A stretch of DNA of 64,000 bases, taken from positions 1-64,000 of the IMG/VR virus record IMGVR_UViG_3300021376_000030. The stretch is one strand, 5' to 3'. The translations under genes were made by a program, and so were the position numbers. This DNA comes from a virus. Positions 1-64,000 of this stretch are shown piece by piece; positions within the stretch are counted from its first letter, which is position 1; each line of letters begins with the position of its first letter. Under the pieces are notes generated by a model. That model ran no database searches, had not been told where the DNA came from, and saw only the letters and a list, made by a program, of their open reading frames with translations.

Positions 1-1
1 A

Positions 2-283
2 TCAGGACGACTCATAACAATCTAAGCCTGCCTGATGTTCAAAGGTTAAGAAACCAAAGCGCTTGGAATCTCTATTTGTACACACACCCCAATCAGCTCC
101 TAATTCACCTGATAAGGTTTTGTAATGTTTACAACCCATTGAGCAATCTGGATAGTTCTTATCCTCATCTTTCCATCTCTCTACATCTCCATATGGTTTA
201 TAATCAGAAGGGAGGCGAACCACAACAAACATTAATTCATTATGGAGATCAAGGAGTGCTTTTTGTTGTTCTTCATTTTTCAC
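2..283 (-). CDS. DUF3027-like Cys/His protein
   Basis: DCSMGCKHY..LSGELGADWGVCTN..S.RFG.LTFEH motif resembles DUF3027. Confidence 0.5.
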   Translation of the reverse strand: MKNEEQQKALLDLHNELMFVVVRLPSDYKPYGDVERWKDEDKNYPDCSMGCKHYKTLSGELGADWGVCTNRDSKRFGFLTFEHQAGLDCYESS

Positions 284-286
284 AGC

Positions 287-625
287 TTACCATATATAGT
301 TGTTCTTAACATTTAATTTTTGTACCATTGTTTCCGCCAAATCAAGAACACCATTTACATAATCTGTATTAACATTGTTATACATACACAGTGAACCAAA
401 CTTCTCTTTAACTTGAGTAAACTCTACCTGAGGGTATTTGTCAGAGATATCTTTATTATTATCAGTCATGGATTGAAGTGTTTCACACACCCCATATATG
501 ATATCAAACCATTCACTTGGACATTCAATACCCCAGCACATACACGTTTCAGTCATGGGCAAATCTTTCTGCCTAAACATCTTAGGAAAATCTGTGTACA
601 GTTTATTCTCTTGTTCTATTGTCAT
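287..625 (-). CDS. conserved phage hypothetical protein
   Basis: CMCWGIEC..W and QVKEKFG.L motifs common in phage hypotheticals. Confidence 0.6.
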   Translation of the reverse strand: MTIEQENKLYTDFPKMFRQKDLPMTETCMCWGIECPSEWFDIIYGVCETLQSMTDNNKDISDKYPQVEFTQVKEKFGSLCMYNNVNTDYVNGVLDLAETMVQKLNVKNNYIW

Positions 626-640
626 GATCTAAAGCTTGCT

Positions 641-760
641 TCATTTGTTTTTCTTTATTATGTATGTTAAAAAACCAATAACTCCAAACACCATTATTAA
701 GAGAAATAATATGCTTGGATTAAATTCAGTTCCAATTAATAATTTACAGTTGGGACACAT
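641..760 (-). CDS. 39-aa CxxC + transmembrane micro-protein
   Basis: Hand-translated MCPNCKLLIGTEFNPSILFLLIMVFGVIGFLTYIIKKNK; fills gap in minus-strand operon. Confidence 0.45.
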   Translation of the reverse strand: MCPNCKLLIGTEFNPSILFLLIMVFGVIGFLTYIIKKNK

Positions 761-920
761 TTTTATCTTTAAGAATATGATTTATATGATCAACAATAAG
801 ATCTATTTCTTCTTTTTCAATATATCCACAATCATGCTTGTAGCTATTAAGAGCAAAACGAATGCTTCTTAATTGATCTTCTGTGAACCAAATGTCAATT
901 AAACTGCTTAATTTGCTCAA
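744..920 (-). CDS. 58-aa hypothetical protein
   Basis: Hand-translated TTG-start ORF overlapping stop of upstream gene; fills operon gap. Confidence 0.4.
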   Translation of the reverse strand: MSKLSSLIDIWFTEDQLRSIRFALNSYKHDCGYIEKEEIDLIVDHINHILKDKNVSQL

Positions 921-1378
921 TGCTCCATTCCTTGCTTATCATTTTCATACCAGCTTCTAGTATGCTGCAGGGCAAACTTTATATCTTTTTCTGGATATCC
1001 TTTGCTACGGAAAAACTCTTCTAAGTTACCATCTTTGGTTTTATCATACTCAGCAGGAAACCCATACTGCCAACCGCTAGGGGGGTCAACATAAAACTTA
1101 CCTTTAACTTCTAGATTGGCAGGAGCAGGAATATCTTTAGTATCTGTATCTGTTAAAGGCCATTCTTCCTTCTCTTCAACATCTTTATCAACTGGATAAT
1201 CATCTACAAAATCTATATGACCATCAAAGTGAAATCCTACACCTCTAAGAAAGTCCTCAAACTGAGTACATACTTCTTCTATAGTATCAGCCTCAAATTC
1301 ATGAGTAACCTTAATACCTCTATTGCTCCTATCAAGCTGATCAGGAACAAAGTCAGATGTAAATGTATACTTGCTCAC
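917..1378 (-). CDS. hypothetical phage protein (two small domains)
   Basis: FEDFLRGVGF motif and C-terminal VDPPSGWQYGFP motif seen in T4-like hypotheticals. Confidence 0.6.
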   Translation of the reverse strand: MSKYTFTSDFVPDQLDRSNRGIKVTHEFEADTIEEVCTQFEDFLRGVGFHFDGHIDFVDDYPVDKDVEEKEEWPLTDTDTKDIPAPANLEVKGKFYVDPPSGWQYGFPAEYDKTKDGNLEEFFRSKGYPEKDIKFALQHTRSWYENDKQGMEH

Positions 1379-1620
1379 TTCTTTTTCTTATACTTCTTTA
1401 ATGACTCAAGCTTAAATTCGTTATTTACTGCATTCTCAATAACATGAATAAAACCAATGTTACGGTATTGATCTTCCGTAATTACCTTACGGCCGATATC
1501 TGCAAATGTCTGCATCCATTTATCTGGGCCTTCAATTTGAGCTTCATAATACTTAACAGCCTTAAAAGGACCGACATGAATGGTGTCTACATTTAACTTT
1601 ACATCTGGCTTTTTACTCAT
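1375..1620 (-). CDS. hypothetical protein
   Basis: ORF immediately after sigma70-like promoter at 1626-1652. Confidence 0.55.
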   Translation of the reverse strand: MSKKPDVKLNVDTIHVGPFKAVKYYEAQIEGPDKWMQTFADIGRKVITEDQYRNIGFIHVIENAVNNEFKLESLKKYKKKK

Positions 1621-1692
1621 AATTTATTATACATGAATTTAAAATAAATCAAGGGCATAGGCAAAAAAAGCATTTATTAAATTTTAATCAGC

Positions 1693-2370
1693 TCATATCT
1701 CGGGAAACAAGCAATTCTGAATGAATAGTTTAATATCTTCTTCATTAAGTCCTAATTTGGACATGACACGGGGTGTATGAGGATTTTCTTTTTGATTTAT
1801 AGCATAATAATTTTGAGCTGATGTAGAGTTTACCCCTCTATGGTTAGATACACCTACATGTTGCAAATAATATGAAGATGTGTCCTTTGCCATATGAAAA
1901 ATTTGATGTAATTCTGCTTCATTAGTGACATGACTAGCAGCCACCATGCTAGGGGAAAATATGCGATTAGCCCATGGGGGCAATTCTCTAACCTTGCGCC
2001 ATGAAAATTGCTTTACATATTCAGCAAACCAAATACACATGTCATGATTTTTATTCACTGTAACACTAAAATCATGAAAACATCCTGTAATAATATTTTT
2101 ACCAGCAATTACATCAAAACCAAATATGGGAGCATCATTATGTACATGAGGAAAAATACAACAATGCATCATCCAAAGACCTTTATCATCTCGAGCATCC
2201 ACAACATCAATATGCGCTCTACGATAATTATCAGATGTCCATACCCTGTTAATCCATCCTGGTTGATTAAATCGATCCATACCAGGTTCTTTTATCTCTG
2301 TACCAGAGCTTTGAAATTGTGTTTGCAACACATTTTGTATTTCAATAAGTGTATCCCAAATTTTACTCAT
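1693..2370 (-). CDS. ferredoxin-dependent bilin reductase, PcyA/PcyX-like
   Basis: RRAHIDVVD..LWMMHCCIFP...APIFGFDVIAG...GCFHDFS, RELPPWA.IFS, Q..NPHT.RVM..LG..CLFP motifs of the FDBR family. Confidence 0.85.
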   Translation of the reverse strand: MSKIWDTLIEIQNVLQTQFQSSGTEIKEPGMDRFNQPGWINRVWTSDNYRRAHIDVVDARDDKGLWMMHCCIFPHVHNDAPIFGFDVIAGKNIITGCFHDFSVTVNKNHDMCIWFAEYVKQFSWRKVRELPPWANRIFSPSMVAASHVTNEAELHQIFHMAKDTSSYYLQHVGVSNHRGVNSTSAQNYYAINQKENPHTPRVMSKLGLNEEDIKLFIQNCLFPEI

Positions 2371-2373
2371 TGT

Positions 2374-2381
2374 TATTTATA
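2374..2381 (-). promoter_or_regulatory. T4-type late promoter TATAAATA
   Basis: Exact TATAAATA 3 nt before the ATG of the bilin reductase. Confidence 0.6.
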
Positions 2382-2390
2382 AAAATTAAT

Positions 2391-2500
2391 CAAGAGCGGA
2401 GGTACGATTACAAACTTATCCCCGCTTTCTGGGCTATGTGCCTAGTGCGCTGGGTGTAGTCTATTCAGTCTCAGCAAATAGAGTCTGCCTCCTACTCTCG
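2391..2500 (-). ncRNA. candidate structured RNA (~110 nt)
   Basis: GC-rich intergenic island; ends pair CGAGAGU-A-GGAGG / CCUCC-GCUCUUG, inner CAGACU/AGUUUG, hairpin CUAUUUG-CUGAGAC-UGAAUAG. Confidence 0.5.
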
Positions 2501-2722
2501 AAGTCTTTTGTAGTCTAAATTCCACAAACCCATTTTGCGTTGAAAATCTCTTTCCTCATAGTCAGCTCTAGCTTTATAATAAGCCTCCAAAGCTTTCTCT
2601 CCTTCAATATCTCTAAAAGTATCAACCCATCCCAAATCTTCTCCCATCCATGTAGAATATTCATACTTACATTTGGCAAGTTTCTTACTTTTGAACTTCT
2701 TTTTTTGATACATTTTAGGCAT
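2492..2722 (-). CDS. hypothetical protein
   Basis: ORF in overlapping minus-strand run. Confidence 0.5.
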   Translation of the reverse strand: MPKMYQKKKFKSKKLAKCKYEYSTWMGEDLGWVDTFRDIEGEKALEAYYKARADYEERDFQRKMGLWNLDYKRLRE

Positions 2723-3206
2723 ATTGAATCACTCCTTGCTCTAACAATCTAATGGCCTTCTCATCTCTTTTCATATGTCTGATTTGAGCTTTACTAAGAG
2801 CCATGGCTTTGTGATATTTTAAATAAAAACATTCATCATTTATGGAGATTACATTGTCCAAAGAGTTGGTTTCAACTCGGTGAGACTTCATATCAATGAC
2901 TTGATACACACCAAAGTATTCTCCCGGAAGCGCAACAGGAGTACCAATACCCTTGTCTCTATCAGATACAATAATACCATAATTGATATCAATACCTTTA
3001 AATTCGTTCTTGGTCTTGAGCTCTTGTCTAGTTAAAGCATCACAAACCTTGTGGTATTCTTTAGAATTATAATCAGGAAGAGCATTAGGCTTGTACCAGA
3101 ATTTAAGATGATATACTTTGCTGCAAATAGATTTTGTAGGGTTAATCTGAATATCCATATAAGCAAACTTCTTGGGGCTAACCACTTTGTAAATGTATGC
3201 GCTCAT
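2715..3206 (-). CDS. hypothetical protein
   Basis: 163-aa ORF overlapping neighbours. Confidence 0.6.
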   Translation of the reverse strand: MSAYIYKVVSPKKFAYMDIQINPTKSICSKVYHLKFWYKPNALPDYNSKEYHKVCDALTRQELKTKNEFKGIDINYGIIVSDRDKGIGTPVALPGEYFGVYQVIDMKSHRVETNSLDNVISINDECFYLKYHKAMALSKAQIRHMKRDEKAIRLLEQGVIQYA

Positions 3207-3418
3207 CTGTTCCTTTCTAATGCTTTCTCTACCATTTTAACAAAATATAAATAGTCTTCTTTATCTTTTTTCTCTACATAACCAAGCATCTCGTTAATGA
3301 TACCAGAAAACTCTGTACCAATTTGAATATGTTTATCTAAATTTTTACGAAGTGTGCTGTTTTGCTCTCTCAAATCATTAAGAGCGTCTTCCATTATTTT
3401 GTTATCCACAGAACCCAT
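3203..3418 (-). CDS. hypothetical coiled-coil protein
   Basis: ORF with start/stop overlaps. Confidence 0.5.
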   Translation of the reverse strand: MGSVDNKIMEDALNDLREQNSTLRKNLDKHIQIGTEFSGIINEMLGYVEKKDKEDYLYFVKMVEKALERNR

Positions 3419-3612
3419 TATAGCTCCTTATTGTTAGTAATAAAAATTTGGTGGGGGGTTGAATTAAACTTACTTGCAATTTTTGCATCTCCATTAAATG
3501 AATCTACATAATCTATTTTTTGTAGCTTGCCATTAATTAAGAAATAAGCCTCTTGATCAAGCTGACTTTTATCAAGCATATTTAACACATCGCGTAGCCG
3601 AGCGTAAGTCAT
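3418..3612 (-). CDS. hypothetical protein
   Basis: ORF with start/stop overlaps. Confidence 0.5.
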   Translation of the reverse strand: MTYARLRDVLNMLDKSQLDQEAYFLINGKLQKIDYVDSFNGDAKIASKFNSTPHQIFITNNKEL

Positions 3613-3866
3613 GATACTTCCACAAGATCGTATTTACTTTTAATAGCTTCTTTAACAGTAGGGTAGTCAAGAAACGTGTGAGCATCCTTGATATTTTTAA
3701 AATAAAACTGTTGGTCGCGGTCACCGCTAGTAAGATCAGTACCTCCACCAATATTCTTGCCTCCAAGCGCATTAGCAAGAACCTCCATTTGTTCTTCACG
3801 CTTTGTATAAGCGTACTTCTTCTTCATATAAACTAACAGACTATAATTTTGTTTAACTTTCATCAT
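3609..3866 (-). CDS. hypothetical protein (early)
   Basis: Directly downstream of promoter 3873-3900. Confidence 0.55.
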   Translation of the reverse strand: MMKVKQNYSLLVYMKKKYAYTKREEQMEVLANALGGKNIGGGTDLTSGDRDQQFYFKNIKDAHTFLDYPTVKEAIKSKYDLVEVS

Positions 3867-3872
3867 ACCTAT

Positions 3873-3900
3873 ATTATGACGGAATCTTAATTTAAATCAA
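3873..3900 (-). promoter_or_regulatory. sigma70-like early promoter with TTCC element
   Basis: TTGATT-16 nt (..ATTCCGT)-CATAAT. Confidence 0.55.
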
Positions 3901-4937
3901 GCTTTTTCTATTAATTCTAAATATATATCTTTCAACGTTTTAAAAGGTTTCCAGCCATAGTGATTTCTAAATTTTACAGTATTTGAAATGTACCACCTGT
4001 GATCTCCAGTTCGTGCATTATTTGTATATGTCCATTTAAGCTTTTTGCCAGAAAGTTCTTCTAAGCTAACAATAGCCTCGCGGATAGAACAACTCAGTTC
4101 TCTTCCACCCATATTATAAACTTCTCCTGGCCTAGGATTAGCGATAAAGTAATTAAATGCATTTACCAAATCATCTGCATGTATGTTGCATCTAACCTGG
4201 TATCCCTCATACCCTATTACTGTATATTCAATATTATTTTTTAAACATTTAGTAAGATAAGACAAAAACCCATGTAAGGGTACACCTTGATGATCAGAAC
4301 CAGTTATACAGCCCGGTCTAAAAATACCAATTTTTAATCCTAAATGTTTACCATATTCTTGGGCATATAAATCACCCGCACTTTTAGATACTCCAAAAAA
4401 ACTATGAAGACAGTTATCAATACTAAAAGTTTCTGGTAACCCTTGATAAAATTCATGATGTAATGGTAAATCAAGTCGCTTTTCAACAATCGTTAGCGGA
4501 AGCCTATTAGGATTATCACCATAAACCTTAGATGTAGAAACGTGAATTACCGGTGCATTAATATTAATATTTCTTACAGATTCCAAAACATTTAATGTTC
4601 CTAATGTATTAACCTCAAAATCTCTACGTGTATTTTGTGTTGCCCAATCATGTGCTGGTTGTGCGGCACAATGAATTACTGCATCAAACCCTTTGCTAAA
4701 CACATTTGTTACTGCCATTTTATCGGCAATATCTATAGAAAAATGTTTGTATGTACCAATATCCTGTAATTCTGTCTCTTTGTGTGCAGTTGAACCATTC
4801 TCTCCAAAAAATTCTTTTCTCGCATTACAATCTATGCCCACAATTTCATGTCCTTCCTTTAAGTATCGTTTACATGCTGCCATACCAACCAAGCCAAGAG
4901 ATCCTGTAACAATTATTTTCATTACTTTATTTAACAA
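3897..4937 (-). CDS. NAD-dependent sugar epimerase (CDP-paratose 2-epimerase-like)
   Basis: GSLGLVG Rossmann motif, HCAAQP.HD, STSKVYG, FGVSKSAGDLY.QEYG, FRPGCITG, R.GDH.WYIS. Confidence 0.85.
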   Translation of the reverse strand: MLNKVMKIIVTGSLGLVGMAACKRYLKEGHEIVGIDCNARKEFFGENGSTAHKETELQDIGTYKHFSIDIADKMAVTNVFSKGFDAVIHCAAQPAHDWATQNTRRDFEVNTLGTLNVLESVRNININAPVIHVSTSKVYGDNPNRLPLTIVEKRLDLPLHHEFYQGLPETFSIDNCLHSFFGVSKSAGDLYAQEYGKHLGLKIGIFRPGCITGSDHQGVPLHGFLSYLTKCLKNNIEYTVIGYEGYQVRCNIHADDLVNAFNYFIANPRPGEVYNMGGRELSCSIREAIVSLEELSGKKLKWTYTNNARTGDHRWYISNTVKFRNHYGWKPFKTLKDIYLELIEKA

Positions 4938-5153
4938 ACTACTTTACATGGTCAAGATTAAATTAAAACCACGGATTGTCTAAATAACCTAAACTTACTT
5001 CATCTATTTTTCTTTGAGCTTCTATTAACTGTAATTGATTTATAGCATTTTTTAATAATTGAATACAATCTTTATGTGAGAGATTATTATTTTTTTTTAA
5101 TTTCAAAATTAAATCAATAATTGAATCGGAAGGCGGCACATAATATTTATAAT

Positions 5154-5226
5154 TGGGCCCACAAGGATTTGAACCTTGGACCAAGGCATTATGAGTGCCA
5201 CGCTCTGACCGCTGAGCTATAGGCCC
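5154..5226 (-). tRNA. tRNA with CAU anticodon, probably Ile2 (lysidine type)
   Basis: GGGCCTA/TGGGCCC acceptor, TGGCA-CTCATAA-TGCCT anticodon arm, GGTTCAAATCC T-arm; GGGCCTATAGCTCAG start typical of Ile2; no encoded CCA. Confidence 0.85.
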
Positions 5227-5285
5227 AATAAATTGATTATACTATAATTGTTGGAATGTATTAAAGGAAAAAAATTAAAAAAAAA

Positions 5286-5644
5286 ACATCCTTCTGCCGC
5301 GTTAATTGCACTGTATTCGAATTGTTTTGCTGTAACTTCCAGCTAAGTTAAGTGCTATCGGCCTATATACTTTGTTGATTGATTATCTATCAACTCAGCC
5401 TTAAAACGCGTAATACTAGTCTAGAGCGTCGTTCGTTTTACTGAACTTATAATATGAATTATCTATTATTATAATACGTTATAATATATAGGATAGTCTT
5501 ATGTTATTATGCTGCTATCTTTCATATACTCCTGCTTAAACAGATATATCTATCTGTGATCGCCTATGGGTCATGGCGTTGGACTATTCAGGATTTCCTT
5601 CGAGGTCCCAACCTTTACTTCCTGCAGAAGAGATGTCAATGAAC
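5286..5644 (-). ncRNA. candidate large structured ncRNA (~350 nt)
   Basis: No ORF in track; terminal helix ACAUC-U-CUUCUGC / GCAGAAG-GAUGU, at least 7 internal stems, upstream promoter, downstream U-run. Confidence 0.6.
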
Positions 5645-5651
5645 TATTATT

Positions 5652-5679
5652 AGTATAATATAACTAGAGATAGATGCAA
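5652..5679 (-). promoter_or_regulatory. sigma70-like promoter for candidate ncRNA
   Basis: TTGCAT-16 nt-TATACT followed by boxA-like GTTCATTGACA. Confidence 0.5.
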
Positions 5680-5743
5680 CTAGTTTTTTTATTTTTTTAT
5701 TTGGACGAAATAAAAATTACTCAATCCAATTCTTGGAATTTTA

Positions 5744-6076
5744 TTAATTTTTTCCAATATTACAATACATTACATCTGGACGAACACTGCACGGAACAAA
5801 GTCTATATGAACAATATCACCGGAATTAGTACGGGTTGAACCTAAATAAAACACAGTTGAATCCATTTTAAGCATCTCCCATTCTAGGTTGTACATTGTT
5901 ATTTTGACCAAAAACTCTTGTATTATTTTATCGTTTGATTTAATTTTAGGTGGTAAATCAAATTGCTTTAATAGCTCCTCAAGAGTATTTGGACCTGTTG
6001 AAGATTGTTTTGCTGGGCGACTAAATAGTTGCTTTATGAATGAGAAAATAAATGCCATAAAATCCCATACATCCAC
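5744..6076 (-). CDS. hypothetical protein
   Basis: 110-aa ORF; start uncertain. Confidence 0.45.
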   Translation of the reverse strand: MDVWDFMAFIFSFIKQLFSRPAKQSSTGPNTLEELLKQFDLPPKIKSNDKIIQEFLVKITMYNLEWEMLKMDSTVFYLGSTRTNSGDIVHIDFVPCSVRPDVMYCNIGKN

Positions 6077-6276
6077 CCTAATAAGAATGCTATAAAAAAC
6101 AAAAACAAAATATTATAACAATCAATGAGGGTATCTTTTAGAAGATTAATAAAAACCTTCATTTATTAATAATGCTTCTTAGCAGCAATACAGGGCATTT
6201 GTTGTTAAGCTTAGGACAATGGATCCATGCTACAAAAAACAAGCTCAACAAAACAACAGCAATTATGGCTTTATCT

Positions 6277-6480
6277 TTAAACATTATAGATACCTTCAAC
6301 GCAGGGCTCAATAGCACTAAGATAATTGACAAGCTTTTCTTTATCTATCTTTGTTTTAAATCTTATCTCTATATCTTCAATAATATCGTTTAAAATATTA
6401 TTGTTGTTAACAATAGAAGTTAAAACCATTTCTAATGCTAAACTATTTGAAAATTCTCGAAGTGTAACCGGATTAGACAT
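6277..6480 (-). CDS. hypothetical protein
   Basis: ORF in minus-strand run. Confidence 0.5.
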   Translation of the reverse strand: MSNPVTLREFSNSLALEMVLTSIVNNNNILNDIIEDIEIRFKTKIDKEKLVNYLSAIEPCVEGIYNV

Positions 6481-6481
6481 A

Positions 6482-6646
6482 TTATAGCTCCTGAGAAATG
6501 TAGATTTGAGCGAGCATCACTCCTTCCGGAAGATTAGCTTCAGCAATAGTTTTTGCCTCCTCGTTATTGGAAGCAACAATCGATTTATAGCCTAGAAAGA
6601 TTTGTCCTTTTTTTCCAAATTCATACATTTCAAATAAATATTTCAT
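6482..6646 (-). CDS. 54-aa hypothetical protein
   Basis: Hand-translated MKYLFEMYEFGKKGQIFLGYKSIVASNNEEAK...; follows promoter TTGAGA-16-TATAAT at 6654-6681. Confidence 0.55.
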   Translation of the reverse strand: MKYLFEMYEFGKKGQIFLGYKSIVASNNEEAKTIAEANLPEGVMLAQIYISQEL

Positions 6647-6683
6647 TTTTTGTATTATAAAAGAATTTTATAAAATCTCAAGT

Positions 6684-6899
6684 TTATTTCTCAATAATAA
6701 CTGAGCCAATTGTATGTCCAAACTTATCCGTGAGAACCGCTCTCATTTCTTCTGGTTTTTCTCTCATAACCGCAATAAACTTCTCTTTTTTATTATATTT
6801 CAGAGCAAACTCAATCTTGCTCATAATATTTTTTAAAGCAGAGTGGTAGTTGTTTTTAAACTCTGTACTCTCTACGTCAAACTCTATTACCACTTTCAT
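6684..6899 (-). CDS. hypothetical protein
   Basis: ORF in minus-strand run. Confidence 0.5.
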   Translation of the reverse strand: MKVVIEFDVESTEFKNNYHSALKNIMSKIEFALKYNKKEKFIAVMREKPEEMRAVLTDKFGHTIGSVIIEK

Positions 6900-7122
6900 T
6901 ATTTCTATTATAGTCTAGATACTGCCTGGAGTCAATAATAAAATCTAAAAATAAATCATATAATTGATCTAGCTCTTTATTATTGTGTATGACAAGTTTA
7001 GTGTTGCTAGAAATATTATTTAATTGTTTATAAAACATTTCGCTGTATTTTGTTACAAAAAGTTTACATAAAACGAGCTGAGAAACTATTTCTTTTTGTT
7101 CTGAAGAAATATTTTGTGTCAT
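6877..7122 (-). CDS. hypothetical protein
   Basis: ORF in minus-strand run. Confidence 0.45.
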   Translation of the reverse strand: MTQNISSEQKEIVSQLVLCKLFVTKYSEMFYKQLNNISSNTKLVIHNNKELDQLYDLFLDFIIDSRQYLDYNRNNESGNRV

Positions 7123-7200
7123 AATATTTATTATATAATTTTAAAACAAACACTAATGGATATAATATAAACATACTTATTAAAACTTCTAAAACTTTTC

Positions 7201-7464
7201 TCACTCATTATTTAGCTCAAACCCTTCTTCCTCGAGAATAATTATTGCGCTATCTTCAGAAATATCAATTGCACTTTGAATATCATCTTGATCCAAACAT
7301 TCTACAATAGCTTCAATCTCATTTCCTACAGTTGCAGTATCAGCTAAATCATCAAGATCAACTGGAGCGTGCTTATGAATCTCAGTATTAATAAGCCACT
7401 TTGCCACTTCATAATGATCATGGCCTGAATCTATGTAATCTTTTACTTTAGAAGTTGTAATCAT
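7201..7464 (-). CDS. acidic hypothetical protein
   Basis: ORF; likely start at MITTSK overlapping upstream stop. Confidence 0.55.
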   Translation of the reverse strand: MITTSKVKDYIDSGHDHYEVAKWLINTEIHKHAPVDLDDLADTATVGNEIEAIVECLDQDDIQSAIDISEDSAIIILEEEGFELNNE

Positions 7465-7825
7465 AAAAATATGTAGCTTGTTCACCTTTTTGATGAAGAC
7501 CAAATTTACTATAGCGGGTTTGTTGTCCTACCTCACACCAGCGCTTAGCTTTATTTCTCCAACTTAAGATTTTAATTTTGTTTTTAGGGTTACTGGAGAG
7601 CTTATACTCTTGATCATAATTATCAGCATAATGACCGCTAAAACCTCCTGGGTAAAATTCTTTTGGTTTATGAATGCATTCTGCATCAAGCTCACGAATT
7701 TTTATACGACGGGGGCTAATAACCTCGATAACCTCCCATGCATCACGATCTGTATAATGAAACTCTGTAACATGTTGCCCAATAAACGGCGACTCTACTG
7801 GCTTATGCTTGCTTTTAGTTTTCAT
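7448..7825 (-). CDS. hypothetical phage protein (early)
   Basis: IG..VT...YTDR.A.EVI.V and YFYDYNF motifs; promoter TTGCCG-16-TACAAT at 7832-7859. Confidence 0.6.
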   Translation of the reverse strand: MKTKSKHKPVESPFIGQHVTEFHYTDRDAWEVIEVISPRRIKIRELDAECIHKPKEFYPGGFSGHYADNYDQEYKLSSNPKNKIKILSWRNKAKRWCEVGQQTRYSKFGLHQKGEQATYFYDYNF

Positions 7826-7844
7826 ATTATGATTGTACATGAAT

Positions 7845-8474
7845 CTAAATTATCGGCAACTGTTTTGTATAATTTTCTCTAACGTATTGATTTTGATAAT
7901 GATCTATCCCGCTTTTATATGCACAATTATATCTTCCAGTTGGGTTTGAACAAACCCACATTTCTGCTTTGTGTCTATCTATTTCATTGCAATAATTTAA
8001 AGTTTTAATATGATTACCGGTAGCCCACCAAAAATTACCTGAGTAATGTTTTTGATTGTTGAATTGCTGCAAATTTACTCCAGTCACATCATTATTTTGC
8101 AATTCAGCAATCCTATTTTTATAATCTTCTATACAAAAATATTCCATATAATCAATCCAGTCTTCAACATTTTTATTGTTATTTCTAGTTACTCCCTTGC
8201 TATGAAAGTATAGAACATTATTAGCTTCTGTAGTTAATTTCATGTAATTTAAAGTAACTGCTTCAGATAAAGCAGTACCATGGTACTGTATTACGTTTAC
8301 TTTATTGATACCATTAAAATTGCCTCTTGAGTCACCAATACAAATAATATTAATATTGTTTATGATTGATATTAAGTTAGATTTTTCTATCTTTAAATAT
8401 GATTTTAAAAATCTAGAATAAAAATCATTAATACAATAGCAATGATAATATATTGAGTTAATTATTGGTTCCAT
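7845..8474 (-). CDS. glycosyltransferase-like protein
   Basis: YFHSKGV, W..YMEYF, HYSGNFWWA, AEMW motifs of phage GT-A-like family. Confidence 0.6.
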   Translation of the reverse strand: MEPIINSIYYHCYCINDFYSRFLKSYLKIEKSNLISIINNINIICIGDSRGNFNGINKVNVIQYHGTALSEAVTLNYMKLTTEANNVLYFHSKGVTRNNNKNVEDWIDYMEYFCIEDYKNRIAELQNNDVTGVNLQQFNNQKHYSGNFWWATGNHIKTLNYCNEIDRHKAEMWVCSNPTGRYNCAYKSGIDHYQNQYVRENYTKQLPII

Positions 8475-9352
8475 TGCAATATGGTGCCTAAGAATCTATG
8501 TGCCAGATGTGTAGTTGTAAGATATGTTTTGGTATAATTAAATATTTTTAACAGATAATCATCATACTTATAATTAATGAACTCACTTGACAATCGCTTT
8601 ATATTGCCAGTGACTACTAGGTTTTCTGCTAATATTCTTATGCAAATATCTTTAGGAAATATTTTAAGAGTATTTTCAGGGCACATTTCTAATCCAGAAA
8701 ATAGAGGTATACATCCATTTGCAAGTATTTCATAATGTCTCATGCAATCCCATCCAGATTTTTTAGTAGTTATAGCAAATCTAGAATTTTTATAATCATC
8801 ATAATAACTTGCTTCATTAAGATATATATAGGTAGACTTATCACCAGGTATAATATGTGCTAGATCTTTAAGTTTTTTTGAAGGCTCAGAAATTTTACAT
8901 GAAGGTATTGCAAAAGATATTGGAAACGATTTGGTAAAATTATCATATTTTTCCCTCTTAAAATATGGAAATTTCTCAAACAAATCTTTATGATAATTAG
9001 GTTCATCTTCACCGTCTATGCATATAATTCTTCCTGGAGAATAGTAATTAGTAACTAATTCGAAATAATCTAAACATCTAAAAATACTACCGTATATAAC
9101 ATAATCAAAATATTTGGCTTTAATTTTTTGTTCAATATCTGTTCTATCCGTATCGTCATCAAATAATCTTGTAACAGTAAACCCCTTCCCATATAATTGA
9201 GATAAGTTATTTTGAGGAAAATCTTTATAAAGATAATGTCTTCTCGAAACATCTACTACATTATTACCAAAAATCTCTTTTAAACCTATCAATAGACAAT
9301 CAGGTTGATAATCTATTCCATGAGATGAGCTGTGAATAAATAAAAATTTCAT
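8462..9352 (-). CDS. glycosyltransferase (GT-B-like)
   Basis: IDGED, YFKRE, KKSGWDCMRHYEILANGCIP motif. Confidence 0.65.
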   Translation of the reverse strand: MKFLFIHSSSHGIDYQPDCLLIGLKEIFGNNVVDVSRRHYLYKDFPQNNLSQLYGKGFTVTRLFDDDTDRTDIEQKIKAKYFDYVIYGSIFRCLDYFELVTNYYSPGRIICIDGEDEPNYHKDLFEKFPYFKREKYDNFTKSFPISFAIPSCKISEPSKKLKDLAHIIPGDKSTYIYLNEASYYDDYKNSRFAITTKKSGWDCMRHYEILANGCIPLFSGLEMCPENTLKIFPKDICIRILAENLVVTGNIKRLSSEFINYKYDDYLLKIFNYTKTYLTTTHLAHRFLGTILQWNQ

Positions 9353-9915
9353 TATTTTCTATAAACCCACACATCTTCCCCTGGTGTAGCATAATTAGTT
9401 CCTATGACAGTTTCTACGGCTCGTTTCACCCCATCAAAGCTTACGTCATGTCCGGCTAGAATACCTCGCATCTTTAATTTTGGAAGCCATGCTTTAATGT
9501 CTGAACAAACGTTGTTATAGTCATGAGATGCATCGATAAATATAAAATCTAGCGATTCTTTATTATACATGTTTGATGCATCAATAGATGTTTTTTTTAT
9601 AACATTAATTACACTTTCTACTGGTTTAATATTCTGTAAAAATAAATTATACAAACCATCTTTTGTTTTTAGAGTTGGCTCATAAAATGGCGACTTTTCA
9701 TCCAAATGCTCTTCGCTGCCTTCCCAAGTATCAATACAGTCAAAAATTATTTTTTTACCAGAGTTAATAATTTCTACTCCCATGAATGCAGCTGATGCTC
9801 CCTTCCATGAACCTATTTCAACAAAATGAAAATTATTATCCGCGTATTTTACAACTGTTGAATAAAGCTTAGGATATGTAAACCATCCTTGTATTTTATA
9901 GAAATAATGCTCCAT
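9352..9915 (-). CDS. class I SAM methyltransferase (Methyltransf_24-like)
   Basis: VEIGSWKG.S, IDTWEGS, DFIFIDASHDY..V..DI..W.PKLK..G..AGHD. Confidence 0.85.
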   Translation of the reverse strand: MEHYFYKIQGWFTYPKLYSTVVKYADNNFHFVEIGSWKGASAAFMGVEIINSGKKIIFDCIDTWEGSEEHLDEKSPFYEPTLKTKDGLYNLFLQNIKPVESVINVIKKTSIDASNMYNKESLDFIFIDASHDYNNVCSDIKAWLPKLKMRGILAGHDVSFDGVKRAVETVIGTNYATPGEDVWVYRK

Positions 9916-10112
9916 TAATATGTTGCTTTCCAAATTTTTATCTTAGAGTTTGGATCTTTACTCCCATCAGGAGAATCCATAAGGTTGTATTTACTATATT
10001 CCCAGTTTATATTATCTTCTTGATTAGTAGGTAAAAAACTATATTTGACGCCATCTGTAGTAGAGCACGATGACAATATAGTGCTAAGCAATATTATTAA
10101 AATAATTCTCAT
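9915..10112 (-). CDS. putative lipoprotein
   Basis: Hydrophobic leader with LSSC lipobox. Confidence 0.5.
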   Translation of the reverse strand: MRIILIILLSTILSSCSTTDGVKYSFLPTNQEDNINWEYSKYNLMDSPDGSKDPNSKIKIWKATY

Positions 10113-10516
10113 AAATCAGCACCATTATATACTACAATATATACCCCTCGTTTGTTACTAATCCCTATACCCACTATAGTAGTTTCTTTGTCTAAAAGAT
10201 TATCCCTATGACCGCTACTATTCATCCACGCATTAATAACATGTTTTGGAGATGGGTTAATATTACTTTTAAAGAGGTTTTCAGTTATAATATGGTAGTT
10301 AATTAAAAATGAACGTAAGTCAGATCTATGATCAAACCTATTTTGTTTAAGTAGATATGAAGACCATCTTTGAGCTATTTGAGATAAATCAGTATTAAGA
10401 GCTACTGGGGAGAGCTTAAACTTACTTCTGATCTTATTAATTTCTACAACGTAACTTTCGCTATCATATGCATATAACGAGGATGACAAAAATATGCAAA
10501 GAAGAAACAGCCTCAT
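10109..10516 (-). CDS. CAP/SCP-domain secreted protein
   Basis: Signal peptide; IN..R, F.H, EN, W.NS.GHR.NLL, VGIG motifs. Confidence 0.8.
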   Translation of the reverse strand: MRLFLLCIFLSSSLYAYDSESYVVEINKIRSKFKLSPVALNTDLSQIAQRWSSYLLKQNRFDHRSDLRSFLINYHIITENLFKSNINPSPKHVINAWMNSSGHRDNLLDKETTIVGIGISNKRGVYIVVYNGADL

Positions 10517-10522
10517 AAAATA

Positions 10523-10555
10523 AATTAGGGCCTAGGATTGAACTAGACCCTAATT
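10523..10555 (-). terminator. intrinsic terminator
   Basis: AATTAGGGTCTAG-7-CTAGGCCCTAATT then TATTTT just after stop at 10558. Confidence 0.6.
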
Positions 10556-10557
10556 AA

Positions 10558-10851
10558 TTACTCCTTGGAGTGCTTGCCCTTGGAATTAAGACGCAAGAGC
10601 TCGGCGTGATCAACCGTGTGAACACGCGGAGTGAACCCGTCAACAGGAATAACTTCCTGACGAATTTGCTCAAAGCTCTTGCCAGTACGCAAAAGCTTGA
10701 GAGCATCGCGGGAAACGTAATTGTTGATAAGAATATCAACAGCCACGTCAAGTCGAGAAGCTTTAGCCTCAAGGTACTTGATGTTAGAGTTACGGGTTTT
10801 ACCGGTTACCAAGCAGGTAAGCTTCGGCAAAGTATTAGTAGTTTTGTTCAT
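10558..10851 (-). CDS. unknown 'LxCxxTG...YxSRxAxKLL' family protein, copy 1
   Basis: AAGGAG SD before MNKTTN; own promoter 10929-10956 and terminator; paralog of 18308, 61752, 62279. Confidence 0.7.
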   Translation of the reverse strand: MNKTTNTLPKLTCLVTGKTRNSNIKYLEAKASRLDVAVDILINNYVSRDALKLLRTGKSFEQIRQEVIPVDGFTPRVHTVDHAELLRLNSKGKHSKE

Positions 10852-10958
10852 ATCTCCTTGTAGAGTCTTCCGTTTCATGTTTAACACGCTCGTGTTATTT
10901 TTATTCACGTACTTCCAACTCTTTAAATATTGTGAAGGAATTCAGATTTTATGCAACT

Positions 10959-11546
10959 TTATAATTCAAAATCATATTCTTGTTGCAATCGAAGTGGTTC
11001 CATGAAGGAATTAAAAGTCTTATCGACAATTTCAATATTTTTCATTGTATACACTTGAAATTGACCAGGAAACAACTTGAGACCTTTTGATATACTGAAA
11101 CGAAGCAGGTATCCTTTAAAAAGACCTTTGCGAATATAACTGTTAGTAATATCAATATTTTCCCGCACATAATTAGCCATCATTATTCTATCATATTGAC
11201 AAGCTTTCATATTGTCAATACATAAATGAACAATCCTATCACATTTCTTGTATCTACTCAATAGCCACCCAGAATGACGTACATCAATAAAAAATTCACC
11301 TTTAAAATTCATATTACTCTTAACGTCTGCTGTATAGTAACGTTTCCATGTGTTCTTTTTAAATTTAAAATCAAAACCGGAGTACTGAGATTCTTGATCA
11401 GTAAGACGTTCTACCTTATCATATTGTTTTTTTGCAAAAGCTTCCCAAATGTCTTCGCCGTAAATACCTTTGCGGGTATTTTGATTGTCCCCGTACTTCT
11501 TTAAAGTACCATCCTTACCGTCGTAATAGACGGTGTTTATTTTCAT
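10959..11546 (-). CDS. putative PD-(D/E)xK nuclease
   Basis: GE..., GFDF, DVKS arrangement. Confidence 0.45.
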   Translation of the reverse strand: MKINTVYYDGKDGTLKKYGDNQNTRKGIYGEDIWEAFAKKQYDKVERLTDQESQYSGFDFKFKKNTWKRYYTADVKSNMNFKGEFFIDVRHSGWLLSRYKKCDRIVHLCIDNMKACQYDRIMMANYVRENIDITNSYIRKGLFKGYLLRFSISKGLKLFPGQFQVYTMKNIEIVDKTFNSFMEPLRLQQEYDFEL

Positions 11547-11553
11547 ACATTTA

Positions 11554-11850
11554 TTATAGCCTGGTTTTTACAACACTGCAATCTTTTTCTTCTTGACGCT
11601 GAAATAAGATGGAATAATAGTAAGGTTCAACAGTATTAGTTGAATATTTAAATTTTACCCCGGGATATTCTTTCATATATTTGTTACAATAGTTAGCCGC
11701 AGCTCTAATAGCGGTAGTAGTAGAATAGGATTTAAAAACCCGTTTATATTCAATATGTGGGGTTATAGAAAATAAACAACCAGGGTCATCAACCGTAATT
11801 AATACTTTATGGTATTGAGGTTGAGCCGAAACTCTATTAATTTTAGCCAT
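11554..11850 (-). CDS. hypothetical protein
   Basis: ORF. Confidence 0.5.
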   Translation of the reverse strand: MAKINRVSAQPQYHKVLITVDDPGCLFSITPHIEYKRVFKSYSTTTAIRAAANYCNKYMKEYPGVKFKYSTNTVEPYYYSILFQRQEEKDCSVVKTRL

Positions 11851-11874
11851 ATATATATAATAATAAAAAAGTTA

Positions 11875-12111
11875 TTAAATCAAGTCTAAATACATATGAG
11901 TGGTCATTGCGACTGTTTTATAATCTGCATAATAAAAGACTTCTTGATCATTCACTGTAAATGTTTTTGATGTTTTAATGAACTCTCTCCATTGATTGGC
12001 AAATTTATTACCATGGAATTCAATTACATCAGCAAATGTAATATAATCAGTTGTTGTTATAATATTGTTTATACCTGTATACGTTAATCGTCTTCGTTTA
12101 CAAAATTTCAT
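11875..12111 (-). CDS. hypothetical protein
   Basis: ORF. Confidence 0.5.
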   Translation of the reverse strand: MKFCKRRRLTYTGINNIITTTDYITFADVIEFHGNKFANQWREFIKTSKTFTVNDQEVFYYADYKTVAMTTHMYLDLI

Positions 12112-12530
12112 TTAAATGTATCCCAAGATTCTTTCTTGGTACCATAATACTCTCTAGCATAGCCATTATCCAGTAAAAGTTGTCTGAGACTCATTCCATC
12201 TATGATAACATCGCCTAGTACCCTGCCCCCAAACTTATCCCACATAATTAATTGAATTTTTAAATCCTTGGCATCTGCAATTTTTTGTTTAGTAAATTCA
12301 GATGCTTTCAAACCTAATTCACCTTCATGTTTACTTTTGGCTCTCCATCCTTTTTCAGGGGTATCAACACCCCACACTCTAACATATAATTTATTTCCAA
12401 GTTCTTTTGGTAAAAAATCTACATTTATTTCAACTGTATCACCATCTAATACTCTTGTTATTTCCCAATCGTATAAATCTTGGCTATAGACTAAAGAAGT
12501 AAAATATAAAAATAGTAGTAGTATTTTCAT
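12108..12530 (-). CDS. thermonuclease (SNase family) with signal peptide
   Basis: RVLDGDT, VR..GVDTPE, DKFGGRVLG, L..GYA motifs. Confidence 0.9.
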   Translation of the reverse strand: MKILLLFLYFTSLVYSQDLYDWEITRVLDGDTVEINVDFLPKELGNKLYVRVWGVDTPEKGWRAKSKHEGELGLKASEFTKQKIADAKDLKIQLIMWDKFGGRVLGDVIIDGMSLRQLLLDNGYAREYYGTKKESWDTFK

Positions 12531-12648
12531 ATATTATGTGTAAGCTACTACAGCTATATATTTTCACTTACTTCAGAAGAAGTATAGAGTGAATATCTTC
12601 CTATAACAAACATCTCGAATTGGATATCAAACACTATCCTATCAAACT

Positions 12649-13515
12649 TCATTTGTTCTTTATACAATTATTCACCCTCTTTCCGCCCTTCATCTTGGTG
12701 CCTTGCTTATGATAGCCTTTCCAACACTTGGGATCAAGTCTTCTTTCTTCATCTTCTGAGTTAGATTGAAGTTTTATATTTTCAGCATCTTTCTTATCTT
12801 TCAATTCGTTTTTAATCTTTATAAAATGTTCCACGTCTATCTTAGATTCTGGATCAGACGCATGGTTTTGATTATACATATCTGAAAATTTCTTTATTAC
12901 CCAGTCTTCATAATGAGGAGAATATTCTTCAAAAAATTCTAAATAAGGATCAGTACCTTCTCGTCTATATTCTTTTTGAAAAAACTTGCTAAGAGTACTC
13001 ATCCATCTTGATTCATTATCTTTCTGTCTCTTTGTATTGGTTGTTTCTTCTCGTTCTCCCTTCACTTCCATTTCATGTGCATAGTCTTTTTGCATATCTT
13101 TTGCATACTGTTGAGGCGTTTCTTCACTATTAATAGATATTTTACTCCAAACCTTACTCAAAGCTTCTTTTTGTAACCAATCTTTTAAATATGAGTGGAA
13201 GTCTTTTTTCTTGGGATTATAACCACCCTGCTCTCCTCCCTTTATTTTTAATAATTCTTGGTGTAAATTCAGTAATGCTTGTGGATGGGTGCCTGTCCAA
13301 ATACTATCTACTGCCTTTACGAACTTCTCTTTATCTGGATTACCACCAGGGTTTTGATACTTTTGGTAACTATACAAGATTCTTTGTAGGTATTCGTCTA
13401 GATCAAAATTGCTATCAAACTTACGCACATTAGGGTTAACAATCTCTACCCCGTCTGCATCTTTAAGAGCATTGCTCATATAAGCTTCAAATATTAAATG
13501 GCTATCTTTATTCAT
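12649..13515 (-). CDS. putative internal head protein with C-terminal CWKGY module
   Basis: Leader ..LIFE; C-terminal KCWKGYHKQGTKMKGGKRVNNC. Confidence 0.55.
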   Translation of the reverse strand: MNKDSHLIFEAYMSNALKDADGVEIVNPNVRKFDSNFDLDEYLQRILYSYQKYQNPGGNPDKEKFVKAVDSIWTGTHPQALLNLHQELLKIKGGEQGGYNPKKKDFHSYLKDWLQKEALSKVWSKISINSEETPQQYAKDMQKDYAHEMEVKGEREETTNTKRQKDNESRWMSTLSKFFQKEYRREGTDPYLEFFEEYSPHYEDWVIKKFSDMYNQNHASDPESKIDVEHFIKIKNELKDKKDAENIKLQSNSEDEERRLDPKCWKGYHKQGTKMKGGKRVNNCIKNK

Positions 13516-13520
13516 GCTTA

Positions 13521-14294
13521 TTATTTATCGTTGGGGAACAGCTTAAAGTCAAATACTTTTTCAAAAGTTTTAGGATCGTTCTTATAACCTTCCTTGGTCT
13601 CATCATTTGCATTGGTTTCGTATTGCCAGCAAAATGATAAGGATTTAGGTACATTAAATCCAAAAAATTTCAATACCTGCTTTTGTGTATCAACAACAGT
13701 TTGATCATTCCAATTGTGGCCTATTCCAACAAAGCCTGCATCTATTTTGTCCAGTAAATTTTTTTCACCCAAGGTAGTGTGTCTGTTTTCTAACCAAGTA
13801 AGACGTTCAATTAATTTTTGATATATGCTATTGGCTTGACCCCATCTTATACTTGCAAAAAATACAACACAATCTGACTCTAACAAAGGTTTAGATATTT
13901 TCCACAATTCATCATTCTTATTATTAATAGAAGCCCAGCACCGGTGCTGCCCAGAGGGGTTCTTATCTTTATCTTTTAAAACAGCATCCCTAGTACCACA
14001 ATGATTACCAAAACGAGAGGAAACATTGCCCTCACAACAATGAATGGTAAGTTGAGGCACTTCAATTAGTTTTATGTTTTTATCAGCCAATTCATTTCTT
14101 AAATGATAAGCAAGCAATGTGCTCTTGGGCTTATCTGCTTCATGCCCTTCCCATCGGTTTGATGTGGTTAAAAATAATATATTATTCTTGGTTTTTAGAT
14201 ATTCTTTAAACGCTTCAATATTGCGTTGCACAGGAGCAGGGCTATTATTAACCTTCTCCTGTATCATCTGTAAATATACTTGCTCTAGTTTCAT
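13521..14294 (-). CDS. flavodoxin-fold NAD(P)H-dependent oxidoreductase
   Basis: TTSNR..KS, I.CCEG..S..C..C, D.VVF.S.RWG...S.YQKLIERL. Confidence 0.7.
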   Translation of the reverse strand: MKLEQVYLQMIQEKVNNSPAPVQRNIEAFKEYLKTKNNILFLTTSNRWEGHEADKPKSTLLAYHLRNELADKNIKLIEVPQLTIHCCEGNVSSRFGNHCGTRDAVLKDKDKNPSGQHRCWASINNKNDELWKISKPLLESDCVVFFASIRWGQANSIYQKLIERLTWLENRHTTLGEKNLLDKIDAGFVGIGHNWNDQTVVDTQKQVLKFFGFNVPKSLSFCWQYETNANDETKEGYKNDPKTFEKVFDFKLFPNDK

Positions 14295-14479
14295 TGGCAG
14301 TGATAATTGAGGTAACGTTGAGCTGCCTTAGCTGTATGATTGCCTTTATTTTTTTGCTTAGCTTTAAGAGCTCTAGCTTTTGAACAAGTCATTCTACCTT
14401 TAGTCTGGCGTTTTAATATACCAGGTCTTACCGGGTCATGTATACCCTTTTCGACAATGTAATCTTTAAACGTTTTCAT
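14291..14479 (-). CDS. small basic putative internal head protein
   Basis: MKTFKDYIVE leader like T4 capsid targeting sequence; TATAAATA at 14495-14502. Confidence 0.6.
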   Translation of the reverse strand: MKTFKDYIVEKGIHDPVRPGILKRQTKGRMTCSKARALKAKQKNKGNHTAKAAQRYLNYHCQ

Positions 14480-14669
14480 TGACTAAATCTATATTATTTA
14501 TAAAATACAATAGTTATAGCTTGACAGCTTTTGTAGTATAGGTGTCCAAGCTGTACAAATTCCCTCAATTAAAATCCAAATCTACTTCATTATTATAAAA
14601 TAAACAAATTGCTCCTAAACATAGAAGTAATAAAGAATTGGCAGTTAAGATCTACCATAGTAGATTTAT

Positions 14670-15401
14670 TTACGTGTAAGTAACAGTTACAGGCTCAAAA
14701 TTAAATGCAAACTTAACTTCTGGTATTTCTTTTTTTAAAGCAGGCCAGCCGTCTGCTTTGCGTTTTCTGTATAACTCTGCATCTTCTTTCTCAAATTTTC
14801 TCCCCTCACGGTATATATTATCGTTACGCTCTTCACCATAAAAATATGCATGGTTATGATAAAGTATAGCCCAAGGCTCTTTATGATATTTTTTATCCTC
14901 TATTGCTCTAGCACATAACTCTGCATCACCGAAATTATGGTTATACCATGTTGGCCATCCACCATATTTTTTAAGTAATTCTCGATGAATTATAAAATGA
15001 CAAGCGTCCTCTGAGCCATGGCTATCACCGTTAAATCCTACTAAACCTTGCTCATTTCTACCGATAACTTTATCATAGGCAATTAAGCCCCTTTGTAACC
15101 AGCTTCCACAAGGAAGAATATCGTTTGCAAGGTTTGCCAGAAGAGGAAATTCAGTAAATGTATCTGTAGCAAATTGTAATGCTTCCCAATAGGTCAATTT
15201 ATCTCTATTTTCATCCACTAAAGGAATGGCACCAAGTTTACTTACCGCTTTAACAATATCTCTATCCTCTTTACCAGATACCGCTACTAATTTCCACGGA
15301 TATGTTTCTAAAGATGCAGTATATACTAGTCGAGTAACACATTCTAATGTGGTCTGTTTGCGTCCCCGACATGGTAATATGCCGAGCAAGAGTCCCTTCA
15401 T
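14670..15401 (-). CDS. glycosyltransferase family 2-like
   Basis: ILPCRGR, LANDI, GG..Y.H.FGDAELC.RA, HNH. Confidence 0.65.
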   Translation of the reverse strand: MKGLLLGILPCRGRKQTTLECVTRLVYTASLETYPWKLVAVSGKEDRDIVKAVSKLGAIPLVDENRDKLTYWEALQFATDTFTEFPLLANLANDILPCGSWLQRGLIAYDKVIGRNEQGLVGFNGDSHGSEDACHFIIHRELLKKYGGWPTWYNHNFGDAELCARAIEDKKYHKEPWAILYHNHAYFYGEERNDNIYREGRKFEKEDAELYRKRKADGWPALKKEIPEVKFAFNFEPVTVTYT

Positions 15402-15448
15402 TAATTATTTTATAATTTAATATTAATATTGCAAACAATAAATACTAT

Positions 15449-16020
15449 ATGAGGTCTTTTAGAGTATTTGTTTTAGAAGCTAGCTTTAATGTAAATGCTT
15501 CTAGATCTATTGGACTACGACCAGCTGTACAAAAGGTAGCAGCTCAATCTTATCCTGTACAGCTTGCATCGCCCAGACAAAATATAGCGCCTGTGCCGTC
15601 TATAATTACCCGTAATATATCTACAGCCAACATTCCTTCGCGAGGCATGAATGGTAGGTTAAATACAGGTGATCCTTCTCAATTAGTTCAGGTTGAACCT
15701 AATCATTTTCTAGCACCTGATGTAGCTTCTAGCTTTAAAGTTATGAAGGCCGCAGCTGCTATGCAAGGTATAAATTTATCAATTAATAATGCATATAGAA
15801 GTTTCGAGCAACAAGTAGATATGGCAAGACGTTTTGGGTTATATTCGCAAGGAGGAAGAGCCGCTCAACCCGGAACATCTAACCATGGTCTTGGACGAGC
15901 TGTAGATTTAAATGTTAAATCTAATCCTGGATCTGTTGAATGGCTGAAAGCTAATGCGGCCAAATATGGTTTTAATAATATTCCCCGTGAGCTTGGCATT
16001 GGGAAAAGAGAACAGCTTGA
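15449..16020 (+). CDS. M15 (VanY-like) D-Ala-D-Ala peptidase, 1-nt deletion near 15992
   Basis: AYRSFEQQ, AA.PGTSNHGLGRAVD; conserved E-P-W-H-W-E continues in shifted frame (GAG C-T TGG CAT TGG GAA...TGA 16018-16020). Confidence 0.75.
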
Positions 16021-16051
16021 TTTTTATATAAATTATTTTATAAATAAATCT

Positions 16052-16357
16052 ATGAATAAATTATTAGCCTCTTTAGTAGTTAGCTTAATGCTGGCTACGT
16101 TTGCTTTGGCTGATTCAAGCGCCTGTAATCCATGTGATGAAGGCGAGTGGTCAGTAGAGCGCGGCTTTGCCGCAGTGGGTGATCTTCTGGTAGTTAGACC
16201 TCTTGGAGCTGCCGTAACAGTCGGCGGTTTTGGTCTATTTGCAGTTGCGTCTCCTTTTGCTGCTATGGCCGATGAAGCAGATGAAGTGTTCGATACCTTG
16301 GTTACTAAGCCGGGCGAATATACATTTGTTCGTGATCTTGGCGATTTTGCTAAGTAA
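16052..16357 (+). CDS. secreted/membrane protein of a bacterial 'D..VRPLG...YTF.R.LG' family
   Basis: Own TATAAATA at 16039-16046, signal peptide, GC-richer codons. Confidence 0.65.
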   Translation: MNKLLASLVVSLMLATFALADSSACNPCDEGEWSVERGFAAVGDLLVVRPLGAAVTVGGFGLFAVASPFAAMADEADEVFDTLVTKPGEYTFVRDLGDFAK

Positions 16358-16362
16358 TTAAA

Positions 16363-16396
16363 TAATAGGTTATAAGTTCTATTCTTATAACTTATT
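16363..16396. terminator. hairpin between convergent genes
   Basis: AATAGGTTATAAG-TTCTATT-CTTATAACTTATT. Confidence 0.45.
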
Positions 16397-16592
16397 AATA
16401 CTTTCCTATAACCGCGTCTGGTATAATTTTATCAGTTCTTTTGATAATACGATAAGTAGATTCTTTGTCATAGTTTTCGCTACATATAAATGTTTCTATT
16501 GCTTCATCTAGTGTATTTTCTTCTCTGAAAACAACCCAATCTTCCCATTCCCCGTTTATTTCTTTCTCAATAACAAAATAGCTATTGATCAT
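16395..16592 (-). CDS. hypothetical protein
   Basis: ORF. Confidence 0.5.
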   Translation of the reverse strand: MINSYFVIEKEINGEWEDWVVFREENTLDEAIETFICSENYDKESTYRIIKRTDKIIPDAVIGKY

Positions 16593-16596
16593 GTAA

Positions 16597-16788
16597 TTAT
16601 TTAGTCTCTACAGCTAGTAACTCTTTAATAGCATCTTCAACCGATACCTGATGTATATTAACTGCTGAAACTGATATTTTTTCTTGAGGATTATTTTGAG
16701 CAATAATAGTAGACATTTTTTGAAGCAAATTTTTTTCTAGTTTTTTATTCTCAGGGTCTCGCTCTATACTTACGCGAGAAGAAATCAC
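16597..16788 (-). CDS. hypothetical protein
   Basis: ORF. Confidence 0.45.
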   Translation of the reverse strand: MISSRVSIERDPENKKLEKNLLQKMSTIIAQNNPQEKISVSAVNIHQVSVEDAIKELLAVETK

Positions 16789-17178
16789 TTATGCTACAGG
16801 AACTTCTGAATTTTCAACAGAATGACCATTTTTAGCAGTTAGATGTGTGTCTAGCGCTTTTCTTAAAATATCTTCACATTCTTGTGTAGAAAACGTTTTG
16901 TTCAGGTCAGCAAGTAATTTGTGTGCAGCTGCTGTGGCCCTATCTCCGCGCATCTTTACTTCAGCTTCTTCTGCTTCTTTTTTCTTTTGAGTAGCTTGAA
17001 GAACTTTTGTGTGAAGATTTGCTAGATACCTATCAGAAGGTGTACCTTTTTTACCATCACCATCAATATCAGCTTCAGGATCAGTACTACGAGAATCGTG
17101 TTTTTTCTTTTTTTCTTCAACAATAGCTAAACGACTATGTATAAAGCTTTCAAACATTAATTTGTTGTCAACGTTCAT
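16789..17178 (-). CDS. putative internal head protein
   Basis: TAAATA upstream, MNVDNKLMFE leader, D.DIDGDG....D.YL motif. Confidence 0.55.
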   Translation of the reverse strand: MNVDNKLMFESFIHSRLAIVEEKKKKHDSRSTDPEADIDGDGKKGTPSDRYLANLHTKVLQATQKKKEAEEAEVKMRGDRATAAAHKLLADLNKTFSTQECEDILRKALDTHLTAKNGHSVENSEVPVA

Positions 17179-17227
17179 ATTAATATTTATTACTTTGTGG
17201 CTGCTTTTATTAGAGTTGTCAAGCAGG

Positions 17228-17617
17228 TTATTTTTTAACAAATGGTACTAAATCTTTATCTATTCCGCTAATTAATCCATTATATACATTAGAAGAAGAC
17301 GAATCTGAAGTGTAGGAAATAATACTTGCTATAGTTTGACCCACTAATACCTTTTGATTATCAAATTGCTCCTTAGCCCCTGCAATATTATTACGAATTA
17401 AAATGGTTGAATTTTCTTTAATCTTTAAATACATATCATTTAAATTTTTAATTAATTTTGAAGAATCTTTTGATTGTAAGTTAAAAGATGTGGGCGAATT
17501 GGATTGTTGAGTGATATTTGTCGAAGAGGGTAATGGAGAAGCTACTATACCTGTTATCCCGCTGTCTTCATATATAGAAGTATAAGCTTCAGCTAGTAGA
17601 GCAAAATCTTTTGCCAT
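17228..17617 (-). CDS. putative internal head protein
   Basis: TAAATA upstream, MAKDFALLAEAY leader. Confidence 0.5.
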   Translation of the reverse strand: MAKDFALLAEAYTSIYEDSGITGIVASPLPSSTNITQQSNSPTSFNLQSKDSSKLIKNLNDMYLKIKENSTILIRNNIAGAKEQFDNQKVLVGQTIASIISYTSDSSSSNVYNGLISGIDKDLVPFVKK

Positions 17618-17639
17618 ACTATATTTAGTAGAGCTAGTA

Positions 17640-17807
17640 TTATTTTTGAATAACTGCGTCTGGAGGGAGGAAGCCTTTTAAGTCTAAATTAGCACCAATA
17701 TAACCAGTTTGCATTAATTGCTTGCTTTTTGGATCAGTGGTAAAAATACCGTGTCCTCCACAATTCAAGGGTTTAACAATGGGTTTCTCTTTTGCTTCAG
17801 CTGCCAT
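17640..17807 (-). CDS. hypothetical protein
   Basis: ORF, likely start MAAEAK. Confidence 0.45.
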   Translation of the reverse strand: MAAEAKEKPIVKPLNCGGHGIFTTDPKSKQLMQTGYIGANLDLKGFLPPDAVIQK

Positions 17808-17884
17808 AGTTTTATTATAATAATAAAATACATAAATCAATATAAATTATTTGGACAAATAAGTTTATTAAGACTAAATAACAT

Positions 17885-18205
17885 ATGAAGCAATTGAAAC
17901 TACATGTTTCAAACAGCGATATTAAGAACGGCGAACAAGCAAATCCACAAGACTGCGCTATTGCAAGGACACTAAAAAGAAACAAACAGCTAAATCTAAA
18001 AGATGTAAGCGTTCTACACAACGTTTGCACCATTAAAACAATTAATAAAAGAGGGAAAATTAATACCTATCGTGCATCTCTTCCAGAAGAAGCACAAAAC
18101 TTTATTAAAAAGTTTGATCATGGAAAAGCTGTAGCTCCGCTGGCTTTTGTTCTTAATTTCGTAAAAAGTAAACAAGCCGAATTAGTACATACCACTAGCT
18201 GGTAA
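17885..18205 (+). CDS. conserved phage hypothetical protein
   Basis: DI..G......CAIAR.L and LP..A..FI..FD.G..V.P motifs. Confidence 0.6.
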   Translation: MKQLKLHVSNSDIKNGEQANPQDCAIARTLKRNKQLNLKDVSVLHNVCTIKTINKRGKINTYRASLPEEAQNFIKKFDHGKAVAPLAFVLNFVKSKQAELVHTTSW

Positions 18206-18252
18206 TTAAAGCTAATTCATTTTTCTTGTGCCCTCTACCTATAGTCTAATAC

Positions 18253-18286
18253 AAAAAAAAATAGGGCAAGGATAACCTTGCCCTAT
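18253..18286 (-). terminator. intrinsic terminator
   Basis: Perfect 11-bp stem ATAGGGCAAGG-4-CCTTGCCCTAT with T run on minus strand. Confidence 0.8.
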
Positions 18287-18307
18287 TTAATCCGTCAGTA
18301 CCGATGA

Positions 18308-18616
18308 TTACTCAGAGCGGTGCTTGCCGTTAAGAGCGATGGCTCGCTTCAGGACCTCAGCTGAAACGGACTTGTTATAGTCCGAAACACCTAGCTCCTG
18401 ACGAGTCTCCTCAACCGTCTTACCAGCGCGGAGCAGCTTAAGAGCTGCGCGACTGATATAATTGTTAAGGTAGGCCTCCACCGAACCGGCTTTCTGGGAC
18501 TTGGATTCCAAATAAGCCTGATTAGTGAGGCGGCTCTGACCCGTGATCAAGCAAGTCAAACGAGGGGTGACCTCTCGCTTACTCGACGTCTTAGTGAGAG
18601 TTGCAGTTGCGTTCAT
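18308..18616 (-). CDS. unknown 'LxCxxTG...YxSRxAxKLL' family protein, copy 2
   Basis: AAAGGAGGT SD, promoter TTGACT-16-TATAAT (18663-18690), terminator; GC-richer than surroundings. Confidence 0.75.
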   Translation of the reverse strand: MNATATLTKTSSKREVTPRLTCLITGQSRLTNQAYLESKSQKAGSVEAYLNNYISRAALKLLRAGKTVEETRQELGVSDYNKSVSAEVLKRAIALNGKHRSE

Positions 18617-18662
18617 GTTTACCTCCTTTCGCAGTAGTTGATGTTGCATTTATTGTTCATAC

Positions 18663-18690
18663 ATTATACCGGAAATTAAGATCAAGTCAA
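18663..18690 (-). promoter_or_regulatory. strong sigma70-like early promoter
   Basis: TTGACT-16 nt (..TTTCCGG)-TATAAT. Confidence 0.7.
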
Positions 18691-18746
18691 CTACCAAATA
18701 AAATTTTGGTTTGATTTTGTTGATACATAAGTTAATATAATAGTGT

Positions 18747-19319
18747 ATGGGTCGCTTAACGTTTGATGACATTCGAGAAATTGTTAATTATAAACAAAAT
18801 ATAAAAACTGAGTATAAAAAAATTAATTTTAATACTTTTGTAGAAACTGGAACTCATATAGGATCAACTACTTTTGCAATAGCCCCGCATTTTAAATTTA
18901 TCCATACTATAGAATTGTCTAAACATTTTTATGATCATTGCAAGAATACTGCCCAACAAAATAATGTCAATAATATTAATTTTATTAATGGAAGTTCAGA
19001 TGAAGTTTTAAAGCGGTTGTGCGCAGAAATAAATGAACCTGTAATCTTTTTTCTTGATAGTCATTGGTCAAAGGAGAATACAGCTCGAGGTACTATTGAC
19101 GTTCCGCTATTGAATGAATTGAAATATATAAAAAATAGGAACCAACCAGACATTATAATTATTGATGATCATAGATTGTTCGGGTCTGGAGGTGAGGGTG
19201 AAGTAGATTGGACGTATATTACAGAAAATAATATTAAGAGTATTCTTCAAGACCATATTTTTGATATTGTACCATTAAACGATCGATATACTGTATTTCT
19301 TAAGACAACTTCTTCTTAA
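18747..19319 (+). CDS. SAM methyltransferase-like protein
   Basis: FVETGT..G, TIELS, GSS, IFFLDSH, PL..EL, IIIDD.R. Confidence 0.7.
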   Translation: MGRLTFDDIREIVNYKQNIKTEYKKINFNTFVETGTHIGSTTFAIAPHFKFIHTIELSKHFYDHCKNTAQQNNVNNINFINGSSDEVLKRLCAEINEPVIFFLDSHWSKENTARGTIDVPLLNELKYIKNRNQPDIIIIDDHRLFGSGGEGEVDWTYITENNIKSILQDHIFDIVPLNDRYTVFLKTTSS

Positions 19320-20091
19320 ATTTGTCAAACTTACTCTCAACTGCTACAAGTTGAATAGGGTTTTTTGGTTTAACAATTTCAGAGGTATGAGAAATATGAG
19401 TAGTAAAATCGTAGCCGTTACGAGTCAGAGTAATCATCATTTCACGATCAGCAGGACCAAATCGGTTCTTGCTCCAAGTAAAGATACGACTACCGGGGTC
19501 TTCTTCATCCACATGTAAATTAATACAAGCGTCTACCCCGTGAAGAACAGCGGTGGACCCCTTATATATACCTGCCTTAGTTAAGTGACACAGCGCGACA
19601 ACTGTGCATTGATATTGTTTAGCTTTTTGACAAATAGTCGCAATACAAAGTAATTCTTTCTTACGAGAAGACATGTGTTTCTTAATAGATATAGTTTGAA
19701 AACTATCAATAATTATAATATCTAGATCTTTCATCTTCTCACAAAGAGTATCAAGATCTGATTGAACTGCAATTGGTACCGAACTAACACCTAAACGTCT
19801 ACAAGTAAATGCGAGCTGCTCGATAGATTCTTCACCGGAAGCATAAGCAACACGATGACCTTTCTTAACAAGAGCTTCACTCATCTGCAGACAAAAAGTA
19901 CTTTTACCAGAACCTGCTCCTGCAGCAATAATATAAACGCCTCCGCGTAGAAACCCACCACATGAATCGTTTTGCCCTCCAAGGAAATCATCCACTTCTA
20001 CAAAACCGGTCTTAAGACGGTTATAATAGATGTCAGGAATCTTTACATCACCTGCCGGTATGAAATTAGTAGTAATTAAATTCATTTTCAT
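19300..20091 (-). CDS. RadA/Sms-like RecA-fold ATPase (no Lon-like C-domain)
   Basis: GAGSGKST Walker A, Y.SGEES..Q, IIDSFQT, H.TK.G...G...L.H.VD, KNRFG. Confidence 0.8.
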   Translation of the reverse strand: MKMNLITTNFIPAGDVKIPDIYYNRLKTGFVEVDDFLGGQNDSCGGFLRGGVYIIAAGAGSGKSTFCLQMSEALVKKGHRVAYASGEESIEQLAFTCRRLGVSSVPIAVQSDLDTLCEKMKDLDIIIIDSFQTISIKKHMSSRKKELLCIATICQKAKQYQCTVVALCHLTKAGIYKGSTAVLHGVDACINLHVDEEDPGSRIFTWSKNRFGPADREMMITLTRNGYDFTTHISHTSEIVKPKNPIQLVAVESKFDKFKKKLS

Positions 20092-20098
20092 TGTTTTT

Positions 20099-20202
20099 AT
20101 TATGAAGGAACGATGAATTTAGTCAAGATTATTAAAGTTTTGTTTGAATTCAATTGTTGTCTTAACATACCTATATAATAACGGAACCTATTTAACTATC
20201 AA
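20099..20202 (-). promoter_or_regulatory. two tandem early promoters with TTCC element
   Basis: TTGACT-16(..TTCCTT)-CATAAT and TTGATA-16(..TTCCGT)-TATTAT. Confidence 0.55.
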
Positions 20203-20338
20203 GATTATAAAAAACGTACATGACTATATTTTAGGTACACATATATTAAAGTATGAATAAAGGAGTATTTTAGATAATATGAAGGTATTGCATAAGTAAT
20301 TTCCCTAAAATAACATAAGAGTATATAAATATCTTATC

Positions 20339-20641
20339 ATGTTCGATAAGATATATTCACAAATATTATCAGAAGAGATTAATAGTCTTAATAAAATAAT
20401 AGAAGAAAAAAAAGGTGCTAGATGTACAAAAGTAACTGGTCAGCAATCTTCTACAAGATCAGATAAAAAATACATGAGATGTACAAGGGTTGGCGGTAAA
20501 CTCAAAAGAGTACATTACGGAGATCCTAAAAGAAGAATAAAGAAATCTAATCCTACGCGCCGCAAATCGTTTAGAGCCAGACACAAGTGTTCTTCAGCTA
20601 AGCCAGGTACAGCCAAATACTTTAGCTGTAAAAATTGGTAA
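20339..20641 (+). CDS. basic conserved phage protein (putative internal protein)
   Basis: V.YGDP...IKKSNP.RRKSFRARHKC..YFSC..W; TATAAATA at 20324-20331. Confidence 0.7.
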   Translation: MFDKIYSQILSEEINSLNKIIEEKKGARCTKVTGQQSSTRSDKKYMRCTRVGGKLKRVHYGDPKRRIKKSNPTRRKSFRARHKCSSAKPGTAKYFSCKNW

Positions 20642-20779
20642 TGAAAACGTTCAAAGTATTTTTATTGGAAAAGAAAAAAAACATTAAAGAATAGTAATCC
20701 TTGTTGGAAAGGGTATAAACCGGTGGGCACTAAGACCAAGGATGGCAAAACTGTTCTTAATTGCGTATCATCCAAATAA
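20641..20779 (+). pseudogene. frameshifted CWKGY-module micro-protein
   Basis: MKTFKVFLLEKK then +1 shift in A8 run gives TLKNSNPCWKGYKPVGTKTKDGKTVLNCV. Confidence 0.55.
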
Positions 20780-20820
20780 TAAAACTTGACCTATTATAAA
20801 AACTCTTCTATTATAGGTGT

Positions 20821-21102
20821 GTGACAAAACGAAAAGAATATAACGCAATAACTAATAAAATAGTTAATACTGAAAAGGTATTAGCTCGTGGGCAACGTAT
20901 ACCTGTATTGGAATTATCCTTTAAACCTGATGGATATAGAAAAGATGGACATTTAGTATACATTGACTATAGATGTGCAAAAGAGTTAATAAAAAAACTA
21001 AACTCTCAGATTAGAGAAATTGAAGCTACTTATTACCCTGCAGAATTATACAATAGAATAAATAAGATTGTATATGAAGGAGCAGGGCTCCAGCGGCAAT
21101 AA
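20821..21102 (+). CDS. hypothetical protein
   Basis: ORF after TTGACC..TATTAT-like promoter. Confidence 0.5.
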   Translation: MTKRKEYNAITNKIVNTEKVLARGQRIPVLELSFKPDGYRKDGHLVYIDYRCAKELIKKLNSQIREIEATYYPAELYNRINKIVYEGAGLQRQ

Positions 21103-21343
21103 AAAACCTTATTATTCCTTGCAAGCATTTTTTGATTTGTTAGGAAAAATGGATGGAAGCGGTATTAATAGTATAGCATATGATAACTTTAAAACAAACC
21201 GTGAAGTTATAAATTTTAATATGGATCTTTATGACAACTTTCACGGACGAGATGGGTGGAATTATAATCTTTTAACTGGCAAACTCGAACGATTAGATAA
21301 TAATAAGTAATTGCACCTGTAACACAGCTGAGAAGAGCAGGAC

Positions 21344-21420
21344 GTGCCCGTAGCTCAATTGTCTAGAGCAGCGCTCTTCTAAAGCGCAGGTTGCAGGTTA
21401 GATTCCTGCCGGGCACGCCA
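21344..21420 (+). tRNA. tRNA-Arg(TCT)
   Basis: GTGCCCG/CGGGCAC, GCGCT-CTTCTAA-AGCGC, encoded CCA; atypical T-loop TTAGATT. Confidence 0.9.
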
Positions 21421-21462
21421 ATTAGAACTAGTTCTAGTTGGTTCAATCCATCCCTATTCAAT

Positions 21463-21534
21463 GCCAGAGTAGCACAACGGAAGTGCGCCTCATTTGTAAT
21501 GAGGGGGTTATCGGTTCAAATCCGATCTCTGGCT
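21463..21534 (+). tRNA. tRNA-Thr(TGT)
   Basis: GCCAGAG/CTCTGGC, CCTCA-TTTGTAA-TGAGG, GGTTCAAATCC. Confidence 0.9.
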
Positions 21535-21538
21535 CGTT

Positions 21539-21611
21539 TGCCAGGTGGTGCAATTGGTAGCACAGCAGACTTTGGATCTGCGTGTTCTAGGTTCGAGTCC
21601 TAGCCTGGCAG
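21539..21611 (+). tRNA. tRNA-Gln(TTG)
   Basis: TGCCAGG/CCTGGCA, GCAGA-CTTTGGA-TCTGC, GGTTCGAGTCC. Confidence 0.9.
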
Positions 21612-21661
21612 ATTACGCTTTTTATTATGTATTATTTAATGTATAGAACATAAATAATTAT

Positions 21662-21880
21662 ATGCCTGTGACTGTTACAAAAGTAGATACTTTTCAAGCC
21701 AAACTGAATAGTGCGTTATTCAATCTAACTCAAGCTGATTCAACGACATATCCTGCTATTACATCTGTGAGGATTGAAGGACCAGATACATCAAACGCAT
21801 TTCCCAATTCAACTTTTGAGCCTTTGACAGCTTACTATATCTTTGATCAGTACGCAATAAGAACTAAAGCTGCTGTATAA
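21662..21880 (+). CDS. late hypothetical protein
   Basis: TAAATA upstream. Confidence 0.55.
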   Translation: MPVTVTKVDTFQAKLNSALFNLTQADSTTYPAITSVRIEGPDTSNAFPNSTFEPLTAYYIFDQYAIRTKAAV

Positions 21881-21910
21881 GCTAGTACAATACCGACTAA
21901 ATAATGTTAT

Positions 21911-22582
21911 ATGAATATAGATGAACTATGGGCAAATAAACAAGCCGCAGATGGTCTATTAGCATTGATAATAGCATTTGTTACTGGTGTTTTAAGCCCC
22001 ATAGTAGCTTCATGGGCAAGAGCAAAATTTACCAAACAAGATGTTAAAATAGATGAAGAAGAAACCGATGAAATTTTAAAAATGTTACACGCAAATGAAC
22101 GAATTGATAGTAGGTTAGAAAGTTTTCGAGCTGAACATAATTTTGATAGAGTATGGATTGCTCAATTTCATAATGGCGGGTCCTTCTATCCTTCAGAAAG
22201 AGTATTAAACAAATTTCAAAAATTAAGCTTAACTTATGAAGCTTGTAAAAATGGAATATCCTCTGAATTAAGCACAGTACAAAATATACCAGTATCACTA
22301 TTCACGGGTGTTTTAAGAAAAGTAAAAGAAGAAGGACATTTTGGAATAGATGACATTGATAAAGCATCTGATACCGGCATGTCATTAAAATCGTTTTGGA
22401 TTGAAAGAGGGGTGCGAGGTTTTCATATTGCCGCAATTAAATGCTTAAACAAAAAATTGTTGGGTTTATTAATTGTGGATTGTGTAACTGATCCTTGCGA
22501 ATTTAGTAAAGAAATAATAGATACATTAATTATTGAATCAAAAATTTTAGGCGGCTATTTAATAAAACAAGAAGTTGATTAA
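21911..22582 (+). CDS. holin T-like protein (TM helix + GAF-like domain)
   Basis: N-terminal TM, DRVWIAQFHNGG.FY, S.TYE, GAF-like C-terminus; late promoter core upstream. Confidence 0.6.
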   Translation: MNIDELWANKQAADGLLALIIAFVTGVLSPIVASWARAKFTKQDVKIDEEETDEILKMLHANERIDSRLESFRAEHNFDRVWIAQFHNGGSFYPSERVLNKFQKLSLTYEACKNGISSELSTVQNIPVSLFTGVLRKVKEEGHFGIDDIDKASDTGMSLKSFWIERGVRGFHIAAIKCLNKKLLGLLIVDCVTDPCEFSKEIIDTLIIESKILGGYLIKQEVD

Positions 22583-22773
22583 GAGCAATATTATGTATAA
22601 TAAATTTATGACTGATGATGAGTATAAATCATTAGAAGTAGATGCTGCATCATTATACCTATTGAGACGACAGAAAGAAACACTTCATCAACGAGTTTCA
22701 GATTTTTTAAGAATAATCATAATTTCTGTTCCTATTTTAATAACATTTATAATTTATTTAATTTTTAATTAAT

Positions 22774-23052
22774 GTGCGTGTTATATTGCGGCTTAAGATA
22801 GAGGAAAAGTATCATACCAGTAAATACCGGTCTGAGACTCAGCATTTAATTGTAGAGACTGTTATGATGGCCATCGATAAATTTAGTCTTGTGGATGATT
22901 TTTTTGAAATGATTGTTGTGACTAAAGATGATTATGTTACTAAATGTTATTTAAAAATGTCAGAAGAAATTTACGAGTATTTTTTGGATTCTTACGGGGG
23001 TAAAAAATATCTGGAAAGAGATTACCAAGTTATTTTTTTAAAAACCGCTTGA
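22774..23052 (+). CDS. hypothetical protein
   Basis: ORF. Confidence 0.5.
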   Translation: MRVILRLKIEEKYHTSKYRSETQHLIVETVMMAIDKFSLVDDFFEMIVVTKDDYVTKCYLKMSEEIYEYFLDSYGGKKYLERDYQVIFLKTA

Positions 23053-23082
23053 TATTTTATAATTTTCATTTATTTTAAATGT

Positions 23083-23238
23083 ATGCATAACTTTTTAATC
23101 AATGTATTTTTTGTTGGTTGGATTGTTATTCTAGTTGGCTATGTATATTACAATTTTGCTTTCTATCTTACTCGACGTAAGAAGAATGGTGGAGGTGGCC
23201 CACGTTCGCGTGGACGCCCTGCTACTATAAACAAGTGA
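23083..23238 (+). CDS. 51-aa single-pass membrane micro-protein
   Basis: Hand-translated MHNFLINVFFVGWIVILVGYVYYNFAFYLTRRKKNGGGGPRSRGRPATINK. Confidence 0.5.
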   Translation: MHNFLINVFFVGWIVILVGYVYYNFAFYLTRRKKNGGGGPRSRGRPATINK

Positions 23239-23300
23239 GGTTTAGGGTGACCCTCTTAAGTAAAAACCCTATATTTTTTCGAATACGATAGGGGGCTTTT

Positions 23301-23391
23301 GCCTCCGTCGTCTAACTGGTTAAGACCCACGACTTATACTCGTGAAGCTCTAGATTTGGGCGCAATGTAGGTTCGAATCCTACCGGAGGTA
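23301..23391 (+). tRNA. tRNA-Ile(TAT) with long variable arm
   Basis: GCCTCCG/CGGAGGT, CACGA-CTTATAC-TCGTG, variable arm GCTCTAGATTTGGGC, GGTTCGAATCC. Confidence 0.85.
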
Positions 23392-23433
23392 GAAAAACCT
23401 TGCAAATAACAATAATTCTATTATTATAATTTT

Positions 23434-23583
23434 ATGGCTGGCAAAGGATCAAAACCGCGTAGTTGTTTTAGTAAGAAATTTAAAGATAATTTTGACGCAA
23501 TTGAGAACTGGGCTTCCAAAGAAAATAAAGAGATCAGAAATTATACCGTTAAAAAAGGTAAAAAAATTTACAAATACCCCTGA
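23434..23583 (+). CDS. 49-aa MAGKGSKPR-type phage micro-protein
   Basis: Hand-translated MAGKGSKPRSCFSKKFKDNFDAIENW... Confidence 0.6.
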   Translation: MAGKGSKPRSCFSKKFKDNFDAIENWASKENKEIRNYTVKKGKKIYKYP

Positions 23584-23584
23584 T

Positions 23585-23657
23585 GGCCCAGTATTCCAAT
23601 GGCAGAGAAAAACGACTTAAAATCGTTCAAGTGTCAGTTCGAGTCTGACTTGGGCCA
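23585..23657 (+). tRNA. tRNA-Leu(TAA) with short variable loop
   Basis: GGCCCAG/TTGGGCC, AACGA-CTTAAAA-TCGTT, GTCAG-TTCGAGT-CTGAC. Confidence 0.85.
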
Positions 23658-23660
23658 CAT

Positions 23661-23951
23661 ATGAACTCAGATAAATTATTTGAGCAGTTGGAAATTTTGG
23701 ATAATTATTATCGGTGGTCTGTAAAAGAATTAGATAAAATAATAAAGAAGTACATAAAGATAGAGGAAAACCCTGAGTTTGATATATCTAAAGAAGATAA
23801 GCTAGATGCATTGGTGAATCAATTTAATGAACTAGACCGAAGACATAAAGCTAATGAAGCTGTTTTTAGGAAGCTTATATTAGAGTCTAGGCAATATTTT
23901 TTAGACAAATATAATTTAGATATATTGAAAATAGTTAATAAACATTTATAA
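23661..23951 (+). CDS. hypothetical protein
   Basis: ORF. Confidence 0.5.
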   Translation: MNSDKLFEQLEILDNYYRWSVKELDKIIKKYIKIEENPEFDISKEDKLDALVNQFNELDRRHKANEAVFRKLILESRQYFLDKYNLDILKIVNKHL

Positions 23952-23958
23952 TAAACAA

Positions 23959-24141
23959 ATGAGGAAGCTTACCAGGAAACAAATTCGGAAGCTTAAAAAA
24001 GAAGGCAGACTTCGTGATGAGATAGAAATTTGGGTTGACCGTCACAATCATAAGTTAGAGTTGCTTCGTACGTGCGCAAGCTTGATTGCGGCCATTAGTT
24101 CAGCATTAGTGTTGTTTAAAGTAGTATTGCATTGGTTTTAA
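23959..24141 (+). CDS. small basic membrane-anchored protein
   Basis: Basic N-terminus, hydrophobic C-terminus. Confidence 0.5.
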   Translation: MRKLTRKQIRKLKKEGRLRDEIEIWVDRHNHKLELLRTCASLIAAISSALVLFKVVLHWF

Positions 24142-24542
24142 TGAAAGTTTTTGATCGTATTAAAGAGGTGAGTCTGGCCCTCTTACAAGAGCACCCTGCC
24201 TGTCATAGATGCAGGCATTTTAGTTTTATTTTAGATGGATCACATATACTAAAAATTGGTTATAATAGAAGAAAAACCCACCCTAAAAATCTTTTATATG
24301 CATATAAAAATCGCAGGGGAGAGTTCATGGCCGATCAAATTGGTATTCACAGTGAAATGGACGCAGTAATTAAATTGGGCTATACTGATTGTTCGGGGCT
24401 AACATTGGTAAACACAAGAATTAACAGAAACAATGTGTTTGATATGAGTAAGCCATGTAATGGTTGTTTAGATATGCTTAGAAAATTAAACTTTAGTAAA
24501 GTATTTTATATTGACAATAGCAAGCAGTTTAGACAGCTTTAA
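24141..24542 (+). CDS. cytidine/dCMP deaminase-fold protein
   Basis: HSE..A and SKPCNGC zinc motifs. Confidence 0.75.
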   Translation: MKVFDRIKEVSLALLQEHPACHRCRHFSFILDGSHILKIGYNRRKTHPKNLLYAYKNRRGEFMADQIGIHSEMDAVIKLGYTDCSGLTLVNTRINRNNVFDMSKPCNGCLDMLRKLNFSKVFYIDNSKQFRQL

Positions 24543-25201
24543 TCTTCTGGAAGCGGTAACCCTGGGGGAAGACTTGGTACATTTACCGGAAAAGGTATTT
24601 TCCAGTGATCTACATTTGCATAGACTGTAGGTATCGTTTTTAACCAGTCACTATGTTTTTTGAGTTTAGTTGTTTCTTCCTCAGAAAAATATTCAGGAAA
24701 CTTAGAAAGATATTTATCAATAGTATTTGCGAAGCTTAAAAAACCGTTCAAGGTTGTTTCTCTAGTATTTGCATGTATTCTGTAGGGAAATGAAGCGCTT
24801 ATCTTATTAGTTTCATGATCAAATTTTATTCCAGGAAACGTAATTACAAGACCTATAACCCCTGTACCTTTACTATAAGTAAACGTATATTTTCCTCCCG
24901 GGACATCTTCTTCAAAATCCGGCACATCTTCATTTGTATAATCACCCGTTACAGATGCAGCACCTACAAGATTATCTAATGCATCAACAACTATAAATGC
25001 GTGCCCTGGTATTCTACATTCTTTAGGTACTACAGGCTTTATATCCGTTTTGTCAACAACCCCGTTTATGGTACCGTCTTCTAATGTTACATCAAGTGTT
25101 AGAAATCTATTTCCTGTATAAATACAATTTACAGTATTATTTTTTAAGGTAGTTGTCTTATAAGGTTCGTCTGGCAAAATAAATGTAAATGGCTTATTCA
25201 T
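24539..25201 (-). CDS. partner of Cys-rich virion proteins (possible assembly chaperone)
   Basis: Last gene of the fibre operon; C-terminal HWKIPFP. Confidence 0.5.
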   Translation of the reverse strand: MNKPFTFILPDEPYKTTTLKNNTVNCIYTGNRFLTLDVTLEDGTINGVVDKTDIKPVVPKECRIPGHAFIVVDALDNLVGAASVTGDYTNEDVPDFEEDVPGGKYTFTYSKGTGVIGLVITFPGIKFDHETNKISASFPYRIHANTRETTLNGFLSFANTIDKYLSKFPEYFSEEETTKLKKHSDWLKTIPTVYANVDHWKIPFPVNVPSLPPGLPLPED

Positions 25202-25208
25202 ATTTTAT

Positions 25209-26246
25209 TTATTGTTGAAAAAAGCAAGAGTCACAACATATAAATTTTATTCTGACAGCACCTAACCCTCCTCTATAGCCGCCACTTCTTACATTTACAC
25301 AACTACTATGTGCGGGGCCAGCAAATCCATAAGGAACGTAGGGTAAACAACCGTTTGTTTCATAACACCCACACATTGTTGCACCACTCCAACATTGAAA
25401 CGGTGCCCAGCCATAAGTTGGAAATCTAGAAGCAGCTTGAATTGCATAAAGATAGTTATTAAGACCTTGACCTGACCAATTCGCACCCCCATCAGTGCCA
25501 TTACCGTGTTTATAATGTATAACTGCGGGATCTTCAGATATAGTACCTGCAGGAGCCCATACATGCATTTGTGAGTAACATGCAACAAAATATAACGCAT
25601 CACAATGCATAAAGTTTGTACAAGAGAAACACCCTATACAATTTACATCACCTCCATACGCACATGCAGGCGCCCTACATTGTGCACAAGGTCCTCCTAC
25701 GTTGCCAGTATTACAAATAACACCGCACCCCTCGCCATGTGAAGCAAATTGAGACCCAGGAAATCCTATGCTCAAAAAACAACAAAACGGAGTATAAGAA
25801 GCCGTGTTACACAGGCTTGTTCCTCCTATACCGCCTTCCGCACACATACACCCGTTTGTGTTTCCGCAACAATCGCATGCGCCGGTCCAGCATATTCCGG
25901 TTGGTTCTCCTCTTCCTCTTACATAAAAATCTCCAGAATCATTATTAGCGCATGATAGACCGGGTGAGCCGTTTACAAAAGAATTAGGATATACACAAAT
26001 AGTTTTTTTAGAATACGCTCCAGGATTGCCTGGTATTCCACCTCCACAGCAACACATACGAGCACCAGATCCACCAGAACCCCATATTTCTATTAAAGCG
26101 TTCCCACACCCTGGAGACGGCCAATAAAATCCGCAAGTTAATCCAACCTGGGTTGAAGGGGCAAAAGTCCAAATTCTTCCTCTATCTAAATTGTCTTCTC
26201 TCGGAACAACCTGTCTACGTGTTAGTAATGTGGTTAATGATGCCAT
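25209..26246 (-). CDS. Cys/Gly-rich putative virion protein, paralog 3
   Basis: IEIWG.GGSGA.MCCCGGG.PGN.GAY; C-terminal RGG.GAVRI. Confidence 0.7.
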   Translation of the reverse strand: MASLTTLLTRRQVVPREDNLDRGRIWTFAPSTQVGLTCGFYWPSPGCGNALIEIWGSGGSGARMCCCGGGIPGNPGAYSKKTICVYPNSFVNGSPGLSCANNDSGDFYVRGRGEPTGICWTGACDCCGNTNGCMCAEGGIGGTSLCNTASYTPFCCFLSIGFPGSQFASHGEGCGVICNTGNVGGPCAQCRAPACAYGGDVNCIGCFSCTNFMHCDALYFVACYSQMHVWAPAGTISEDPAVIHYKHGNGTDGGANWSGQGLNNYLYAIQAASRFPTYGWAPFQCWSGATMCGCYETNGCLPYVPYGFAGPAHSSCVNVRSGGYRGGLGAVRIKFICCDSCFFQQ

Positions 26247-27274
26247 TATGATAATAAATATGGGAAATAGGTAAATTTTGCTGCTCCCAATCCTCCTCTC
26301 ACTGCATGATCTCTAACACCGGCGCAAGGAAATCCAGAAAGACCGCCCCACGCTATAGGTAGAGTTTGCTGACATTGTGTTTCTTCTCTACAACCATAAA
26401 ACAAACATGCCCAACAATATGCATAAGGTATTCCTCTTCCGGGAAATCTTGTTAAACCATTTATTGCATGAATCATAGGTATAACTCCTTGACCGGACCA
26501 ATATGAATGACCATTAGTATTTTCAGATGTTACTGCAATAGTTCCGCCCGGCTTAGACGAATAAAGACCGGGCGGTATGCCCATATGATTGATGAAATAA
26601 CATGTATTACATTCGGCTTGACATCCAAAAAAAGCAGTGCACGAAACAGAGCTTCTTATTCCTATATCATTTTCACAATTACACACGCTTACATATGCAT
26701 TTCCATGATTTGATTCAGGATAAGTAGAGCTAATATTACACACTATACCACAGTTTAACCAACAACAACAAAAACAACACGACGGTGTATTACACCAATC
26801 TGAGGCTCTAAAACAGCAATAAACACTACCTCCAGTTAAACAAAATGCTGTACCTCCTAACCCCCCTTGTGCACAAGTACAGCCACAATATGTGCTTCCA
26901 TCACAATTTAATGCACCAGACCAATACCAGCAAGTTGCTTCACTACAGCCTTTAAAACAAACATTATCACAATGACAACCATGGCCTATATTACCACAAA
27001 ATGTGGTTGATGGGTTAACTCTTAAATGTACTTTTGCATATGCTCCTGAATTACCAGCAACTCCACCGCCACAACAACACATTTTTGCACCAGATCCGCC
27101 TGCACCCCACGATTCAAATATTACTGTACCGCAACCTGGTGGATTATAGCACCACGCATAAGGTATATCATAAAACTCTGTACCTGGGCAAAAAACTTGA
27201 ACCTGACCTCTTTCTAGATTATCCTCGTTAGGCACAACTTGTCTACGCGTTAATAATGTAGTTAAGGAAGCCAT
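26246..27274 (-). CDS. Cys/Gly-rich putative virion protein, paralog 2
   Basis: Same motifs, same MASLTTLLTRRQVVP N-terminus. Confidence 0.7.
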   Translation of the reverse strand: MASLTTLLTRRQVVPNEDNLERGQVQVFCPGTEFYDIPYAWCYNPPGCGTVIFESWGAGGSGAKMCCCGGGVAGNSGAYAKVHLRVNPSTTFCGNIGHGCHCDNVCFKGCSEATCWYWSGALNCDGSTYCGCTCAQGGLGGTAFCLTGGSVYCCFRASDWCNTPSCCFCCCWLNCGIVCNISSTYPESNHGNAYVSVCNCENDIGIRSSVSCTAFFGCQAECNTCYFINHMGIPPGLYSSKPGGTIAVTSENTNGHSYWSGQGVIPMIHAINGLTRFPGRGIPYAYCWACLFYGCREETQCQQTLPIAWGGLSGFPCAGVRDHAVRGGLGAAKFTYFPYLLS

Positions 27275-28287
27275 TATACACTTATTCTTTCTCTATCAAC
27301 ATAATCTAGATAGGTTATTTTTATATGACCCATTCCTCCCCGGTAGCCTACCCCCCGATAATTTACTACAGATGTATTATCAGGTATAGCGCCAACACCT
27401 GGGGGAAAATATTGTATACAACCAGACATATCATAGCCGTTACAAACCCCGGTATAAGCACCCCAACAAGCTGCAGGAGGAAATCCAGTTGCAGGATTTC
27501 TTGATGCTACATTTAATGCATTTATAAATTGATGATAGCCAATACCTTGAACATTTGCATAACATCCGCCGCACGATCCATTCCAGTCTCTTTGAAATGT
27601 AATTATAGCACCGTCTGTTGATATAATACCTGGAGGTACCGGTACATGGTGAAGTGCAAAACAGTATTCACAACACGGGTTACAACCTAACATAAACGTA
27701 GTACAGCCTACTATGCTGGGGCAATTTATATCACCTCCAAATGCGTTTCCAATCGCTACACTGCTAGAGGTATTGCAAATTATACCACATCCTGGGCCAG
27801 TAAAACATCCCTGCGATCCGCAATATCCAGCTGCAATAAAACAACAATATATACTACCAGTGTTTATACAAAGTGTATTACCGCCGAATCCACCCTGTGC
27901 ACACATACACCCACATGTATTATTTGCACCTGTCCAGCAAATACATGTAGATTCACTACAACCTCGAAAATTTAATGCGGGGTTATTACAAGAGTGACCG
28001 GGCCATCCGCATACATAACTTCCTGCACAAACTTCTATAGTTTTCTTAGCATATGACCCGGAATTACCAGGGGTCGCACCTCCACAACAGCACATCCATG
28101 CCGAGGAGCCACCCGCGCCCCATATCTCTATAATTGCTGTACCATTTCCTGGTGCATTCCAACAAAAATAACACTGCGCATAGGTATATATATTACCATT
28201 TGTATAGCTATGCAGCTTACCCTCTTCTTGATTATTTTCTAATGGTCTTAACTGTCTTTGTGTTAAGAGTTTATTTAACGAGGCCAT
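27274..28287 (-). CDS. Cys/Gly-rich putative virion protein, paralog 1
   Basis: Same motifs. Confidence 0.7.
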   Translation of the reverse strand: MASLNKLLTQRQLRPLENNQEEGKLHSYTNGNIYTYAQCYFCWNAPGNGTAIIEIWGAGGSSAWMCCCGGATPGNSGSYAKKTIEVCAGSYVCGWPGHSCNNPALNFRGCSESTCICWTGANNTCGCMCAQGGFGGNTLCINTGSIYCCFIAAGYCGSQGCFTGPGCGIICNTSSSVAIGNAFGGDINCPSIVGCTTFMLGCNPCCEYCFALHHVPVPPGIISTDGAIITFQRDWNGSCGGCYANVQGIGYHQFINALNVASRNPATGFPPAACWGAYTGVCNGYDMSGCIQYFPPGVGAIPDNTSVVNYRGVGYRGGMGHIKITYLDYVDRERISV

Positions 28288-28306
28288 AGCATTACCTTTC
28301 TGAGGG

Positions 28307-30985
28307 TTACGCTATACCCACAAGCTTCCAATCTGGAATGCCTCCATCTGTAGGAACAGAATATACTAACATTACCATGGATCCATTTTTGTCTATTTTA
28401 AGAATATTATCTAAAACTCCATCTTGAATGCCGTTAATAGTTACTGTGGGGTGTGCGCTTACAGTAATATTGCGAGTAGCGGCTTGTCTGCCGCCGTCTA
28501 ATATTCTAACTTCCATTCCGTCAGGCATTTCCAGGGGCAATACACAAGTAACTGTAGCTGTTCTGGTGCTAACATTCAATGAATGTCTCATTGCTGTAAC
28601 AGCCAGTATAGTTGTGGTTCCAGATATATCAGGACCTATATTAACTCCGGAAACTGAAGCCCATCTGGCTCCTTGTTGTACAAAACTAAATCTAACCAAT
28701 GTATCGCCAGACAATGGCCCAGTATCATTAGGATCTTTATTATAAATAGGTGGTTTTTCAAAACGAACAATGCCTGTACCGCTGGGTATAATATTTAAAT
28801 CTGTATCAGGATTGGTTGTATAGATTGTGTTGCTACTTAATCTTATTACATTAGTACCAATATAATTGGCAGCAGAAAGAGCTTCAGCAGTAACTGTGCC
28901 AATAACACCAACACCACCAGATACCACTAACGTACCAGTTTCTTTACTGGTTGAATCAATATTTTGAGTCAATCTTAAAAATCTAGCAGATAAAGATTCT
29001 GCAGATAAAGTTCCGGATATATTTGTGACTCCTTTTATAAAATTAAATCCAGAAACTTCATTTGTTCCAACCAGGTAATTAGTACCAGATAAACCTATTG
29101 TACCAGATAGTTGAGTTATGTTATTACTAGTAAATCTGGTTAAAACTTGAGAAGTATTAAATATTGAAGCGGTGCCTGTTAAATTAACCACACTTGTTTG
29201 TTGTGCAGAGAGTATATTATTAATAGATAATGTACTAGTCCAAATTTTACCTGTATTATATTTTAAGGAAGAACTACCAATTATTAATTGATTATTTCCA
29301 TCAACAGTAGCCCCTTTGCCTATTACCAAAACATTGCTTGGTGAACCCACAACATCTGCAGTACTACCAATAATAATATTATCACTTGAGCCTACTACAC
29401 CCTGTCCTGCGTTGTAGCCAATTATAATATTATCATTTCCAGAAGCATTTTTACCAGCTTGATAGCCAAGTAATATGTTATTATTGCCTGTGCTAGAATC
29501 TCCTGCAGCATAACCTATATGAATGTTTTGAGTACCAACAATATTGTTTTGACCTGCATTAGTACCAATAAAAATATTGTTGTTAGCATCAACATTAGAA
29601 TAACCCGCATGGTAACCAATGAAAATATTATCACTTCCAAATTGATTAGACTTTCCTGGATCAATACCTATGAATATATTCTGTAATCCTGCATTTGTGT
29701 TGTTTGTAGAACGACCCAAATACATGGTTTGATTGTCGAAATCAATCTGTAAGTTGTTAATATAGCTAGAAGCACTAATTTCTCCGACAACAGTTAGCTC
29801 TCTATGAGGAAACTTTGTTTTAACTCCTACAACTCCTTTTGGTGATGTGCTCGGGGCTGTAAAAGCATTACCAACATATAGGACATCTACTCCGTCACCA
29901 TCAACAAAGCTTGCAACAGTACCTGCTCCGGGGCCTTGAAATACATATAACGCAGGCCCGTCACCATAATTTACTACACTTAGTGCACTAGTAGTAGTAA
30001 TAATAGTATTTGCAAAATATGCGCTGCCTGCAGCGAAGAAATTACCAAGCACCCGCAAATCATTTGTAACTAATGCCGAACTTAAATATACTAAGTCGGA
30101 AGACAAATAGTCTTTAGTTGTATATCTTGCACTTGTGTCAAACCATGAACTATAAACTGATGACCAGCTAGCACTATTTGTATTAACTGTGGAGTAAGAA
30201 GTTTCCAATTTAGGAAGATATGCATTATCAAATAAATTTTGTATATTTTGTCCGCCGCTATAAAATCCTGTTTGAGTAAATATAACATCAGTAGCACTTA
30301 TAGTCCCGACAACAGTTAAAGTTTCGTTAGGAGCAGTTGTCTTTATTCCAACAGCACCTGTATGAGGCCCAGGAGGTGAGGTGTTACCAATAACCATAAC
30401 AATACCTCCCTCTTTATCCCAAAATTGTGCTACATCATAAAAACCATCTTGTTGAACATATAGTGCTGGTCCTATACCAACATTTACCACACTCAAGGAG
30501 CTTGTTGTGGTAGCATTAGTAGTAATATAATTAAGACCACTTAATGCAGATAATGCTCCAAAAATTAATACATCTCCTAAAACGTTTAGATTACCAGATA
30601 ATTCACCTCCAGTTAATTTAAAATATAAACTACTTGCAGAGGTTTCCGTAAGCCATGTACCACTATTAGTAGCCAATGTTGTGTATGTGGAAACCCAGCT
30701 ACTACTATTTAAATTGACTGAAGTATAATTTGACAAATAGCTTGAGCTATTTGAATTGAGAAAAGTATATGCTGAATCTATAGTACGAGTAGATAAAAGT
30801 CTTCTTGTACCGTTTAAATCAACAGTAAGAATGAATGTTGCACTAATTGGTTTTGCTGAGGTAACTGGTACACCAAAATTAGGCTCTGCATTACGTAGAT
30901 CTAAAAATTGATAGCGCTGGGGATCTGCTTGTAAAGGGGAATTAACCCTTTCCCTGTTGCTTAAGAGAAAAGGAAAATTGCTCAT
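28307..30985 (-). CDS. tail fibre-like protein
   Basis: S/T/G-rich, duplicated TTTS.LSVVN.G.GPALYV.Q module, N.FIG..AG beta-repeats, G.LVVSGGVG. Confidence 0.75.
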   Translation of the reverse strand: MSNFPFLLSNRERVNSPLQADPQRYQFLDLRNAEPNFGVPVTSAKPISATFILTVDLNGTRRLLSTRTIDSAYTFLNSNSSSYLSNYTSVNLNSSSWVSTYTTLATNSGTWLTETSASSLYFKLTGGELSGNLNVLGDVLIFGALSALSGLNYITTNATTTSSLSVVNVGIGPALYVQQDGFYDVAQFWDKEGGIVMVIGNTSPPGPHTGAVGIKTTAPNETLTVVGTISATDVIFTQTGFYSGGQNIQNLFDNAYLPKLETSYSTVNTNSASWSSVYSSWFDTSARYTTKDYLSSDLVYLSSALVTNDLRVLGNFFAAGSAYFANTIITTTSALSVVNYGDGPALYVFQGPGAGTVASFVDGDGVDVLYVGNAFTAPSTSPKGVVGVKTKFPHRELTVVGEISASSYINNLQIDFDNQTMYLGRSTNNTNAGLQNIFIGIDPGKSNQFGSDNIFIGYHAGYSNVDANNNIFIGTNAGQNNIVGTQNIHIGYAAGDSSTGNNNILLGYQAGKNASGNDNIIIGYNAGQGVVGSSDNIIIGSTADVVGSPSNVLVIGKGATVDGNNQLIIGSSSLKYNTGKIWTSTLSINNILSAQQTSVVNLTGTASIFNTSQVLTRFTSNNITQLSGTIGLSGTNYLVGTNEVSGFNFIKGVTNISGTLSAESLSARFLRLTQNIDSTSKETGTLVVSGGVGVIGTVTAEALSAANYIGTNVIRLSSNTIYTTNPDTDLNIIPSGTGIVRFEKPPIYNKDPNDTGPLSGDTLVRFSFVQQGARWASVSGVNIGPDISGTTTILAVTAMRHSLNVSTRTATVTCVLPLEMPDGMEVRILDGGRQAATRNITVSAHPTVTINGIQDGVLDNILKIDKNGSMVMLVYSVPTDGGIPDWKLVGIA

Positions 30986-31341
30986 TAGTTTGCATTAAAC
31001 GCTTCTAATAAAGACAAAACAATATTAACCGCGCTAGGAGCGCTGCAGTAAGCTACAACCCCATCACCTTCTGTGATTAATACCTTGCCTAATGCCATAT
31101 TAGCAGCATCATTTTTTGGTATATTAAAACCGGAGACAAGATAATACAATGTTTTATCTGTAGCGCTAGAGATACCTATGGTAATAGTTTCAGTCGATGA
31201 GTTGGCAACATTAGCACACTGTACACTCAAAATAATTGTAGCTCGTTGATCTGGACATATATATATAGGTATAATATTAGGGGTAAATGTATCAAGAGTT
31301 CCTATATAACGGGTAAATTTATTTAAGGGAATCTGAGCCAT
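30985..31341 (-). CDS. small virion structural protein
   Basis: IY.CP....IILS.Q.AN..LV.GF.IP.NDA....GK......D pattern seen in T4-like virion proteins. Confidence 0.6.
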   Translation of the reverse strand: MAQIPLNKFTRYIGTLDTFTPNIIPIYICPDQRATIILSVQCANVANSSTETITIGISSATDKTLYYLVSGFNIPKNDAANMALGKVLITEGDGVVAYCSAPSAVNIVLSLLEAFNAN

Positions 31342-31350
31342 ATAGTTTAT

Positions 31351-32796
31351 TTATTCTATTGATAGTACAAACGGGGTTATTAAAGAGAAAATAGATCTTT
31401 GGAACGTTCGACCTTCAATGGTTCCTGTAGCCTGTCTTATAGTAAAGTCAGTACCTACTTTAAAATCACCTTGCTCATTAGTTAATGTTACAAATATCTT
31501 TCCGCCATCTCTTTCACATACTTCATTTTCAGGTTTTGCAACACCCCCTAATACCGGTAATGCTTTATTTAAGATAGTTCCAGATCCAACAAATTCCATT
31601 GTATATGCACTTGCAAGAATAGAACTTCTTAAATAAAATTTAATTGAAGTACCTGCGGGTATATCATAAACTAAATTTTCATCTGTAGTAAATTGTACTC
31701 TCTTGAATACAGTGCTTGTCGAAAGAGCAGAAGTCACCGTATAATAAGTATTAGGATAATTAGGTTCATTAAATACCATTAAAGGTGCAGGTGTAGTAGC
31801 TATTTGTGTGGGAAGAACTTGATCAATTACAAGAATGTTATCTCCTGCAGAAACACTATTCACCAAAGTGCCTGTTATTACTGGAGTATTAGATCTTCCA
31901 AATGCTGCAAGACCAGACAACCCAAACGATGCATTTGATGTATTAATATCACAACCTCCTCCAGCACTCACAATCACCGCAGTAGTACAAGCAACAGTAA
32001 AAATACTTACCAATTGTGCATAACCATTATTTAAAATTACAATACCCTCGCCACCTTCATTAAATTGAGTGTAAGAATCTAATACCATACTTCTTATGTA
32101 TCCCCCGACTCTACTTCCGTCTATTCTCATACCACAGCCTGCATCGTTTGCTCCATCTGATGATGATCTAGTAATCGAACTACACCCCTGAACATAAGGA
32201 CTAGTAACAATATAGAGAGGATTTCCAAAAGTATGGATATTAGTAGAAGGTGGAGTAACTTGATACAAAGTTAAAGGAGCTGTATTAAAAGCAACTGCAT
32301 ACTCAGGATTACCAGAATTAAGGCTAGGAAATGCTACAGCCGCAGATGGTCTTTTATGCTGTCGAAATGTAAATCCCCACACGTAATCTGCATTTGTTAC
32401 CCACAATATGTCATAGGTCGGATTCAACGGAATAATACTAGTTCGCCTTAAATTGTCACCGTGCAAAGTTGTATTAGGAGGCACATATATTGGATTTTTT
32501 TCGTAATAAGTTCCTGATTTAACAAAAATAGAATAATTGTTATAAGGGCGAGCTGCTGCGTAAGAGCAAGCTCTTTTAATAGTTTTAAAAGGATAATTTT
32601 CTGCTACACCAATATTGGTGTCAGCACCACTAACTGTAACATAAAGAACGTTTGGCGTTTCAAATAAACCGCCGCTTATAAGATTAGAAATAGTATAGAA
32701 ATCTACCTTAAACTCTCCTTGATTTGGTCTAAACCCTACTAGAAAATCTGATGCCAATGGTTTAGTCTGTGCGAAATCACTAAAATTACGGTACAT
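31351..32796 (-). CDS. virion protein with pectin-lyase-like beta-helix
   Basis: YV..SG.D.N.G....PFKTIKRA, G.Y.E.NP, GDNLR, SPYVQ.C, DSYTQ.N.GG.G, GYAQLVS.FT. Confidence 0.75.
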   Translation of the reverse strand: MYRNFSDFAQTKPLASDFLVGFRPNQGEFKVDFYTISNLISGGLFETPNVLYVTVSGADTNIGVAENYPFKTIKRACSYAAARPYNNYSIFVKSGTYYEKNPIYVPPNTTLHGDNLRRTSIIPLNPTYDILWVTNADYVWGFTFRQHKRPSAAVAFPSLNSGNPEYAVAFNTAPLTLYQVTPPSTNIHTFGNPLYIVTSPYVQGCSSITRSSSDGANDAGCGMRIDGSRVGGYIRSMVLDSYTQFNEGGEGIVILNNGYAQLVSIFTVACTTAVIVSAGGGCDINTSNASFGLSGLAAFGRSNTPVITGTLVNSVSAGDNILVIDQVLPTQIATTPAPLMVFNEPNYPNTYYTVTSALSTSTVFKRVQFTTDENLVYDIPAGTSIKFYLRSSILASAYTMEFVGSGTILNKALPVLGGVAKPENEVCERDGGKIFVTLTNEQGDFKVGTDFTIRQATGTIEGRTFQRSIFSLITPFVLSIE

Positions 32797-32841
32797 AGGT
32801 ATATTATTTAGTTTTGTACCGACTAAAATGAGTAATAGATA

Positions 32842-33036
32842 CTACGAATTATTTGCAGGAGAAGCGTCAGAATTAACCGTTTCCAGAGGAACGATATCTA
32901 CACGACTCAGTACGCGTTGACCACTAATAAGGGTAACAGGTACTAGAGCTGCATTGCCTTCCTTAAGAATAGCCTCAATTTTACTCTTAAGTTCAACTAA
33001 TTCTTGCTCTCTTGACGAAAGTTCTTGTGTTGACAT
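32842..33036 (-). CDS. hypothetical protein
   Basis: ORF. Confidence 0.5.
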   Translation of the reverse strand: MSTQELSSREQELVELKSKIEAILKEGNAALVPVTLISGQRVLSRVDIVPLETVNSDASPANNS

Positions 33037-33053
33037 ATCTTATATATATACTT

Positions 33054-33410
33054 TTAATTTGTTATTTCAATATATGAAAATCTTTTACTTGATGATGCTA
33101 GCGTATATCCTGCATCATTAGCAAAAATTATATCTAAATGTTGAGGATGATAATAAGCGGGAAGAGTAAACTGTAAGGTGTTATTTGTCCATGCAGTATA
33201 ATCCGAAATAGGGTAAGCGCTAAAGGGTGGGTTATTAGCACTCACACTTTTAACCCCACTATATAAATTATAATATTGTTCTGTACCATCAAATTTATTA
33301 GAGCTTAAAAACAACCCAACATTAGTTTTGTAATTAAACATATTACCTTGAAGAGTAATAATTTTGCCAGATACGCCTGTTTTAACGGTAAATGTAGGAA
33401 ATGTCTTCAT
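33054..33410 (-). CDS. Ig/IPT-like hypothetical virion protein
   Basis: ITL.G..F, L.F.LP, DII..N.AGY pattern; coupled to gp15-like gene. Confidence 0.45.
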   Translation of the reverse strand: MKTFPTFTVKTGVSGKIITLQGNMFNYKTNVGLFLSSNKFDGTEQYYNLYSGVKSVSANNPPFSAYPISDYTAWTNNTLQFTLPAYYHPQHLDIIFANDAGYTLASSSKRFSYIEITN

Positions 33411-34237
33411 TACGGTCCAAATGGAGTATATAATTCTACCGAAGAAATAACCGGGCGACCAGAAACTGTAACTGTTTCGGTATTAGCAACAGCAGAAAGA
33501 GAAATAGCATCATCTGTGGTTATTGCTTGAGTTTTTAGGGTAGTATAACTTCCATACTCTAATGTAGTGCCTGAACTTACTGCTGTAATATTAGTATCAA
33601 TTTTAAAAATATTTTTTACAGGAGCTTGAGGATCGGGAAATAACCAACCTTTAATCGTAAATCCGGTATCAGCAATTATTTGTGCTTTTTGTGAGCCGTT
33701 AATATCAGTGGGATAGGAAAGATTGACGCTACCGTTCCAAGACACTTCACTTCTAATCTCTTGTGTATATGGTAAATTAAATTCTTTTGGTATTGTCCAA
33801 CTTAAAATAATATAGGGATTGTTAAAAGGTATAAAATTGCTTAATATTTGATCCATATCTGATTGATAGCGAGTAATTATACTCATCTTAACATCAATAT
33901 TAACTGGTACTGGGGCTTTATAATAAAATGAAACACTCGAGGGTTGATCTTCAATAGGAGTACCGTGTGCATAAAAACCTGCATTTTTATTGAAAACTCT
34001 ATTATTGTCCCTCATAATTGAGCCAATGGTTACACTAACAACAGGTAGAGTTAAATTTTGACCTGGGTTAATTAAATCAAACAAAACCCGCTGTTTTGGA
34101 GCATAGATATATCTTACTTGTTGTTTTGCACCAACATTACGATTTTTGTCATATCTATTAATAACAACATGATCAAATGCTGCTAAAAACTGTATTAACA
34201 GATCTTTTACTTCAAAGTAATAGCTTTGTAATTTAAT
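33410..34237 (-). CDS. tail terminator/completion protein, T4 gp15-like; probable ATT start
   Basis: Frame open 51 codons upstream of track start (YYFEVKDLLIQFLAAFD..I.RY..VRYIYAPKQR); LPVVSV, PVPVNI, QIL..F.P.F.P, FT.KGWLF. Confidence 0.75.
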   Translation of the reverse strand: MKLQSYYFEVKDLLIQFLAAFDHVVINRYDKNRNVGAKQQVRYIYAPKQRVLFDLINPGQNLTLPVVSVTIGSIMRDNNRVFNKNAGFYAHGTPIEDQPSSVSFYYKAPVPVNIDVKMSIITRYQSDMDQILSNFIPFNNPYIILSWTIPKEFNLPYTQEIRSEVSWNGSVNLSYPTDINGSQKAQIIADTGFTIKGWLFPDPQAPVKNIFKIDTNITAVSSGTTLEYGSYTTLKTQAITTDDAISLSAVANTETVTVSGRPVISSVELYTPFGP

Positions 34238-34275
34238 ATACTTTACCTCTCTTATATTTAAGAGGTTAAAGGGGC

Positions 34276-34479
34276 TTAATTATAGTATTTCCACTTGTTT
34301 GCAGATAACTTTACAGATAGCTTTCTCTTAACGGAAGGCTTCATAAAAGATCTACGGATTCTAACTTCTTCTAATATACCGCATCTCTTAACTGCATTTG
34401 TAAATTGTTTAAGTTTTTTATCAAAATATAGTTTATTTGAACATTTATTTTTATCTAATTTTACTTCACAATTTATCAT
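34276..34479 (-). CDS. rpsU: ribosomal protein bS21 homolog
   Basis: FDKKLKQF...V.R.GILEEVR.RR.F.KPSVKRK; TAAATA core upstream. Confidence 0.8.
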   Translation of the reverse strand: MINCEVKLDKNKCSNKLYFDKKLKQFTNAVKRCGILEEVRIRRSFMKPSVKRKLSVKLSANKWKYYN

Positions 34480-34483
34480 TTGT

Positions 34484-34840
34484 TTATTTATCCTGAATTG
34501 TTACTTCTTCCATAATAGAAATTTCTGCAATAGTGTTAAAAAATTTGTTTGGTTTTTTAGAAATTAAATTTTTAGCTGAATCTTCTATGTGTCTTAAGTT
34601 ATGGCTTAACTTGTCTATGGTATAGTCTAAAATAATTCTTTTATCTACAACATTATATCCATAAGGGTAAGGTATTTCAAAGATTTTTTTCGTATGATGA
34701 ATGCCTAGAGTAAAAACAAGATAAAAGTCCTTTATACAAAAAAGTATCAATTTACCACTCTTGACCGTCTTACCATTAACAATAAAATTAACTTTTTGTT
34801 GAAGGAAGTTACTGATAGATCTCTCTAATTTTGATGTCAT
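34484..34840 (-). CDS. hypothetical protein
   Basis: ORF in operon. Confidence 0.55.
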   Translation of the reverse strand: MTSKLERSISNFLQQKVNFIVNGKTVKSGKLILFCIKDFYLVFTLGIHHTKKIFEIPYPYGYNVVDKRIILDYTIDKLSHNLRHIEDSAKNLISKKPNKFFNTIAEISIMEEVTIQDK

Positions 34841-34841
34841 A

Positions 34842-35219
34842 TTATGTATCCATGTAAGATATTTTTTGTGATGGTGTTAAGCCAACTAAATTTTCTTTGA
34901 AGTATTTCCAGAATGCTTCACCTGCAGGTATAGATGTTATAAGATCACAACTATCACAGCCAACTGCTCGATAATCTTGCATAAAAATATCCCATACAAT
35001 AACAAGATTTTTTTGTGTGGGGTTATATTTTAAAGGTCCTTTTGCTGGTCTATAATTTAATGTCATTCTCCCATCAACACTATTCAACAAAGATTGAGCA
35101 TTAGTACAAAGCATTCTCCGGGTATTAGGCTTGCCCGGTTTAAGTCTGCGCCGGGCAAACTTTATTTCACAAACATTATTTTGTAGCACGGACCTTAAGC
35201 TTGTTAGTGATACTAACAT
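34842..35219 (-). CDS. SH3/WYL-like (DUF2693-type) protein
   Basis: LQN.V.EIKF...R.MLCT...VIVWD....YR. Confidence 0.55.
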   Translation of the reverse strand: MLVSLTSLRSVLQNNVCEIKFARRRLKPGKPNTRRMLCTNAQSLLNSVDGRMTLNYRPAKGPLKYNPTQKNLVIVWDIFMQDYRAVGCDSCDLITSIPAGEAFWKYFKENLVGLTPSQKISYMDT

Positions 35220-35625
35220 CTTTTTCCCTCGGCTTAACTACACCGAATATTCGTTGTTCATTTAAAAAAATACCTGCGCGCAATGTCCCGTAATTAACTA
35301 CATCAATATTTGCTATTGGCACCCCCATATTGTTAGGGAAGCAAACATGGTCTCCAACCTTGACCAATCTACAGTTAATACCTGTTAATATTACCTTACC
35401 AATACGCCATGCATTCGTATCAGCATTTACAGGTACTAGAATACCGTTTCTAACTATTGTATTTGAACTGCCGCCATCATCAACAAATTCAACTAAAATT
35501 ACATCATCTAAAAGATTTACAAGATCATATCCCATAAACATACTATTAAATATATTTTTAGGCATTCCTCCTAAATCAATTAAACTTTTCTGTACAGGTA
35601 GTTGATCTACATTTGGTTTGCTCAT
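35176..35625 (-). CDS. GroES-like co-chaperonin
   Basis: L.D.ILVE, GILVP, GKVIL.G....VKVGD.V.FP, FLNE.RIFG. Confidence 0.7.
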   Translation of the reverse strand: MSKPNVDQLPVQKSLIDLGGMPKNIFNSMFMGYDLVNLLDDVILVEFVDDGGSSNTIVRNGILVPVNADTNAWRIGKVILTGINCRLVKVGDHVCFPNNMGVPIANIDVVNYGTLRAGIFLNEQRIFGVVKPREKDVSITNKLKVRATK

Positions 35626-35655
35626 ATAGTCACTTATGAGTCAATTAGTTGAAAA

Positions 35656-35934
35656 TCAAGAGGTACTGCCTTTAGCAGGTTTTTTGATATAATGTATTCT
35701 TTGTTTGCGGTATTTTGGTAATAAATTAGACAGAAACCTATATTGATCAATATTATCAAAATTCTTTCCAAATCTATTAAGAGTATCGTTAATAATACGA
35801 GCGGCTAAGGGATCAAGCATTGATAACCAACGATTAACCAGAAATGGTTGATATCCTTTTTCTTCTTCAAAATTAGTAAAGGGGTTTGTTTTTTTAGTAA
35901 AGGCAATACCCTCAATAATGTCAAAAATGTTCAT
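35656..35934 (-). CDS. clamp loader small subunit, T4 gp62-like
   Basis: IFD.I..I...K, Y.PF.VNR.LS, QY.FL...LPK.R....YIKK. Confidence 0.7.
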   Translation of the reverse strand: MNIFDIIEGIAFTKKTNPFTNFEEEKGYQPFLVNRWLSMLDPLAARIINDTLNRFGKNFDNIDQYRFLSNLLPKYRKQRIHYIKKPAKGSTS

Positions 35935-36485
35935 TTGATTAAAATACCTAGACCAAAATGTTCTCTTATATTATAAAAACTTGCATTATGTTTACCAGAT
36001 AAATCTATACAAACTTGTTTAACTACTGGAAAACTCTCTGTATCGTGCAGAAGAACAATATCACTATGTAACAAAGACCATTCCGCACAATCAAAGGTAG
36101 GTTGATATTCATGCACTATATCAACATGAATTAGATTATAATGATTATTATTTTTTTTAATGAAATTATAAAAATTGTCTTTAATAAGCTCAACATTTGG
36201 GAAGTGTTGGAGATTATTCTTTGTCTGTTCGTACAAATTATTCATCTTATTATTTGCATGTTTATCACTTTCAAATGTATCTACCCCAATAACCCTTTTA
36301 AAAAAATTTGAAAACACAGATGTAGAATACCCACGATCTACTCCAAACTCTAATGCTATATTATTTTGTATTTTAAAATCATGCATTATTTCAGCTATAT
36401 ATCTTTCTAATCCAAGCCAAGCTGATGGGCAGCTATAAACTTTTAAAATACCTGCGTATTCACCAGTAGGTGTATACGGAATCAT
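35931..36485 (-). CDS. class I SAM methyltransferase
   Basis: LEFGVD.GYST, GVDTF, LIHVD..H.Y, HDT. Confidence 0.75.
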   Translation of the reverse strand: MIPYTPTGEYAGILKVYSCPSAWLGLERYIAEIMHDFKIQNNIALEFGVDRGYSTSVFSNFFKRVIGVDTFESDKHANNKMNNLYEQTKNNLQHFPNVELIKDNFYNFIKKNNNHYNLIHVDIVHEYQPTFDCAEWSLLHSDIVLLHDTESFPVVKQVCIDLSGKHNASFYNIREHFGLGILIK

Positions 36486-37075
36486 TAATGTGAAATAATC
36501 TTGGTTGATGCAATAAAGATATTATCATTAATCTGATAAAAGGAAGAAATTACCTCAGACATAAATTGTGTGCATTGAGTATCGCTTAGTTCGGTACTAA
36601 ATGCAAACGCCGGTGCTTGCTTACCAGCTCTTACATTGATACCTGTATGACCTAACGCGGCATTATCCTTTACATGTACAATACTTACACTACATTTACC
36701 CTTATGTTGTGTCACACCGCCCTGGGTAAACTCTTTTGTAACCATTAAATCATCACCATCTACTTCTATAGGTGCATTAATAAATTTAAAAAGTATATTG
36801 GCAATATTTGTATTAAACATTCTTTGATAACTAATTGCACCAAACCCCTCGGTAATAAGAGGTATTTCATAAAGAAAATGAATCATATCCTCACTATATA
36901 TAAAATCCTTGTTAAGTGAGTCCTCTTGATCGATCAAACCTTCTGTCTCCACTTTTGCAGGAGCACGAAAAGCAATAATGTTGCCTATGGGTAAAGTCTT
37001 ATCACGAAAATAGCGATATGCAAAACGTCTGTGAAGAGCTACACCGTCATAAACTTTAATATCTGTAACGATCAT
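36485..37075 (-). CDS. DUF366-like protein
   Basis: YDG..L..RFAY, I.AFRAP, D.ED, I.S.D..HF, GDDL, K.SVSI, GH.GINV. Confidence 0.7.
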   Translation of the reverse strand: MIVTDIKVYDGVALHRRFAYRYFRDKTLPIGNIIAFRAPAKVETEGLIDQEDSLNKDFIYSEDMIHFLYEIPLITEGFGAISYQRMFNTNIANILFKFINAPIEVDGDDLMVTKEFTQGGVTQHKGKCSVSIVHVKDNAALGHTGINVRAGKQAPAFAFSTELSDTQCTQFMSEVISSFYQINDNIFIASTKIISH

Positions 37076-37246
37076 ATCTATAGATAATAACTACACTCGA
37101 GGATAATTCAACGAAAAAGACTCGTCCCGCATTTTTTTCTCTCCTGTCCATTATAAATGGTTCTGATCCTAATACCCACATACTATTATAATCAAATTTT
37201 GTAAGAAATCAACTAACATTTTTCAATTGAAACCAGGTTTTTTTAT

Positions 37247-37254
37247 TATAAATA
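37247..37254 (+). promoter_or_regulatory. T4-type late promoter
   Basis: TATAAATA 4 nt before portal ATG. Confidence 0.75.
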
Positions 37255-37258
37255 ACTA

Positions 37259-39085
37259 ATGCCTGAATACGGTAATACAGATACTGATCGATCGCAAACA
37301 TTTGGACGATCTTTAATGAATTATATTAACTCTAAGCTTCCATATCAAAGTTACTCTACTATTGATACCATTAGCAAGCTTAATCCAAAGTACAAGATAT
37401 TTCAAGATACAGGCAGTAGGCGTACCGAGGCATTAGCAAGACAGAGTATTAGCAGTAACTCAGAAATTAATAATCTTGATCCCGCGGGAATTATTGGTCT
37501 GGATAATAATTTTACACAATACATGTATGCAAATATACAGCATGATAAAATTTCAAGATTACGCGATTATCGTGTTATGGCATCATTTTCAGAGGTTGCA
37601 GATGCATTAGATGAGATATGTGATGAAGCTGTTAATAGAGACAAAAATGGTAGAGTTATAAAATTAACTTTTCCTGACTTAGATATTGACGATAAAGATA
37701 AAGAGGTGTTGCAAGGTGAATTTCAGAAATATGTAAATTATTTTGATTTACCCCACAAAGGGTGGGAGTATTTTCGTCAACTTCTTATAGATGGTGAAAT
37801 TTATTTTGAGCACATTATACACAAGAGTTACGAAGAAGAAGGTATTTTAGGTGTTGTTACTATTCCTACAGAATTTGTTGATCCTATTTTCGGTAACGTC
37901 CAGAATATGATGATTAAAGGATATCTTTTAAGAAAGCCAGTTTTTGATAAAACAAATCCAACTAAAATAGTTGACTATGAGATGGTGCCTATGGATAAAA
38001 ACCAAGTCACTTATATTAATTCTGGTATATGGAATGAAAACAGAACTATAAGACTCCCGTTCATAGAAAATGCGAGAAGAGCTTATAGACAGTTAAGCCT
38101 TACTGAGGATGCTATTGTAATTTATCGCTTAGCTAGAGCACCAGAGCGTTTAGTTTTCAACGTTGATGTAGGTAATATGCCCCCGCCTAAGGCTGAGGCG
38201 TATTTAAAGAAACTAATGAATCAATACTGGTCTTCAAAGACATACGATAGTAGTCAAAACTCAGGGGTTGCTGTTAAGAAGTTTAACCCACAATCTATAT
38301 TAGATAATTTCTGGTTTGCTAAAAGGCAAGGCAGCGAGGGTACTAGCGTAACAAGATTAGAAGGCGGTCAAAATTTAGGAAAATTAGAAGACTTAGAATA
38401 TTTTGTAAAAAAGCTTTACAAAAGCTTAAAAGTGCCTGTATCTCGATTAAATGTGGATGATGCTTATAAAGACGATGCAAATATTTTAAGAGAAGAATTA
38501 AAATTTGCAAAGTTTGTAGTAAGAATGCAGCAGAATTTTGCTCAAGGGTTAAAAAATGGGTTCATTACACATTTAAGGTTGCGAGGATTGTGGAAAAAAT
38601 ATGAACTAAGAGAAGATCATTTAGACTTGGAATTTAATGTACCTATTAATTTCTTTGAAATGCGGGAAGCACAGAAGCAAGAAATTAAGACAAATACATT
38701 TCAAAATATCTTACAAGCATCTGATAATATTAGCAAAACATATGCTCTTAAAAAATACATGGATTGGACAGATGTTGAATTACAAGCTAACAGGGAGTTT
38801 ATGCGTAAAGATATGGCTTTTGCGTGGGAGTTAGAGCAAATAAAGGCGGGTGGACCTAGTTGGAAGGAAAATGCAATTGCTGCGGCTGGAGAGGCTGAAG
38901 GTGAATTAGGCAGTGCAGCTGGCGGAGGTGTATCAGGTTCTACACCTCCTGCGTTCGGACCAGCGCCAGGAGGTGAGGCCGAGGCAGGGCCTGTAGCAGC
39001 ACAAGCTGCAGCTGAGCCTGCACCTGTTGAGGGAGGCACTATTCCGGCTCCTACAGGGGCTGCACCGGCTACTCCAGCCGTTTAA
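37259..39085 (+). CDS. portal protein (T4 gp20)
   Basis: YR.MA..EV..A.DEI.DE, L.EDAIVIYRLARAPER.VF.VDVGNMP..KAE.Y, FWF.KR.G..GT.V..L.GG.NL, REELKF.KFV. Confidence 0.97.
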   Translation: MPEYGNTDTDRSQTFGRSLMNYINSKLPYQSYSTIDTISKLNPKYKIFQDTGSRRTEALARQSISSNSEINNLDPAGIIGLDNNFTQYMYANIQHDKISRLRDYRVMASFSEVADALDEICDEAVNRDKNGRVIKLTFPDLDIDDKDKEVLQGEFQKYVNYFDLPHKGWEYFRQLLIDGEIYFEHIIHKSYEEEGILGVVTIPTEFVDPIFGNVQNMMIKGYLLRKPVFDKTNPTKIVDYEMVPMDKNQVTYINSGIWNENRTIRLPFIENARRAYRQLSLTEDAIVIYRLARAPERLVFNVDVGNMPPPKAEAYLKKLMNQYWSSKTYDSSQNSGVAVKKFNPQSILDNFWFAKRQGSEGTSVTRLEGGQNLGKLEDLEYFVKKLYKSLKVPVSRLNVDDAYKDDANILREELKFAKFVVRMQQNFAQGLKNGFITHLRLRGLWKKYELREDHLDLEFNVPINFFEMREAQKQEIKTNTFQNILQASDNISKTYALKKYMDWTDVELQANREFMRKDMAFAWELEQIKAGGPSWKENAIAAAGEAEGELGSAAGGGVSGSTPPAFGPAPGGEAEAGPVAAQAAAEPAPVEGGTIPAPTGAAPATPAV

Positions 39086-39515
39086 TTCGACGTAAAGCAA
39101 ATTTTAATTTCTTAGTTTCGTATAGCCGAGCATCTACTTCTTCTGGAGCAAACCAGTACTTATCATTAACTAATAACATATCTTTTTGAGAATATGTAAA
39201 CTGGGCTTGAAGACGTTGAATTTTATATTGAATAAAATGTCTTAATTCATGTAGTAAATTTCTTACCATTCTTTTAACTTTTTGTTTTTTATTCTTAGTA
39301 TATACATCTATACCTATAGAAATACGGTTATTAACAATATCATAATCGCTATGTATGCCATTTTTTTTAATGTGTATGTATAAAGTCTTATTGGAAGGAT
39401 AGCCTTCCTTATAACATAGATATTTTAAAACATTACACAGTGACTTAAAACACACCTCATGTTTTTTAAGCCAAATATGGGATGGTCTTGAGAATACTAT
39501 ATTCACTTTAACCAA
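39069..39515 (-). CDS. HExxH metallopeptidase-like protein
   Basis: LLHELRHFIQ ... Y...PEEVDAR. Confidence 0.65.
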   Translation of the reverse strand: MVKVNIVFSRPSHIWLKKHEVCFKSLCNVLKYLCYKEGYPSNKTLYIHIKKNGIHSDYDIVNNRISIGIDVYTKNKKQKVKRMVRNLLHELRHFIQYKIQRLQAQFTYSQKDMLLVNDKYWFAPEEVDARLYETKKLKFALRRIKRLE

Positions 39516-40105
39516 ACAGTTGTCGGGTCGAATGCTGTAGTATCAAGAAAATCCCATACTTCATATTGTGGCTTATTATCGACGCTCGCCGCTTTAATAA
39601 GATTATTTAGAAGAGTTTGTAAGTCTTGAATATGCCATACATCATCCAATAAACGTCTACCTGAAGTACGGGTTTTGTGTGCGACATGATCTGCATATGA
39701 ATAAGCAAAACCAGCAAATGGCGGTATCATACAACCAAGGCTTACTAGGTTACCTAAAATTCTAGAACACACTTCTTTACCTCCCACTGAATGCATTGTT
39801 ACAACTGCACATGCAGGTTTACCAACCAAATATTTTGAACCTTCAAGCACTGTCATTTTTTCAAATAAAAGCTGCATAGGTGAACCCCAACTATCCCAAT
39901 ATGTTCCTGTAGCGAAAATTAAACAATCTGCTTTTTTAATATTCCGCTTTACTCCATTCCAACAAAATGTAGGCTGCAAATGAATTGTTTTAACTCTCAC
40001 ATCATCGTGTGTCTTGAGAATCATTTTCTTAATCTTTTTGAGTAGCATAAAAGTATTGCCAGAACGCCCTCCTATGGCTCCGTTAATAACAAGAATATTT
40101 TTCAC
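39503..40105 (-). CDS. NAD(P)H-dependent FMN reductase-like (flavodoxin fold)
   Basis: ILVINGA.GG.SGNT, AD..IFATGTYWDSWGS, GKP. Confidence 0.75.
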   Translation of the reverse strand: MKNILVINGAIGGRSGNTFMLLKKIKKMILKTHDDVRVKTIHLQPTFCWNGVKRNIKKADCLIFATGTYWDSWGSPMQLLFEKMTVLEGSKYLVGKPACAVVTMHSVGGKEVCSRILGNLVSLGCMIPPFAGFAYSYADHVAHKTRTSGRRLLDDVWHIQDLQTLLNNLIKAASVDNKPQYEVWDFLDTTAFDPTTVWLK

Positions 40106-40241
40106 CTATGTATATTATAAATGAAAATTACCATAAAATCAAATACAATCTATAACTATATATAAATCAATAATTTAACTATTTAAATTTAGAACGTTAA
40201 ATTTTATTTGATTTCAGCCTATATATAAGTTATATTATGGT

Positions 40242-40442
40242 ATGGAAACATTCACAGTAGTTATTAAAAACGTGTACGCTACAGATAAAACCAGGTCTAT
40301 TAAAATTAGAGCAGAAGACCATTACTTAGCTCATAAGCAAGGATGTGACGAGAGTAACCAGCTGCGTGAAGATATTATTTCTATTAAAGATAGTCGAAAA
40401 ACAGAAGTGTATAATATTGAAAAAGGCTTCCTTTTCGAATAA
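40242..40442 (+). CDS. hypothetical protein
   Basis: ORF. Confidence 0.5.
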   Translation: METFTVVIKNVYATDKTRSIKIRAEDHYLAHKQGCDESNQLREDIISIKDSRKTEVYNIEKGFLFE

Positions 40443-40476
40443 ATAATAAAAAGACACCCGCAAAGATGAATAAAGA

Positions 40477-40710
40477 ATGAACAGCGTTCAGCTTGTTGTT
40501 ACGGATCAGGGTACGAGCGGGGCATATCACACAAAGTTATTTATTGATGAACAAGAATCCGGCATCCTTTATTTGAATAGCGAGCAGTTTAACTCAATTT
40601 CTAAATTTTTAAAAGATGGATGTAGTCAAAACGGTATTATTTTTTCTGTTGAAAACCCATATGACTTAAGCTATATGGATGATGTGGAAGAGGAAGATTA
40701 TCTAGAATAA
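40477..40710 (+). CDS. hypothetical protein
   Basis: ORF. Confidence 0.5.
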   Translation: MNSVQLVVTDQGTSGAYHTKLFIDEQESGILYLNSEQFNSISKFLKDGCSQNGIIFSVENPYDLSYMDDVEEEDYLE

Positions 40711-40718
40711 ATAATTGG

Positions 40719-40925
40719 GTGAAGAAAACCCAATTGGCAGGAAAAAGTTTCTGTGAAGAATTCTGCTCTCATGTTTATGAGGATAGAACTCATAGTAGTT
40801 TTCTCATCAATGTTGATCATGAATGGTTTGCTACACTCAATAAAGGCATGGAGAAATTAAACTATAAGTTAGTACATTTTACAGAAATGCCGAAATCGTT
40901 GACTTGTGTATACGTAAAAGCTTGA
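40719..40925 (+). CDS. hypothetical protein
   Basis: ORF. Confidence 0.45.
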   Translation: MKKTQLAGKSFCEEFCSHVYEDRTHSSFLINVDHEWFATLNKGMEKLNYKLVHFTEMPKSLTCVYVKA

Positions 40926-40956
40926 CTTATCTTTTTTATCCTGTATCCTATAATAA

Positions 40957-41691
40957 GTGAAAGAAAATAATGTGATACCAGTATTTAATTCGGATCTTCA
41001 CACTTACACAGATCCAAATGATGGGTTTAGGTATACAAGCGTAACTAGATGGATTGACAAATTCAAACCGGTTTTTGATAAACAAGCAAAAGCTGCAAAA
41101 TTGGCCGCAAAGGAAGGTGTATCAATAGATTTCATTCTGGAAGATTGGCAAAGAAAGAAAGAAGAAAGCATCAAATATGGCACTCGCCTTCATAAGGCAT
41201 TAGAATTATTTCACAATACCGGTAATATAGAAGATGAACAATGTAAGATTGTAGTAGATGAATTTAAAAAACTTAAATTAACATTTTCCGAACAAACTTT
41301 TCACGAAAAATTGGTTTACAATAGACAGCTAGGCATTGCGGGAATGGCCGATATTATTACACATAATGATGATAATACTTTTAATGTTTTTGATTTTAAA
41401 ACTAATAAAAGATTTAGATTTCAAACCAAGTTTAGTGATGGTGAATTATTAGCACCTCTTGGTCATTATCCTAATACTGAATATTATCATTACTCTCTCC
41501 AGCTTAGTATGTATGGATACTTGTATAAGAATATGACTGGCTTAGATGTAAAGAGATTAAAAATATATTGGTATGAAAGAAAAGAGCCTGAAAACTACGA
41601 AAACTTTGATGGCTGTTGGCGGGTATTTAATTTACCCTACCTTGAAGATGATATTTTATATTGTTTAAGCAATAATGAAAAAGCGGTATAG
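40957..41691 (+). CDS. PD-(D/E)xK exonuclease (RecB/Cas4-like)
   Basis: SVT, GT.LH..LE, E, IAG.AD, DFKT, Y.LQLS.Y. Confidence 0.85.
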   Translation: MKENNVIPVFNSDLHTYTDPNDGFRYTSVTRWIDKFKPVFDKQAKAAKLAAKEGVSIDFILEDWQRKKEESIKYGTRLHKALELFHNTGNIEDEQCKIVVDEFKKLKLTFSEQTFHEKLVYNRQLGIAGMADIITHNDDNTFNVFDFKTNKRFRFQTKFSDGELLAPLGHYPNTEYYHYSLQLSMYGYLYKNMTGLDVKRLKIYWYERKEPENYENFDGCWRVFNLPYLEDDILYCLSNNEKAV

Positions 41692-42094
41692 TTGGGAAGA
41701 ATACGCTTTACATATTGCAAAGGTAGCCTCACTAAGAAGTGAAGATCCTTATTGTAGAGTTGGAGCATGTGCACTGAGTCATAGCAATAGAGTGCTTGGT
41801 GTATCATATAATGGATTGGTAAGTAAAAAGCGAGTACCAGATACATTTTGGCAGGATAGAGATAAAAGAAGACCTTTTATTATTCATGCAGAGCAAAATC
41901 TATTGAGTTTATTTGGCAGAGGAGAAGCGCGGCTTTTGGCTGTAACTTTATTACCATGCTCAGATTGTGCTAGACTAATATGCAGCTGGAACATACCTGA
42001 AGTCGTTTATCTGCATGATTACAATAGAGATTTAAAAGCAATTGATATTTTTAAATTTTACAACGTTAGACTCAAAAAAATTAGTATAAAATAG
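41675..42094 (+). CDS. dCMP deaminase
   Basis: RSEDP...VGA, YNG, HAEQN, PCSDC. Confidence 0.9.
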   Translation: MKKRYSWEEYALHIAKVASLRSEDPYCRVGACALSHSNRVLGVSYNGLVSKKRVPDTFWQDRDKRRPFIIHAEQNLLSLFGRGEARLLAVTLLPCSDCARLICSWNIPEVVYLHDYNRDLKAIDIFKFYNVRLKKISIK

Positions 42095-42127
42095 TAGAAA
42101 ACCTTGTTTGCTGTATAAATAACGTAT

Positions 42128-42703
42128 ATGGCAATAGCTACTATTTCGGTAAATTTTGCTAGTACAGCTGATATTCAATCTGGTACTAGTTCTGTTGTAA
42201 GCGTTAATCCTGCTAATTTAAAGGCTGCACTGCAAAGTGGTTCAAGTCTTTTTGCATTAACAGTTGGTGCAGCAACTTTTCAAGGAGCGTTAACTGTAAC
42301 TACTGGTGGGTTAACTGTAAATACAGGTGGCGCAACAATTACTGCTGGCGGTTTAACCATCTCAGCAGGCGGATATACAGTAACAGGGGATTCTTTTATA
42401 ACAGGCAAATTACAGGTTACTGATGACGTTGTAGCATTTTCATCTTCTGATGCACGATTAAAGGACAATGTACAAAAAATTGAAAATGCAGTAGAAAAGG
42501 TCAAAAAGCTATCTGGAGTAACATTTGATTGGAAGCCAGAGTCTGGATATTCTGGAAAAGATTATGGAGTTATTGCTCAAGAAGTTGAAAATATTTTACC
42601 TGAAATAGTTGTAACAAGGGATAATGGTTACAAAGCTGTTAATTACGATAAGTTAATTCCTTTACTTATTGAAGCCATAAAAGAACTTAGCAATAAGGTA
42701 TAA
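42128..42703 (+). CDS. short fibre protein with C-terminal S74 intramolecular chaperone
   Basis: SD.RLKDN, GV.FDW, GVIAQEVE..LPE.V, V.Y.KL.PLLIEAIKEL; TATAAATA at 42114-42121. Confidence 0.85.
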   Translation: MAIATISVNFASTADIQSGTSSVVSVNPANLKAALQSGSSLFALTVGAATFQGALTVTTGGLTVNTGGATITAGGLTISAGGYTVTGDSFITGKLQVTDDVVAFSSSDARLKDNVQKIENAVEKVKKLSGVTFDWKPESGYSGKDYGVIAQEVENILPEIVVTRDNGYKAVNYDKLIPLLIEAIKELSNKV

Positions 42704-42709
42704 TTTCCT

Positions 42710-43327
42710 ATGGCTTCTAGCGGCATACCAGTAACAGGAACCGTTAGTATAGGTTCTCAAGCAGGAATAACAAGAAGTGTTAACCTGCTCATGGGTCTTG
42801 CAGCAAGTACCTTAAATTCTAGTCTTAGTGGTCGGGAGCAGCAAGCTATGACTTATATTATCACCTATGGTGTATGTATGCCTGGTGAGCTAGAGAAGAG
42901 TACTATTACCTGGGCACCCACCGGTAATGCTCCTTACGGTACTCCAGGCAATAGCTATCTTCCCGCAAGACTAAGTGAATTTAGAGGTAGTTATAGCTGG
43001 CCACAAATTATTTCAGGAAATCCTATTATCGCATCTAATAATCCAAACCCTCCAGGTCCTGGAAATAGTATATTGACAGTAACCGGTAACGGTTCTCCCG
43101 CTTATATAGGTTCGGGCACACCCTACTTTTTCTATATCCTCGGACCTAGTGGGAGAATTCCAGCATCTGGGTGGAGACAAGCTAACATAAGCTCAGGATC
43201 TGCCACTACGTTTGGGGGTGATGGAACAGGGCTTGCAGTTGGCACATATAATGTTTGGGTTAAAGATTTTGAAGGTTGTGGAACACTAGAAAATATTAAG
43301 ATTACAGCTACTGTATCTTACCCATGA
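42710..43327 (+). CDS. putative fibre-tip/virion protein
   Basis: P.TG..S.., LSEFRG motif typical of genes after S74 fibres. Confidence 0.6.
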   Translation: MASSGIPVTGTVSIGSQAGITRSVNLLMGLAASTLNSSLSGREQQAMTYIITYGVCMPGELEKSTITWAPTGNAPYGTPGNSYLPARLSEFRGSYSWPQIISGNPIIASNNPNPPGPGNSILTVTGNGSPAYIGSGTPYFFYILGPSGRIPASGWRQANISSGSATTFGGDGTGLAVGTYNVWVKDFEGCGTLENIKITATVSYP

Positions 43328-44316
43328 ACAAACCATTATTATTAAAAGCATTATCTAAAGCTTACATTATTCTGAATGTTAAAGAGCTTGAAGGTTTTTC
43401 TATAATTCATGCGTCATTAAATCCTAAAATAGTAGAATTATTTTGCGGTAACCAAACCTATGAGATTAATAATAATAATGAGACAGATGATATTACTTTA
43501 ATAGACCTTAAAAATGAATTACCACTTACAATCAATACATGCAATATTTCAACATTAGATTACCCGGGGTTTCCATTTGAAATCCCCCCTGTTTATATTT
43601 TAAATGAAAGATACGAAGGGCGTATCACAGTTGACGATATTATAAGACTTCAAAAAGAGCCTATTCAAGATTTAAGATATTTGAAAGAAATACAGAAAAG
43701 TAAAAATTCTGAAAATAACATCATAACAAATACAGCTATATACAATCTAAGACTACTCTATCATTATTATAGCAAAGTAGAAAAACTAGACAAAAAACAT
43801 ATATTGTTTAATGATAAGGTCTTAAAGAAATTTAAGAAAAGATTGCCTAAAAAATTCATTTTAGACTCAGAGTTTATTAATCGATTACTAGAAGAAAACA
43901 AATCACTGTTTGATTTTGATGATCAAGAAATACAAAAGCGAATAGGTTATTATAACAGTTTAAGCGACGAATTTTATAGCAAGCGTCTTGGATTTGATGT
44001 AGATAACCTTCTTTCTACTGATAAAGAGATACTTAATAAATGTATAAGCAGATGGAAGGAAATTATTACAGAGCATGCAACTGAGGCTTCTGATACACTA
44101 CAAAAAGAAAAAGAAGTATTTAAAGAAAATAATCCAGAAAACAAAACAGAATTAGAGGAAATAGAATTTGTACAAAATATTTTAAAAAATTGTGCTAATG
44201 ATGTTGATTTTAGTAAATTTAAAACACCTAAAGAAGTTTTTTCGTTTTGGCCCCCTGTATTATATCCCCCGCCTCAGTTTGTACTGGACCCATATCATTG
44301 GGTTTTTAAGAAATAA
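43324..44316 (+). CDS. hypothetical protein with tail-fibre-assembly-like C-terminus
   Basis: C-terminal KTPKEVFSFWPPVLYPPP. Confidence 0.5.
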   Translation: MNKPLLLKALSKAYIILNVKELEGFSIIHASLNPKIVELFCGNQTYEINNNNETDDITLIDLKNELPLTINTCNISTLDYPGFPFEIPPVYILNERYEGRITVDDIIRLQKEPIQDLRYLKEIQKSKNSENNIITNTAIYNLRLLYHYYSKVEKLDKKHILFNDKVLKKFKKRLPKKFILDSEFINRLLEENKSLFDFDDQEIQKRIGYYNSLSDEFYSKRLGFDVDNLLSTDKEILNKCISRWKEIITEHATEASDTLQKEKEVFKENNPENKTELEEIEFVQNILKNCANDVDFSKFKTPKEVFSFWPPVLYPPPQFVLDPYHWVFKK

Positions 44317-45043
44317 TATAGTTATATAAATCTGAGCCAGGGTAAAAATTTTTAACAGTCAAATCCCAGTATATCGTTTTTACATCTTTATTCATATATT
44401 TCCCAAACAAACAAGGTATTACACCAAATAAATTTTGCATATTTTTTACATCTTTTATAATATCTTGTGAACAATTACTCTCTATTATACGATTTACCCA
44501 CAAGCCATAATTATCTGGAAATATCACTATGCATTTGTTAGGATCTAATGTAACTTCTAAATATTTTACATCAGACTCTAGTTGACTAATTTCTGTTTTT
44601 TTAAGAATTTTTTTTATGTCTTCTTTTTCAGTTACATAATAATATCTACGAATAGTATCTTCTACTGATATTCCTTGCTTATATTTTGATAGTGCTATGT
44701 CGTCTAATGAGTCACTGTCAACAAATTTATAATAGTCTTTAAACTTAATGTGAAAATAGCTCTTTATATGATTATTATATTTTTTTAACGCTAAACAATT
44801 GTTAAAGCATCTGTCAGGATCTGCATGTTGAACTAGATTTATATATAAATTCTTGTTTTCTGCAAATGGAAAATCTTTATTTTGAATAGGAGTTTCAATA
44901 TTAAAATATAATTTGGTCGCTACAGGGGTGTTATTTTTATACGTTACACCATAAAGACCAAGCCAGCCATTATCAGAAAAAGAATAATTATATACATTAC
45001 TAATTTTCTGATACCAATTATATAGATCTTTAAAACTATTCAT
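44306..45043 (-). CDS. hypothetical protein
   Basis: 245-aa ORF; recurring K.YF/K.YW strands. Confidence 0.55.
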   Translation of the reverse strand: MNSFKDLYNWYQKISNVYNYSFSDNGWLGLYGVTYKNNTPVATKLYFNIETPIQNKDFPFAENKNLYINLVQHADPDRCFNNCLALKKYNNHIKSYFHIKFKDYYKFVDSDSLDDIALSKYKQGISVEDTIRRYYYVTEKEDIKKILKKTEISQLESDVKYLEVTLDPNKCIVIFPDNYGLWVNRIIESNCSQDIIKDVKNMQNLFGVIPCLFGKYMNKDVKTIYWDLTVKNFYPGSDLYNYIIS

Positions 45044-45822
45044 GTAGTCTTAACTAACTCTGCATATTTACTTGAATGCTTGTTCTTTCCATAACCACTA
45101 CAAACATAGGAATCATTTAATTCATTATCTAAATCATAAGCTACAAATGTATTAGGTAATTCTTTGAAATGAACAGAACTTCCGATCTGCCTATATGCAT
45201 ATGCCATCCAATAAGAATCACCATACCATACTATTTTGCTTAAAATATTATCTTTTATTATCTTGAAGTATTCTTTTGATTTGTCTGTACTTCTTATAAC
45301 CATGCAACCTTCTCTAAAATGTACGTCTAAATTATTTAAGTCTATTATATTACAATCAAAATGTCTGAAATTAAATTTTCTTCTTTCCAAGTCCCTGCCT
45401 TCCATTTTTCCTTTTTTTGAATATTTCAGTAAAATATCAGCATTTGTATCTGTAGTTTCAAAAAAATTGTAGACATCTTTCAATATTAAATTATCTGCAT
45501 CCATGTTTATAACATAATCATATTTAAATAGTAGGTCGTATACATTATAAACCTTTTTTAAATTAGCATAAGCTCCTGCCATGCCTACAAATCTCTCTTT
45601 TAAAATTTCTGATGTTTTGTTTTTTATTAAGATATGTTCTTCAAAAAATACCTGATTAGTATGAGTTACCTCAATATTATTATTTTCTATAATAGCACCA
45701 GGAGAGTTTATAATATCTATATTAGCAAAACATCTAGGTGCATTTTTATTAAGGGTATCTAAGCTTTTTTTAAGGTAGGGTAAGTATGCAGCATCACAGC
45801 TATAGGAAAAGCATATCTTCAT
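45040..45822 (-). CDS. GT-A fold nucleotide-diphospho-sugar transferase
   Basis: D..Y, MDAD motif, G.M, WYGD. Confidence 0.65.
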   Translation of the reverse strand: MKICFSYSCDAAYLPYLKKSLDTLNKNAPRCFANIDIINSPGAIIENNNIEVTHTNQVFFEEHILIKNKTSEILKERFVGMAGAYANLKKVYNVYDLLFKYDYVINMDADNLILKDVYNFFETTDTNADILLKYSKKGKMEGRDLERRKFNFRHFDCNIIDLNNLDVHFREGCMVIRSTDKSKEYFKIIKDNILSKIVWYGDSYWMAYAYRQIGSSVHFKELPNTFVAYDLDNELNDSYVCSGYGKNKHSSKYAELVKTT

Positions 45823-45825
45823 ATT

Positions 45826-47112
45826 CTATTTAACTTGTTTTCCGTAAATACAATTTCTACAAATTATCGATTCTGATTCATCATTAAACCCTCTCAAAAA
45901 TTTACCATAATTTTCACTATTATAAATATCATCATAGGTACCGGTAATTAAATTACCTAATACATGCTGCTTCTCCACATCCATACAACATAGTACCACA
46001 TCACCATCTGGGGTTATCATTTGACGCCTATATAGGCCCACAGAACAGTATATCTTGCCCGCTAGTCCTTTATTTTGTCTTGGAGCATCATATTTGATAG
46101 GGGCATTTATCCTAGTATGGGGAATACACACCTCAAATACATGATCTAATTCATTTTTGTTTATTAATTCCTTGATACGGCTATCAATGTTTTTACCTAA
46201 AAACGAAAATCTATTATCAACTACTATATTATTAGTTTTATATTGTTTATTCATTTGTGAAAAAAATTTATCTATTATATTATAATAGTTGTCGCTGTTT
46301 GTCTTATATGACATAAATTCATCTCTTAGGTGTAAGCATCTTCCAGTCCAATATTTTTCATTTAAAAAAAGATCTATATTCTCAGGATAATCTTCTGGTA
46401 TGGTAGTAGCGATGTTCAATCTATGGCCTTTTTGATAGCTATACTCTATTACGTCTACCAACTTATCATATTGAAGAGGGTCGCAAAACCCTGCAAATAC
46501 TAAACCAACCTCTTTTGGTATTTTATCTAAAATTAATTTAAATCTATCCACGGACATATATTTTTCAGATGATGCCTTATGAAGTGTGGCATGGGGGCAA
46601 TAGGAACAATTTACACTACACCCAGTAAATAGTGAAAATTCTAAAGTAATAAAAGGGTCTCGCCCCCATCTAGTAAGATTATCATCTTTGATATTGAAAA
46701 CATAATACGGGTATGGAATTTCTTTTCTACCAGCATAAACAAAAGGATTAGGTGAGAGCATTACAGGCCAGTCATTTAAAAGTTCAAAAGGAGTTTTTGC
46801 TTTAGTATTATAGTTTTTTATTTGATAAAAAGTTTTCTCTAAAAAAGCATAATCATCATCAGAATCCACATTCGCTTTATAGTAATCTAATGTGCGGTGT
46901 ATTACCTTGTCAATAACACCATTAAAAATGGTTTTAGCATTATTAATGTATTCTTCTTTATGTAACATACTCTCTAAATTAAATCCAAATAACAACAAAG
47001 ACAGAGCGACATTTACATCTTTTTGGACAGCTAAATTAGCCCAGGAATAAGGGTAATTAATATTAAATTCTTTGCTAATACCTTCAATATATTTGTATTC
47101 AGCAAGTTGCAT
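45826..47112 (-). CDS. radical SAM/SPASM protein with extra N-terminal domain
   Basis: CSVNCSYC; C-terminal C..DGDVVLCCMD..LGNL..CRNC. Confidence 0.85.
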   Translation of the reverse strand: MQLAEYKYIEGISKEFNINYPYSWANLAVQKDVNVALSLLLFGFNLESMLHKEEYINNAKTIFNGVIDKVIHRTLDYYKANVDSDDDYAFLEKTFYQIKNYNTKAKTPFELLNDWPVMLSPNPFVYAGRKEIPYPYYVFNIKDDNLTRWGRDPFITLEFSLFTGCSVNCSYCPHATLHKASSEKYMSVDRFKLILDKIPKEVGLVFAGFCDPLQYDKLVDVIEYSYQKGHRLNIATTIPEDYPENIDLFLNEKYWTGRCLHLRDEFMSYKTNSDNYYNIIDKFFSQMNKQYKTNNIVVDNRFSFLGKNIDSRIKELINKNELDHVFEVCIPHTRINAPIKYDAPRQNKGLAGKIYCSVGLYRRQMITPDGDVVLCCMDVEKQHVLGNLITGTYDDIYNSENYGKFLRGFNDESESIICRNCIYGKQVK

Positions 47113-47143
47113 AAAATATTTAAAAACAATAAGTACTTATTCA

Positions 47144-47815
47144 ATGGCCAAGATTAACGAATACATTTATAATTTTTTGTCAGACTTTAAAAACAATTAT
47201 AGCCTATTAAAGAATGATGTATATAACATACAGAATAACTACGGCTTGGCAGATATGCACTATAACAGTTATTCGCCTGAAAGTGATTTACTCTATCCTT
47301 GTAATAGAATAAGCGATTTTGTTGCTGATGAAGAAAATTGCCCCGAAAACACCTTTAAAGGTATTCCACTTTACGAACAGGAAACACAAGCAACCAAATT
47401 TTTTGATGTTATTAATCAAAATCCTCTTCTTAATTTATTATACCCAGAGCGGGATAATATGAGATATGATTTCCCTGAACCCCCTGACAGTATGAAAGAA
47501 TTTTGTAAGCAATACAAGGCAATGACCACGTTTATGTATAGTTCTATGAAAACACATAAGAGCATACGACCCGAATATAAACATATTATTCTTTTAATAT
47601 ATGATAAGGGCGACGGGCCTATCACTATCCGATCAAACGGAATTGATGCAACATTAAATGAAAATTTTAATAGTTTTTACTTTTTGCATGATACTCCATG
47701 CGAAATTATTAATCCATTCTATGAAAAAAACTTTATATTTTTAGGTGTATTTGAATTTGAAAATTATGCTGAATTTTCATCTCGTAATACCGTAAACTCT
47801 ATACCAGGTTTTTGA
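47144..47815 (+). CDS. hypothetical protein (possible beta-barrel C-domain)
   Basis: ORF; start MAKINE. Confidence 0.5.
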   Translation: MAKINEYIYNFLSDFKNNYSLLKNDVYNIQNNYGLADMHYNSYSPESDLLYPCNRISDFVADEENCPENTFKGIPLYEQETQATKFFDVINQNPLLNLLYPERDNMRYDFPEPPDSMKEFCKQYKAMTTFMYSSMKTHKSIRPEYKHIILLIYDKGDGPITIRSNGIDATLNENFNSFYFLHDTPCEIINPFYEKNFIFLGVFEFENYAEFSSRNTVNSIPGF

Positions 47816-48090
47816 AATCGAGGATCCCGTTCCATTACTAACTTTTTTTTATGCTCTATAGAAAAATCTGTAAGTTTTTGAAGTTGATGCTGCTGCACCT
47901 TTCTGAAAGGATGGTATCCTATAATTATATCCTTATCAGTTTCCACTATTCGTAAAAACCCTTGCTTTGAGAGCATTGTAAAATATGCTTCTGGTGTGTA
48001 TTTAGCTTTAAGCTTATTCTCTAACATAGCAAAATGATCTAACACCTCTACCAAATCGCCATTAGATCGCATCCAATAATTTTTAATCAT
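47764..48090 (-). CDS. hypothetical protein
   Basis: YW....G..V..DH motif. Confidence 0.5.
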   Translation of the reverse strand: MIKNYWMRSNGDLVEVLDHFAMLENKLKAKYTPEAYFTMLSKQGFLRIVETDKDIIIGYHPFRKVQQHQLQKLTDFSIEHKKKLVMERDPRFQKPGIEFTVLRDENSA

Positions 48091-48898
48091 TTATTTTATT
48101 TAATATCTGCTTGTATTTTGTAAGTATCTTTAGCAAAAGCACTCTTTCCTTAATAGAAGACACTATACCGCTATCAAAATTATCTTCAATATTATTGCTT
48201 GTTGTTAGCCAGGGCTTATTCTCACCAGCGTAATGAAAAATTAAACCATTCTTGAGCTTAGAATCAGTAATAAAAGGTGTGGATATAAAGTATTCTGCTG
48301 GTAGAAGCGTAACTAAATTATTAAAATATAAATTCAAAGGACCTTGATTGCCAAGCCAATTTGCCGATTTATATATTTTAAATAATCCTAATCTTACTTC
48401 TTCACACAGGAATTGTTTATTTATTACCATTACCCCGGCATTAAAACATTTGTCAAAATTAAAATTTTTATTCTTTAAAAACTTACTTCCAGAGCAAAGT
48501 AATTTACTATGCAGGCCGTCAGGGTTTGGATGATAAACTGCACCAAAAGCAACAGGATTGGAGAACAGGTGTTCAATATTACCACAAACAATCATATCAG
48601 CATCAAAGAATACTATACTATCATATTGCAAAGTAAAAATTTCAAATCTTTTAGCAGGGTTAATTCTCCATTTTCTTCGTTTGAATGTACGATCAAAACT
48701 ATAATTGTTGCATACTGTTTTGAAAATTACATTTGGATAAATTTTCTTTATCTCACTCTTGTTATACTGTGTTATATTTTCTTCTTCAATAATCACACAC
48801 GGGGGAGTTAATTTATTGTATTGTAAGTAGCTATATAAAAATACTCTGAGAGCATCTACATAGTCATTAGTAATTGTAAATACCATGGCGCTATTCAC
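48083..48898 (-). CDS. glycosyltransferase family 8
   Basis: RFEIF, FFDAD, FNAGVMV, Q..LN.YF, H.AG..KPW. Confidence 0.85.
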   Translation of the reverse strand: MNSAMVFTITNDYVDALRVFLYSYLQYNKLTPPCVIIEEENITQYNKSEIKKIYPNVIFKTVCNNYSFDRTFKRRKWRINPAKRFEIFTLQYDSIVFFDADMIVCGNIEHLFSNPVAFGAVYHPNPDGLHSKLLCSGSKFLKNKNFNFDKCFNAGVMVINKQFLCEEVRLGLFKIYKSANWLGNQGPLNLYFNNLVTLLPAEYFISTPFITDSKLKNGLIFHYAGENKPWLTTSNNIEDNFDSGIVSSIKERVLLLKILTKYKQILNKIND

Positions 48899-49988
48899 TA
48901 AAGTAATCCTCCAGCTCGCTTTCCCTGTTAATGTCCAAAGTTAGACAATGATGACCCCCTCCAAATAGTCTACTGTATCTTATTTTATTAGGTATTGCTT
49001 CTATATTGTATTTTCTAAGCTTAGAGCTCAAGATATCATAATATTCAGGCATACAAATAATTGTTTCTGGTGATAGTGAAAGTATATTGCAATATATTTT
49101 TTCAGAAGCTAGCGGTATGTAGCCTGTTGATGTAGTAGGGGATAATTCAGTTGGCACGTGAATAAACTCCCATTGTTGCAAAGGCTTAGGTAATTTATTA
49201 ACAATATCTAATGTTATTAGCGCAAGCCCAGGGCGAAGAGGTAAAAAAACGGAATCAATATGATGATCAGCAATATCAACTACCCACACTCTGTAGTCTT
49301 TACCTAAGATTTGTTGTAACCATTTAGCACCAAGTCTCTCATGTTCTGTTGATGCATTCATTAATATGGTATTACCTAACCGCAAACAGTTTGCTGCATC
49401 AAACATGATTTCAACCCCACAATCTAACTCTTGACTATATTTTGATTTTAACGACTCATAATATTTCTTAGCATCTAAAGATTTATAGACTCTGGACATA
49501 TCATAAGAATTGTCTGTTACTAGAGGTCTAGGTGCACATATCCATGATGCACCATGCTTGAAATATTCTAAAAACAAATGCTTTAAATAATCGTTTTCAA
49601 ATTGTCGCCATCTTGCAGCCACTGGGGTTTCTATTATTTTGTCTCCTATTACCATGGTCAAATCACGTACATTAAGAGCTGGGTAGTTGGTACTAGACCA
49701 GCACAATGTTTTTGTAGCCTTTAAACATGCAGGTACTTTTGGTCTTAATACCTTAACACCATTATTTTCAAGTAAAGATACAAATGAATTTAAATCTTCA
49801 GTATGCTCTTCAATTATTTTAGAATTTAAAACCCATCTGTCGGCATAATATGAATTACGAGTATCGTATATATTATCATGAAAAAACAATTTGAACGTTA
49901 TATCATTGTGTGGTAATTCTGCGGGAAATCCATTTCCTACAATTACCTCCTTCAGCTTACCCCACTCATTATGACTGTTTACTTGCAT
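48891..49988 (-). CDS. amidinotransferase (glycine/inosamine-phosphate type)
   Basis: VNSHNEWG.LKEVIVG, RD, FDAAN.LR.G, HIDS...LRPG, GGGHHC.TLD..R. Confidence 0.9.
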   Translation of the reverse strand: MQVNSHNEWGKLKEVIVGNGFPAELPHNDITFKLFFHDNIYDTRNSYYADRWVLNSKIIEEHTEDLNSFVSLLENNGVKVLRPKVPACLKATKTLCWSSTNYPALNVRDLTMVIGDKIIETPVAARWRQFENDYLKHLFLEYFKHGASWICAPRPLVTDNSYDMSRVYKSLDAKKYYESLKSKYSQELDCGVEIMFDAANCLRLGNTILMNASTEHERLGAKWLQQILGKDYRVWVVDIADHHIDSVFLPLRPGLALITLDIVNKLPKPLQQWEFIHVPTELSPTTSTGYIPLASEKIYCNILSLSPETIICMPEYYDILSSKLRKYNIEAIPNKIRYSRLFGGGHHCLTLDINRESELEDYFSE

Positions 49989-50884
49989 ATTTGTTTAAAC
50001 ATTTCATGGTACTGCTGTACAATAATTTTGTGGCAATTTTCATTTGCGCGCTTTTTGCACCTACCAATCATTCTCAAAAAAGTTTTCTTATCTTTTTTTA
50101 AGAACATCATTTTTGCAAAAAGCTCTTTTGGTGTTTCGGCAAAAATTGTATCATATTTCGATTTAACTACTCCTGATATGGTGGTTTCTCTATTAAGAAT
50201 ACTCGGTATACCCATATACCAAGCTTGATATAGCCTATTTGCGTGACGGTGCGTTTTGCCAGTAATAGGAGACCATATGGATGAAGGATGAAGAAATTCA
50301 CCGTTGTCTTTCTTATATAATGGTAATTTTTTGTCTCTCAAAAATACAAACACATCCGTAGGTATATCGCAATAATTTTTGTTGTTTATTATCTTAAAAT
50401 TTATTCCATAGTAGGCACAATTCTGGATAAATCTCTTACCAGATAACTCTTTGTCAAAACTGTGCGCTGCGCCTACACCAGTAAAATTTACGGGGGGAAA
50501 CTTAGGGTTAAATTTAATAATATTAACAGGAAGAGGAAAATGTATGAAAAACGTGCGCTTATTAATCATCTGCTTGTTATGAGTGACTATAAAATCAACA
50601 CCCTGAACTTCCGGAAAATCACCTATAACCTGTACAGTTTTATATTTACCAATTTTAATTTTATCTTTAGTATCATAATGAAATATTACAACATCATTTT
50701 TTTGTATATTTTTTGGAACGTCTGTAACTAAAAATAAATTATATTGTTTATTTTTTAAATTATTTTTTAGAATCCAATAATTATAAACTATATGGTGAAA
50801 GTTACCGTTACAAAGATTTGAATATTCATCTTTGCATTCTAAATAGTTATTACCCAATTTGTGAGCCAAAAAGTATATATTCAT
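49979..50884 (-). CDS. putative glycosyltransferase
   Basis: GT-B-like C-terminus (RLYQAW..G.P.I). Confidence 0.45.
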   Translation of the reverse strand: MNIYFLAHKLGNNYLECKDEYSNLCNGNFHHIVYNYWILKNNLKNKQYNLFLVTDVPKNIQKNDVVIFHYDTKDKIKIGKYKTVQVIGDFPEVQGVDFIVTHNKQMINKRTFFIHFPLPVNIIKFNPKFPPVNFTGVGAAHSFDKELSGKRFIQNCAYYGINFKIINNKNYCDIPTDVFVFLRDKKLPLYKKDNGEFLHPSSIWSPITGKTHRHANRLYQAWYMGIPSILNRETTISGVVKSKYDTIFAETPKELFAKMMFLKKDKKTFLRMIGRCKKRANENCHKIIVQQYHEMFKQICK

Positions 50885-51737
50885 GAGTGTAGCTATATTA
50901 TTGCCTGTATTTAATTGTGAGGATACTATAAATCAAACAGTTCAAAGCTTGCTTCTTCAATCATATTCCGATTTCATACTATATGTGATTAATAACAATT
51001 GTAGTGATAAAACAATTGATATAGTTAAGGGTATCCCTGATTTTAGAATAAAAGTTTTTAACTATAATGCTATACAAAAATGTAGCGCGGCTTTAAATTA
51101 CGGGCTCGACATAATTAAAGAAAATATTATTTGTCGTGCTGATGGAGATGACATATACCATCCAAATTATATACAATATTATGTTGATGAGCTTAGCAAA
51201 AATAAGCATAAGATAGTTTATGGGAGCTATAAGTTTAATTATCATGATGGGCGAGTAGAAAATACTACCCGGTTAACTGATCTAGATTTATTAGTATGGC
51301 GATTAATGTTTTTTAATACTGTGGATCATAATGTTGGGTATGATAGAAAATATATTAATCTATTAGGTCAATATAACACGCTATTACACTCAGAAGACTA
51401 CGATCTATGGTTAAGAAGTGTAATATACAATCCAGACAGTATAAGCGGTATACAATCCACCGATATATTGTGTGAATGCTACAAATCAAAAACTTGCATG
51501 ACGGAAAAGTATAAGCATAGCAACGACATTAACGTGCGATTATCTTGTGATTTTATTAGAAAATATCTTAATATTCCTGTAGACAGCAAAATTATTTCTA
51601 AAATAAAAAAGAACGAAACGCTTGATCAGCAAGAAAAATTAATGATTAACTGCATACTAGATGCTTTTTGTAAGAAGCGAGGGATAACAACAAACAAACT
51701 TAACAAATTTATTAAGGAGTTTCAATTTTATGTGTAG
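50883..51737 (+). CDS. glycosyltransferase family 2
   Basis: LLPVFN.E, S.L.Q, S.D.T, ALNYG, RADGDD, EDYDLWLR. Confidence 0.9.
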   Translation: MSVAILLPVFNCEDTINQTVQSLLLQSYSDFILYVINNNCSDKTIDIVKGIPDFRIKVFNYNAIQKCSAALNYGLDIIKENIICRADGDDIYHPNYIQYYVDELSKNKHKIVYGSYKFNYHDGRVENTTRLTDLDLLVWRLMFFNTVDHNVGYDRKYINLLGQYNTLLHSEDYDLWLRSVIYNPDSISGIQSTDILCECYKSKTCMTEKYKHSNDINVRLSCDFIRKYLNIPVDSKIISKIKKNETLDQQEKLMINCILDAFCKKRGITTNKLNKFIKEFQFYV

Positions 51738-53007
51738 CATTCTATTCACTACAAAGCAGCTTTCTGCAGAAAGTATATCTAATGCTAATAAATTACTGCA
51801 ATATAGAGGGCCAGATAATTTTAATACTTATCAAACCGGGGTGGGTACATTTTTACACAATAGATTAGATATTGCTGGCAACTGCTTACAGCCTTTCTCT
51901 GAACATGACATAGATATAATTTTTAATGGCGAAATATATAATTATACCGAAGATAATGAAGCCCTCTATATTCTTAATCTTTATAGGAAATATGGAATAA
52001 AATTTGCACAATATTTGGATGGTGAATACGCTATACTGTTAGTTGACAATAAAAGGCAGAAAATACTCTCTGCAACAGACCCGTTTAAAACAAAACCATT
52101 ATGGGTTTCTATAGATAATGGGTTTCACGTTTCTACATATAAAAGCGCATTGTTGGAGTGTGGTATATCTAATGTTGAGCCTCATAAGCCAAATACAGTA
52201 ATGGTTTATGATATTAATAAAAACAAGATAAGAAATTATACAAATATTACGTTTGATTTAAGGCAACATAAGCAAACTTATGAAGACTGGATTGCCGCTT
52301 TTAAGCTATCTATATTAAATAGATCTAAAACAGATAAAAAAATATTTATAGGGTTAAGCAGCGGCTATGATAGCGGCTGTATTGCTTGTGAATTAAACAA
52401 TATTAAAAAGCCTTTTAACGCATATAGCATTGTAAACAATGAAAATTATAATATTATTCAGGAAAGATGTAATATATTAAACAATGTTGAAATGATTGAT
52501 TATAATGAAAAAAACAACCTTTATGTATTGTCACACTTTCAAAAGTATTGTGAGCTAGATACGAATACAGAATATGGGTATTTGGAAGATAGATCATCTA
52601 TACCCTTGATGCATATTGGAATTCGCGCAAAAAATAGTGGTTGTAAGATATTCTTTTCTGGTACTGGGTGTGACGAGATTATAGGCGATTACTATGTAAA
52701 AGGTAATTATGATCAAGACAAAGCGTCCTGCTTTCAAGGAAAATTTCCTAACGATCTTAATTCTATCTTTCCATGGAAAAACGTCTTTAACGGGACAATG
52801 CGAAAATATCTTACGAAAGATGAATATATTATCGGTTGTCTAGGAATTGAAGCCCGGTATCCGTTTTTGGACAAACACCTCGTTCAAGAATTTTTGTGGC
52901 TATTACCAGAATTAAAAAATGCTTTTTATAAAGCACCTCTTAGGGATTACCTAATACAAAATAATTTTCCGTATAAAGAAAATGAAAAGAAAGGCTTTCG
53001 TGTCTAA
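51730..53007 (+). CDS. asparagine-synthetase-like glutamine amidotransferase
   Basis: N-terminal MC, RGPD, HNRL, FNGEIYN, LSSGYDS, SG.G.DE, E.RYPFLD. Confidence 0.9.
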   Translation: MCSILFTTKQLSAESISNANKLLQYRGPDNFNTYQTGVGTFLHNRLDIAGNCLQPFSEHDIDIIFNGEIYNYTEDNEALYILNLYRKYGIKFAQYLDGEYAILLVDNKRQKILSATDPFKTKPLWVSIDNGFHVSTYKSALLECGISNVEPHKPNTVMVYDINKNKIRNYTNITFDLRQHKQTYEDWIAAFKLSILNRSKTDKKIFIGLSSGYDSGCIACELNNIKKPFNAYSIVNNENYNIIQERCNILNNVEMIDYNEKNNLYVLSHFQKYCELDTNTEYGYLEDRSSIPLMHIGIRAKNSGCKIFFSGTGCDEIIGDYYVKGNYDQDKASCFQGKFPNDLNSIFPWKNVFNGTMRKYLTKDEYIIGCLGIEARYPFLDKHLVQEFLWLLPELKNAFYKAPLRDYLIQNNFPYKENEKKGFRV

Positions 53008-53785
53008 AGCAATTGTTTATATTTTAAACAAAGAGTTTTTAACTGCATTTAAAGTATCTTTGTATTCGTTATACAAGTATAATAGTTTAAAAAACATTAA
53101 ATTAGTTATTTTTTATTACGAAGACTGTCTATTACCGGAACTAAGTACTATTTTTAGTAAATTAAAATTATCTGTAGATTTTAAACCAATAAATAGAGGC
53201 CTCTATAACAATTGTATATTTGATGGTGCATACAGAAAGTGGCAATTTAATCCTGGATATAGATTTGAACTGTTTGATTTAAAGTTTGATGAGATACTGT
53301 ATATAGATTGCGATACTTTAATTAATGGCGATATAACTTCATTCTTTAGTCAACAGGGTAATTTTTGTGCATGCCCGTTAAATCCGAGAATCGCTATTTA
53401 CTATGCAAGAGGCAACGGGTTTAACGCCGGTATTTTTTTAGTAAGAAAGAAATATATTTCTAAATCATTTAAAAGGAAATTAATTAAGTTTTGCGAAGAG
53501 TCAAATAATTTATCTGGTAATCAAGTTGTTCTAAATCATTTTTTTAAAAACAAGACAACTTTTTTGCCGCAAAAATATAATGTCACAACAGATGTATTGT
53601 CGTCTGAGCTATTGGCCGAAGGTCTTATATTTCATTTTGTTGGTGAACTCAAGCCCTGGAATAATAAACTGCAGGAAAGTTATAATGAATATGTGTTAAG
53701 TAATACAGGATTGTTTTTATTGTCAAAATTATTTTTAAGATACAAACAATTAGAAAAAGAGTCTAGTTTATTTTTTAATAACTAA
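52982..53785 (+). CDS. glycosyltransferase family 8
   Basis: RFELF, YIDCD, FNAG, NQ..LN.FF, HFVG..KPW; paralog of 48083. Confidence 0.85.
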   Translation: MKRKAFVSKAIVYILNKEFLTAFKVSLYSLYKYNSLKNIKLVIFYYEDCLLPELSTIFSKLKLSVDFKPINRGLYNNCIFDGAYRKWQFNPGYRFELFDLKFDEILYIDCDTLINGDITSFFSQQGNFCACPLNPRIAIYYARGNGFNAGIFLVRKKYISKSFKRKLIKFCEESNNLSGNQVVLNHFFKNKTTFLPQKYNVTTDVLSSELLAEGLIFHFVGELKPWNNKLQESYNEYVLSNTGLFLLSKLFLRYKQLEKESSLFFNN

Positions 53786-53799
53786 ATATAAATATCCTT

Positions 53800-54045
53800 A
53801 TGTCAGATATTGATCCAAAAATTTACGGGGCAAAAATTTACGAAGCAGAGATTAAACAATTTTTTAATTTGGAAAAACCTGTACCTAAAATATTCAAAAA
53901 CGGTAAAAAATTAAGAGAAGATTATGTTGCAAGAGAAGAATTTCTAAAAAAAATTAGCCTGTGCAATGGTTGTGAATTAGTTCAGTTTAGGGCTTATTTT
54001 ATTACTCAGTTGCTTGATAATATTAAAGACCCTGCAGTTAATTGA
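53800..54045 (+). CDS. small CxxC protein
   Basis: LREDY...CNGC; late promoter core upstream. Confidence 0.5.
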   Translation: MSDIDPKIYGAKIYEAEIKQFFNLEKPVPKIFKNGKKLREDYVAREEFLKKISLCNGCELVQFRAYFITQLLDNIKDPAVN

Positions 54046-54075
54046 GTTTAATTAAATAGTATATATAATAAAGCT

Positions 54076-54729
54076 ATGAATGTCCTGTGTTTAGTACCGC
54101 ACGGTGATGATGAAATTTTGTCTGCAGGCGGTTCATTGATCAAACATAAAAGGCAAGGCGATACACTAACAATATGCATTCTCAAAGGAGATAAGGACCC
54201 TCGTAATGCTCAACAACTAGAGAATAGTAAAGAGGTTGCGCGTTTTCTTAATGTAGACAAACTACAACATTTAGATATTTCAGAATCTCTTCTTAGCTCG
54301 GATATAAAGTATGTGGCAGGTGCAATAGAAAGTTTTTTATTAAATGAGCCGTTTTTTGATATTTTGTATACTGTTTCTCCTTACGATAATCATCAAGATC
54401 ATCGGGGAGTCTTTTCTGCAATTAATGTTGCTTTAAGAGCAACAGGGCCTTTTGTTATTCCTCGCATTTTATGTGGTGAAACACTATCTTCATCTGATCA
54501 AACTTTTGGAATTACAAAAAAGTTTACTCCCACCTATTACAATATTTTATCCGAAGATGATATTAATAAAAAAGTTGAAGCTCTTTTATTCTATCCTGGT
54601 GAGCTTAGACAGCCTCCCCATCCCCGGTCAATACAATTAATAAAAACACTAGCAGCGTTAAGAGGGTCTGAATGTAATAGCAATTATGCAGAAGCGTTTA
54701 TGGTGGCCCGGTGGCATATCAATGAGTAG
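54076..54729 (+). CDS. PIG-L/LmbE family deacetylase
   Basis: PHGDDE, D.HQDH, HPRS, A..RG.....YAEAF. Confidence 0.9.
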   Translation: MNVLCLVPHGDDEILSAGGSLIKHKRQGDTLTICILKGDKDPRNAQQLENSKEVARFLNVDKLQHLDISESLLSSDIKYVAGAIESFLLNEPFFDILYTVSPYDNHQDHRGVFSAINVALRATGPFVIPRILCGETLSSSDQTFGITKKFTPTYYNILSEDDINKKVEALLFYPGELRQPPHPRSIQLIKTLAALRGSECNSNYAEAFMVARWHINE

Positions 54730-55624
54730 CATACTTGTGACAGGGGGGAGTGGGTTTATAGGTAAAGAAATTATTAAGCATTTAGAATGGGTAAAATATA
54801 GACCTGTTAATTTTGATATTAGCGATAGAAACAATCTTTTATGCATAAATCAACTTGAGCGATATATTAAAAATACTGATATGGTAATTCATATTGCCGC
54901 TCAGGCTAATTTTATGGAAATGGAAAATTTATTAGGAGCACAAAGCGGTGTAATGATAAATGTTGTAGGGACTCATAATATAGCCTATCTTTGTGCAAAG
55001 TATAAAAAGCCTCTAATATATGGATCCACAGTATGCACTTACGGTAATATTGAAACAATAGGCAAAGAGAATTCAGCGCTAAATCCATCTGACCTGTATG
55101 CTTATTCAAAGCTAGCCGGTGAAAATATAATATTAGGGTATGCAAAAACGTTTGGGCTTGAATATATTATTTTACGTTTTGCAACTACATATGGGCCAGG
55201 TATAAGACCTGCATTAGGTGTTCATAAATTCATTACTGCCGCTAAAAAAAATCTTCCATTAAAGATACATGGAAACGGAAAACAAACACGCACCCAAACT
55301 CATGTATATGACATTGCTTCGGGTGTCGTTAAAGCTGTTCAACGATTTAATAAAGCTAAAAATAATATAATAAATCTATCTGCATCCGAACAAATTACAG
55401 CAAAAAAAATGGCTAAAGATATAATTAAAAAGCTAAATAGTAAGTCAAAAATTATTAATATAGATCAACGAAAAAACCAAACGTTTTATGAGAGGTTTTC
55501 TACAGATAAAGCAAAAAAGCTATTAAAATGGAGCCCGGTTTATAGCTGGGAAAAAGGTATAAAAAATACTATTGAATGGTTTATTAGCGCAAAAGATGGG
55601 CGTCATCAACTGCCATCCCGGTAA
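54722..55624 (+). CDS. NAD-dependent epimerase/dehydratase
   Basis: GGSGFIG, HIAA, YAYSK, G.G.QTR..HV.D. Confidence 0.9.
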   Translation: MSSILVTGGSGFIGKEIIKHLEWVKYRPVNFDISDRNNLLCINQLERYIKNTDMVIHIAAQANFMEMENLLGAQSGVMINVVGTHNIAYLCAKYKKPLIYGSTVCTYGNIETIGKENSALNPSDLYAYSKLAGENIILGYAKTFGLEYIILRFATTYGPGIRPALGVHKFITAAKKNLPLKIHGNGKQTRTQTHVYDIASGVVKAVQRFNKAKNNIINLSASEQITAKKMAKDIIKKLNSKSKIINIDQRKNQTFYERFSTDKAKKLLKWSPVYSWEKGIKNTIEWFISAKDGRHQLPSR

Positions 55625-56942
55625 TAGTTCGTACAAAAGTATCCATTGGCTCATCTCTAAACAGCTCTATACAATATTTTTCGTTTATAGTATAAAGCTT
55701 GTGCACCTTTTTTTCGTCTAAATTATACTCTTGGATAATTTTTTGAGCTAAATTATATCTTTCAGTAAAATTTACCCGCAGATAATCTACTAAGTATATT
55801 GCACTAGGATTATTTGTTTCATGATTTACTACACAATATTTTATATATTTTAATGCATCTAGAAATGCATTAAAGTTATAACCAGAATTACCATCAGAAT
55901 ATTCCTGAGCATCAATAGAGTAATAATGGTCAAGCGCTTGCTGCAGCGAAAGCTTGTCGGTGTATCTCAAGTTTAACATCAGAGGAAATTCTAAATGATG
56001 AAAATAAAGCTTTGCCCGATATTTATTTGCTAAATCTAAGATATTCTTTAAGTCAAAAAGGTTTTCAGTACATACCACTGGAGATAAAAAAAACTGTTTA
56101 TTATTTTTATCTAATGCTTCTTTAAATTTTTCTATATTTGAAATTACTCTATCATATTGTGCATTTTTTCTTATTCGTTCATATACCTCTTTTGTAGCTG
56201 CATCAAGTGAAACGCTTAAGTTTATATTAAGATTTTCCAGATAACGTTTAATTTTATCATTATATATAGTACCGTTTGTTTGTATATAGCAAAGTGTTTG
56301 AGATTTTTGCTCTAAAAGAAAATCAAATATCTTGTAATATGCCCCTATTAAAAACGGCTCACCTCCAAAAAAATTAATTCGTTTTGCGTTTAAAAGAAAA
56401 GGCTTTAATTCTTCAAAAAACTCTTCAGTTTCGTAAACTTCAAGTAAAGGTTCTCGTTTTTCTCTATTTTTTCTAATAGAAGAGGAATAAACACCATTAC
56501 ACATTATACATTCTAAATTGCACTTATTACTGAGCTCAAAGTCCAATCTATATGGGTATTTCAATTTTCTAAAACTATCATCATACCTCTCAGATAACGC
56601 TGAGTCTTCTGTATCATAATGTTTTATTTTTAATGTTTTGTAGTTGGCTGAATCAAGCATTAATTCGCACTGCTGACACCCTAGCTTGAAGCTAAAACTA
56701 TCCATTTCCTCTCTTAGCTTCTTTAACTCTTCTCCATTCCAAATTTCCATCAAACTTCTTTGCGGATAAAAGCCAACCGCATAGTCCCTGTTTGCACAAC
56801 ATACAGTTATTCGTCCTCCCTGATTAAAATTCATAGTAGTAAATGGTGCTTGGCAAAGCGTGCCAAATTTGTCTTTTCTATTTTGCAAGAACTGAGTTTT
56901 GGTTAGATGCTTTTGACTACTAAGTAGCTCTTGTATAATCAC
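55584..56942 (-). CDS. radical SAM protein with N-terminal SPASM/twitch domain
   Basis: C.APF..CC..C..C then CNLECIMC, GGEPF, TNGT, SLD. Confidence 0.9.
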   Translation of the reverse strand: MIIQELLSSQKHLTKTQFLQNRKDKFGTLCQAPFTTMNFNQGGRITVCCANRDYAVGFYPQRSLMEIWNGEELKKLREEMDSFSFKLGCQQCELMLDSANYKTLKIKHYDTEDSALSERYDDSFRKLKYPYRLDFELSNKCNLECIMCNGVYSSSIRKNREKREPLLEVYETEEFFEELKPFLLNAKRINFFGGEPFLIGAYYKIFDFLLEQKSQTLCYIQTNGTIYNDKIKRYLENLNINLSVSLDAATKEVYERIRKNAQYDRVISNIEKFKEALDKNNKQFFLSPVVCTENLFDLKNILDLANKYRAKLYFHHLEFPLMLNLRYTDKLSLQQALDHYYSIDAQEYSDGNSGYNFNAFLDALKYIKYCVVNHETNNPSAIYLVDYLRVNFTERYNLAQKIIQEYNLDEKKVHKLYTINEKYCIELFRDEPMDTFVRTITGMAVDDAHLLR

Positions 56943-56963
56943 GTCTTATTTACTATATATGAT

Positions 56964-57293
56964 ATGATAGTACAGTATATAATTGGTTTAGGTATTCTGA
57001 CAACATCTTTATTGATATGGTTTTATAGCCCGCTACGGACTTCTTTAGGTCAAATATTTTTTGATAGAAATATATTTTCTAATGATCAATTTGAGACCGC
57101 GCTACTTATTAAGTCTCCATTTTTAGGAAAATTATTGGGGTGTTATATCTGCCTTTCATTCTGGTTATCTTTATTAATCGGTATCGCTAGTCATTTTTAC
57201 TTTAATACGCCTTTAACCTTTATTCCTTTGGTGTGGTTTACCTACCCCGGCCTTGCTTATATATACAAAGCAATAATTGATAGATGCAACTAA
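56964..57293 (+). CDS. membrane protein with CxxC (DUF1360-like)
   Basis: LL.CYICLSFW, hydrophobic segments. Confidence 0.6.
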   Translation: MIVQYIIGLGILTTSLLIWFYSPLRTSLGQIFFDRNIFSNDQFETALLIKSPFLGKLLGCYICLSFWLSLLIGIASHFYFNTPLTFIPLVWFTYPGLAYIYKAIIDRCN

Positions 57294-58114
57294 AGCTTCC
57301 TACCTACACTGTAGAAATTAGTCTCTATGTTGGATGTAGTGTAAACTGTAATTACTGTCCCCATTTAAGCCTACTTAAAAAAAGCTCAGCAAAGTCTTTA
57401 ACAGTATCAGATTATAAACTCATACTCTCTAAAATACCAAAGTTTGTTGGAATAGCTTTTATTGGTATGAGCGAGCCTTTGTTACATAAAGATTTTAAGG
57501 AAATCTTATTACATACAATTAATGAAGGGTACGAGGTGGTTTGCTTTACTACTCTACCAGACAAATACCCAGAACATGTAGATTTATTTTTAGATTCAAA
57601 TCTATGGTTAGTTAGATCTCTCCACATACGAGATGATCAAATGTCATATAAGAATAATAGCGATTATTATTACAGTAATATAGAAAAGTATTTTTCTCAA
57701 ATTAATAAAAATTGTAGCGGCATAAAAAAGGATAGAATCTCTATTTTATCAAAAAATATAGATTTAAAAATACAGACACTTCTACAAAAGTATGATTTAT
57801 TAGACTATGCTCACAGGAGTGAGCCCTTTACCAGGATAAATGCACCTATGAAGTATAAAGCCAAGCCTAATAAGAAACTAAAAGGTAAGATTTATTGCTC
57901 TGAGCATCACGATAAAATACAGCATTTATTACCAGATGGTGATGTGGTCCTATGTTGTATGGATGTAGAAAAAAATCATGTATTGGGCAATCTCTATAAA
58001 GATAACTACGAATCATTGTTTAGAAGCAAAGAATATAATAAAATTCTTAATGGCTTTAATGATCACAAGGTAAACACTATATGCAGATCATGCGCATTTG
58101 CCAGAAAAGCATAA
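57284..58114 (+). CDS. radical SAM/SPASM protein
   Basis: CSVNCNYC; DGDVVLCCMD..CRSC; close paralog of 45826-47112 core. Confidence 0.85.
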   Translation: MQLKLPTYTVEISLYVGCSVNCNYCPHLSLLKKSSAKSLTVSDYKLILSKIPKFVGIAFIGMSEPLLHKDFKEILLHTINEGYEVVCFTTLPDKYPEHVDLFLDSNLWLVRSLHIRDDQMSYKNNSDYYYSNIEKYFSQINKNCSGIKKDRISILSKNIDLKIQTLLQKYDLLDYAHRSEPFTRINAPMKYKAKPNKKLKGKIYCSEHHDKIQHLLPDGDVVLCCMDVEKNHVLGNLYKDNYESLFRSKEYNKILNGFNDHKVNTICRSCAFARKA

Positions 58115-58121
58115 ATATAAT

Positions 58122-58472
58122 ATGGCAAATTACTGGCAGCCCAAAATAGATAATTGGATTACAGAAAATATTAATGTCAACAACACGGGGGCATTTCCTA
58201 TAAGCTACCAATATGCACCTAACGAGGGGGAAGAAAAATTTAAAATACATGTTGCAAACTATGGTCCAATGTCATTAAAAGAAATGAAAGAAAAAGTATG
58301 TGAAATACTAGAAGATTTGCATAATGCTGCAAACACTGATGATCATTCTGGCATTGAAAGAATACATCATCAATTATATGGTTCTCCTGAATTTAATAAT
58401 CTGCTTGCAAAATTTGTGGATACAGTAAAGCATATAAGGGCTAGTAATTCACCAGATCAAACCGAACGTTGA
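58122..58472 (+). CDS. late hypothetical protein
   Basis: TAAATA upstream. Confidence 0.5.
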   Translation: MANYWQPKIDNWITENINVNNTGAFPISYQYAPNEGEEKFKIHVANYGPMSLKEMKEKVCEILEDLHNAANTDDHSGIERIHHQLYGSPEFNNLLAKFVDTVKHIRASNSPDQTER

Positions 58473-58500
58473 ATTTGTAGAATTATGCGTAATTACTACA

Positions 58501-58680
58501 ATGACAACTGGTAAGACAAAAACTAAGATAACTGCTGATTTTGTCCTGGATGTATACGAACAGAGTAAAAAGAAAAAGGGTAAAGAAGCTCAAGACTTAC
58601 TACAAACGGCTATCACTCTTAGCAAACATTTAAATGAGTGGCTGGTGGTGCCAGATAATGTTACAAAAAAGAAGTCTTGA
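58501..58680 (+). CDS. 59-aa hypothetical protein
   Basis: Hand-translated MTTGKTKTKITADFVLDVYEQ... Confidence 0.45.
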   Translation: MTTGKTKTKITADFVLDVYEQSKKKKGKEAQDLLQTAITLSKHLNEWLVVPDNVTKKKS

Positions 58681-58708
58681 TATTTAATAAAATACTTTAA
58701 AATTAAGA

Positions 58709-59155
58709 ATGGAAAAGCTTTTCTTGTCGTGGAGCGATATTTATAACTCCTTAAACTGCATTGTTAATGAAACAAGTAATTATAGTAATAATGCTGCTAT
58801 TGTAGGGTTGTCTCGTGGAGGGTTGGTACCAGCAGTAATCTTTTCACATTTAAAAAATATTAACACTTTTTATACTTGCGGAATAAAAAGTTACAATGAA
58901 ACTAATAAAAGCACAGAAGTTATGTTTCAGTATCCAGATAAAAAGATTCTAAGCGATAAAGATGTTGTATATGTTATAGATGATATATGTGATTCAGGCG
59001 GTACCTTAAAATTTATGGAAAATTATTTGTTGCCTTTAAAGATGGTTTCTATTACTCTTGTATATAGAACAAATGAAGTCTACAAACCAAATTATTTTGG
59101 CACTCAGCTTTCGGACAACAGGTGGGTTGTTTTTCCGTGGGAAGAGACTAAATAA
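58709..59155 (+). CDS. purine phosphoribosyltransferase (Gpt-like)
   Basis: GLSRGGLVPA, VIDDICDSGGT, W.VFPWE. Confidence 0.9.
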   Translation: MEKLFLSWSDIYNSLNCIVNETSNYSNNAAIVGLSRGGLVPAVIFSHLKNINTFYTCGIKSYNETNKSTEVMFQYPDKKILSDKDVVYVIDDICDSGGTLKFMENYLLPLKMVSITLVYRTNEVYKPNYFGTQLSDNRWVVFPWEETK

Positions 59156-59212
59156 TAAACTAATATAGAGACATAGTTTTCTCCGGCCTATAGCCGTCAT
59201 ATATTTCATTTT

Positions 59213-59779
59213 ATGAAAACAACAAATAAAATACATAAGCTAAGCACACTGATCATAATTCTAATGCTGTCGACAGCATCTTTTTGTTTCACTGATTATC
59301 CAGAAAGACAAAAAAATATTAAAGATGTTAGGGCAGAATTAAAATCTATGAACCCAGCAGAAGAAAAGAAAGTTGCTAAACAAATTGAAGTCAAGCAAAA
59401 TGGTGTAAAGTATGATGGTGTTTTTATTCCAAAAACTGATAGAGGAGATTTTAATGTATTGACTGTGCGCTTAACTGTATATTGGGCTCGCGGTAGCGGC
59501 ACAGATCGTTATAGTGCTAAAAAGAAAAGCTCAACCGGCTATACATTAAAACAGGGTGAATCAATTGCGGTTGATCCTCGTATTATTCCTTATACTAAAG
59601 AAGTTATTATACCAAACATTGGATTAGTTAAAGCGGTTGACACCGGTACCGCTGTTAAAGAAAAGCGCGCATCTCGGGGCAAACTACCTGTAATAGATGT
59701 CTTCTTTGAACATAAAAGGGATGCTATATTATTTGCTAATAGATATCCAAAAATAGTAAAAGTAGCTGTATTAAATTAA
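59213..59779 (+). CDS. 3D-domain peptidoglycan lytic protein
   Basis: Signal peptide; IAVDP.IIP, AVDTG, IDVF. Confidence 0.8.
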   Translation: MKTTNKIHKLSTLIIILMLSTASFCFTDYPERQKNIKDVRAELKSMNPAEEKKVAKQIEVKQNGVKYDGVFIPKTDRGDFNVLTVRLTVYWARGSGTDRYSAKKKSSTGYTLKQGESIAVDPRIIPYTKEVIIPNIGLVKAVDTGTAVKEKRASRGKLPVIDVFFEHKRDAILFANRYPKIVKVAVLN

Positions 59780-59786
59780 ATAATAC

Positions 59787-60320
59787 ATGCGGTTCAATTT
59801 ACTAGTAAAACAATTATTAGAGGCAGCAGATGTGCCTCCTCAGCCCCCAGGCATTGTTCAGTCTGCTCCTAAGCAAGCTATAAGAAATATGGATATAATA
59901 GCAGCAGCATTAATAGGAGAAGCCGGCGGGGAGGGTGAAAAGGGAATGCACGCTGTTATGAATGTAATTTCCAACAGAGCTCAAACATCGTCTGATTTTG
60001 TCAAAGGAACAGTACAAGTTGTATTGAAACCAAAACAATTTAGCTTTTTTAATAAGTACACATCAGGGCAGGAGAGCATGGCGTCAATTGTAGATAAGGC
60101 AAAACAACACCCTAATTGGCCTAAAGCTTTAGAACTAGCTTTGGCGGGGTTATCAAAAAAACTACCAGATATTACAGATGGTGCAACCCACTATCATGTA
60201 TCAAGCGGGCCGAGCAAAGTACAACCAAAATGGTCACACCCTCAGGTTGGCGGGAAAAACCCTCAAGCAGTCGTCACTAATACTATAGGCAGACACACGT
60301 TCTTAAAAAATATTCGTTAA
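59787..60320 (+). CDS. SleB-like cell wall hydrolase (Hydrolase_2)
   Basis: GEAGGEG..GM.AV.NVI.NR, QFS, T.GATHY, P.W, IG.H.F. Confidence 0.9.
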   Translation: MRFNLLVKQLLEAADVPPQPPGIVQSAPKQAIRNMDIIAAALIGEAGGEGEKGMHAVMNVISNRAQTSSDFVKGTVQVVLKPKQFSFFNKYTSGQESMASIVDKAKQHPNWPKALELALAGLSKKLPDITDGATHYHVSSGPSKVQPKWSHPQVGGKNPQAVVTNTIGRHTFLKNIR

Positions 60321-60541
60321 CGCTTTCTCTTTTTTTTCTTGGTGACCATCTTTATCACTACCTGATCCTGCTGACCGGGTGCTATACCCTGGGGGCCTGC
60401 GCCCTTGAAACCTGATGGTAGCGGTCCTCTAAAATTTATATTTGGACCTGGGGATGGGGCAGGCCTGCCTTGAATATTTCTTGTTTGAGGGTAGACATTA
60501 AAATCTTCTAGTAATTTAGCAACCAAACTATTAAATTTCAT
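60317..60541 (-). CDS. small Pro/Lys-rich putative internal head protein
   Basis: MKFNSLVAKLLE leader. Confidence 0.5.
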   Translation of the reverse strand: MKFNSLVAKLLEDFNVYPQTRNIQGRPAPSPGPNINFRGPLPSGFKGAGPQGIAPGQQDQVVIKMVTKKKKRKR

Positions 60542-61695
60542 TAATATTTTATAATCTTAGTCACAACTGCTGACGGTTGTAAATTATTATGTGCTACTAG
60601 TGCATTAGATGCAGCATTGTTTTGGGTTGTAAGACCGCTTGGTGTTGTGCCACCGCCTTGGGCGCTTCTATTACTCGATTCGCAGCCTCCCGCAGATTTA
60701 AAACATCCCCCATATGACTGCTGGTGTGCGTGCGCTCTTAACCCACTTTCGTTTGCAGTTAATAGATGTGCCTCTGCTCCGCCGATATTTCCTACAGTAT
60801 TTCCCAATGTAGATGTAGCACTACCTCCAGCGCCGACAGATGTTCGTCTTCTTAAATCAGGTACATTGAAAGTAGTGGAACCGTCACCAACACCCCAGGT
60901 TGTACCAATTGCAGTAAACAAGGTTGCATAGGTTGATCTACTCACCGCAGATCCATCACAAAGCAAATAACCCACAGGGGCTGATGTACCGGCAAAATCT
61001 AAAACTGTCCCCGTAGGTATACCAGCAATATCAAGAGCACTTGCAAGAGAAGTTTTGATTGCCGCTGCAAAATCAGTAAAAGGAACATCTTGCGGTAACC
61101 CTGCAGTGGCAAGTCGGGCTTTAACTGTATTCGGCTGCATTACTGCTAATTTTTCGTTTGCTACACCTGCTGGTGTAATGTAAAGAGTATCTCCACTAAA
61201 TGTTAGTTCAGGACCTGGATCAGCTATACGTATTGTTTGATTACTAGAGATACGCTCTAATCCCCTTCCTATAGCAACACTTTGAAGGTAAGTCGCGTCT
61301 AGTGAATTTGTTTTTACAGCTAAATTGCCACCACTATTTGTTATAGTTGTTTCATCTGGCAATGCTGCGGCGCCATATTTTGTATAGCTAGATACAAGAG
61401 TAGAGTCGCTGGCGGTTAATGCATATATAAAACTAGATGTAGTATCATATACAATATCACCAATGACTGGTGCAAAGGCGAGTTGTGATACTGATAAATT
61501 TGAAGCTACCGGGCCAAATGCTGTAATACCAAGATTTTTTATACCTACAGGGACCCCGCCAGCCGTAGATCCGTCACCCACATATAGTCTTTTTGAATCT
61601 GTAGTATAGCCTGGCTCACCTTGCAATAAAATAAGGCCTGAGCGCTCTGACTCTAAGCCTCTTCTAAAAACAATTCGTGTAATAGGGTCTGGCAT
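60541..61695 (-). CDS. short tail fibre with collar domain (gp12-like)
   Basis: N-terminal RRG..L.GE.GY.TD..RLY.GDG.T.GG; P.G.V.DFAG..AP.GYL.CDG..VSR..YA.LF..IGT; H.N.QP. Confidence 0.85.
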   Translation of the reverse strand: MPDPITRIVFRRGLESERSGLILLQGEPGYTTDSKRLYVGDGSTAGGVPVGIKNLGITAFGPVASNLSVSQLAFAPVIGDIVYDTTSSFIYALTASDSTLVSSYTKYGAAALPDETTITNSGGNLAVKTNSLDATYLQSVAIGRGLERISSNQTIRIADPGPELTFSGDTLYITPAGVANEKLAVMQPNTVKARLATAGLPQDVPFTDFAAAIKTSLASALDIAGIPTGTVLDFAGTSAPVGYLLCDGSAVSRSTYATLFTAIGTTWGVGDGSTTFNVPDLRRRTSVGAGGSATSTLGNTVGNIGGAEAHLLTANESGLRAHAHQQSYGGCFKSAGGCESSNRSAQGGGTTPSGLTTQNNAASNALVAHNNLQPSAVVTKIIKY

Positions 61696-61751
61696 AATAT
61701 TATATATTTAGTATAATTGATTTATTTACAAAGGTAATTATAATAGGTGTA

Positions 61752-62282
61752 ATGAAAGGCACGACAATTACCTGTATAATAACTGAAGAAGAGAAGTATT
61801 TCAATAGCACTGTTTTAAAGAATAAATTAGCTAAATTCGGTACTATTGAGAATTTGCAAAGATATTACGTCTCTCGGTCTGCAGCAAAATTACTTAAGTC
61901 TGGTCTATCAGTACAGCAAGTCAGGGATAAACTCAATAGCAAGTCAATAAAACAGGTAGACTTCGAGGTACTATATAAATTAAAATTATTAAAGACTGCT
62001 AAAAAAAGAAAAAAATTTGTTAGTCCAGAAGAAGCAAAACTACAACGCGAACAAACCGAAAAAAATGAAAAAGACTGGTATAGTTTACAGGAAAAAATAA
62101 AAACATGTACTCGGACATGGGTTGAGGAAATGACAGGCGGTCCAAATAGATGTCAAGTACCTTATGGAGGCACATGTATAAGACCGGACATATATTATGA
62201 TAATGAACATAGCCGTGAAGGCCGCTGCAAGCCATGCCCATATCATGTACATTGCTTGTGTGGTAGTAAAGAGGTTTCTTGA
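61752..62282 (+). CDS. unknown family copy 3, with C-terminal Cys/His cluster
   Basis: ITCIIT...YYVSRSAAKLLKSG.SV; C.RPD...C..CPY..HC.C. Confidence 0.65.
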   Translation: MKGTTITCIITEEEKYFNSTVLKNKLAKFGTIENLQRYYVSRSAAKLLKSGLSVQQVRDKLNSKSIKQVDFEVLYKLKLLKTAKKRKKFVSPEEAKLQREQTEKNEKDWYSLQEKIKTCTRTWVEEMTGGPNRCQVPYGGTCIRPDIYYDNEHSREGRCKPCPYHVHCLCGSKEVS

Positions 62283-62629
62283 AGTCTAGAAAGCTCAAGT
62301 GTATTGTTACAGGTAAGACGCTAACAGCGGCACCTGATTATTATAAAAAAAAGCTAGAAAAAGCGGGCTCTGAAGAGGAATTACATAGAACATATATCTG
62401 TAAAGAAGCTAAAGATCTACTTTTAAAGGGGGTTACTGTAGAGCAAATTAGACAACAATTTGAAACTACTGAACAGTTACCGGCTGTACCTAGTGATGTA
62501 ATATTAGCTATTACCACCAATGAATATGGTGTAAAGCGTAATACAATGTTTTCAGAATTAACATCTTTTACTCACCAATCCACAGATTCTGATGTCAAGG
62601 ATTTTATAAATATGTTATATGGAGAGTAG
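62279..62629 (+). CDS. unknown family copy 4
   Basis: LKCIVTGK...Y.KK.EKAGS.E...YICKEAK.LL.KG.TVEQIR. Confidence 0.65.
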   Translation: MKSRKLKCIVTGKTLTAAPDYYKKKLEKAGSEEELHRTYICKEAKDLLLKGVTVEQIRQQFETTEQLPAVPSDVILAITTNEYGVKRNTMFSELTSFTHQSTDSDVKDFINMLYGE

Positions 62630-62843
62630 GGTATTTACAGTAACAAGTGATGGAACAACCTTAAGGTGTATTGATGCAAAAACAGGTAATCAATTTAATA
62701 CACTAAGACTTAGTGGTACCCTTGTGTCAGGCCCAATTGTAACTGGTGATCGGGTCACCGTAGTCATTCGACAAGGTAATACAAATTTTGGTAAAGTCTT
62801 TAAACTTCCATCTTTCTTACTTACATCTACGTTTCGCGGATAA
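62619..62843 (+). CDS. hypothetical beta-rich protein
   Basis: ORF. Confidence 0.5.
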   Translation: MESRVFTVTSDGTTLRCIDAKTGNQFNTLRLSGTLVSGPIVTGDRVTVVIRQGNTNFGKVFKLPSFLLTSTFRG

Positions 62844-62892
62844 TTAGTTTTTTTCCTCTTGAATTCTAACTATCTACAGTTACTATCTGTAT

Positions 62893-63384
62893 ATGGAGAT
62901 TGCATTAGATTACGAACTTGCAGAACAAGAACCATCGCTAGAATATTCCCTGCTCCCCGAAGACTTTTCGCATTATTTTTTTGCAGGTTATATTGTTAAA
63001 AATAGATATGACGAAGAGCGGCTGTCTATTCATAGTAAATTCAATCCTAAAAGATTTTCATTTACTACAAATAATAGCAAATATAATCTTTACGGCATAC
63101 TTAGCGAGGCTTCGCCAAATCATAAATTAATATCTGCTCTAACAAAAAATAATTTTATCAATATAGGCGAGTATAGTTCAATATTAACACTTAACGGATT
63201 ATCGTGTCTTACGTGTTTTCTACATTTTTCTCCTGGGCTCTATCCTATTGATTCCAACTATTTAAATAGATTTTTTCCTTCTATAGATGAATCCATCTTT
63301 AATAATAAAAAAATCATTCCTCATTTTCAAAAAATTAATAATATTTATTTGTTTGCGCTAATTAATCACAAAAAAAGTAACTAA
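62893..63384 (+). CDS. hypothetical protein
   Basis: ORF. Confidence 0.5.
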   Translation: MEIALDYELAEQEPSLEYSLLPEDFSHYFFAGYIVKNRYDEERLSIHSKFNPKRFSFTTNNSKYNLYGILSEASPNHKLISALTKNNFINIGEYSSILTLNGLSCLTCFLHFSPGLYPIDSNYLNRFFPSIDESIFNNKKIIPHFQKINNIYLFALINHKKSN

Positions 63385-63451
63385 AAAAACTTTTTTTAAA
63401 AAAAAAAATTACTGCAAAACTTTAGTATAAATATAAAATATTTTTTCTTGT

Positions 63452-64000
63452 ATGAGCACACAATTTTATGTAAAAAAACGATGCGGCAAAACAGAAAAGT
63501 TTAATATAGAAAAAATTAATAAAGTTATAAGTTGGGCTATTGAAGGCATTTCAGGGGTTAGTTTGTCAGATATTGAGATTAATGCAAAGCTAAACATAAC
63601 CGATAATGTTTCAACAAGAGACATTCATCAAAGCATTATAGAGGCTGCTGCTAATTTAATTTCTGTCGATACACCTAATTATCAATATGTCGCGGCTCGG
63701 CTACTAAACTATCAACTTAGAAAAGATGTATGGGGCGGCAAGCACCCACCTAGGTTGGTCGATATGGTATATGGAGGTGTTCGACGCAAGATATATGATG
63801 AGCTAATTTTAAAGAAATATACAGAAGATGAACTAAATAAAATTGGTGAGTGGATTGACCACGATAGGGACTTTTTGTTTACTTATGCGGGTATCAAACA
63901 GCTTTGTGACAAATATCTAATTAAAAATAGAGTTACAAATATTATACACGAAACACCGCAGTTTGCATATATTCTAATTGCTACTTATGCATTCGCAAAT
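63452..64000 (+). CDS. nrdA: ribonucleotide reductase class Ia alpha subunit (5' part, runs off window)
   Basis: Hand-translated VKKR.G..E...EKI ATP-cone, PNYQYVAARLL.YQLRKDVWG, IDHDRD..F.YAG..Q..DKYL, ETPQ. Confidence 0.93.
   Translation, partial: MSTQFYVKKRCGKTEKFNIEKINKVISWAIEGISGVSLSDIEINAKLNITDNVSTRDIHQSIIEAAANLISVDTPNYQYVAARLLNYQLRKDVWGGKHPPRLVDMVYGGVRRKIYDELILKKYTEDELNKIGEWIDHDRDFLFTYAGIKQLCDKYLIKNRVTNIIHETPQFAYILIATYAFAN

Follow-up and report, generated by a model that had tools for sequence, protein, structure and literature searches.

The DNA analyzed here (the window) is a 64,000-nucleotide stretch of a viral metagenome record. On its minus strand, positions 5645 to 5277 almost certainly form a stand-alone gene for a structured noncoding RNA, judging by the sequence and its relatives. 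Measured from its predicted +1 through the last base of a U-run, the gene spans about 369 nt; it has 31 distinct homologs, and all of its features given below are on the minus strand. In front of it lies a promoter (5679 to 5652) with a -35 box TTGCAT at 5679 to 5674, a 16-nt spacer, and a -10 box TATACT at 5657 to 5652. A first-pass annotation, made from this sequence without database searches, had named the same promoter, and the homologs bear it out: the two-hexamer pattern (TTGNNN, 15 to 18 nt, TANNNT, 5 to 8 nt, and then GTTC) is kept in 28 of 31, with a spacer of 16 nt in 25 homologs. An A-rich stretch lies upstream of the promoter. The spacing to the -10 box predicts the A at 5645 as the transcript start, and the RNA would begin 7 to 8 nt behind the conserved -10 box.

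At the other end, the U-run noted in the first pass is indeed there, as a U10 at 5286 to 5277 directly behind the closing helix Pa, and is the likely transcript end. In all 31 homologs, the 12 nt behind Pa contain 7 to 11 T's, and a consensus terminator scan found no local hairpin terminator at the RNA end. The sigma-70-type promoter and the U-run both appear to belong to the RNA gene itself. Because the promoter is so widely kept, the T-rich tail is found in every homolog, the neighboring genes vary, and the RNA is single copy, we regard it as its own transcription unit.

A tRNA gene with anticodon CAT, called tRNA-Met by ARAGORN, lies outside the RNA, 50 nt downstream at 5153 to 5227 (minus strand), and has a promoter-like site of its own at 5264 to 5236. 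By a hand count, same-strand tRNAs occur within 2 kb upstream in 16 of 30 homolog loci. The genes next to the RNA are intact and differ between homologs, with no protein gene consistently adjacent, and in many homologs the downstream genes carry promoter-like sequence of their own. In four related contigs, the locus lies 5 to 7 kb from the start. The locus had been described as the largest ORF-free gap, which is roughly right; with ORFs of at least 60 amino acids, two gaps come before the one at 5185 to 5743 (559 nt), namely the window edge and 23053 to 23660, which contains two tRNAs.

Distribution of the RNA

The 31 distinct full-length homologs are 345 to 369 nt long, have 61 to 99% identity, and all come from uncultured viral or metagenome contigs. 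The stretch is present in four of five related phage records at 71 to 72% identity. In pattern scans, 9 of 12 viral stretches and 33 of 72 metagenome stretches were homologs, and a second pattern, made for the 3' half and used on viral contigs, added three further loci only, all close relatives. Each of the 10 records with the RNA has one copy, including a record rated complete (229,717 bases). With blastn, the region had no match in 50,697 GenBank phage records. A collection with one genome per species (185,579 species) gave 14 pattern matches, none of them a homolog, and the flanking proteins, each used as a single query, had no relatives in the viral contigs. Four sets of contigs, probably of DNA origin, also hold relatives of parts of the stretch. 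The RNA family is narrow, and in the collections searched its members all come from one group of T4-like lake phages that are uncultured and represented by metagenomes. We judged 16 metagenome loci and locus L135, which matched the search pattern through its 15-nt word, to be unrelated to the family. One of the unrelated loci with this word, L108, adjoins group II intron pieces.

Comparative evidence for a fold

Our model, with 74 pairs in 14 helices, is 99.0% paired across the alignment of the 31 homologs, and slid controls of the same model are 30 to 38% paired. Changes on both sides were seen in 40 pairs and 264 cells, a level reached in none of 500 shuffles. RNAalifold gave 64 pairs, 36 of them with a compensatory change. 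The first-pass annotation had set compensatory changes in homologs as one test of its structured-RNA reading; these changes are abundant, and the reading passes that test. There were 150 G-U cells versus 8 A-C cells, which assigns the RNA to the minus strand, and canonical pairing in the model is 99.0% on this strand versus 92.7% on the other. Folded by itself, the window sequence has an ordinary energy (z of -1.96 for the minus and -2.77 for the plus strand), which is not decisive; the evidence for structure is comparative.

Secondary structure

In our model, the fold is two stacked four-way junctions joined by a UAGUC/GACUA helix, with a middle arm and a 3' arm that holds an H-type pseudoknot. 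The leader-trailer helix Pa (5633 to 5624 with 5297 to 5289) closes the molecule; it is 99.3% paired, and five of its nine pairs change on both sides, which confirms the pairing of the 5' and 3' ends first seen in the window. Arm Pb (5623 to 5620 with 5593 to 5590; two of four pairs change on both sides) carries hairpin Pc (5615 to 5611 with 5606 to 5602; three of five pairs). Between Pb and Pc is an internal loop, AGUA opposite GAA, which may resemble a loop E (bulged-G) motif. The stem GUUGG-G-AC/GUCCAAC proposed in the first pass clashes with the covarying Pc and is not supported.

The long-range core helix pairs UAGUC (5582 to 5586) with GACUA (5417 to 5421) in 31 of 31 homologs, and one of its pairs is U-A in 16 and U-G in 15, with C-G in L149. 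Previously listed as a possible alternative (AUAGUC/GACUAU), it is in fact the supported pairing. The flanking words, CUGAAUAGUCCAACGCC, are invariant and form the longest invariant run; the apparent conservation of the core is inflated, since all members came from patterns that require invariant words. A conserved GUAUUA follows the 3' strand of the core helix. Two stems predicted from the window alone hold up well: CGCC-AUG/CAU-A-GGCG is hairpin Pd (5578 to 5561), supported by covariation, and CAGAUA/UAUCUG is hairpin Pe (5558 to 5539), in which eight of eight pairs change on both sides around an invariant GAUA loop.

The middle domain (5423 to 5532) contains Px, P4*, a variable interior, and hairpin P6*. 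Px (5532 to 5528 with 5427 to 5423) has at least four contiguous pairs in 30 of 31 homologs, formed by 12 different strand pairs, and P4* (5527 to 5521 with 5462 to 5452) comprises two helices of the covariation model. P6* (5446 to 5443 with 5434 to 5431) is present in 19 of 31 homologs. The earlier stem GUUC/GAAC is kept in 19 of 31, and AUUAUAA/UUAUAAU falls in a variable part and was seen only in folds of the window sequence itself.

In the 3' domain (5298 to 5410), all six pairs of Pf (5410 to 5405 with 5303 to 5298; CGCGUU/AACGCG) change on both sides. The pairing GACGC/GCGUU suggested before is not supported; CGCGUU pairs instead with AACGCG near the 3' end. Pg (5400 to 5398 with 5362 to 5360) encloses a variable hairpin. 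The earlier GUUGAU/AUCAAC proved to be a local form: a hairpin stands at that place in 31 of 31 homologs, but their sequences are unrelated. Helices Ph (5359 to 5351 with 5312 to 5304) and Pi (5343 to 5340 with 5332 to 5329) are both supported by covariation and recover a nested stem that had been read correctly, GCUG/CAGC (Pi) inside GCACU/AGUGC (Ph). The pseudoknot joins UAACUU (5350 to 5345) and AAGUUA (5338 to 5333), and its pair 334-342 is U-A in 21 homologs and A-U in 7. Beyond the main stems of the first pass, the model adds the UAGUC/GACUA helix, Px, and the pseudoknot. The secondary-structure model is clear, and the RNA is of a size that suits cryo-EM and chemical probing.

A boxA-like leader

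The RNA has a predicted single-stranded 5' end, GUUCAUUGACA (5644 to 5634), that resembles boxA. The boxA-like word had been pointed out before and is present as GTTCATTGACA, the only match to GTTCNTTRAYA in the window; at least one match arose in 53 of 100 shuffles, and a mean of 0.91 is expected per 64-kb window. In the 31 homologs, the leader is nearly invariant, with the form GUUC[A/U/G]UU[G/A]A[C/U]A. For gammaproteobacteria, the boxA consensus described in PMC5725501 is GYTCTTTAANA. Positions +2 to +12 of the RNA match 8 or 9 of its 10 specified positions, a comparison with a gammaproteobacterial consensus that may not be the host's.

The order of elements, a promoter, a boxA-like word, the 5' strand of a long-range helix, a structured RNA, and the 3' strand of the helix, is like that of the rRNA operon leader as described in PMC5725501 and PMC10250234. 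Unlike in that leader, the closing helix here is only about 10 bp, and the boxA match is imperfect, with a G at position 8. Furthermore, the RNA has no similarity to rRNA itself as found in E. coli rrn operons: when four or five homologs were aligned locally with an E. coli rrn operon, they did no better than shuffled queries, and blastn against E. coli genomes gave no match. We dropped likenesses seen by eye to 16S 796-813 and 23S 2490-2545, whose pairing partners are not shared. We suggest tentatively, and with less than even confidence, that the leader has boxA function; it may help the RNA to fold. With such a leader, one can ask directly if phages borrow the host machinery for rRNA folding and antitermination for structured RNAs of their own. 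A role of the leader as an antisense seed was also considered and dropped, because the window has no complementary site on either strand.

Self-complementary words in the 3' arm

Word 1 (5364 to 5369) is UAUAUA in the window and lies single-stranded inside Pg. Of the 31 homologs, 28 have a perfect 6-nt palindrome there (UACGUA in 24, UAUAUA in 3, and UUAUAA in 1), and the other 3 have AACGUA. No other ungapped six-column window of the alignment, out of 234, is palindromic in 80% or more of the sequences, and in most homologs the word occurs just once. The form UAUAUA is low-complexity sequence in an AU-rich RNA. Word 2 (5315 to 5322), AUUCGAAU in the window, lies single-stranded inside Ph. Its forms are AUUCGAAU in 22 homologs, UAUCGAUA in 5, and, in the 4 that are imperfect, GUUCGAAU (3) and AAUCGAUA (1), and the pairs that flank it (helix 14 of the model) change on both sides. 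Both words are predicted to be single-stranded, and the median unpaired probability for word 2 is 0.74 versus 0.43 for the whole RNA. Alternatively, word 2 could form a hairpin of 2 to 3 bp with a UCGA loop.

In a tree made without the word columns, the variant forms of each word occur in two separate clades. For word 2, the independent switches may be one rather than two, since L065 and L084 look like recombinants between clades. The central change from CG to UA in word 1 affects two neighboring bases that could not pair with each other in a single molecule. This argument, with double changes that keep a palindrome, was used for symmetric intermolecular bridges at OLE L9.3 and GOLLD L21a (Kretsch et al., Nature 2025, PMC12286853). 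The pattern that marks this class of multimer, a single-stranded word that stays self-complementary with adjacent bases included, is found here in both word 1 and word 2. Duplexes between two copies of a word would be short, with a low stability of about -6 to -7 kcal/mol. By analogy with these RNAs, copies of the RNA may pair with each other as a homo-oligomer, a conclusion that we place just short of an even chance. With its predicted ends, the RNA offers two candidate bridge sites that can be tested.

A possible self-pairing particle and its alternatives

Our best explanation, which taken as a whole we consider about evenly balanced, is that the gene encodes an ornate, stand-alone RNA of T4-like phages that folds into a particle and pairs with itself. 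It would be transcribed from its own sigma-70-type promoter to the U-run. The boxA-like first 12 nt may recruit the host's NusB/NusE, and the 10 nt after them pair with the final 10 ahead of the U-run and close the molecule. As a folded particle, the RNA would act in trans; we do not read it as a message, a leader, or an antisense RNA. Its copies would join in the 3' arm, where the two self-complementary words are single-stranded, and the outcome could be a symmetric dimer or a bigger assembly with dihedral symmetry, like those whose structures have been solved for OLE, ROOL, and GOLLD.

As described in PMC12286853, ROOL and GOLLD are RNAs of phages and prophages and often lie near tRNA islands. 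Like GOLLD, ROOL, and OLE in that description, the RNA is stand-alone, carried by phages, highly branched, and pseudoknotted, has no known function, and has single-stranded words that stay palindromic through double changes. Unlike them, it has a different secondary structure, gives no sequence or model match, and is much smaller (about 350 to 370 nt, where theirs are of about 580 nt or of over 800 nt); they form RNA-only multimers, whereas the multimer proposed here is read from sequences alone. The Rfam scans did not report GOLLD or ROOL, and there was no match up to an E value of 10 for GOLLD (RF02032) or for ROOL (RF03087), a weak blank for ROOL, whose model also had zero matches in control genomes. 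If the multimer is real, quaternary assemblies made of RNA alone extend beyond the very large GOLLD, ROOL, and OLE, and this RNA would be a minimal system for studying them. A bolder version, which we think rather unlikely, adds this RNA of about 350 nt to OLE, ROOL, and GOLLD as a fourth class of natural particle that assembles itself from RNA alone, with roughly half the size of the other three. In that version, the two words would sit on two twofold axes and build a closed ring or cage, host Nus factors held by boxA would chaperone the long-range closure while the RNA is being transcribed, and the assembly, made early in infection beside the phage tRNA genes, would sequester some component of the host or the phage or enclose it.

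The RNA could instead be a monomeric scaffold or decoy for a protein of the host or the phage, which might dock at, for instance, the invariant UAGUC/GACUA junction or the loop E-like loop, with the palindromic words as sites of protein or tertiary contact. The longest invariant run together with GACUAGUAUUA lies in and around the junction and not in the palindromes, and the AGUA/GAA internal loop would be of a type that binds proteins. However, the lack of a consistently adjacent protein gene and of E. coli rRNA similarity above shuffled controls count against a scaffold, which also leaves unexplained the joint change of adjacent bases in word 1 with self-complementarity kept. We consider a monomeric scaffold clearly the less probable reading, at roughly one chance in four.

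Comparison with known RNA families

The RNA is very probably a new family. With Rfam 15 (4,227 models) at gathering scores, the window gave six matches, all of them tRNA. In the region from 5100 to 5800, with E values up to 10, the best match within the RNA was STnc410 at 30 bits versus a cutoff of 50, and a scan of 10 homolog loci showed no recurrent family at the RNA. The Rfam comparison proposed in the first-pass annotation has thus been run, and no family reaches its cutoff in the RNA; together with the abundant compensatory changes, this supports its claim of an undescribed large noncoding RNA class. We found no description of the RNA in the literature; the candidate lists in the supplements of PMC10690425 may include the locus. 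Few large RNAs are both highly structured and well backed by covariation, and every class added so far has led to new biology or new structural principles.

We think it improbable that the RNA is a ribozyme whose core resembles that of group I introns or RNase P, possibly circularly permuted, with UAGUC/GACUA as a catalytic or guanosine-binding helix. As in the group I core (RF00028), a 5-bp GACUA/UAGUC helix has conserved flanks and is followed by a hairpin, and this region may be likened to P7, J8/7, and P9: AAUAGUCC and GACUAG look like the classical S and R elements of P7, and the hairpin after AAUAGUCC like P9. Size, invariant junction bases, and tRNA neighbors would also fit a catalytic RNA. 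However, the element order is reversed. The S-like word stands before the R-like word and the P3'-like strand before the P7-like strand; the group I order P3-P4-P6-P7-P3'-P8-P7' is not followed, as the P7'-like UAGUC lies 165 nt before GACUA. Since the 3' strand of Px lies 5' of GACUA, the arrangement is nested and not knotted, with no P3-P7 pseudoknot. Exons and splice sites are lacking at a locus with a -10 box in front, a U-run at the end, and intact flanking genes. The RF00028 model, which detected the three introns of T4 at 105.3, 40.3, and 35.7 bits, found nothing at the locus and, elsewhere in its record, only a 10.3-bit match at 6400 to 6580; a model of the 5' core of the RNA found nothing in T4.

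For RNase P, the closing helix, hairpin, and GAAUAGUCC loosely recall P1, P3, and CR-I, but by eye GAAUAGUCCAAC and GACUAGUAUUA do not seem to agree with the CR-I and CR-V consensus words. The bacterial RNase P model (RF00010) had no match in the record at E values up to 10 and reached its cutoff in 8 of 14 control genomes. The first-pass reading that tmRNA ends and group I order are lacking is also upheld: ARAGORN found no tmRNA in the window, permuted forms included, and RF00023 had no match in the RNA.

We give very little credence to a cis-acting element, whether one that works in the DNA as a replication origin or packaging signal or one that controls the next gene downstream as its leader. 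Such an element would suit the AT-rich sequence, which contains many inverted repeats, and the position near the start of four related contigs. However, the excess of G-U over A-C cells makes the pairing strand specific, compensatory changes keep RNA helices that are 300 nt apart, a conserved promoter stands in front and a U-run behind, and the downstream genes vary between homologs, many with promoter-like sequence of their own. A small or decayed protein gene is hardly credible: there are stop-free stretches of 50 to 95 codons and a GGAG 5 nt before an invariant AUG, but the stretches are mostly antisense and shift frame between homologs, indels are not multiples of three, GGAG and AUG both lie inside covarying helices (Px and P4*), and the peptides after the AUG differ in length and sequence (by eye, in the window, L041, L043, and L044). 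The idea that an AUG in the junction before Px specifies tRNA(CAU) was dropped, as this AUG is absent from the window itself.

The RNA is like T4 rnaC and rnaD in being a stable RNA gene without known function beside the tRNA genes of a T4-type phage. Those RNAs are about 120 to 140 nt long and are processed from the tRNA transcript; unlike them, the RNA described here has its own predicted promoter and is about three times larger. It joins a set of noncoding RNAs, still unexplained, that sit next to the tRNA genes of T4-type phages.

A conserved RNA in related viral contigs

Nothing similar to the stretch that holds the putative non-coding RNA gene (window 5645 to 5277, minus strand, ~369 nt) was found in GenBank phages; it is present in four of five long related viral records, with 71 to 72% identity over ~430 nt. 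Homologs were collected by exact-pattern scans with an invariant word. The viral scan gave 12 stretches, 3 of them chance matches, and the metagenome scan gave 72, made up of 33 homologs, 16 members of an unrelated family, and 23 chance matches. Leaving out duplicates and six partial loci, we obtained 31 distinct full-length sequences of 345 to 369 nt, with pairwise identities of 0.61 to 0.99 (median, 0.72); every member was recruited through invariant words, and more distant relatives may be missing. The prokaryote scan (one genome per species, 185,579 species) yielded 14 pattern matches and zero homologs. A covariance model of the 5' core found exactly one copy per record in 10 of 29 related viral records, including a complete-rated record of 229,717 bases, and no match in T4.

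The 16 stretches of the unrelated family, together with L135, are copies of a nearly identical GC-rich element (L064, L068, L073, L075, L077, L095, L106-L108, L113, L115, L116, L119, L123, L129, L130, and L135). Many metagenome contigs carry this element, as does one alphaproteobacterial MAG; the 15-nt word that it has in common with the phage RNA is a chance match, and in L108 the element adjoins group II intron domains.

Covariation supports a 14-helix structure

Folding the single sequence was uninformative (z = -1.96 for the minus strand and -2.77 for the plus strand). From the 31-sequence alignment, RNAalifold predicted 64 pairs, 36 with compensatory changes, and we extended this model by inner pairs of the hairpin Pd, a pseudoknot, and a 2-bp element to 74 pairs in 14 helices. 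In the extended model, 99.0% of cells were paired, compared with 88.2% ± 0.4 in shuffles and 30 to 38% with slid partners. Changes on both sides were seen in 40 pairs and 264 cells, and none of 500 shuffles reached either number. Because MAFFT misaligns helix Px, we scored it separately; at least four contiguous pairs form in 30 of 31 sequences, with strands such as GGGA/UCCC, GGAG/CUCC, AGAG/CUCU, GAGA/UCUC, and AAGG/CCUU, among others.

The RNA begins with a 12-nt single-stranded leader followed by the closing helix Pa. A first four-way junction joins Pa, the arm Pb-Pc, the core helix UAGUC/GACUA, and the arm Pf; a second, within the core helix, joins the hairpins Pd and Pe to the arm Px. 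Px continues as P4*, whose interior is variable and which bears a side hairpin, P6*, in 19 of the 31 homologs. Pf contains Pg, which in every homolog encloses a hairpin, though of unrelated sequence, and Ph, whose interior holds the hairpin Pi. The Pi loop AAGUUA forms a pseudoknot with the UAACUU immediately upstream; at one of its pairs, 21 sequences have U-A and 7 have A-U. G-U cells outnumber A-C cells 150 to 8, which assigns the RNA to the minus strand. A protein-coding reading was rejected: antisense stop-free stretches shift frame among homologs, so the region is non-coding.

Known families were weighed next to this structure. The AAUAGUCC and GACUAG words resemble the group I S and R elements, which form P7. 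In the RNA these elements come in reverse order, and the strand that would be P3' is on the wrong side, leaving no group I-type pseudoknotted core; the group I model has no match at the locus, yet it finds the introns of T4. Models of RNase P, GOLLD, and ROOL gave no match to the RNA, nor did that of tmRNA, and rRNA mimicry was unsupported at the sequence level. Scans of the window, the locus, and 10 homolog loci found no Rfam family that fits. The first-pass annotation had proposed an undescribed large non-coding RNA class, and this lack of an Rfam fit and the covarying structure support it; its observation holds, with two stems replaced in the covariation-based model. We would place the RNA among the ornate phage RNAs, as a new and small variant.

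Self-complementary words suggest self-assembly

The most informative feature on mechanism is a pair of self-complementary words, word 1 in Pg (window 5369 to 5364) and word 2 in Ph (window 5322 to 5315), both in 3'-arm segments that are single-stranded. In 28 of 31 homologs, word 1 forms a perfect 6-nt palindrome (UACGUA in 24, UAUAUA in 3, and UUAUAA in 1), and among 234 ungapped six-column windows it is the sole one with a palindrome in 80% or more of the sequences. Its centre switches from CG to UA, a change of neighbouring bases, which cannot pair with each other in a single chain. In most homologs there is no second copy with which the word could pair. Word 2 is AUUCGAAU in 22 sequences, UAUCGAUA in 5, and imperfect in 4. 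When the word columns were left out of the tree, each word's variants were still spread over two clades; recombination may reduce the number of switches for word 2.

In Kretsch et al. (PMC12286853), a GGCC-to-GAUC or AGCU pattern supports symmetric intermolecular kissing bridges in OLE and GOLLD, bridges also seen by cryo-EM, and ROOL and GOLLD are described as RNAs of phages or prophages that frequently lie close to tRNA islands. The words covary here in the same pattern. Given this palindrome-keeping covariation, a symmetric homo-oligomer appears to be the most likely mode of action, held with slightly less than even confidence. We infer each step of such a mechanism: words covarying as palindromes would let copies pair, and the assembly would be the active form. 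The predicted word duplexes are weak (-6 to -7 kcal/mol), which leaves room for readings other than self-pairing; such values are usual for kissing contacts. Self-assembly of the RNA is a concrete, testable prediction.

A self-contained gene with a boxA-like leader

The promoter pattern (TTGNNN, 15 to 18 nt, TANNNT) is kept in 28 of 31 homologs, with a 16-nt spacer in 25, and the three that depart from it belong to one clade. From TANNNT to GTTC the distance is 7 to 8 nt in promoter-keeping homologs, with 6 nt in the homolog L125. The 12 nt behind Pa hold 7 to 11 T in all 31. The promoter, a GTTCATTGACA word, pairing of the ends, and a U-run had each been annotated from the window alone, and all were recovered in place.

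Genes on both sides vary among loci. Upstream, 13 of 31 loci encode a small protein ending FDRGQKIK. Downstream, 11 of 31 share one recurring protein (the copy in L041, the sole copy scanned, matches PDDEXK_1, E 1.1e-6), and 7 have a fibre-like gene. By a hand count in which many loci were too short to tell, 16 of 30 other loci carry same-strand tRNAs no more than 2 kb upstream. The conserved promoter, T-rich end, varying neighbours, and tRNA counts thus identify a self-contained gene that commonly, though not invariably, lies in the tRNA region.

The leader, GUUC[A/U/G]UU[G/A]A[C/U]A at +2 to +12, agrees at 8 or 9 of 10 specified positions with the boxA consensus GYTCTTTAANA, which was derived for gamma-proteobacteria (PMC5725501). 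It stands directly before the 5' strand of Pa, much as boxA precedes the leader-trailer helix in rRNA operons (PMC10250234). The word occurs once in the window, where a match is expected by chance; the leader's weight comes from its invariance and position. Recruitment of NusB/NusE by the leader is a tentative reading of this likeness. Bound there, NusB/NusE would shield the transcript, which is untranslated, against Rho and would retain the 5' strand until its 3' partner has been transcribed.

In one clade, we observed a ~70-nt extension of the RNA (L051, 2224 to 2300; same place in L053, L065, L066, L069, L082, L084, L100, L102, and L118) that, by eye, ends in a classical terminator hairpin and U, preceded by a short GC hairpin (GCGAACCGUGACGC). 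At L096 (259 to 359) and L093 (1912 to 2014), sub-threshold tmRNA-model matches (27.8 and 26.3 bits; cut-off, 47) lie ~360 to 500 nt upstream of the RNA; these may represent small, tRNA-like RNAs that belong to the tRNA region.

The phage and its locus

The source, an IMG/VR virus record, has 84,919 bases, of which the window is the first 64 kb, and a CheckV completeness of 40%. Among the proteins encoded in the window is a T4-type portal (Pfam Portal_T4, E 4.9e-100) with relatives at 52 to 90% identity in 39 viral-contig loci. Judged by this portal, only 30 to 32% identical to those of the nearest GenBank phages, the window's phage is a distant, uncultured T4-like phage.

Genes near the RNA are on the minus strand, and no minus-strand ORF of at least 30 codons lies between the ORF at 5744 to 6076 and the minus-strand tRNA with anticodon CAT at 5153 to 5227. 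With a 60-codon limit, the ORF-free stretch 5185 to 5743 ranks third in length within the window, after the window edge and one stretch with two tRNAs. The tRNA and an epimerase lie downstream of the RNA. A promoter-like site at 5236 to 5264 (TTAATA, 17 nt, TATAAT; 10 of 12 matches) sits between the U-run of the RNA and tRNA(CAT), which, given this site, probably has transcription of its own.

A bilin reductase gene (Pfam Fe_bilin_red) at 1693 to 2370 is absent at the syntenic site in the related viral records G001 and G003, which join window 1656 directly to 2382; close relatives thus differ here by an insertion or a deletion. Four related contigs (window 1 to 1600 and the starts of G001, G003, and a third record, G015), one of them complete-rated, begin within ~1.6 kb of one genomic place, which may be a real genome end or an assembly-breaking region. 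A stretch of ~250 nt at 23053 to 23300, without an ORF of at least 60 codons and directly upstream of a 93-nt tRNA-Ile(TAT) and tRNA-Leu(TAA), could hold another small RNA.

Follow-up and report, generated by a model that had tools for sequence, protein, structure and literature searches.

A gp15-like tail gene of an uncultured freshwater phage with a probable ATT start, a strong Shine-Dalgarno sequence, and a TAAATA box within a putative masking hairpin

The stretch of viral DNA analyzed here (hereafter, the window) comprises 64,000 nucleotides, positions 1 to 64,000 of IMG/VR record IMGVR_UViG_3300021376_000030, and carries a gene related to gp15 of phage T4 together with the features listed in Table 1. 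Residues 6-243 of the predicted product match positions 3-232 of the Pfam profile PF16724 (T4-gp15_tss) with 71.8 bits against a cut-off of 25 (E-value 6.4e-20). The protein also matches phrog_227 ('tail sheath stabilizer'; E-value 1.4e-17) and, over residues 101-202, the solved T4 gp15 chains 4huh_A and 3j2m_A in a phmmer search (E-value 1.2e-5). Directly upstream lies a phage bS21 gene, as the initial annotation had stated, and this gene has a TAAATA sequence of its own (34490-34485), 5 nt before its ATG. Six tRNA genes were located in the window by ARAGORN, including one with anticodon CAT (5153-5227, minus strand) and an unusually long (93-nt) tRNA-Ile(TAT) at 23300-23392 (plus strand).

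Table 1 Features at the gp15-like locus of the window.
Feature	Position	Strand	Details
gp15-like tail sheath stabilizer / tail terminator gene	33410..34237	minus	275 codons plus stop, ORF intact from ATT
ATT start codon (probable)	34235..34237	minus	aligned to ATG/GTG/TTG starts of relatives
Shine-Dalgarno AGAGAGGT	34245..34252	minus	duplex energy -8.4 kcal/mol with the anti-SD
TAAATA box, probable T4-type late-promoter core	34255..34260	minus	in hairpin loop
Hairpin (predicted)	5' arm 34271-34260, loop 34259-34252, 3' arm 34251-34241	minus	covers the SD; one bulge
Phage bS21 gene	34276..34479	minus	PF01165 (Ribosomal_S21), 33.7 bits vs cut-off 27; phrog_21469

The gp15 frame is open from an in-frame TAA (34282-34280, minus strand), and the ATT at 34237-34235 is flanked by 14 open codons on its upstream side and 50 on its downstream side without any canonical start codon (ATG, GTG, or TTG). 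The first canonical start in this frame is a TTG at 34084, 51 codons past the ATT, in agreement with the initial annotation, which had described an N-terminal stretch of 51 codons free of such starts. These 51 codons are part of the T4-gp15_tss domain, and they are open and conserved in a cluster of proteins with at least 90% identity as well as in relatives with 45-81% identity; DNA comparisons covered relatives up to 81% identity, and the cluster at ≥90% is represented by protein calls alone. Logan contigs from two lake sequencing runs, X3 and X8, are identical to the window over 33900-34600 and read ATT rather than ATG at 34235, although both runs are possibly a source of the same DNA. None of the runs listed as containing this region is an RNA run. 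Two other runs were uninformative on the ATT, because X12 has no contig across 34202-34367 and X17 contains a diverged relative alone, with 226 letters replaced. A blastn search of 33000-35300 against the phage collection gave no match, and a pattern built from the start region of the window, with the start codon left free, matched no viral contig.

The start codon was compared across relatives, for which we took the best 80 of 125 confirmed loci on viral contigs and the best 80 of 86 confirmed loci on metagenome contigs. One locus (L146) was excluded from the counts because its match begins at query residue 61, at the end of a contig; the other 159 loci were collapsed into 87 distinct upstream regions, giving 88 lineages with the window. 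At the position aligned to the ATT, the codons are ATG (45), GTG (26), ATT (5), TTG (3), and CTG (1) in the 80 viral loci and ATG (41), GTG (38), ATT (7), TTG (1), and CTG (1) in the 88 distinct upstream regions. The ATT thus occupies the homologous start position and is shared by seven of the 88 lineages (the window, L031, L044, L055, L061, L088, and L104). Locus L147 was excluded from this group because its true start is an ATG two codons past the aligned ATT. All seven ATT lineages have intact ORFs (268-338 codons) and an open frame upstream that holds no canonical start, with the nearest canonical codon 12-51 codons further on, within the conserved domain. In one further lineage (L068 and L123), the aligned start codon is CTG; the ORF is intact with 260 codons, and no canonical start lies close by.

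Existing gene calls begin at other codons. In Synechococcus phage S-B68, gp15 is annotated to start one codon past the ATT-aligned position, and the 15 listed members (of 17) of the ≥90% identity cluster are called as proteins of 201-260 aa from internal codons, never of ~275 aa. One 251-residue call (P0064) appears to be a truncated call of the ATT-type locus L088, for which a start at codon 23 fits. Based on the alignment with the starts of relatives, the ATT is very probably the real start of the gp15-like gene.

Seven nucleotides (34244-34238) separate the Shine-Dalgarno (SD) sequence AGAGAGGT from the ATT, exactly as first annotated; the other coordinates of the initial annotation are likewise correct. 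SD sequences of this strength are rare in the window, where only two of 97 crude ORFs, gp15 included, reach -8 kcal/mol or lower. The SD duplex energy ranges from -8.0 to -12.7 kcal/mol in six of the seven ATT rows (the exception is L055, +0.7 kcal/mol) and never falls below -7.1 kcal/mol among the 81 non-ATT rows. Spacing between SD and ATT is 6-8 nt in the six SD-bearing ATT lineages. Six phylogenetically independent pairs were compared, and the strong SD went with ATT in five and against it in none, with one tie (p-value 0.0625, which is the floor for five pairs). A non-exhaustive regular-expression scan, which skipped gp15 itself, found no convincing case of another gene combining an SD with a non-canonical start.

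To place these starts on a phylogeny, a maximum-likelihood tree of the 88 proteins was used, on which the ATT label needs seven changes and the starred branches force at least six. Two near-identical gp15 sisters from one sample (3300016471) differ in their start regions: L030 has a GTG without SD, located inside a 9-bp hairpin, and L031 has an ATT with GGGGAGGT, which is paired to ACCTCC. The two loci have unrelated intergenic cassettes, located ~50 nt ahead of the gp15 match at 3001. The window and L088 belong to different subclades, yet the 5' arm and the box are common to both. These two patterns imply that the gp15 start module has often been exchanged or rebuilt. As judged from these sequences, related phages repeatedly evolved a module of ATT plus SD as a substitute for the usual ATG or GTG start. 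A different combination is found in L132 (546-603), which keeps an anti-SD-like arm (AACCTCC) before TAAATA and has an ATG 4 nt after the box with no SD; it looks like the remnant of an SD-led module.

The TAAATA box was examined as a possible late-promoter core. T4 late promoters extend from -13 to -6, the transcript begins 6 nt after the core, and the late promoter of phage Aeh1 is CTAAATA (excerpts of PMC1524935). Applied to the window, the T4 spacing rule puts the predicted start of a gp15 transcript near 34249-34250, at the first bases of GAGGT. In the window, counting both strands, 23 of the 97 ORF starts are preceded by a TAAATA that ends 2-9 nt away, and the raw pattern is modestly enriched (28 matches vs 17.5 expected; 2 of 100 shuffles reach 28). 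Among relatives, 86 of the 88 lineages have a TAAATA no more than 25 nt from the gp15 start; the distance is 1-9 nt in 62 of these 86 rows and 4-7 nt in most relatives, whose gp15 mRNA therefore looks leaderless. The other 24 rows have the box at ≥10 nt; 16 of them contain an SD-like core, which begins 4-6 nt past the box in 15 of the 16, several of these rows sharing one lineage, so that by our own reading the ratio is nearer to 7 of 8 distinct leaders. The box of SD-led lineages adjoins the SD, 13-25 nt from the start codon, and in ATT lineages the SD takes the place held by the start codon in most relatives. The start codon or the SD, whichever comes first, therefore sits at the transcript start expected from the T4 rule, a placement that favors a promoter over a translation signal located near the start codon.

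Of the 97 window ORFs, nine have a gap of 4 nt between the box and the start. Such gaps put the exact T4-rule transcript start inside the start codon, implying that the rule is off by one here, with transcription beginning one base earlier than in T4. A sigma-70-like sequence (TTGAnn-N16-18-TAnAAT) ends 4-9 nt before the start in nine further window ORFs. The presence of two promoter types just before start codons suggests that leaderless mRNAs are the norm for this phage, and most of its genes look leaderless. Homologs of the T4 late sigma factor gp55 were found in three of four relatives searched, including both complete ones (E-values 1e-9 to 8e-8), and the gp55-like sigma genes are L166 (G001:C1:164156-164428), L165, and L164. 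The gp15 of G001, a complete genome with a gp55 homolog, is 80% identical to that of the window. The same search of the window's own 84.9-kb record, which is estimated to be 40% complete, gave no match to T4 gp55. We interpret TAAATA as the probable late-promoter core of this phage group, from which the box upstream of gp15 would direct a transcript with the predicted 5' end. No TAAATA faces this box on the plus strand near 34230-34290, and a reading of the locus as a source of antisense RNA was set aside for this reason.

The sequence upstream of gp15 is predicted to fold over the SD, as had been proposed. In the minimum free energy fold (-11.2 kcal/mol), CUUUA (34271-34267) pairs with UAAAG (34245-34241) and CCUCUU (34265-34260) pairs with GAGAGG (34251-34246), and the AAATA of the TAAATA box sits in the 8-nt loop. 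The minus strand reads ACCTCTTA at 34266-34259. A weak outer helix joins 34279-34276 (the bS21 stop) to 34236-34233 (the TT of the start codon and the AA after it). The fold of the window is unremarkable in a 76-nt context (z = -1.58; 16 of 200 dinucleotide shuffles fold as well), and z is -3.66 against dinucleotide shuffles for the 54 nt ending at codon 3. Opening the region from -14 to +3 costs 11.3 kcal/mol in a read-through RNA (-120 to +40) vs 0.9 kcal/mol in a promoter-started RNA, which was modeled from the sixth base after the box. The corresponding costs are 13.2 vs 0.2 kcal/mol in L088 and 10.5 vs 4.3 kcal/mol in L031. These modeled energies suggest that the hairpin occludes the SD.

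Hairpin stability was compared between gp15 upstream regions and other TAAATA-led gene starts of the same phages, using dinucleotide shuffles and one representative per 70%-identity cluster. Values of z < -2 were obtained for 16 of 66 gp15 regions vs 4 of 78 controls (Fisher p-value 0.0013), and values of z < -3 for 12 of 66 vs 1 of 78; the Mann-Whitney p-value is 0.0097. Within the window alone, z < -2 was found in two of 28 other TAAATA-led genes. A stable hairpin is absent from about three quarters of the lineages, including three of the seven ATT lineages (L044, L055, and L061). Of the features that the initial annotation wished to see compared among homologs, the SD recurs in six of the seven ATT lineages, whereas the hairpin is missing from three. 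Counts of base pairs on either side of the box did not distinguish gp15 (55 of 86) from controls (16 of 28; p-value 0.65), and sense and antisense folds showed no clear difference in stability (10 vs 5 of 16; p-value 0.10). The arm sequences differ between clades, which makes a conserved protein-binding site unlikely. A terminator scan of the minus strand between bS21 and gp15 found no terminator-like site at the hairpin, and its interpretation as a plain terminator was dropped.

The gene neighborhood was classified in 84 lineages, four rows (L018, L084, L107, and L122) having no upstream ORF. bS21 lies directly upstream of gp15 in 21 of the 84 (start codons: ATG 8, GTG 9, TTG 1, ATT 3), and the other 63, which have no adjacent bS21, include four with ATT. 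Where bS21 is absent (L047-L062 and others), the upstream gene encodes a ~545-residue protein ending in ...KLPKHFIERI, so bS21 seems to have been inserted between this gene and gp15 in the clade of the window. The paper on bS21-carrying phages (PMC9723584, supplement aside) does not contain the terms 'start codon', 'promoter', or 'leaderless'.

We propose that the T4 gp15-type tail terminator is translated from the AUU at 34237, with initiation driven by the strong SD (GAGAGGU) 7 nt upstream. On RNA reading through from the bS21 gene, an 11-bp hairpin would pair the SD with an anti-SD-like arm (ACCUCUU) and keep the site closed. Late RNA begun ~6 nt past TAAATA would start at the SD itself, lack the 5' arm, and be open. 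Alternatively, the site could be opened by a ribosome that terminates on bS21, whose stop lies 5 nt ahead of the arm. The weak AUU would then set a low, probably IF3-sensitive output. T4 gp15 is present in six copies per tail, and low output would match a requirement for six molecules per virion. AUU gives 6-8x less product than AUG in E. coli reporters (excerpt of PMC3592434) and is the start codon most repressed by added IF3 (excerpt of PMC5499595). Initiation at this AUU is placed by alignment, and the role of IF3 is suggested by these E. coli results. We judge the complete scheme, in which a masking hairpin, promoter bypass or coupling, and tuned low output act together, to be moderately probable. 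It resembles the arrangement at T4 e, soc, 49, and I-TevI to which the initial annotation had likened the locus, and the likeness extends to the hairpin that masks the SD and to the predicted RNA that begins 6 nt past TAAATA without the 5' arm. The broader suggestion of layered translational control of tail completion retains the homologous ATT start and the pairing of SD with ATT in six of seven lineages, but its link to bS21 is not supported by the comparison.

Several alternative readings were weighed against this scheme. The hairpin may mainly be a translational-coupling device, such that gp15 output follows upstream translation and the TAAATA in the loop is incidental. The main 5' arm starts 5 nt past the bS21 stop, and this stop codon is itself part of the outer helix; moreover, pairing in the window and in L088 begins 4 nt ahead of the last base of the stop, and in many relatives the paired region begins at or before the upstream stop. 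Because the 5' arm abuts the bS21 stop codon, coupling is an equally simple way to open the hairpin, and it is compatible with promoter bypass. As the main function of the hairpin, coupling is possible but on the unlikely side, since it leaves unexplained why 86 of 88 lineages retain the box irrespective of the hairpin and why the SD stands at the offset of the T4-rule transcript start. It is unlikely that TAAATA is instead an A/U-rich translation-initiation signal in a phage that hardly uses SDs. Its position 2-9 nt before 23 of 97 ORF starts would suit such a signal, as would the nine gaps of 4 nt, which are too short for the exact T4 spacing, and the modest enrichment of the raw pattern (28 vs 17.5). 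However, the box of SD-led lineages stays by the SD, 13-25 nt from the start codon, and the nine sigma-70-like promoters 4-9 nt before starts argue for leaderless RNAs in general. The gp55 homologs of the relatives and the identity of CTAAATA with the reported late promoter of Aeh1 (excerpt of PMC1524935) also favor a late-promoter core.

Among readings that concern the start itself, we consider it very unlikely that the ATT is unused, whether because the gene is a decaying copy or because translation begins at the TTG at 34084 (giving a truncated protein of 224 residues) or at an ATA at 34255. The public calls for the ≥90% cluster do start at internal codons, and the ATA is in frame. On the other hand, the 51 codons that a TTG start would omit lie within the Pfam domain and are open and conserved in relatives, and the ATT recurs in seven lineages with intact ORFs, a well-spaced SD being aimed at it in six. 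The ATA itself lies inside the TAAATA box, upstream of the SD. Translation of the SD-led AUU mRNA could also depend specifically on ribosomes carrying the phage bS21, as the initial annotation had suggested. bS21 supports the anti-SD, and ribosomes without bS21 favor leaderless mRNA (excerpt of PMC10491246), so dependence of an SD-led gene on bS21 would be reasonable in a phage of leaderless type; gp15 is among the very few SD-led genes in this mostly leaderless-looking phage and adjoins bS21 in the window. Nevertheless, adjacency is unrelated to start type, because 18 of the 21 bS21-adjacent lineages use ATG, GTG, or TTG and four of the seven ATT lineages have another gene upstream, and specific dependence is accordingly quite improbable. 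A wider version is that gp15 alternates between two modules, a leaderless AUG or GUG start and an SD-first mRNA with AUU, of which the latter senses the state of the ribosome (IF3 level and occupancy of the anti-SD by bS21) and ties tail completion to the phage-bS21 translation regime. This version is speculative, and we regard it as doubtful.

The preferred reading of a masked, SD-led AUU start has implications for annotation and for the study of initiation. Gene callers shorten gp15 in every close relative listed (201-260 aa vs ~275 aa), which suggests that ATT starts in phage structural genes are being missed. The gp15 family also represents a natural experiment, because one codon position carries ATG, GTG, TTG, CTG, or ATT. 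At least six separate origins of the weak ATT are required, nearly all of them accompanied by a strong SD, and these took place in phages that make little other use of SDs and look largely leaderless. The family thus allows direct tests of how start codon, SD, and leader are traded off against one another. If the proposed mechanism holds, the T4 design of a late promoter inside an RBS hairpin would extend to a tail gene of uncultured freshwater phages that carry bS21. The literature searched on AUU starts in phages and on leaderless T4-like late genes contained no description of this arrangement.

Among the closest known systems are T4 e, soc, 49, and I-TevI (and also segB and the Aeh1 gene mobE), in which a hairpin sequesters the RBS and an internal late promoter bypasses it; in the first four, the RBS is folded into a structure on longer transcripts, and late ones start within that structure (excerpts of PMC3014915 and PMC2988022). 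As in these genes, the gp15 hairpin is predicted to pair the SD, and the late box is placed such that late RNA would lose the 5' arm. The window phage is T4-like, and its relatives encode a gp55-type sigma factor. Unlike those T4 genes, the window gene is a tail structural gene that follows a late-looking gene, not a lysis or homing gene in an early unit; it also has an AUU start, and its predicted late RNA begins at the SD without further leader. The box has the same core as the CTAAATA of Aeh1 (excerpt of PMC1524935), the base preceding TAAATA being C, A, or T, whereas T4 has TATAAATA. The Aeh1 motif was placed from -12 by prediction, and spacing in the window group suggests a start 5-6 nt past the box.

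The start itself resembles those of E. coli infC and pcnB, because it combines AUU with an SD, for which low output and discrimination by IF3 would be expected (excerpts of PMC5499595 and PMC3592434). Unlike infC, gp15 does not encode a translation factor and has no autoregulatory logic, and unlike both E. coli genes its AUU arose at least six times in one phage gene family, in alternation with AUG and GUG starts of leaderless type. The leaderless cI mRNA of phage lambda from pRM (excerpt of PMC10491246) provides a parallel for the promoter box that lies, in most relatives and at 23 of the 97 window ORFs, so near the start codon that the RNA would begin at or beside it, whereas the window gp15 is predicted to have a 12-nt leader that consists of the SD and its spacer.

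What the first reader, a model, noticed from the sequence alone, without database searches (positions are those of the whole stretch)
43324..47112. Radical SAM enzyme fused to a domain shared with the fibre-adjacent protein
Seen: 45826-47112 and 57284-58114 share a closely similar core (GCSVNC.YCPH, LH.RD..MSYK, TRINAP.KY, DGDVVLCCMDVEK.HVLGNL), but the former has ~140 extra N-terminal residues ending KTPFELLNDWPVMLSPNP, matching KTPKEVFSFWPPVLYPPP at the end of 43324-44316. This T..E...WP..L.P ending resembles tail-fibre assembly chaperones. Inference: an adaptor that docks the enzyme on the fibre, the best direct clue to the cassette's target.
Basis: partly seen in the sequence, partly recalled or inferred. 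Interest (0 to 1): 0.75.

Follow-up and report, generated by a model that had tools for sequence, protein, structure and literature searches.

The report
Shared phage module on radical-SAM enzyme
In an uncultured T4-like phage, the extra front end of a radical-SAM enzyme is a diverged copy of a small helical domain that also ends the protein encoded just after the tail-fibre genes; this unnamed domain is widespread in uncultured phages, and its role, probably bringing proteins together, is untested.

Summary
45826-47112(-) (P0001, 428 aa) and 57284-58114(+) (P0002, 276 aa) are paralogous radical SAM/SPASM-type enzymes: 48% identity over 275 aa, E 1e-89. P0001 has about 152 extra N-terminal residues. 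The 21-residue match to the end of 43324-44316 (P0003) is the tip of a real homology. Profile-profile comparison gives E 1e-5 over 72 columns. An HMM built from 123 other proteins scores P0001 at E 1.4e-5, above all 2000 shuffles.

New here: this roughly 100-aa module (two helices, a short helix, then a WPxLLLPAP-like tail) has no Pfam or PHROG family. It occurs in 144 clusters at 50% identity, mostly at the C-terminus behind varied N-terminal parts. Radical SAM genes lie nearby in 8 of 11 lineages with context.

Similarity to tail-fibre assembly chaperones is only sub-threshold, through PF16778; lambda-type Tfa (PF02413) is not matched.

Best reading: a Tfa-like association or adaptor domain that couples the enzyme to the fibre-adjacent protein. 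Docking on the fibre is inferred, not shown.

The parts
45826..47112 (-). P0001, long radical SAM/SPASM-type enzyme (428 aa): N-terminal extension plus catalytic core
   Evidence: AF2 model mean pLDDT 69. Foldseek matches anSME, DesII, SuiB, BtrN and others at E 5e-5 to 1e-3.
46741..46959 (-). Module copy inside P0001 (residues 52-124): long helix, helix, short helix TPFELL, then WPVMLSPNP
   Evidence: hhalign E 1.2e-4 and 1e-5. Module HMM E 4.3e-6 and 1.4e-5. Helices 53-81, 88-100 and 108-113 in the model.
45829..46656 (-). Catalytic core of P0001 (residues 153-428): CxxxCxxC at C165/C169/C172 plus four invariant later Cys (C356, C376, C418, C421)
43324..44316 (+). P0003, fibre-adjacent protein (330 aa): small beta-barrel N-domain, helical middle, C-terminal module
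   Evidence: No Pfam, PHROG or NCBIfam family. 12 relatives. AF2 mean pLDDT 81.6.
44020..44313 (+). Module of P0003 (residues 233-330): helices 234-269, 274-289 and 302-306, then WPPVLYPPPQFV
   Evidence: Module HMM E 9e-32 and 5e-27. Model.
57284..58114 (+). P0002, short paralogue (276 aa) without the module
42128..42703 (+). Short fibre protein with a C-terminal Peptidase_S74 intramolecular chaperone; first gene of the run 42128-44316
   Evidence: PF13884 E 1e-18 and tail-fibre PHROGs. TATAAATA at 42114-42121.
42710..43327 (+). 205-aa protein ending in YP, always directly upstream of the module protein
   Evidence: Homologues sit in the same place in L003-L007 and L011. Its stop overlaps the P0003 start.
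45040..45822 (-). GT-like protein (260 aa) just downstream of P0001; it is fused to the long radical SAM enzyme in P0009 (704 aa)
   Evidence: Weak Nucleotid_trans hit. 49-50% identical to the gene after the short radical SAM enzyme in L003-L005. P0009 C-terminal extension shown.
44306..45043 (-). 245-aa protein, last gene of the conserved unit radical SAM / GT-like / 245 aa
   Evidence: 34-42% identical in L003-L005 in the same order. No family.

Best explanation
Shown: P0001 is a single-auxiliary-cluster (Twitch or partial SPASM type) radical SAM enzyme. Its N-terminal extension holds a diverged copy of a roughly 100-aa helical module. That module is also the conserved C-terminal domain of P0003, the third gene of the run fibre / 205-aa protein / P0003. 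The module is a mobile, unnamed domain of uncultured tailed phages, usually C-terminal behind variable N-terminal parts.

Inferred: the module works like the conserved C-terminal helical domain of Tfa-type tail-fibre assembly proteins, as a self- or hetero-association domain. P0003-like proteins would then be fibre or adhesin assembly accessory proteins, with a variable client-binding N-part and a conserved helical C-part. On the radical SAM enzyme the module would let the enzyme join the same assembly, alone or mixed with P0003. The enzyme and the GT-like protein that follows it would then act at the nascent fibre or adhesin complex rather than free in the cell. In phages whose enzyme is the short form, the module would be supplied in trans by the neighbouring module protein. 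This parallels RiPP recognition domains, which are either fused to or separate from their radical SAM enzymes.
For: Homology of the two module copies:
- hhalign E 1.2e-4 and E 1e-5, probability 82%.
- Module HMM E 4.3e-6. With the P0003 family removed, E 1.4e-5; 7 of 10 long forms score below 0.01; shuffled maximum 8.7 bits against 13.2-21.6 for those seven.
- Same order of helices in both AF2 models.

Modularity:
- 144 representatives at E <= 1e-3. 140 carry the motif, and in 101 it lies within 20 aa of the C-end.
- L003, L004 and L005 proteins carry two copies.

Fibre linkage:
- The order S74 fibre, then a 188-257-aa gene, then the module protein is found in 6 of 11 lineages. The 205-aa family is also upstream in L011.
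- The P0003 start overlaps the stop of the upstream gene, and TATAAATA lies 7 nt before the fibre gene, as it does 5 nt before the portal gene.

Enzyme linkage:
- Radical SAM genes lie on the same locus or contig in 8 of 11 lineages. They are immediately downstream in L010 (four CxxxCxxC proteins, two confirmed by Pfam) and L011 (two).
- The long radical SAM form and a P0003 relative share contig lengths in three further lineages: 14198; 15471, 213194 and 2069; 6546.

Tfa analogy:
- Passages of PMC9608196 describe Tfa and Pam3 gp25 as a variable N-domain that binds the fibre plus a conserved helical C-domain that trimerises.
- PF16778 gives sub-threshold hits. PF16778 also touches the C-end of lambda Tfa, residues 163-191, E 0.072.
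- An Atlas structural neighbour cluster has PF16778 in 16% of members, TM 0.70/0.85.
Against: - No binding or oligomerisation has been shown by any test.
- P0003 relatives occur without a P0001-type enzyme (L006, L007).
- 3 of 11 lineages have no PF04055 match on the whole contig (L013, L015, L019). No base rate of radical SAM genes in comparable contigs was measured.
- The short paralogue and all short forms lack the module.
- The enzyme sits among sugar enzymes (GT8 x2, GT2, AsnB-like, PIG-L, epimerase) and is fused to a GT-like domain in P0009. Its best target-normalised fold match is BtrN, TMt 0.60-0.62. A small sugar substrate and host-surface modification, as proposed for pelagimyophage islands (PMC7029224, passages), therefore fit as well.
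- 3 of 10 long forms score only E 0.24-1.3.
- Similarity to any chaperone family is below every curated cut-off, and there is none to PF02413.
Confidence: 0.4

Rival explanations
1. The module is only a generic folding or self-association domain. The radical SAM enzymes, GTs and amino-sugar enzymes make or tailor a soluble or lipid-linked sugar for the host envelope, and the fibre is not the target. The shared domain reflects domain shuffling inside a hypervariable island, not a functional coupling to P0003.
For: - Sugar-enzyme content of the island.
- The radical SAM / GT-like fusion P0009.
- Fold matches to sugar-acting BtrN, DesII and BlsE.
- Published reading of glycosyltransferases in pelagimyophage host-recognition clusters as host O-chain modification (PMC7029224, passages).
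- A cyanophage with amidinotransferase, radical SAM and aminotransferase genes (PMC12801897, passages).
- The short paralogue needs no module.
Against: - The module is kept in all 10 long forms with invariant W, P, P and F.
- The long form and P0003 relatives co-occur in about 4 lineages.
- Module genes sit directly upstream of radical SAM genes in the unrelated backgrounds L010 and L011.
Confidence: 0.27
2. The conserved tail (Y/F)WPxLLLPAPxF(V) is a recognition or modification site. Module proteins would be protein substrates or carriers of the neighbouring radical SAM and GT enzymes, like the conserved C-terminal cores of PqqA and MftA. The copy in P0001 would be a pseudo-substrate or a remnant.
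For: - The tail is the most conserved part of the module: W, P, L, P and P are each at least 90% conserved over 144 proteins whose mean column identity is 8%.
- It usually lies at the C-end.
- It lies next to radical SAM genes in 8 of 11 lineages.
- SPASM-type enzymes often modify peptides; SuiB, CteB, anSME and EpeE are among the fold matches.
Against: - The tail lies inside the enzyme itself, and in diverged form (WPVMLSPNP).
- 3 of 11 lineages have no radical SAM gene.
- The radical SAM types beside module genes differ: P0001 type, N-terminal-twitch type, and L010/L011 types without a SPASM hit. One shared substrate site for all of them is therefore not expected.
- In the AF2 model the tail follows a helical hairpin modelled with confidence, 10-residue block mean pLDDT 81-88 over residues 231-310, as part of a domain.
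Confidence: 0.13
3. The similarity between the P0001 N-domain and the module is convergent or due to chance (low-complexity helices plus a Pro-rich patch), and the extension has an unrelated role.
For: - Low identity, 21% over 72 columns.
- hhalign probability only 55-82%.
- 3 of 10 long forms are not significant.
- The helical-hairpin fold is common.
Against: - Three methods agree on the same register.
- The result survives removal of the P0003 family, and no shuffle out of 2000 comes near.
- No other ORF of the 84.9-kb genome scores below E 0.3.
- The motif occurs only twice in six frames.
Confidence: 0.06

Closest known systems
Tfa-type tail-fibre assembly proteins (lambda Tfa, P2 gpG, Mu TfaMu, Pam3 gp25)
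   Same: The gene lies just after the fibre or adhesin genes. The architecture is a variable N-domain plus a conserved helical C-domain (PMC9608196, passages). The C-end carries a W-P...P patch after a helix: lambda ends ...EWPAVPVME and P2 ends ...EWPEMPQ.
   Different: No PF02413 match, although lambda Tfa and P2 G match it at E 3e-43 and 5e-38. hhalign probability is 0.16%. The module is longer, has a 13-residue spacer before WP, and has a much longer conserved tail. Its N-domain is a small beta-barrel with weak WYL/Sm-like matches, not the Tfa beta-sandwich.
Pfam PF16778 Phage_tail_APC (phage tail assembly chaperone protein, 60 positions)
   Same: It is the only Pfam family hit repeatedly by module copies. 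The L010 module, residues 24-71, aligns to profile positions 2-48 at E 0.0029; the L015 module scores E 0.07. 2 of 144 module proteins hit at E <= 1e-3. An Atlas structural neighbour cluster has this family in 16% of members.
   Different: All hits are below the 26.6-bit cut-off. There is no hit in the window's genome at E <= 10 and none for the P0003 or P0001 copies. No paper names the family in the library searched.
RiPP recognition elements (PqqD-like) fused to or separate from SPASM radical SAM maturases
   Same: An accessory domain at the N-terminus of a SPASM-type radical SAM enzyme that also exists as part of a separate protein encoded nearby. This is a resemblance in logic, recalled from general knowledge.
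   Different: There is no Pfam hit of any kind for P0001 residues 1-124 at E <= 1. The model is all-helical, whereas RREs are winged-helix domains with a beta-sheet (recalled).
Twitch/SPASM radical SAM enzymes BtrN, anSME, DesII and SuiB
   Same: CxxxCxxC motif, a partial TIM barrel, and a C-terminal Cys-rich auxiliary-cluster domain. Foldseek E 5e-5 to 6e-4, with BtrN TMt 0.60-0.62.
   Different: Sequence similarity is too low for phmmer against the PDB (best E 0.24). No NCBIfam family is reached. The substrate is unknown. None of these enzymes carries the phage module.
Host-recognition cluster of pelagimyophages and cyanomyophages
   Same: A hypervariable island beside the tail fibres of T4-like phages, with GT8 glycosyltransferases and radical SAM cassettes (PMC7029224, passages).
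   Different: The passages I read say nothing of a shared module or of a radical SAM fusion. The supplements were not available.

Membership tests
Radical SAM superfamily | CxxxCxxC cluster motif and a PF04055 match | tested here: met
   C165, C169 and C172 are invariant in 10 of 10 long forms. PF04055 scores 37.7 bits for P0002 (cut-off 29.5) but only 24.5 bits for P0001. The fold matches radical SAM structures.
SPASM/Twitch auxiliary-cluster domain | PF13186 match above the cut-off | tested here: met
   44.9 and 41.8 bits against a cut-off of 21.5.
Full SPASM (two auxiliary clusters) | Seven-Cys motif (definition recalled) | tested here: not met
   Only four Cys after the core are invariant in the long forms: C356, C376, C418 and C421. 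In the short forms C224, C225, C267 and C270 are invariant and C205 nearly so. This is consistent with one auxiliary cluster.
Unnamed module family defined here | Significant match to the module HMM, with a W-P...L.P tail after two helices | tested here: met
   P0003 scores E 9e-32 and 5e-27; P0001 scores E 4.3e-6 and 1.4e-5. hhalign E 1e-5.
Caudo_TAP / lambda-type Tfa (PF02413) | PF02413 match | tested here: not met
   No hit for P0003 or P0001, for 0 of 144 module proteins, or for 0 of 14 modules at E <= 5. Positive controls lambda Tfa and P2 G score E 3e-43 and 5e-38. hhalign probability 0.16%.
Phage_tail_APC (PF16778) | Score at or above 26.6 bits | tested here: not met
   The best score is 17.8 bits, for the L010 module. 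There is no hit for the window's copies. The recurrent sub-threshold hits leave a distant relationship open.
Tfa-like chaperone, by function | Binds the fibre and is needed for its trimerisation | not testable with these tools
   Only gene position and architecture are known.
RRE (PqqD-like) domain of RiPP maturases | PqqD-family match and a winged-helix fold | tested here: not met
   No Pfam family for P0001 residues 1-124 at E <= 1. The N-domain model is all-helical.

The most novel reading that the evidence does not exclude
A phage recruits radical SAM and glycosyl-transfer enzymes, through a Tfa-like helical module, onto its assembling receptor-binding proteins. The fibre tip or adhesin would then be chemically modified (a cross-link, or a tailored glycan) as part of assembly. 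The module would be a general phage tag that delivers tailoring enzymes to virion proteins, supplied in cis (P0001) or in trans (P0003-like proteins next to radical SAM genes in L010, L011 and L016).
Probability: 0.2. Interest if true: 0.8.

Novelty: new variant of a known kind. Interest (0 to 1): 0.55.

Why it matters
Hypervariable islands next to the tail fibres of marine and lake T4-like phages are full of glycosyltransferases and radical SAM genes whose targets nobody knows. The usual guess is host-surface modification.

A conserved domain that links a fibre-adjacent protein physically (by fusion) and genomically (by neighbourhood) to radical SAM enzymes gives a concrete, testable handle on that question: does the module bind, and to what? 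It also defines a sizeable unnamed domain family, 144 clusters at 50% identity, for annotating proteins that currently have no annotation.

If the enzymes act on virion proteins, this would be enzymatic diversification of receptor-binding proteins, which has not been described for radical SAM chemistry. If they do not, the module is still a new phage association domain.

Tried and rejected
Homology and context searches that gave nothing:
- DNA of 43324-47112 against GenBank phages: no match.
- tblastn of P0003, P0074 and P0053 against GenBank phages: no match. P0002 gave only 4 distant records at 25-32% identity.
- The search for related loci: A2 in viral contigs found nothing. A1 in metagenome contigs found nothing. 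A1 in viral contigs found 3 loci, all short form. A2 in metagenome contigs found 3 loci.
- Third homologous-protein search, L010 module protein against shorter proteins: nothing.
- Atlas search with P0001 1-135: no model and no feature hit.
- Paper search for PF16778 or Phage_tail_APC: 0 papers.

Structure and fold searches:
- Foldseek of the P0003 model against the PDB: nothing at E <= 0.001, only weak Sm/PWWP/WYL-like hits to the N-domain.
- BFVD: best E 7.6e-3, to T4-like 'protein 31.1' and WYL-domain proteins, N-domain only.
- VIA-align against 48,161 chains: only generic helical hairpins over residues 227-313, Z <= 6.5. No Tfa or Pam3 gp25 chain appeared among the 50 rows shown, which does not exclude them.
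- Module profile against PDB sequences: best E 0.26. phmmer of P0002 against the PDB: best E 0.24.

Complex prediction:
- P0002 with P0003 residues 225-330, two 4Fe-4S clusters and SAM: scores 0.00, 0.40 and 0.00, verdict 'no answer'. This counts neither for nor against binding.

Other:
- Long forms and short forms are each clustered on the tree, but the backbone is unresolved. One origin of the fusion is neither shown nor excluded.
- TATAAATA is not enriched in the window, 16 found against 18.4 expected. Only the positions directly before start codons are suggestive. The P0001 upstream region has only partial matches.
- I considered the extension to be an RRE and rejected this.
- I considered the module tail to be a membrane anchor and rejected this on sequence alone: about 12 residues and Pro-rich. 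No tool was run for it.
- The label 'amidinotransferase' for 48891-49988 comes from earlier notes. My scans gave only phrog_25854 of unknown function and no Pfam or NCBIfam family.
- Supplements of the papers were closed. Gene tables of PMC7029224 might list these families.

Full report
**Setting.** The window lies in an 84.9-kb virus record estimated to be 40% complete. It carries a T4-type portal gene at 37259-39085. About 30-41% G+C. A roughly 15-kb island follows the fibre genes, between 44.3 and 58.5 kb. It holds:
- two GT8 glycosyltransferases, a GT2, an AsnB-like amidotransferase, a PIG-L deacetylase and an NAD epimerase;
- a weak Nucleotid_trans-like protein;
- three radical SAM enzymes. 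The third, 55584-56942, reaches NCBIfam NF033640, 'twitch domain-containing radical SAM protein' (187 bits against a cut-off of 170).

Islands of this kind beside the fibres of pelagimyophages and cyanomyophages are in print, with GT8 enzymes and radical SAM cassettes (PMC7029224, passages only).

**The observation.**
- P0001 (45826-47112, minus strand, 428 aa) and P0002 (57284-58114, 276 aa) share 48% identity over 275 residues, E 1e-89. Both have SPASM and Radical_SAM matches.
- P0001 has about 152 extra N-terminal residues.
- Its stretch 103-123 matches P0003 (43324-44316) 297-317 at 10 of 21 positions, pairwise E 0.004.
- The pattern WP..[LMF].P occurs only twice in all six frames of the 84.9-kb contig, in these two proteins.

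**Families.**
- P0001 has 20 relatives at E <= 1e-3. Nine are further long forms: eight of 420-428 aa and one of 704 aa. Nine are short forms of 270-283 aa. Two are distant.
- In the ten long forms the N-terminal part is conserved. Mean pairwise identity is 39-51% in its three parts, against 59% in the core.
- P108, W115, P116, P121 and F124 are invariant.
- The 704-aa protein, P0009, is a long form fused to a C-terminal part like the gene that follows P0001 (45040-45822).
- P0003 has 11 relatives of 324-330 aa. Their most conserved stretch is the C-end, NDvDFsKFKTPxELFxFWPPVLYPaPxFV.

**Homology of the two regions.**
- hhalign of the two family alignments aligns P0001 52-124 with P0003 233-316: 72 columns, E 1.2e-4, probability 55%.
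- With 14 diverse module copies taken from fetched loci (A6) against the long-form alignment, the same register gives E 1e-5, probability 82%.
- An HMM built from 150 module-bearing proteins, none of them a radical SAM enzyme, was searched against 668 sequences: the six-frame ORFs of the genome plus P0004-P0023. It hits P0003 at 9e-32 and the P0001 ORF at 4.3e-6. It hits 7 of 10 long forms below 0.01. The other three score E 0.36-1.3 and align to the same region (two) or a wider stretch that covers it (one). The next genome ORF scores 0.31.
- After removing P0003, its family and every strong hit, 123 sequences are left. P0001 still scores E 1.4e-5 (20.6 bits). The best of 2000 shuffled N-domains reaches 8.7 bits.
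- Both AF2 models show the same order: long helix, helix, short helix over TPxEL, then a coil with the W-P tail. This is P0003 helices 234-269, 274-289 and 302-306, mean pLDDT 81.6, and P0001 helices 53-81, 88-100 and 108-113, mean pLDDT 69.1.
- I could not superpose the models.

**The module is a widespread, unnamed domain.**
- A profile of the P0003 family (A3), searched against 1.84 billion representatives, found 144 proteins at E <= 1e-3, 24 at <= 1e-10 and 9 at <= 1e-30.
- Most of them match only profile positions of about 215-322.
- 140 of 144 carry the tail motif. It lies within 20 residues of the C-end in 101 and further in for 39. Four, mostly fragments (92-417 aa), lack it. Seven have two regex hits.
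- The consensus of the module is ...W..lI.eh...A...L..E...(acidic)...EEIe.I..ll.d....iDLs.fkT..dll.YWPpLLLPAPdFV.
- Of the 144, none has a Pfam family at E <= 1e-3 except PF16778 (2 proteins) and a spectrin repeat (1 protein).
- P0003 has no PHROG or NCBIfam family.
- Three module proteins gave no tblastn match in 50,697 GenBank phage records.

**Gene context.** Context therefore comes from 3 IMG/VR loci found with the radical SAM alignment, 3 metagenome loci found with the P0003 alignment, and 11 IMG/VR loci found with a degenerate DNA pattern for the tail. Eight of those 11 encode a module protein at E <= 1.4e-18. After merging copies (L009 = L016 = L017; L004 close to L005) and dropping the 2.8-kb L008, there are 11 lineages including the window.
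- Fibre linkage. In the window, L003, L004/5, L006, L007 and L013, an S74-ended fibre gene is followed by a 188-257-aa gene and then the module gene. The 205-aa family, which ends in YP, is also directly upstream in L011. There is no S74 match in L010, L011, L015, L016 or L019.
- Radical SAM linkage, present in 8 of 11 lineages:
  - the window has three;
  - L003 and L004/5 have one short form 2-3 kb downstream, followed by the same GT-like and 245-aa genes as after P0001;
  - L006 and L007 have a relative of the third radical SAM enzyme only;
  - L010 has four consecutive CxxxCxxC proteins starting at the next gene, two of them checked by Pfam;
  - L011 has two;
  - the L016 contig has two, about 3.5-6 kb downstream by my estimate.
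- The whole contigs of L013 (39.7 kb), L015 (22.1 kb) and L019 (107 kb) have no PF04055 match. L015 has a GlcNAc-type glycosyltransferase two genes away.
- I measured no base rate, so the 8 of 11 is descriptive only.
- L003, L004 and L005, whose only enzyme of this family is the short form, have P0003-like proteins of 430-434 aa with two module copies.
- Cluster tables show that a P0003 relative and a long radical SAM form were seen on contigs of identical lengths in three more lineages: 14198; 15471, 213194 and 2069; 6546. This suggests, but does not prove, that they share contigs.

**Chaperone likeness.**
- The module is not a PF02413 member. No hit was found in any scan, although lambda Tfa and P2 G score E 3e-43 and 5e-38. 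The module HMM gives them about 0 bits, and hhalign gives probability 0.16%.
- PF16778 Phage_tail_APC is the only family hit more than once, always below its cut-off: L010 module E 0.0029 (17.8 bits), L015 module E 0.07. It is never hit in the window's own copies.
- PF16778 also touches the last 29 residues of lambda Tfa weakly, E 0.072.
- The Atlas's own model of P0003 has, among its four nearest structural neighbours (all viral), an 86-aa cluster with PF16778 in 16% of members, TM 0.70/0.85.
- Passages of PMC9608196 describe Tfa-type chaperones as a variable N-domain that binds the fibre plus a conserved helical C-domain that trimerises. The module proteins have the same layout.

**The enzyme.**
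- The fold matches anSME, DesII, SuiB, CteB, BtrN, BlsE and EpeE (E 5e-5 to 1e-3). The highest target-normalised TM is for BtrN, 0.60-0.62.
- Only four Cys after the core are invariant, which suggests one auxiliary cluster.
- The matches include both sugar-acting and peptide-acting enzymes, so the substrate class stays open.

**Reading.**
- The homology and the modular, phage-wide nature of the domain are shown.
- That the module is an association or adaptor domain is inferred from architecture, gene order, fusion and fission (one copy on the enzyme here, two copies on the neighbour in L003-L005), and the weak chaperone likeness.
It remains untested. A sugar pathway aimed at the host envelope fits the island equally well.
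- Two other first-reader notes on this genome describe the same island and the same fusion. They are not independent evidence.

Noticed in passing
window 42128-42703: The fibre gene here is only 191 aa: about 52 N-terminal residues plus the S74 chaperone end. Its relatives are 286-834 aa (L006, L003, L004, L007, L013). It looks like a shaft-deleted mini-fibre.
   Followed up: partly
window 42710-43327; L003 5283-5930; L004 5747-6418; L006 1625-2221; L007 3378-3944; L011 5936-6637: A family of 188-234-aa proteins, Gly/Ser-rich and always ending in YP, sits directly upstream of the module gene, even in the otherwise unrelated L011. No Pfam or NCBIfam family. It could be the client of the P0003-like protein.
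   Followed up: partly
L003 5960-7252; L004 6455-7759; L005 about 5944-7254; L013 4546-5442: The L003, L004 and L005 proteins carry two module copies by HMM, with the first copy diverged (FWPFNIVPP...). L013 has one HMM copy plus a second tail-like motif seen by eye.
   Followed up: partly
L010 778-6276 (minus strand): Four CxxxCxxC radical SAM-type genes (344, 335, 323 and 305 aa), interspersed with genes of 319 and 219 aa, run directly downstream of a 237-aa module protein.
   Followed up: partly
window 55584-56942: The third radical SAM enzyme has its SPASM/twitch match at residues 30-93, before the radical SAM core (136-304). It reaches NCBIfam NF033640, the N-terminal twitch type.
   Followed up: partly
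protein P0009 (704 aa): A natural fusion of the long radical SAM form with the GT-like protein that is a separate downstream gene in the window (45040-45822).
   Followed up: partly
window 47072-47815: The listed TTG start overlaps the P0001 start by 41 nt on the other strand. Relatives in L006 and L008 align only from residue 28, so the true start is probably further downstream.
   Followed up: no
window 48891-49988: This is the best-conserved island gene, 66-71% identical in L003-L005. It has only phrog_25854 (unknown function) and no Pfam or NCBIfam family. Earlier notes call it an amidinotransferase, which I could not confirm.
   Followed up: partly
window 37247, 42114, 20324, 53787, 62605, 63426: TATAAATA lies 5-18 nt before the start codons of the portal gene, the fibre gene and four other genes, although the motif is not enriched overall (16 found against 18.4 expected).
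   Followed up: no
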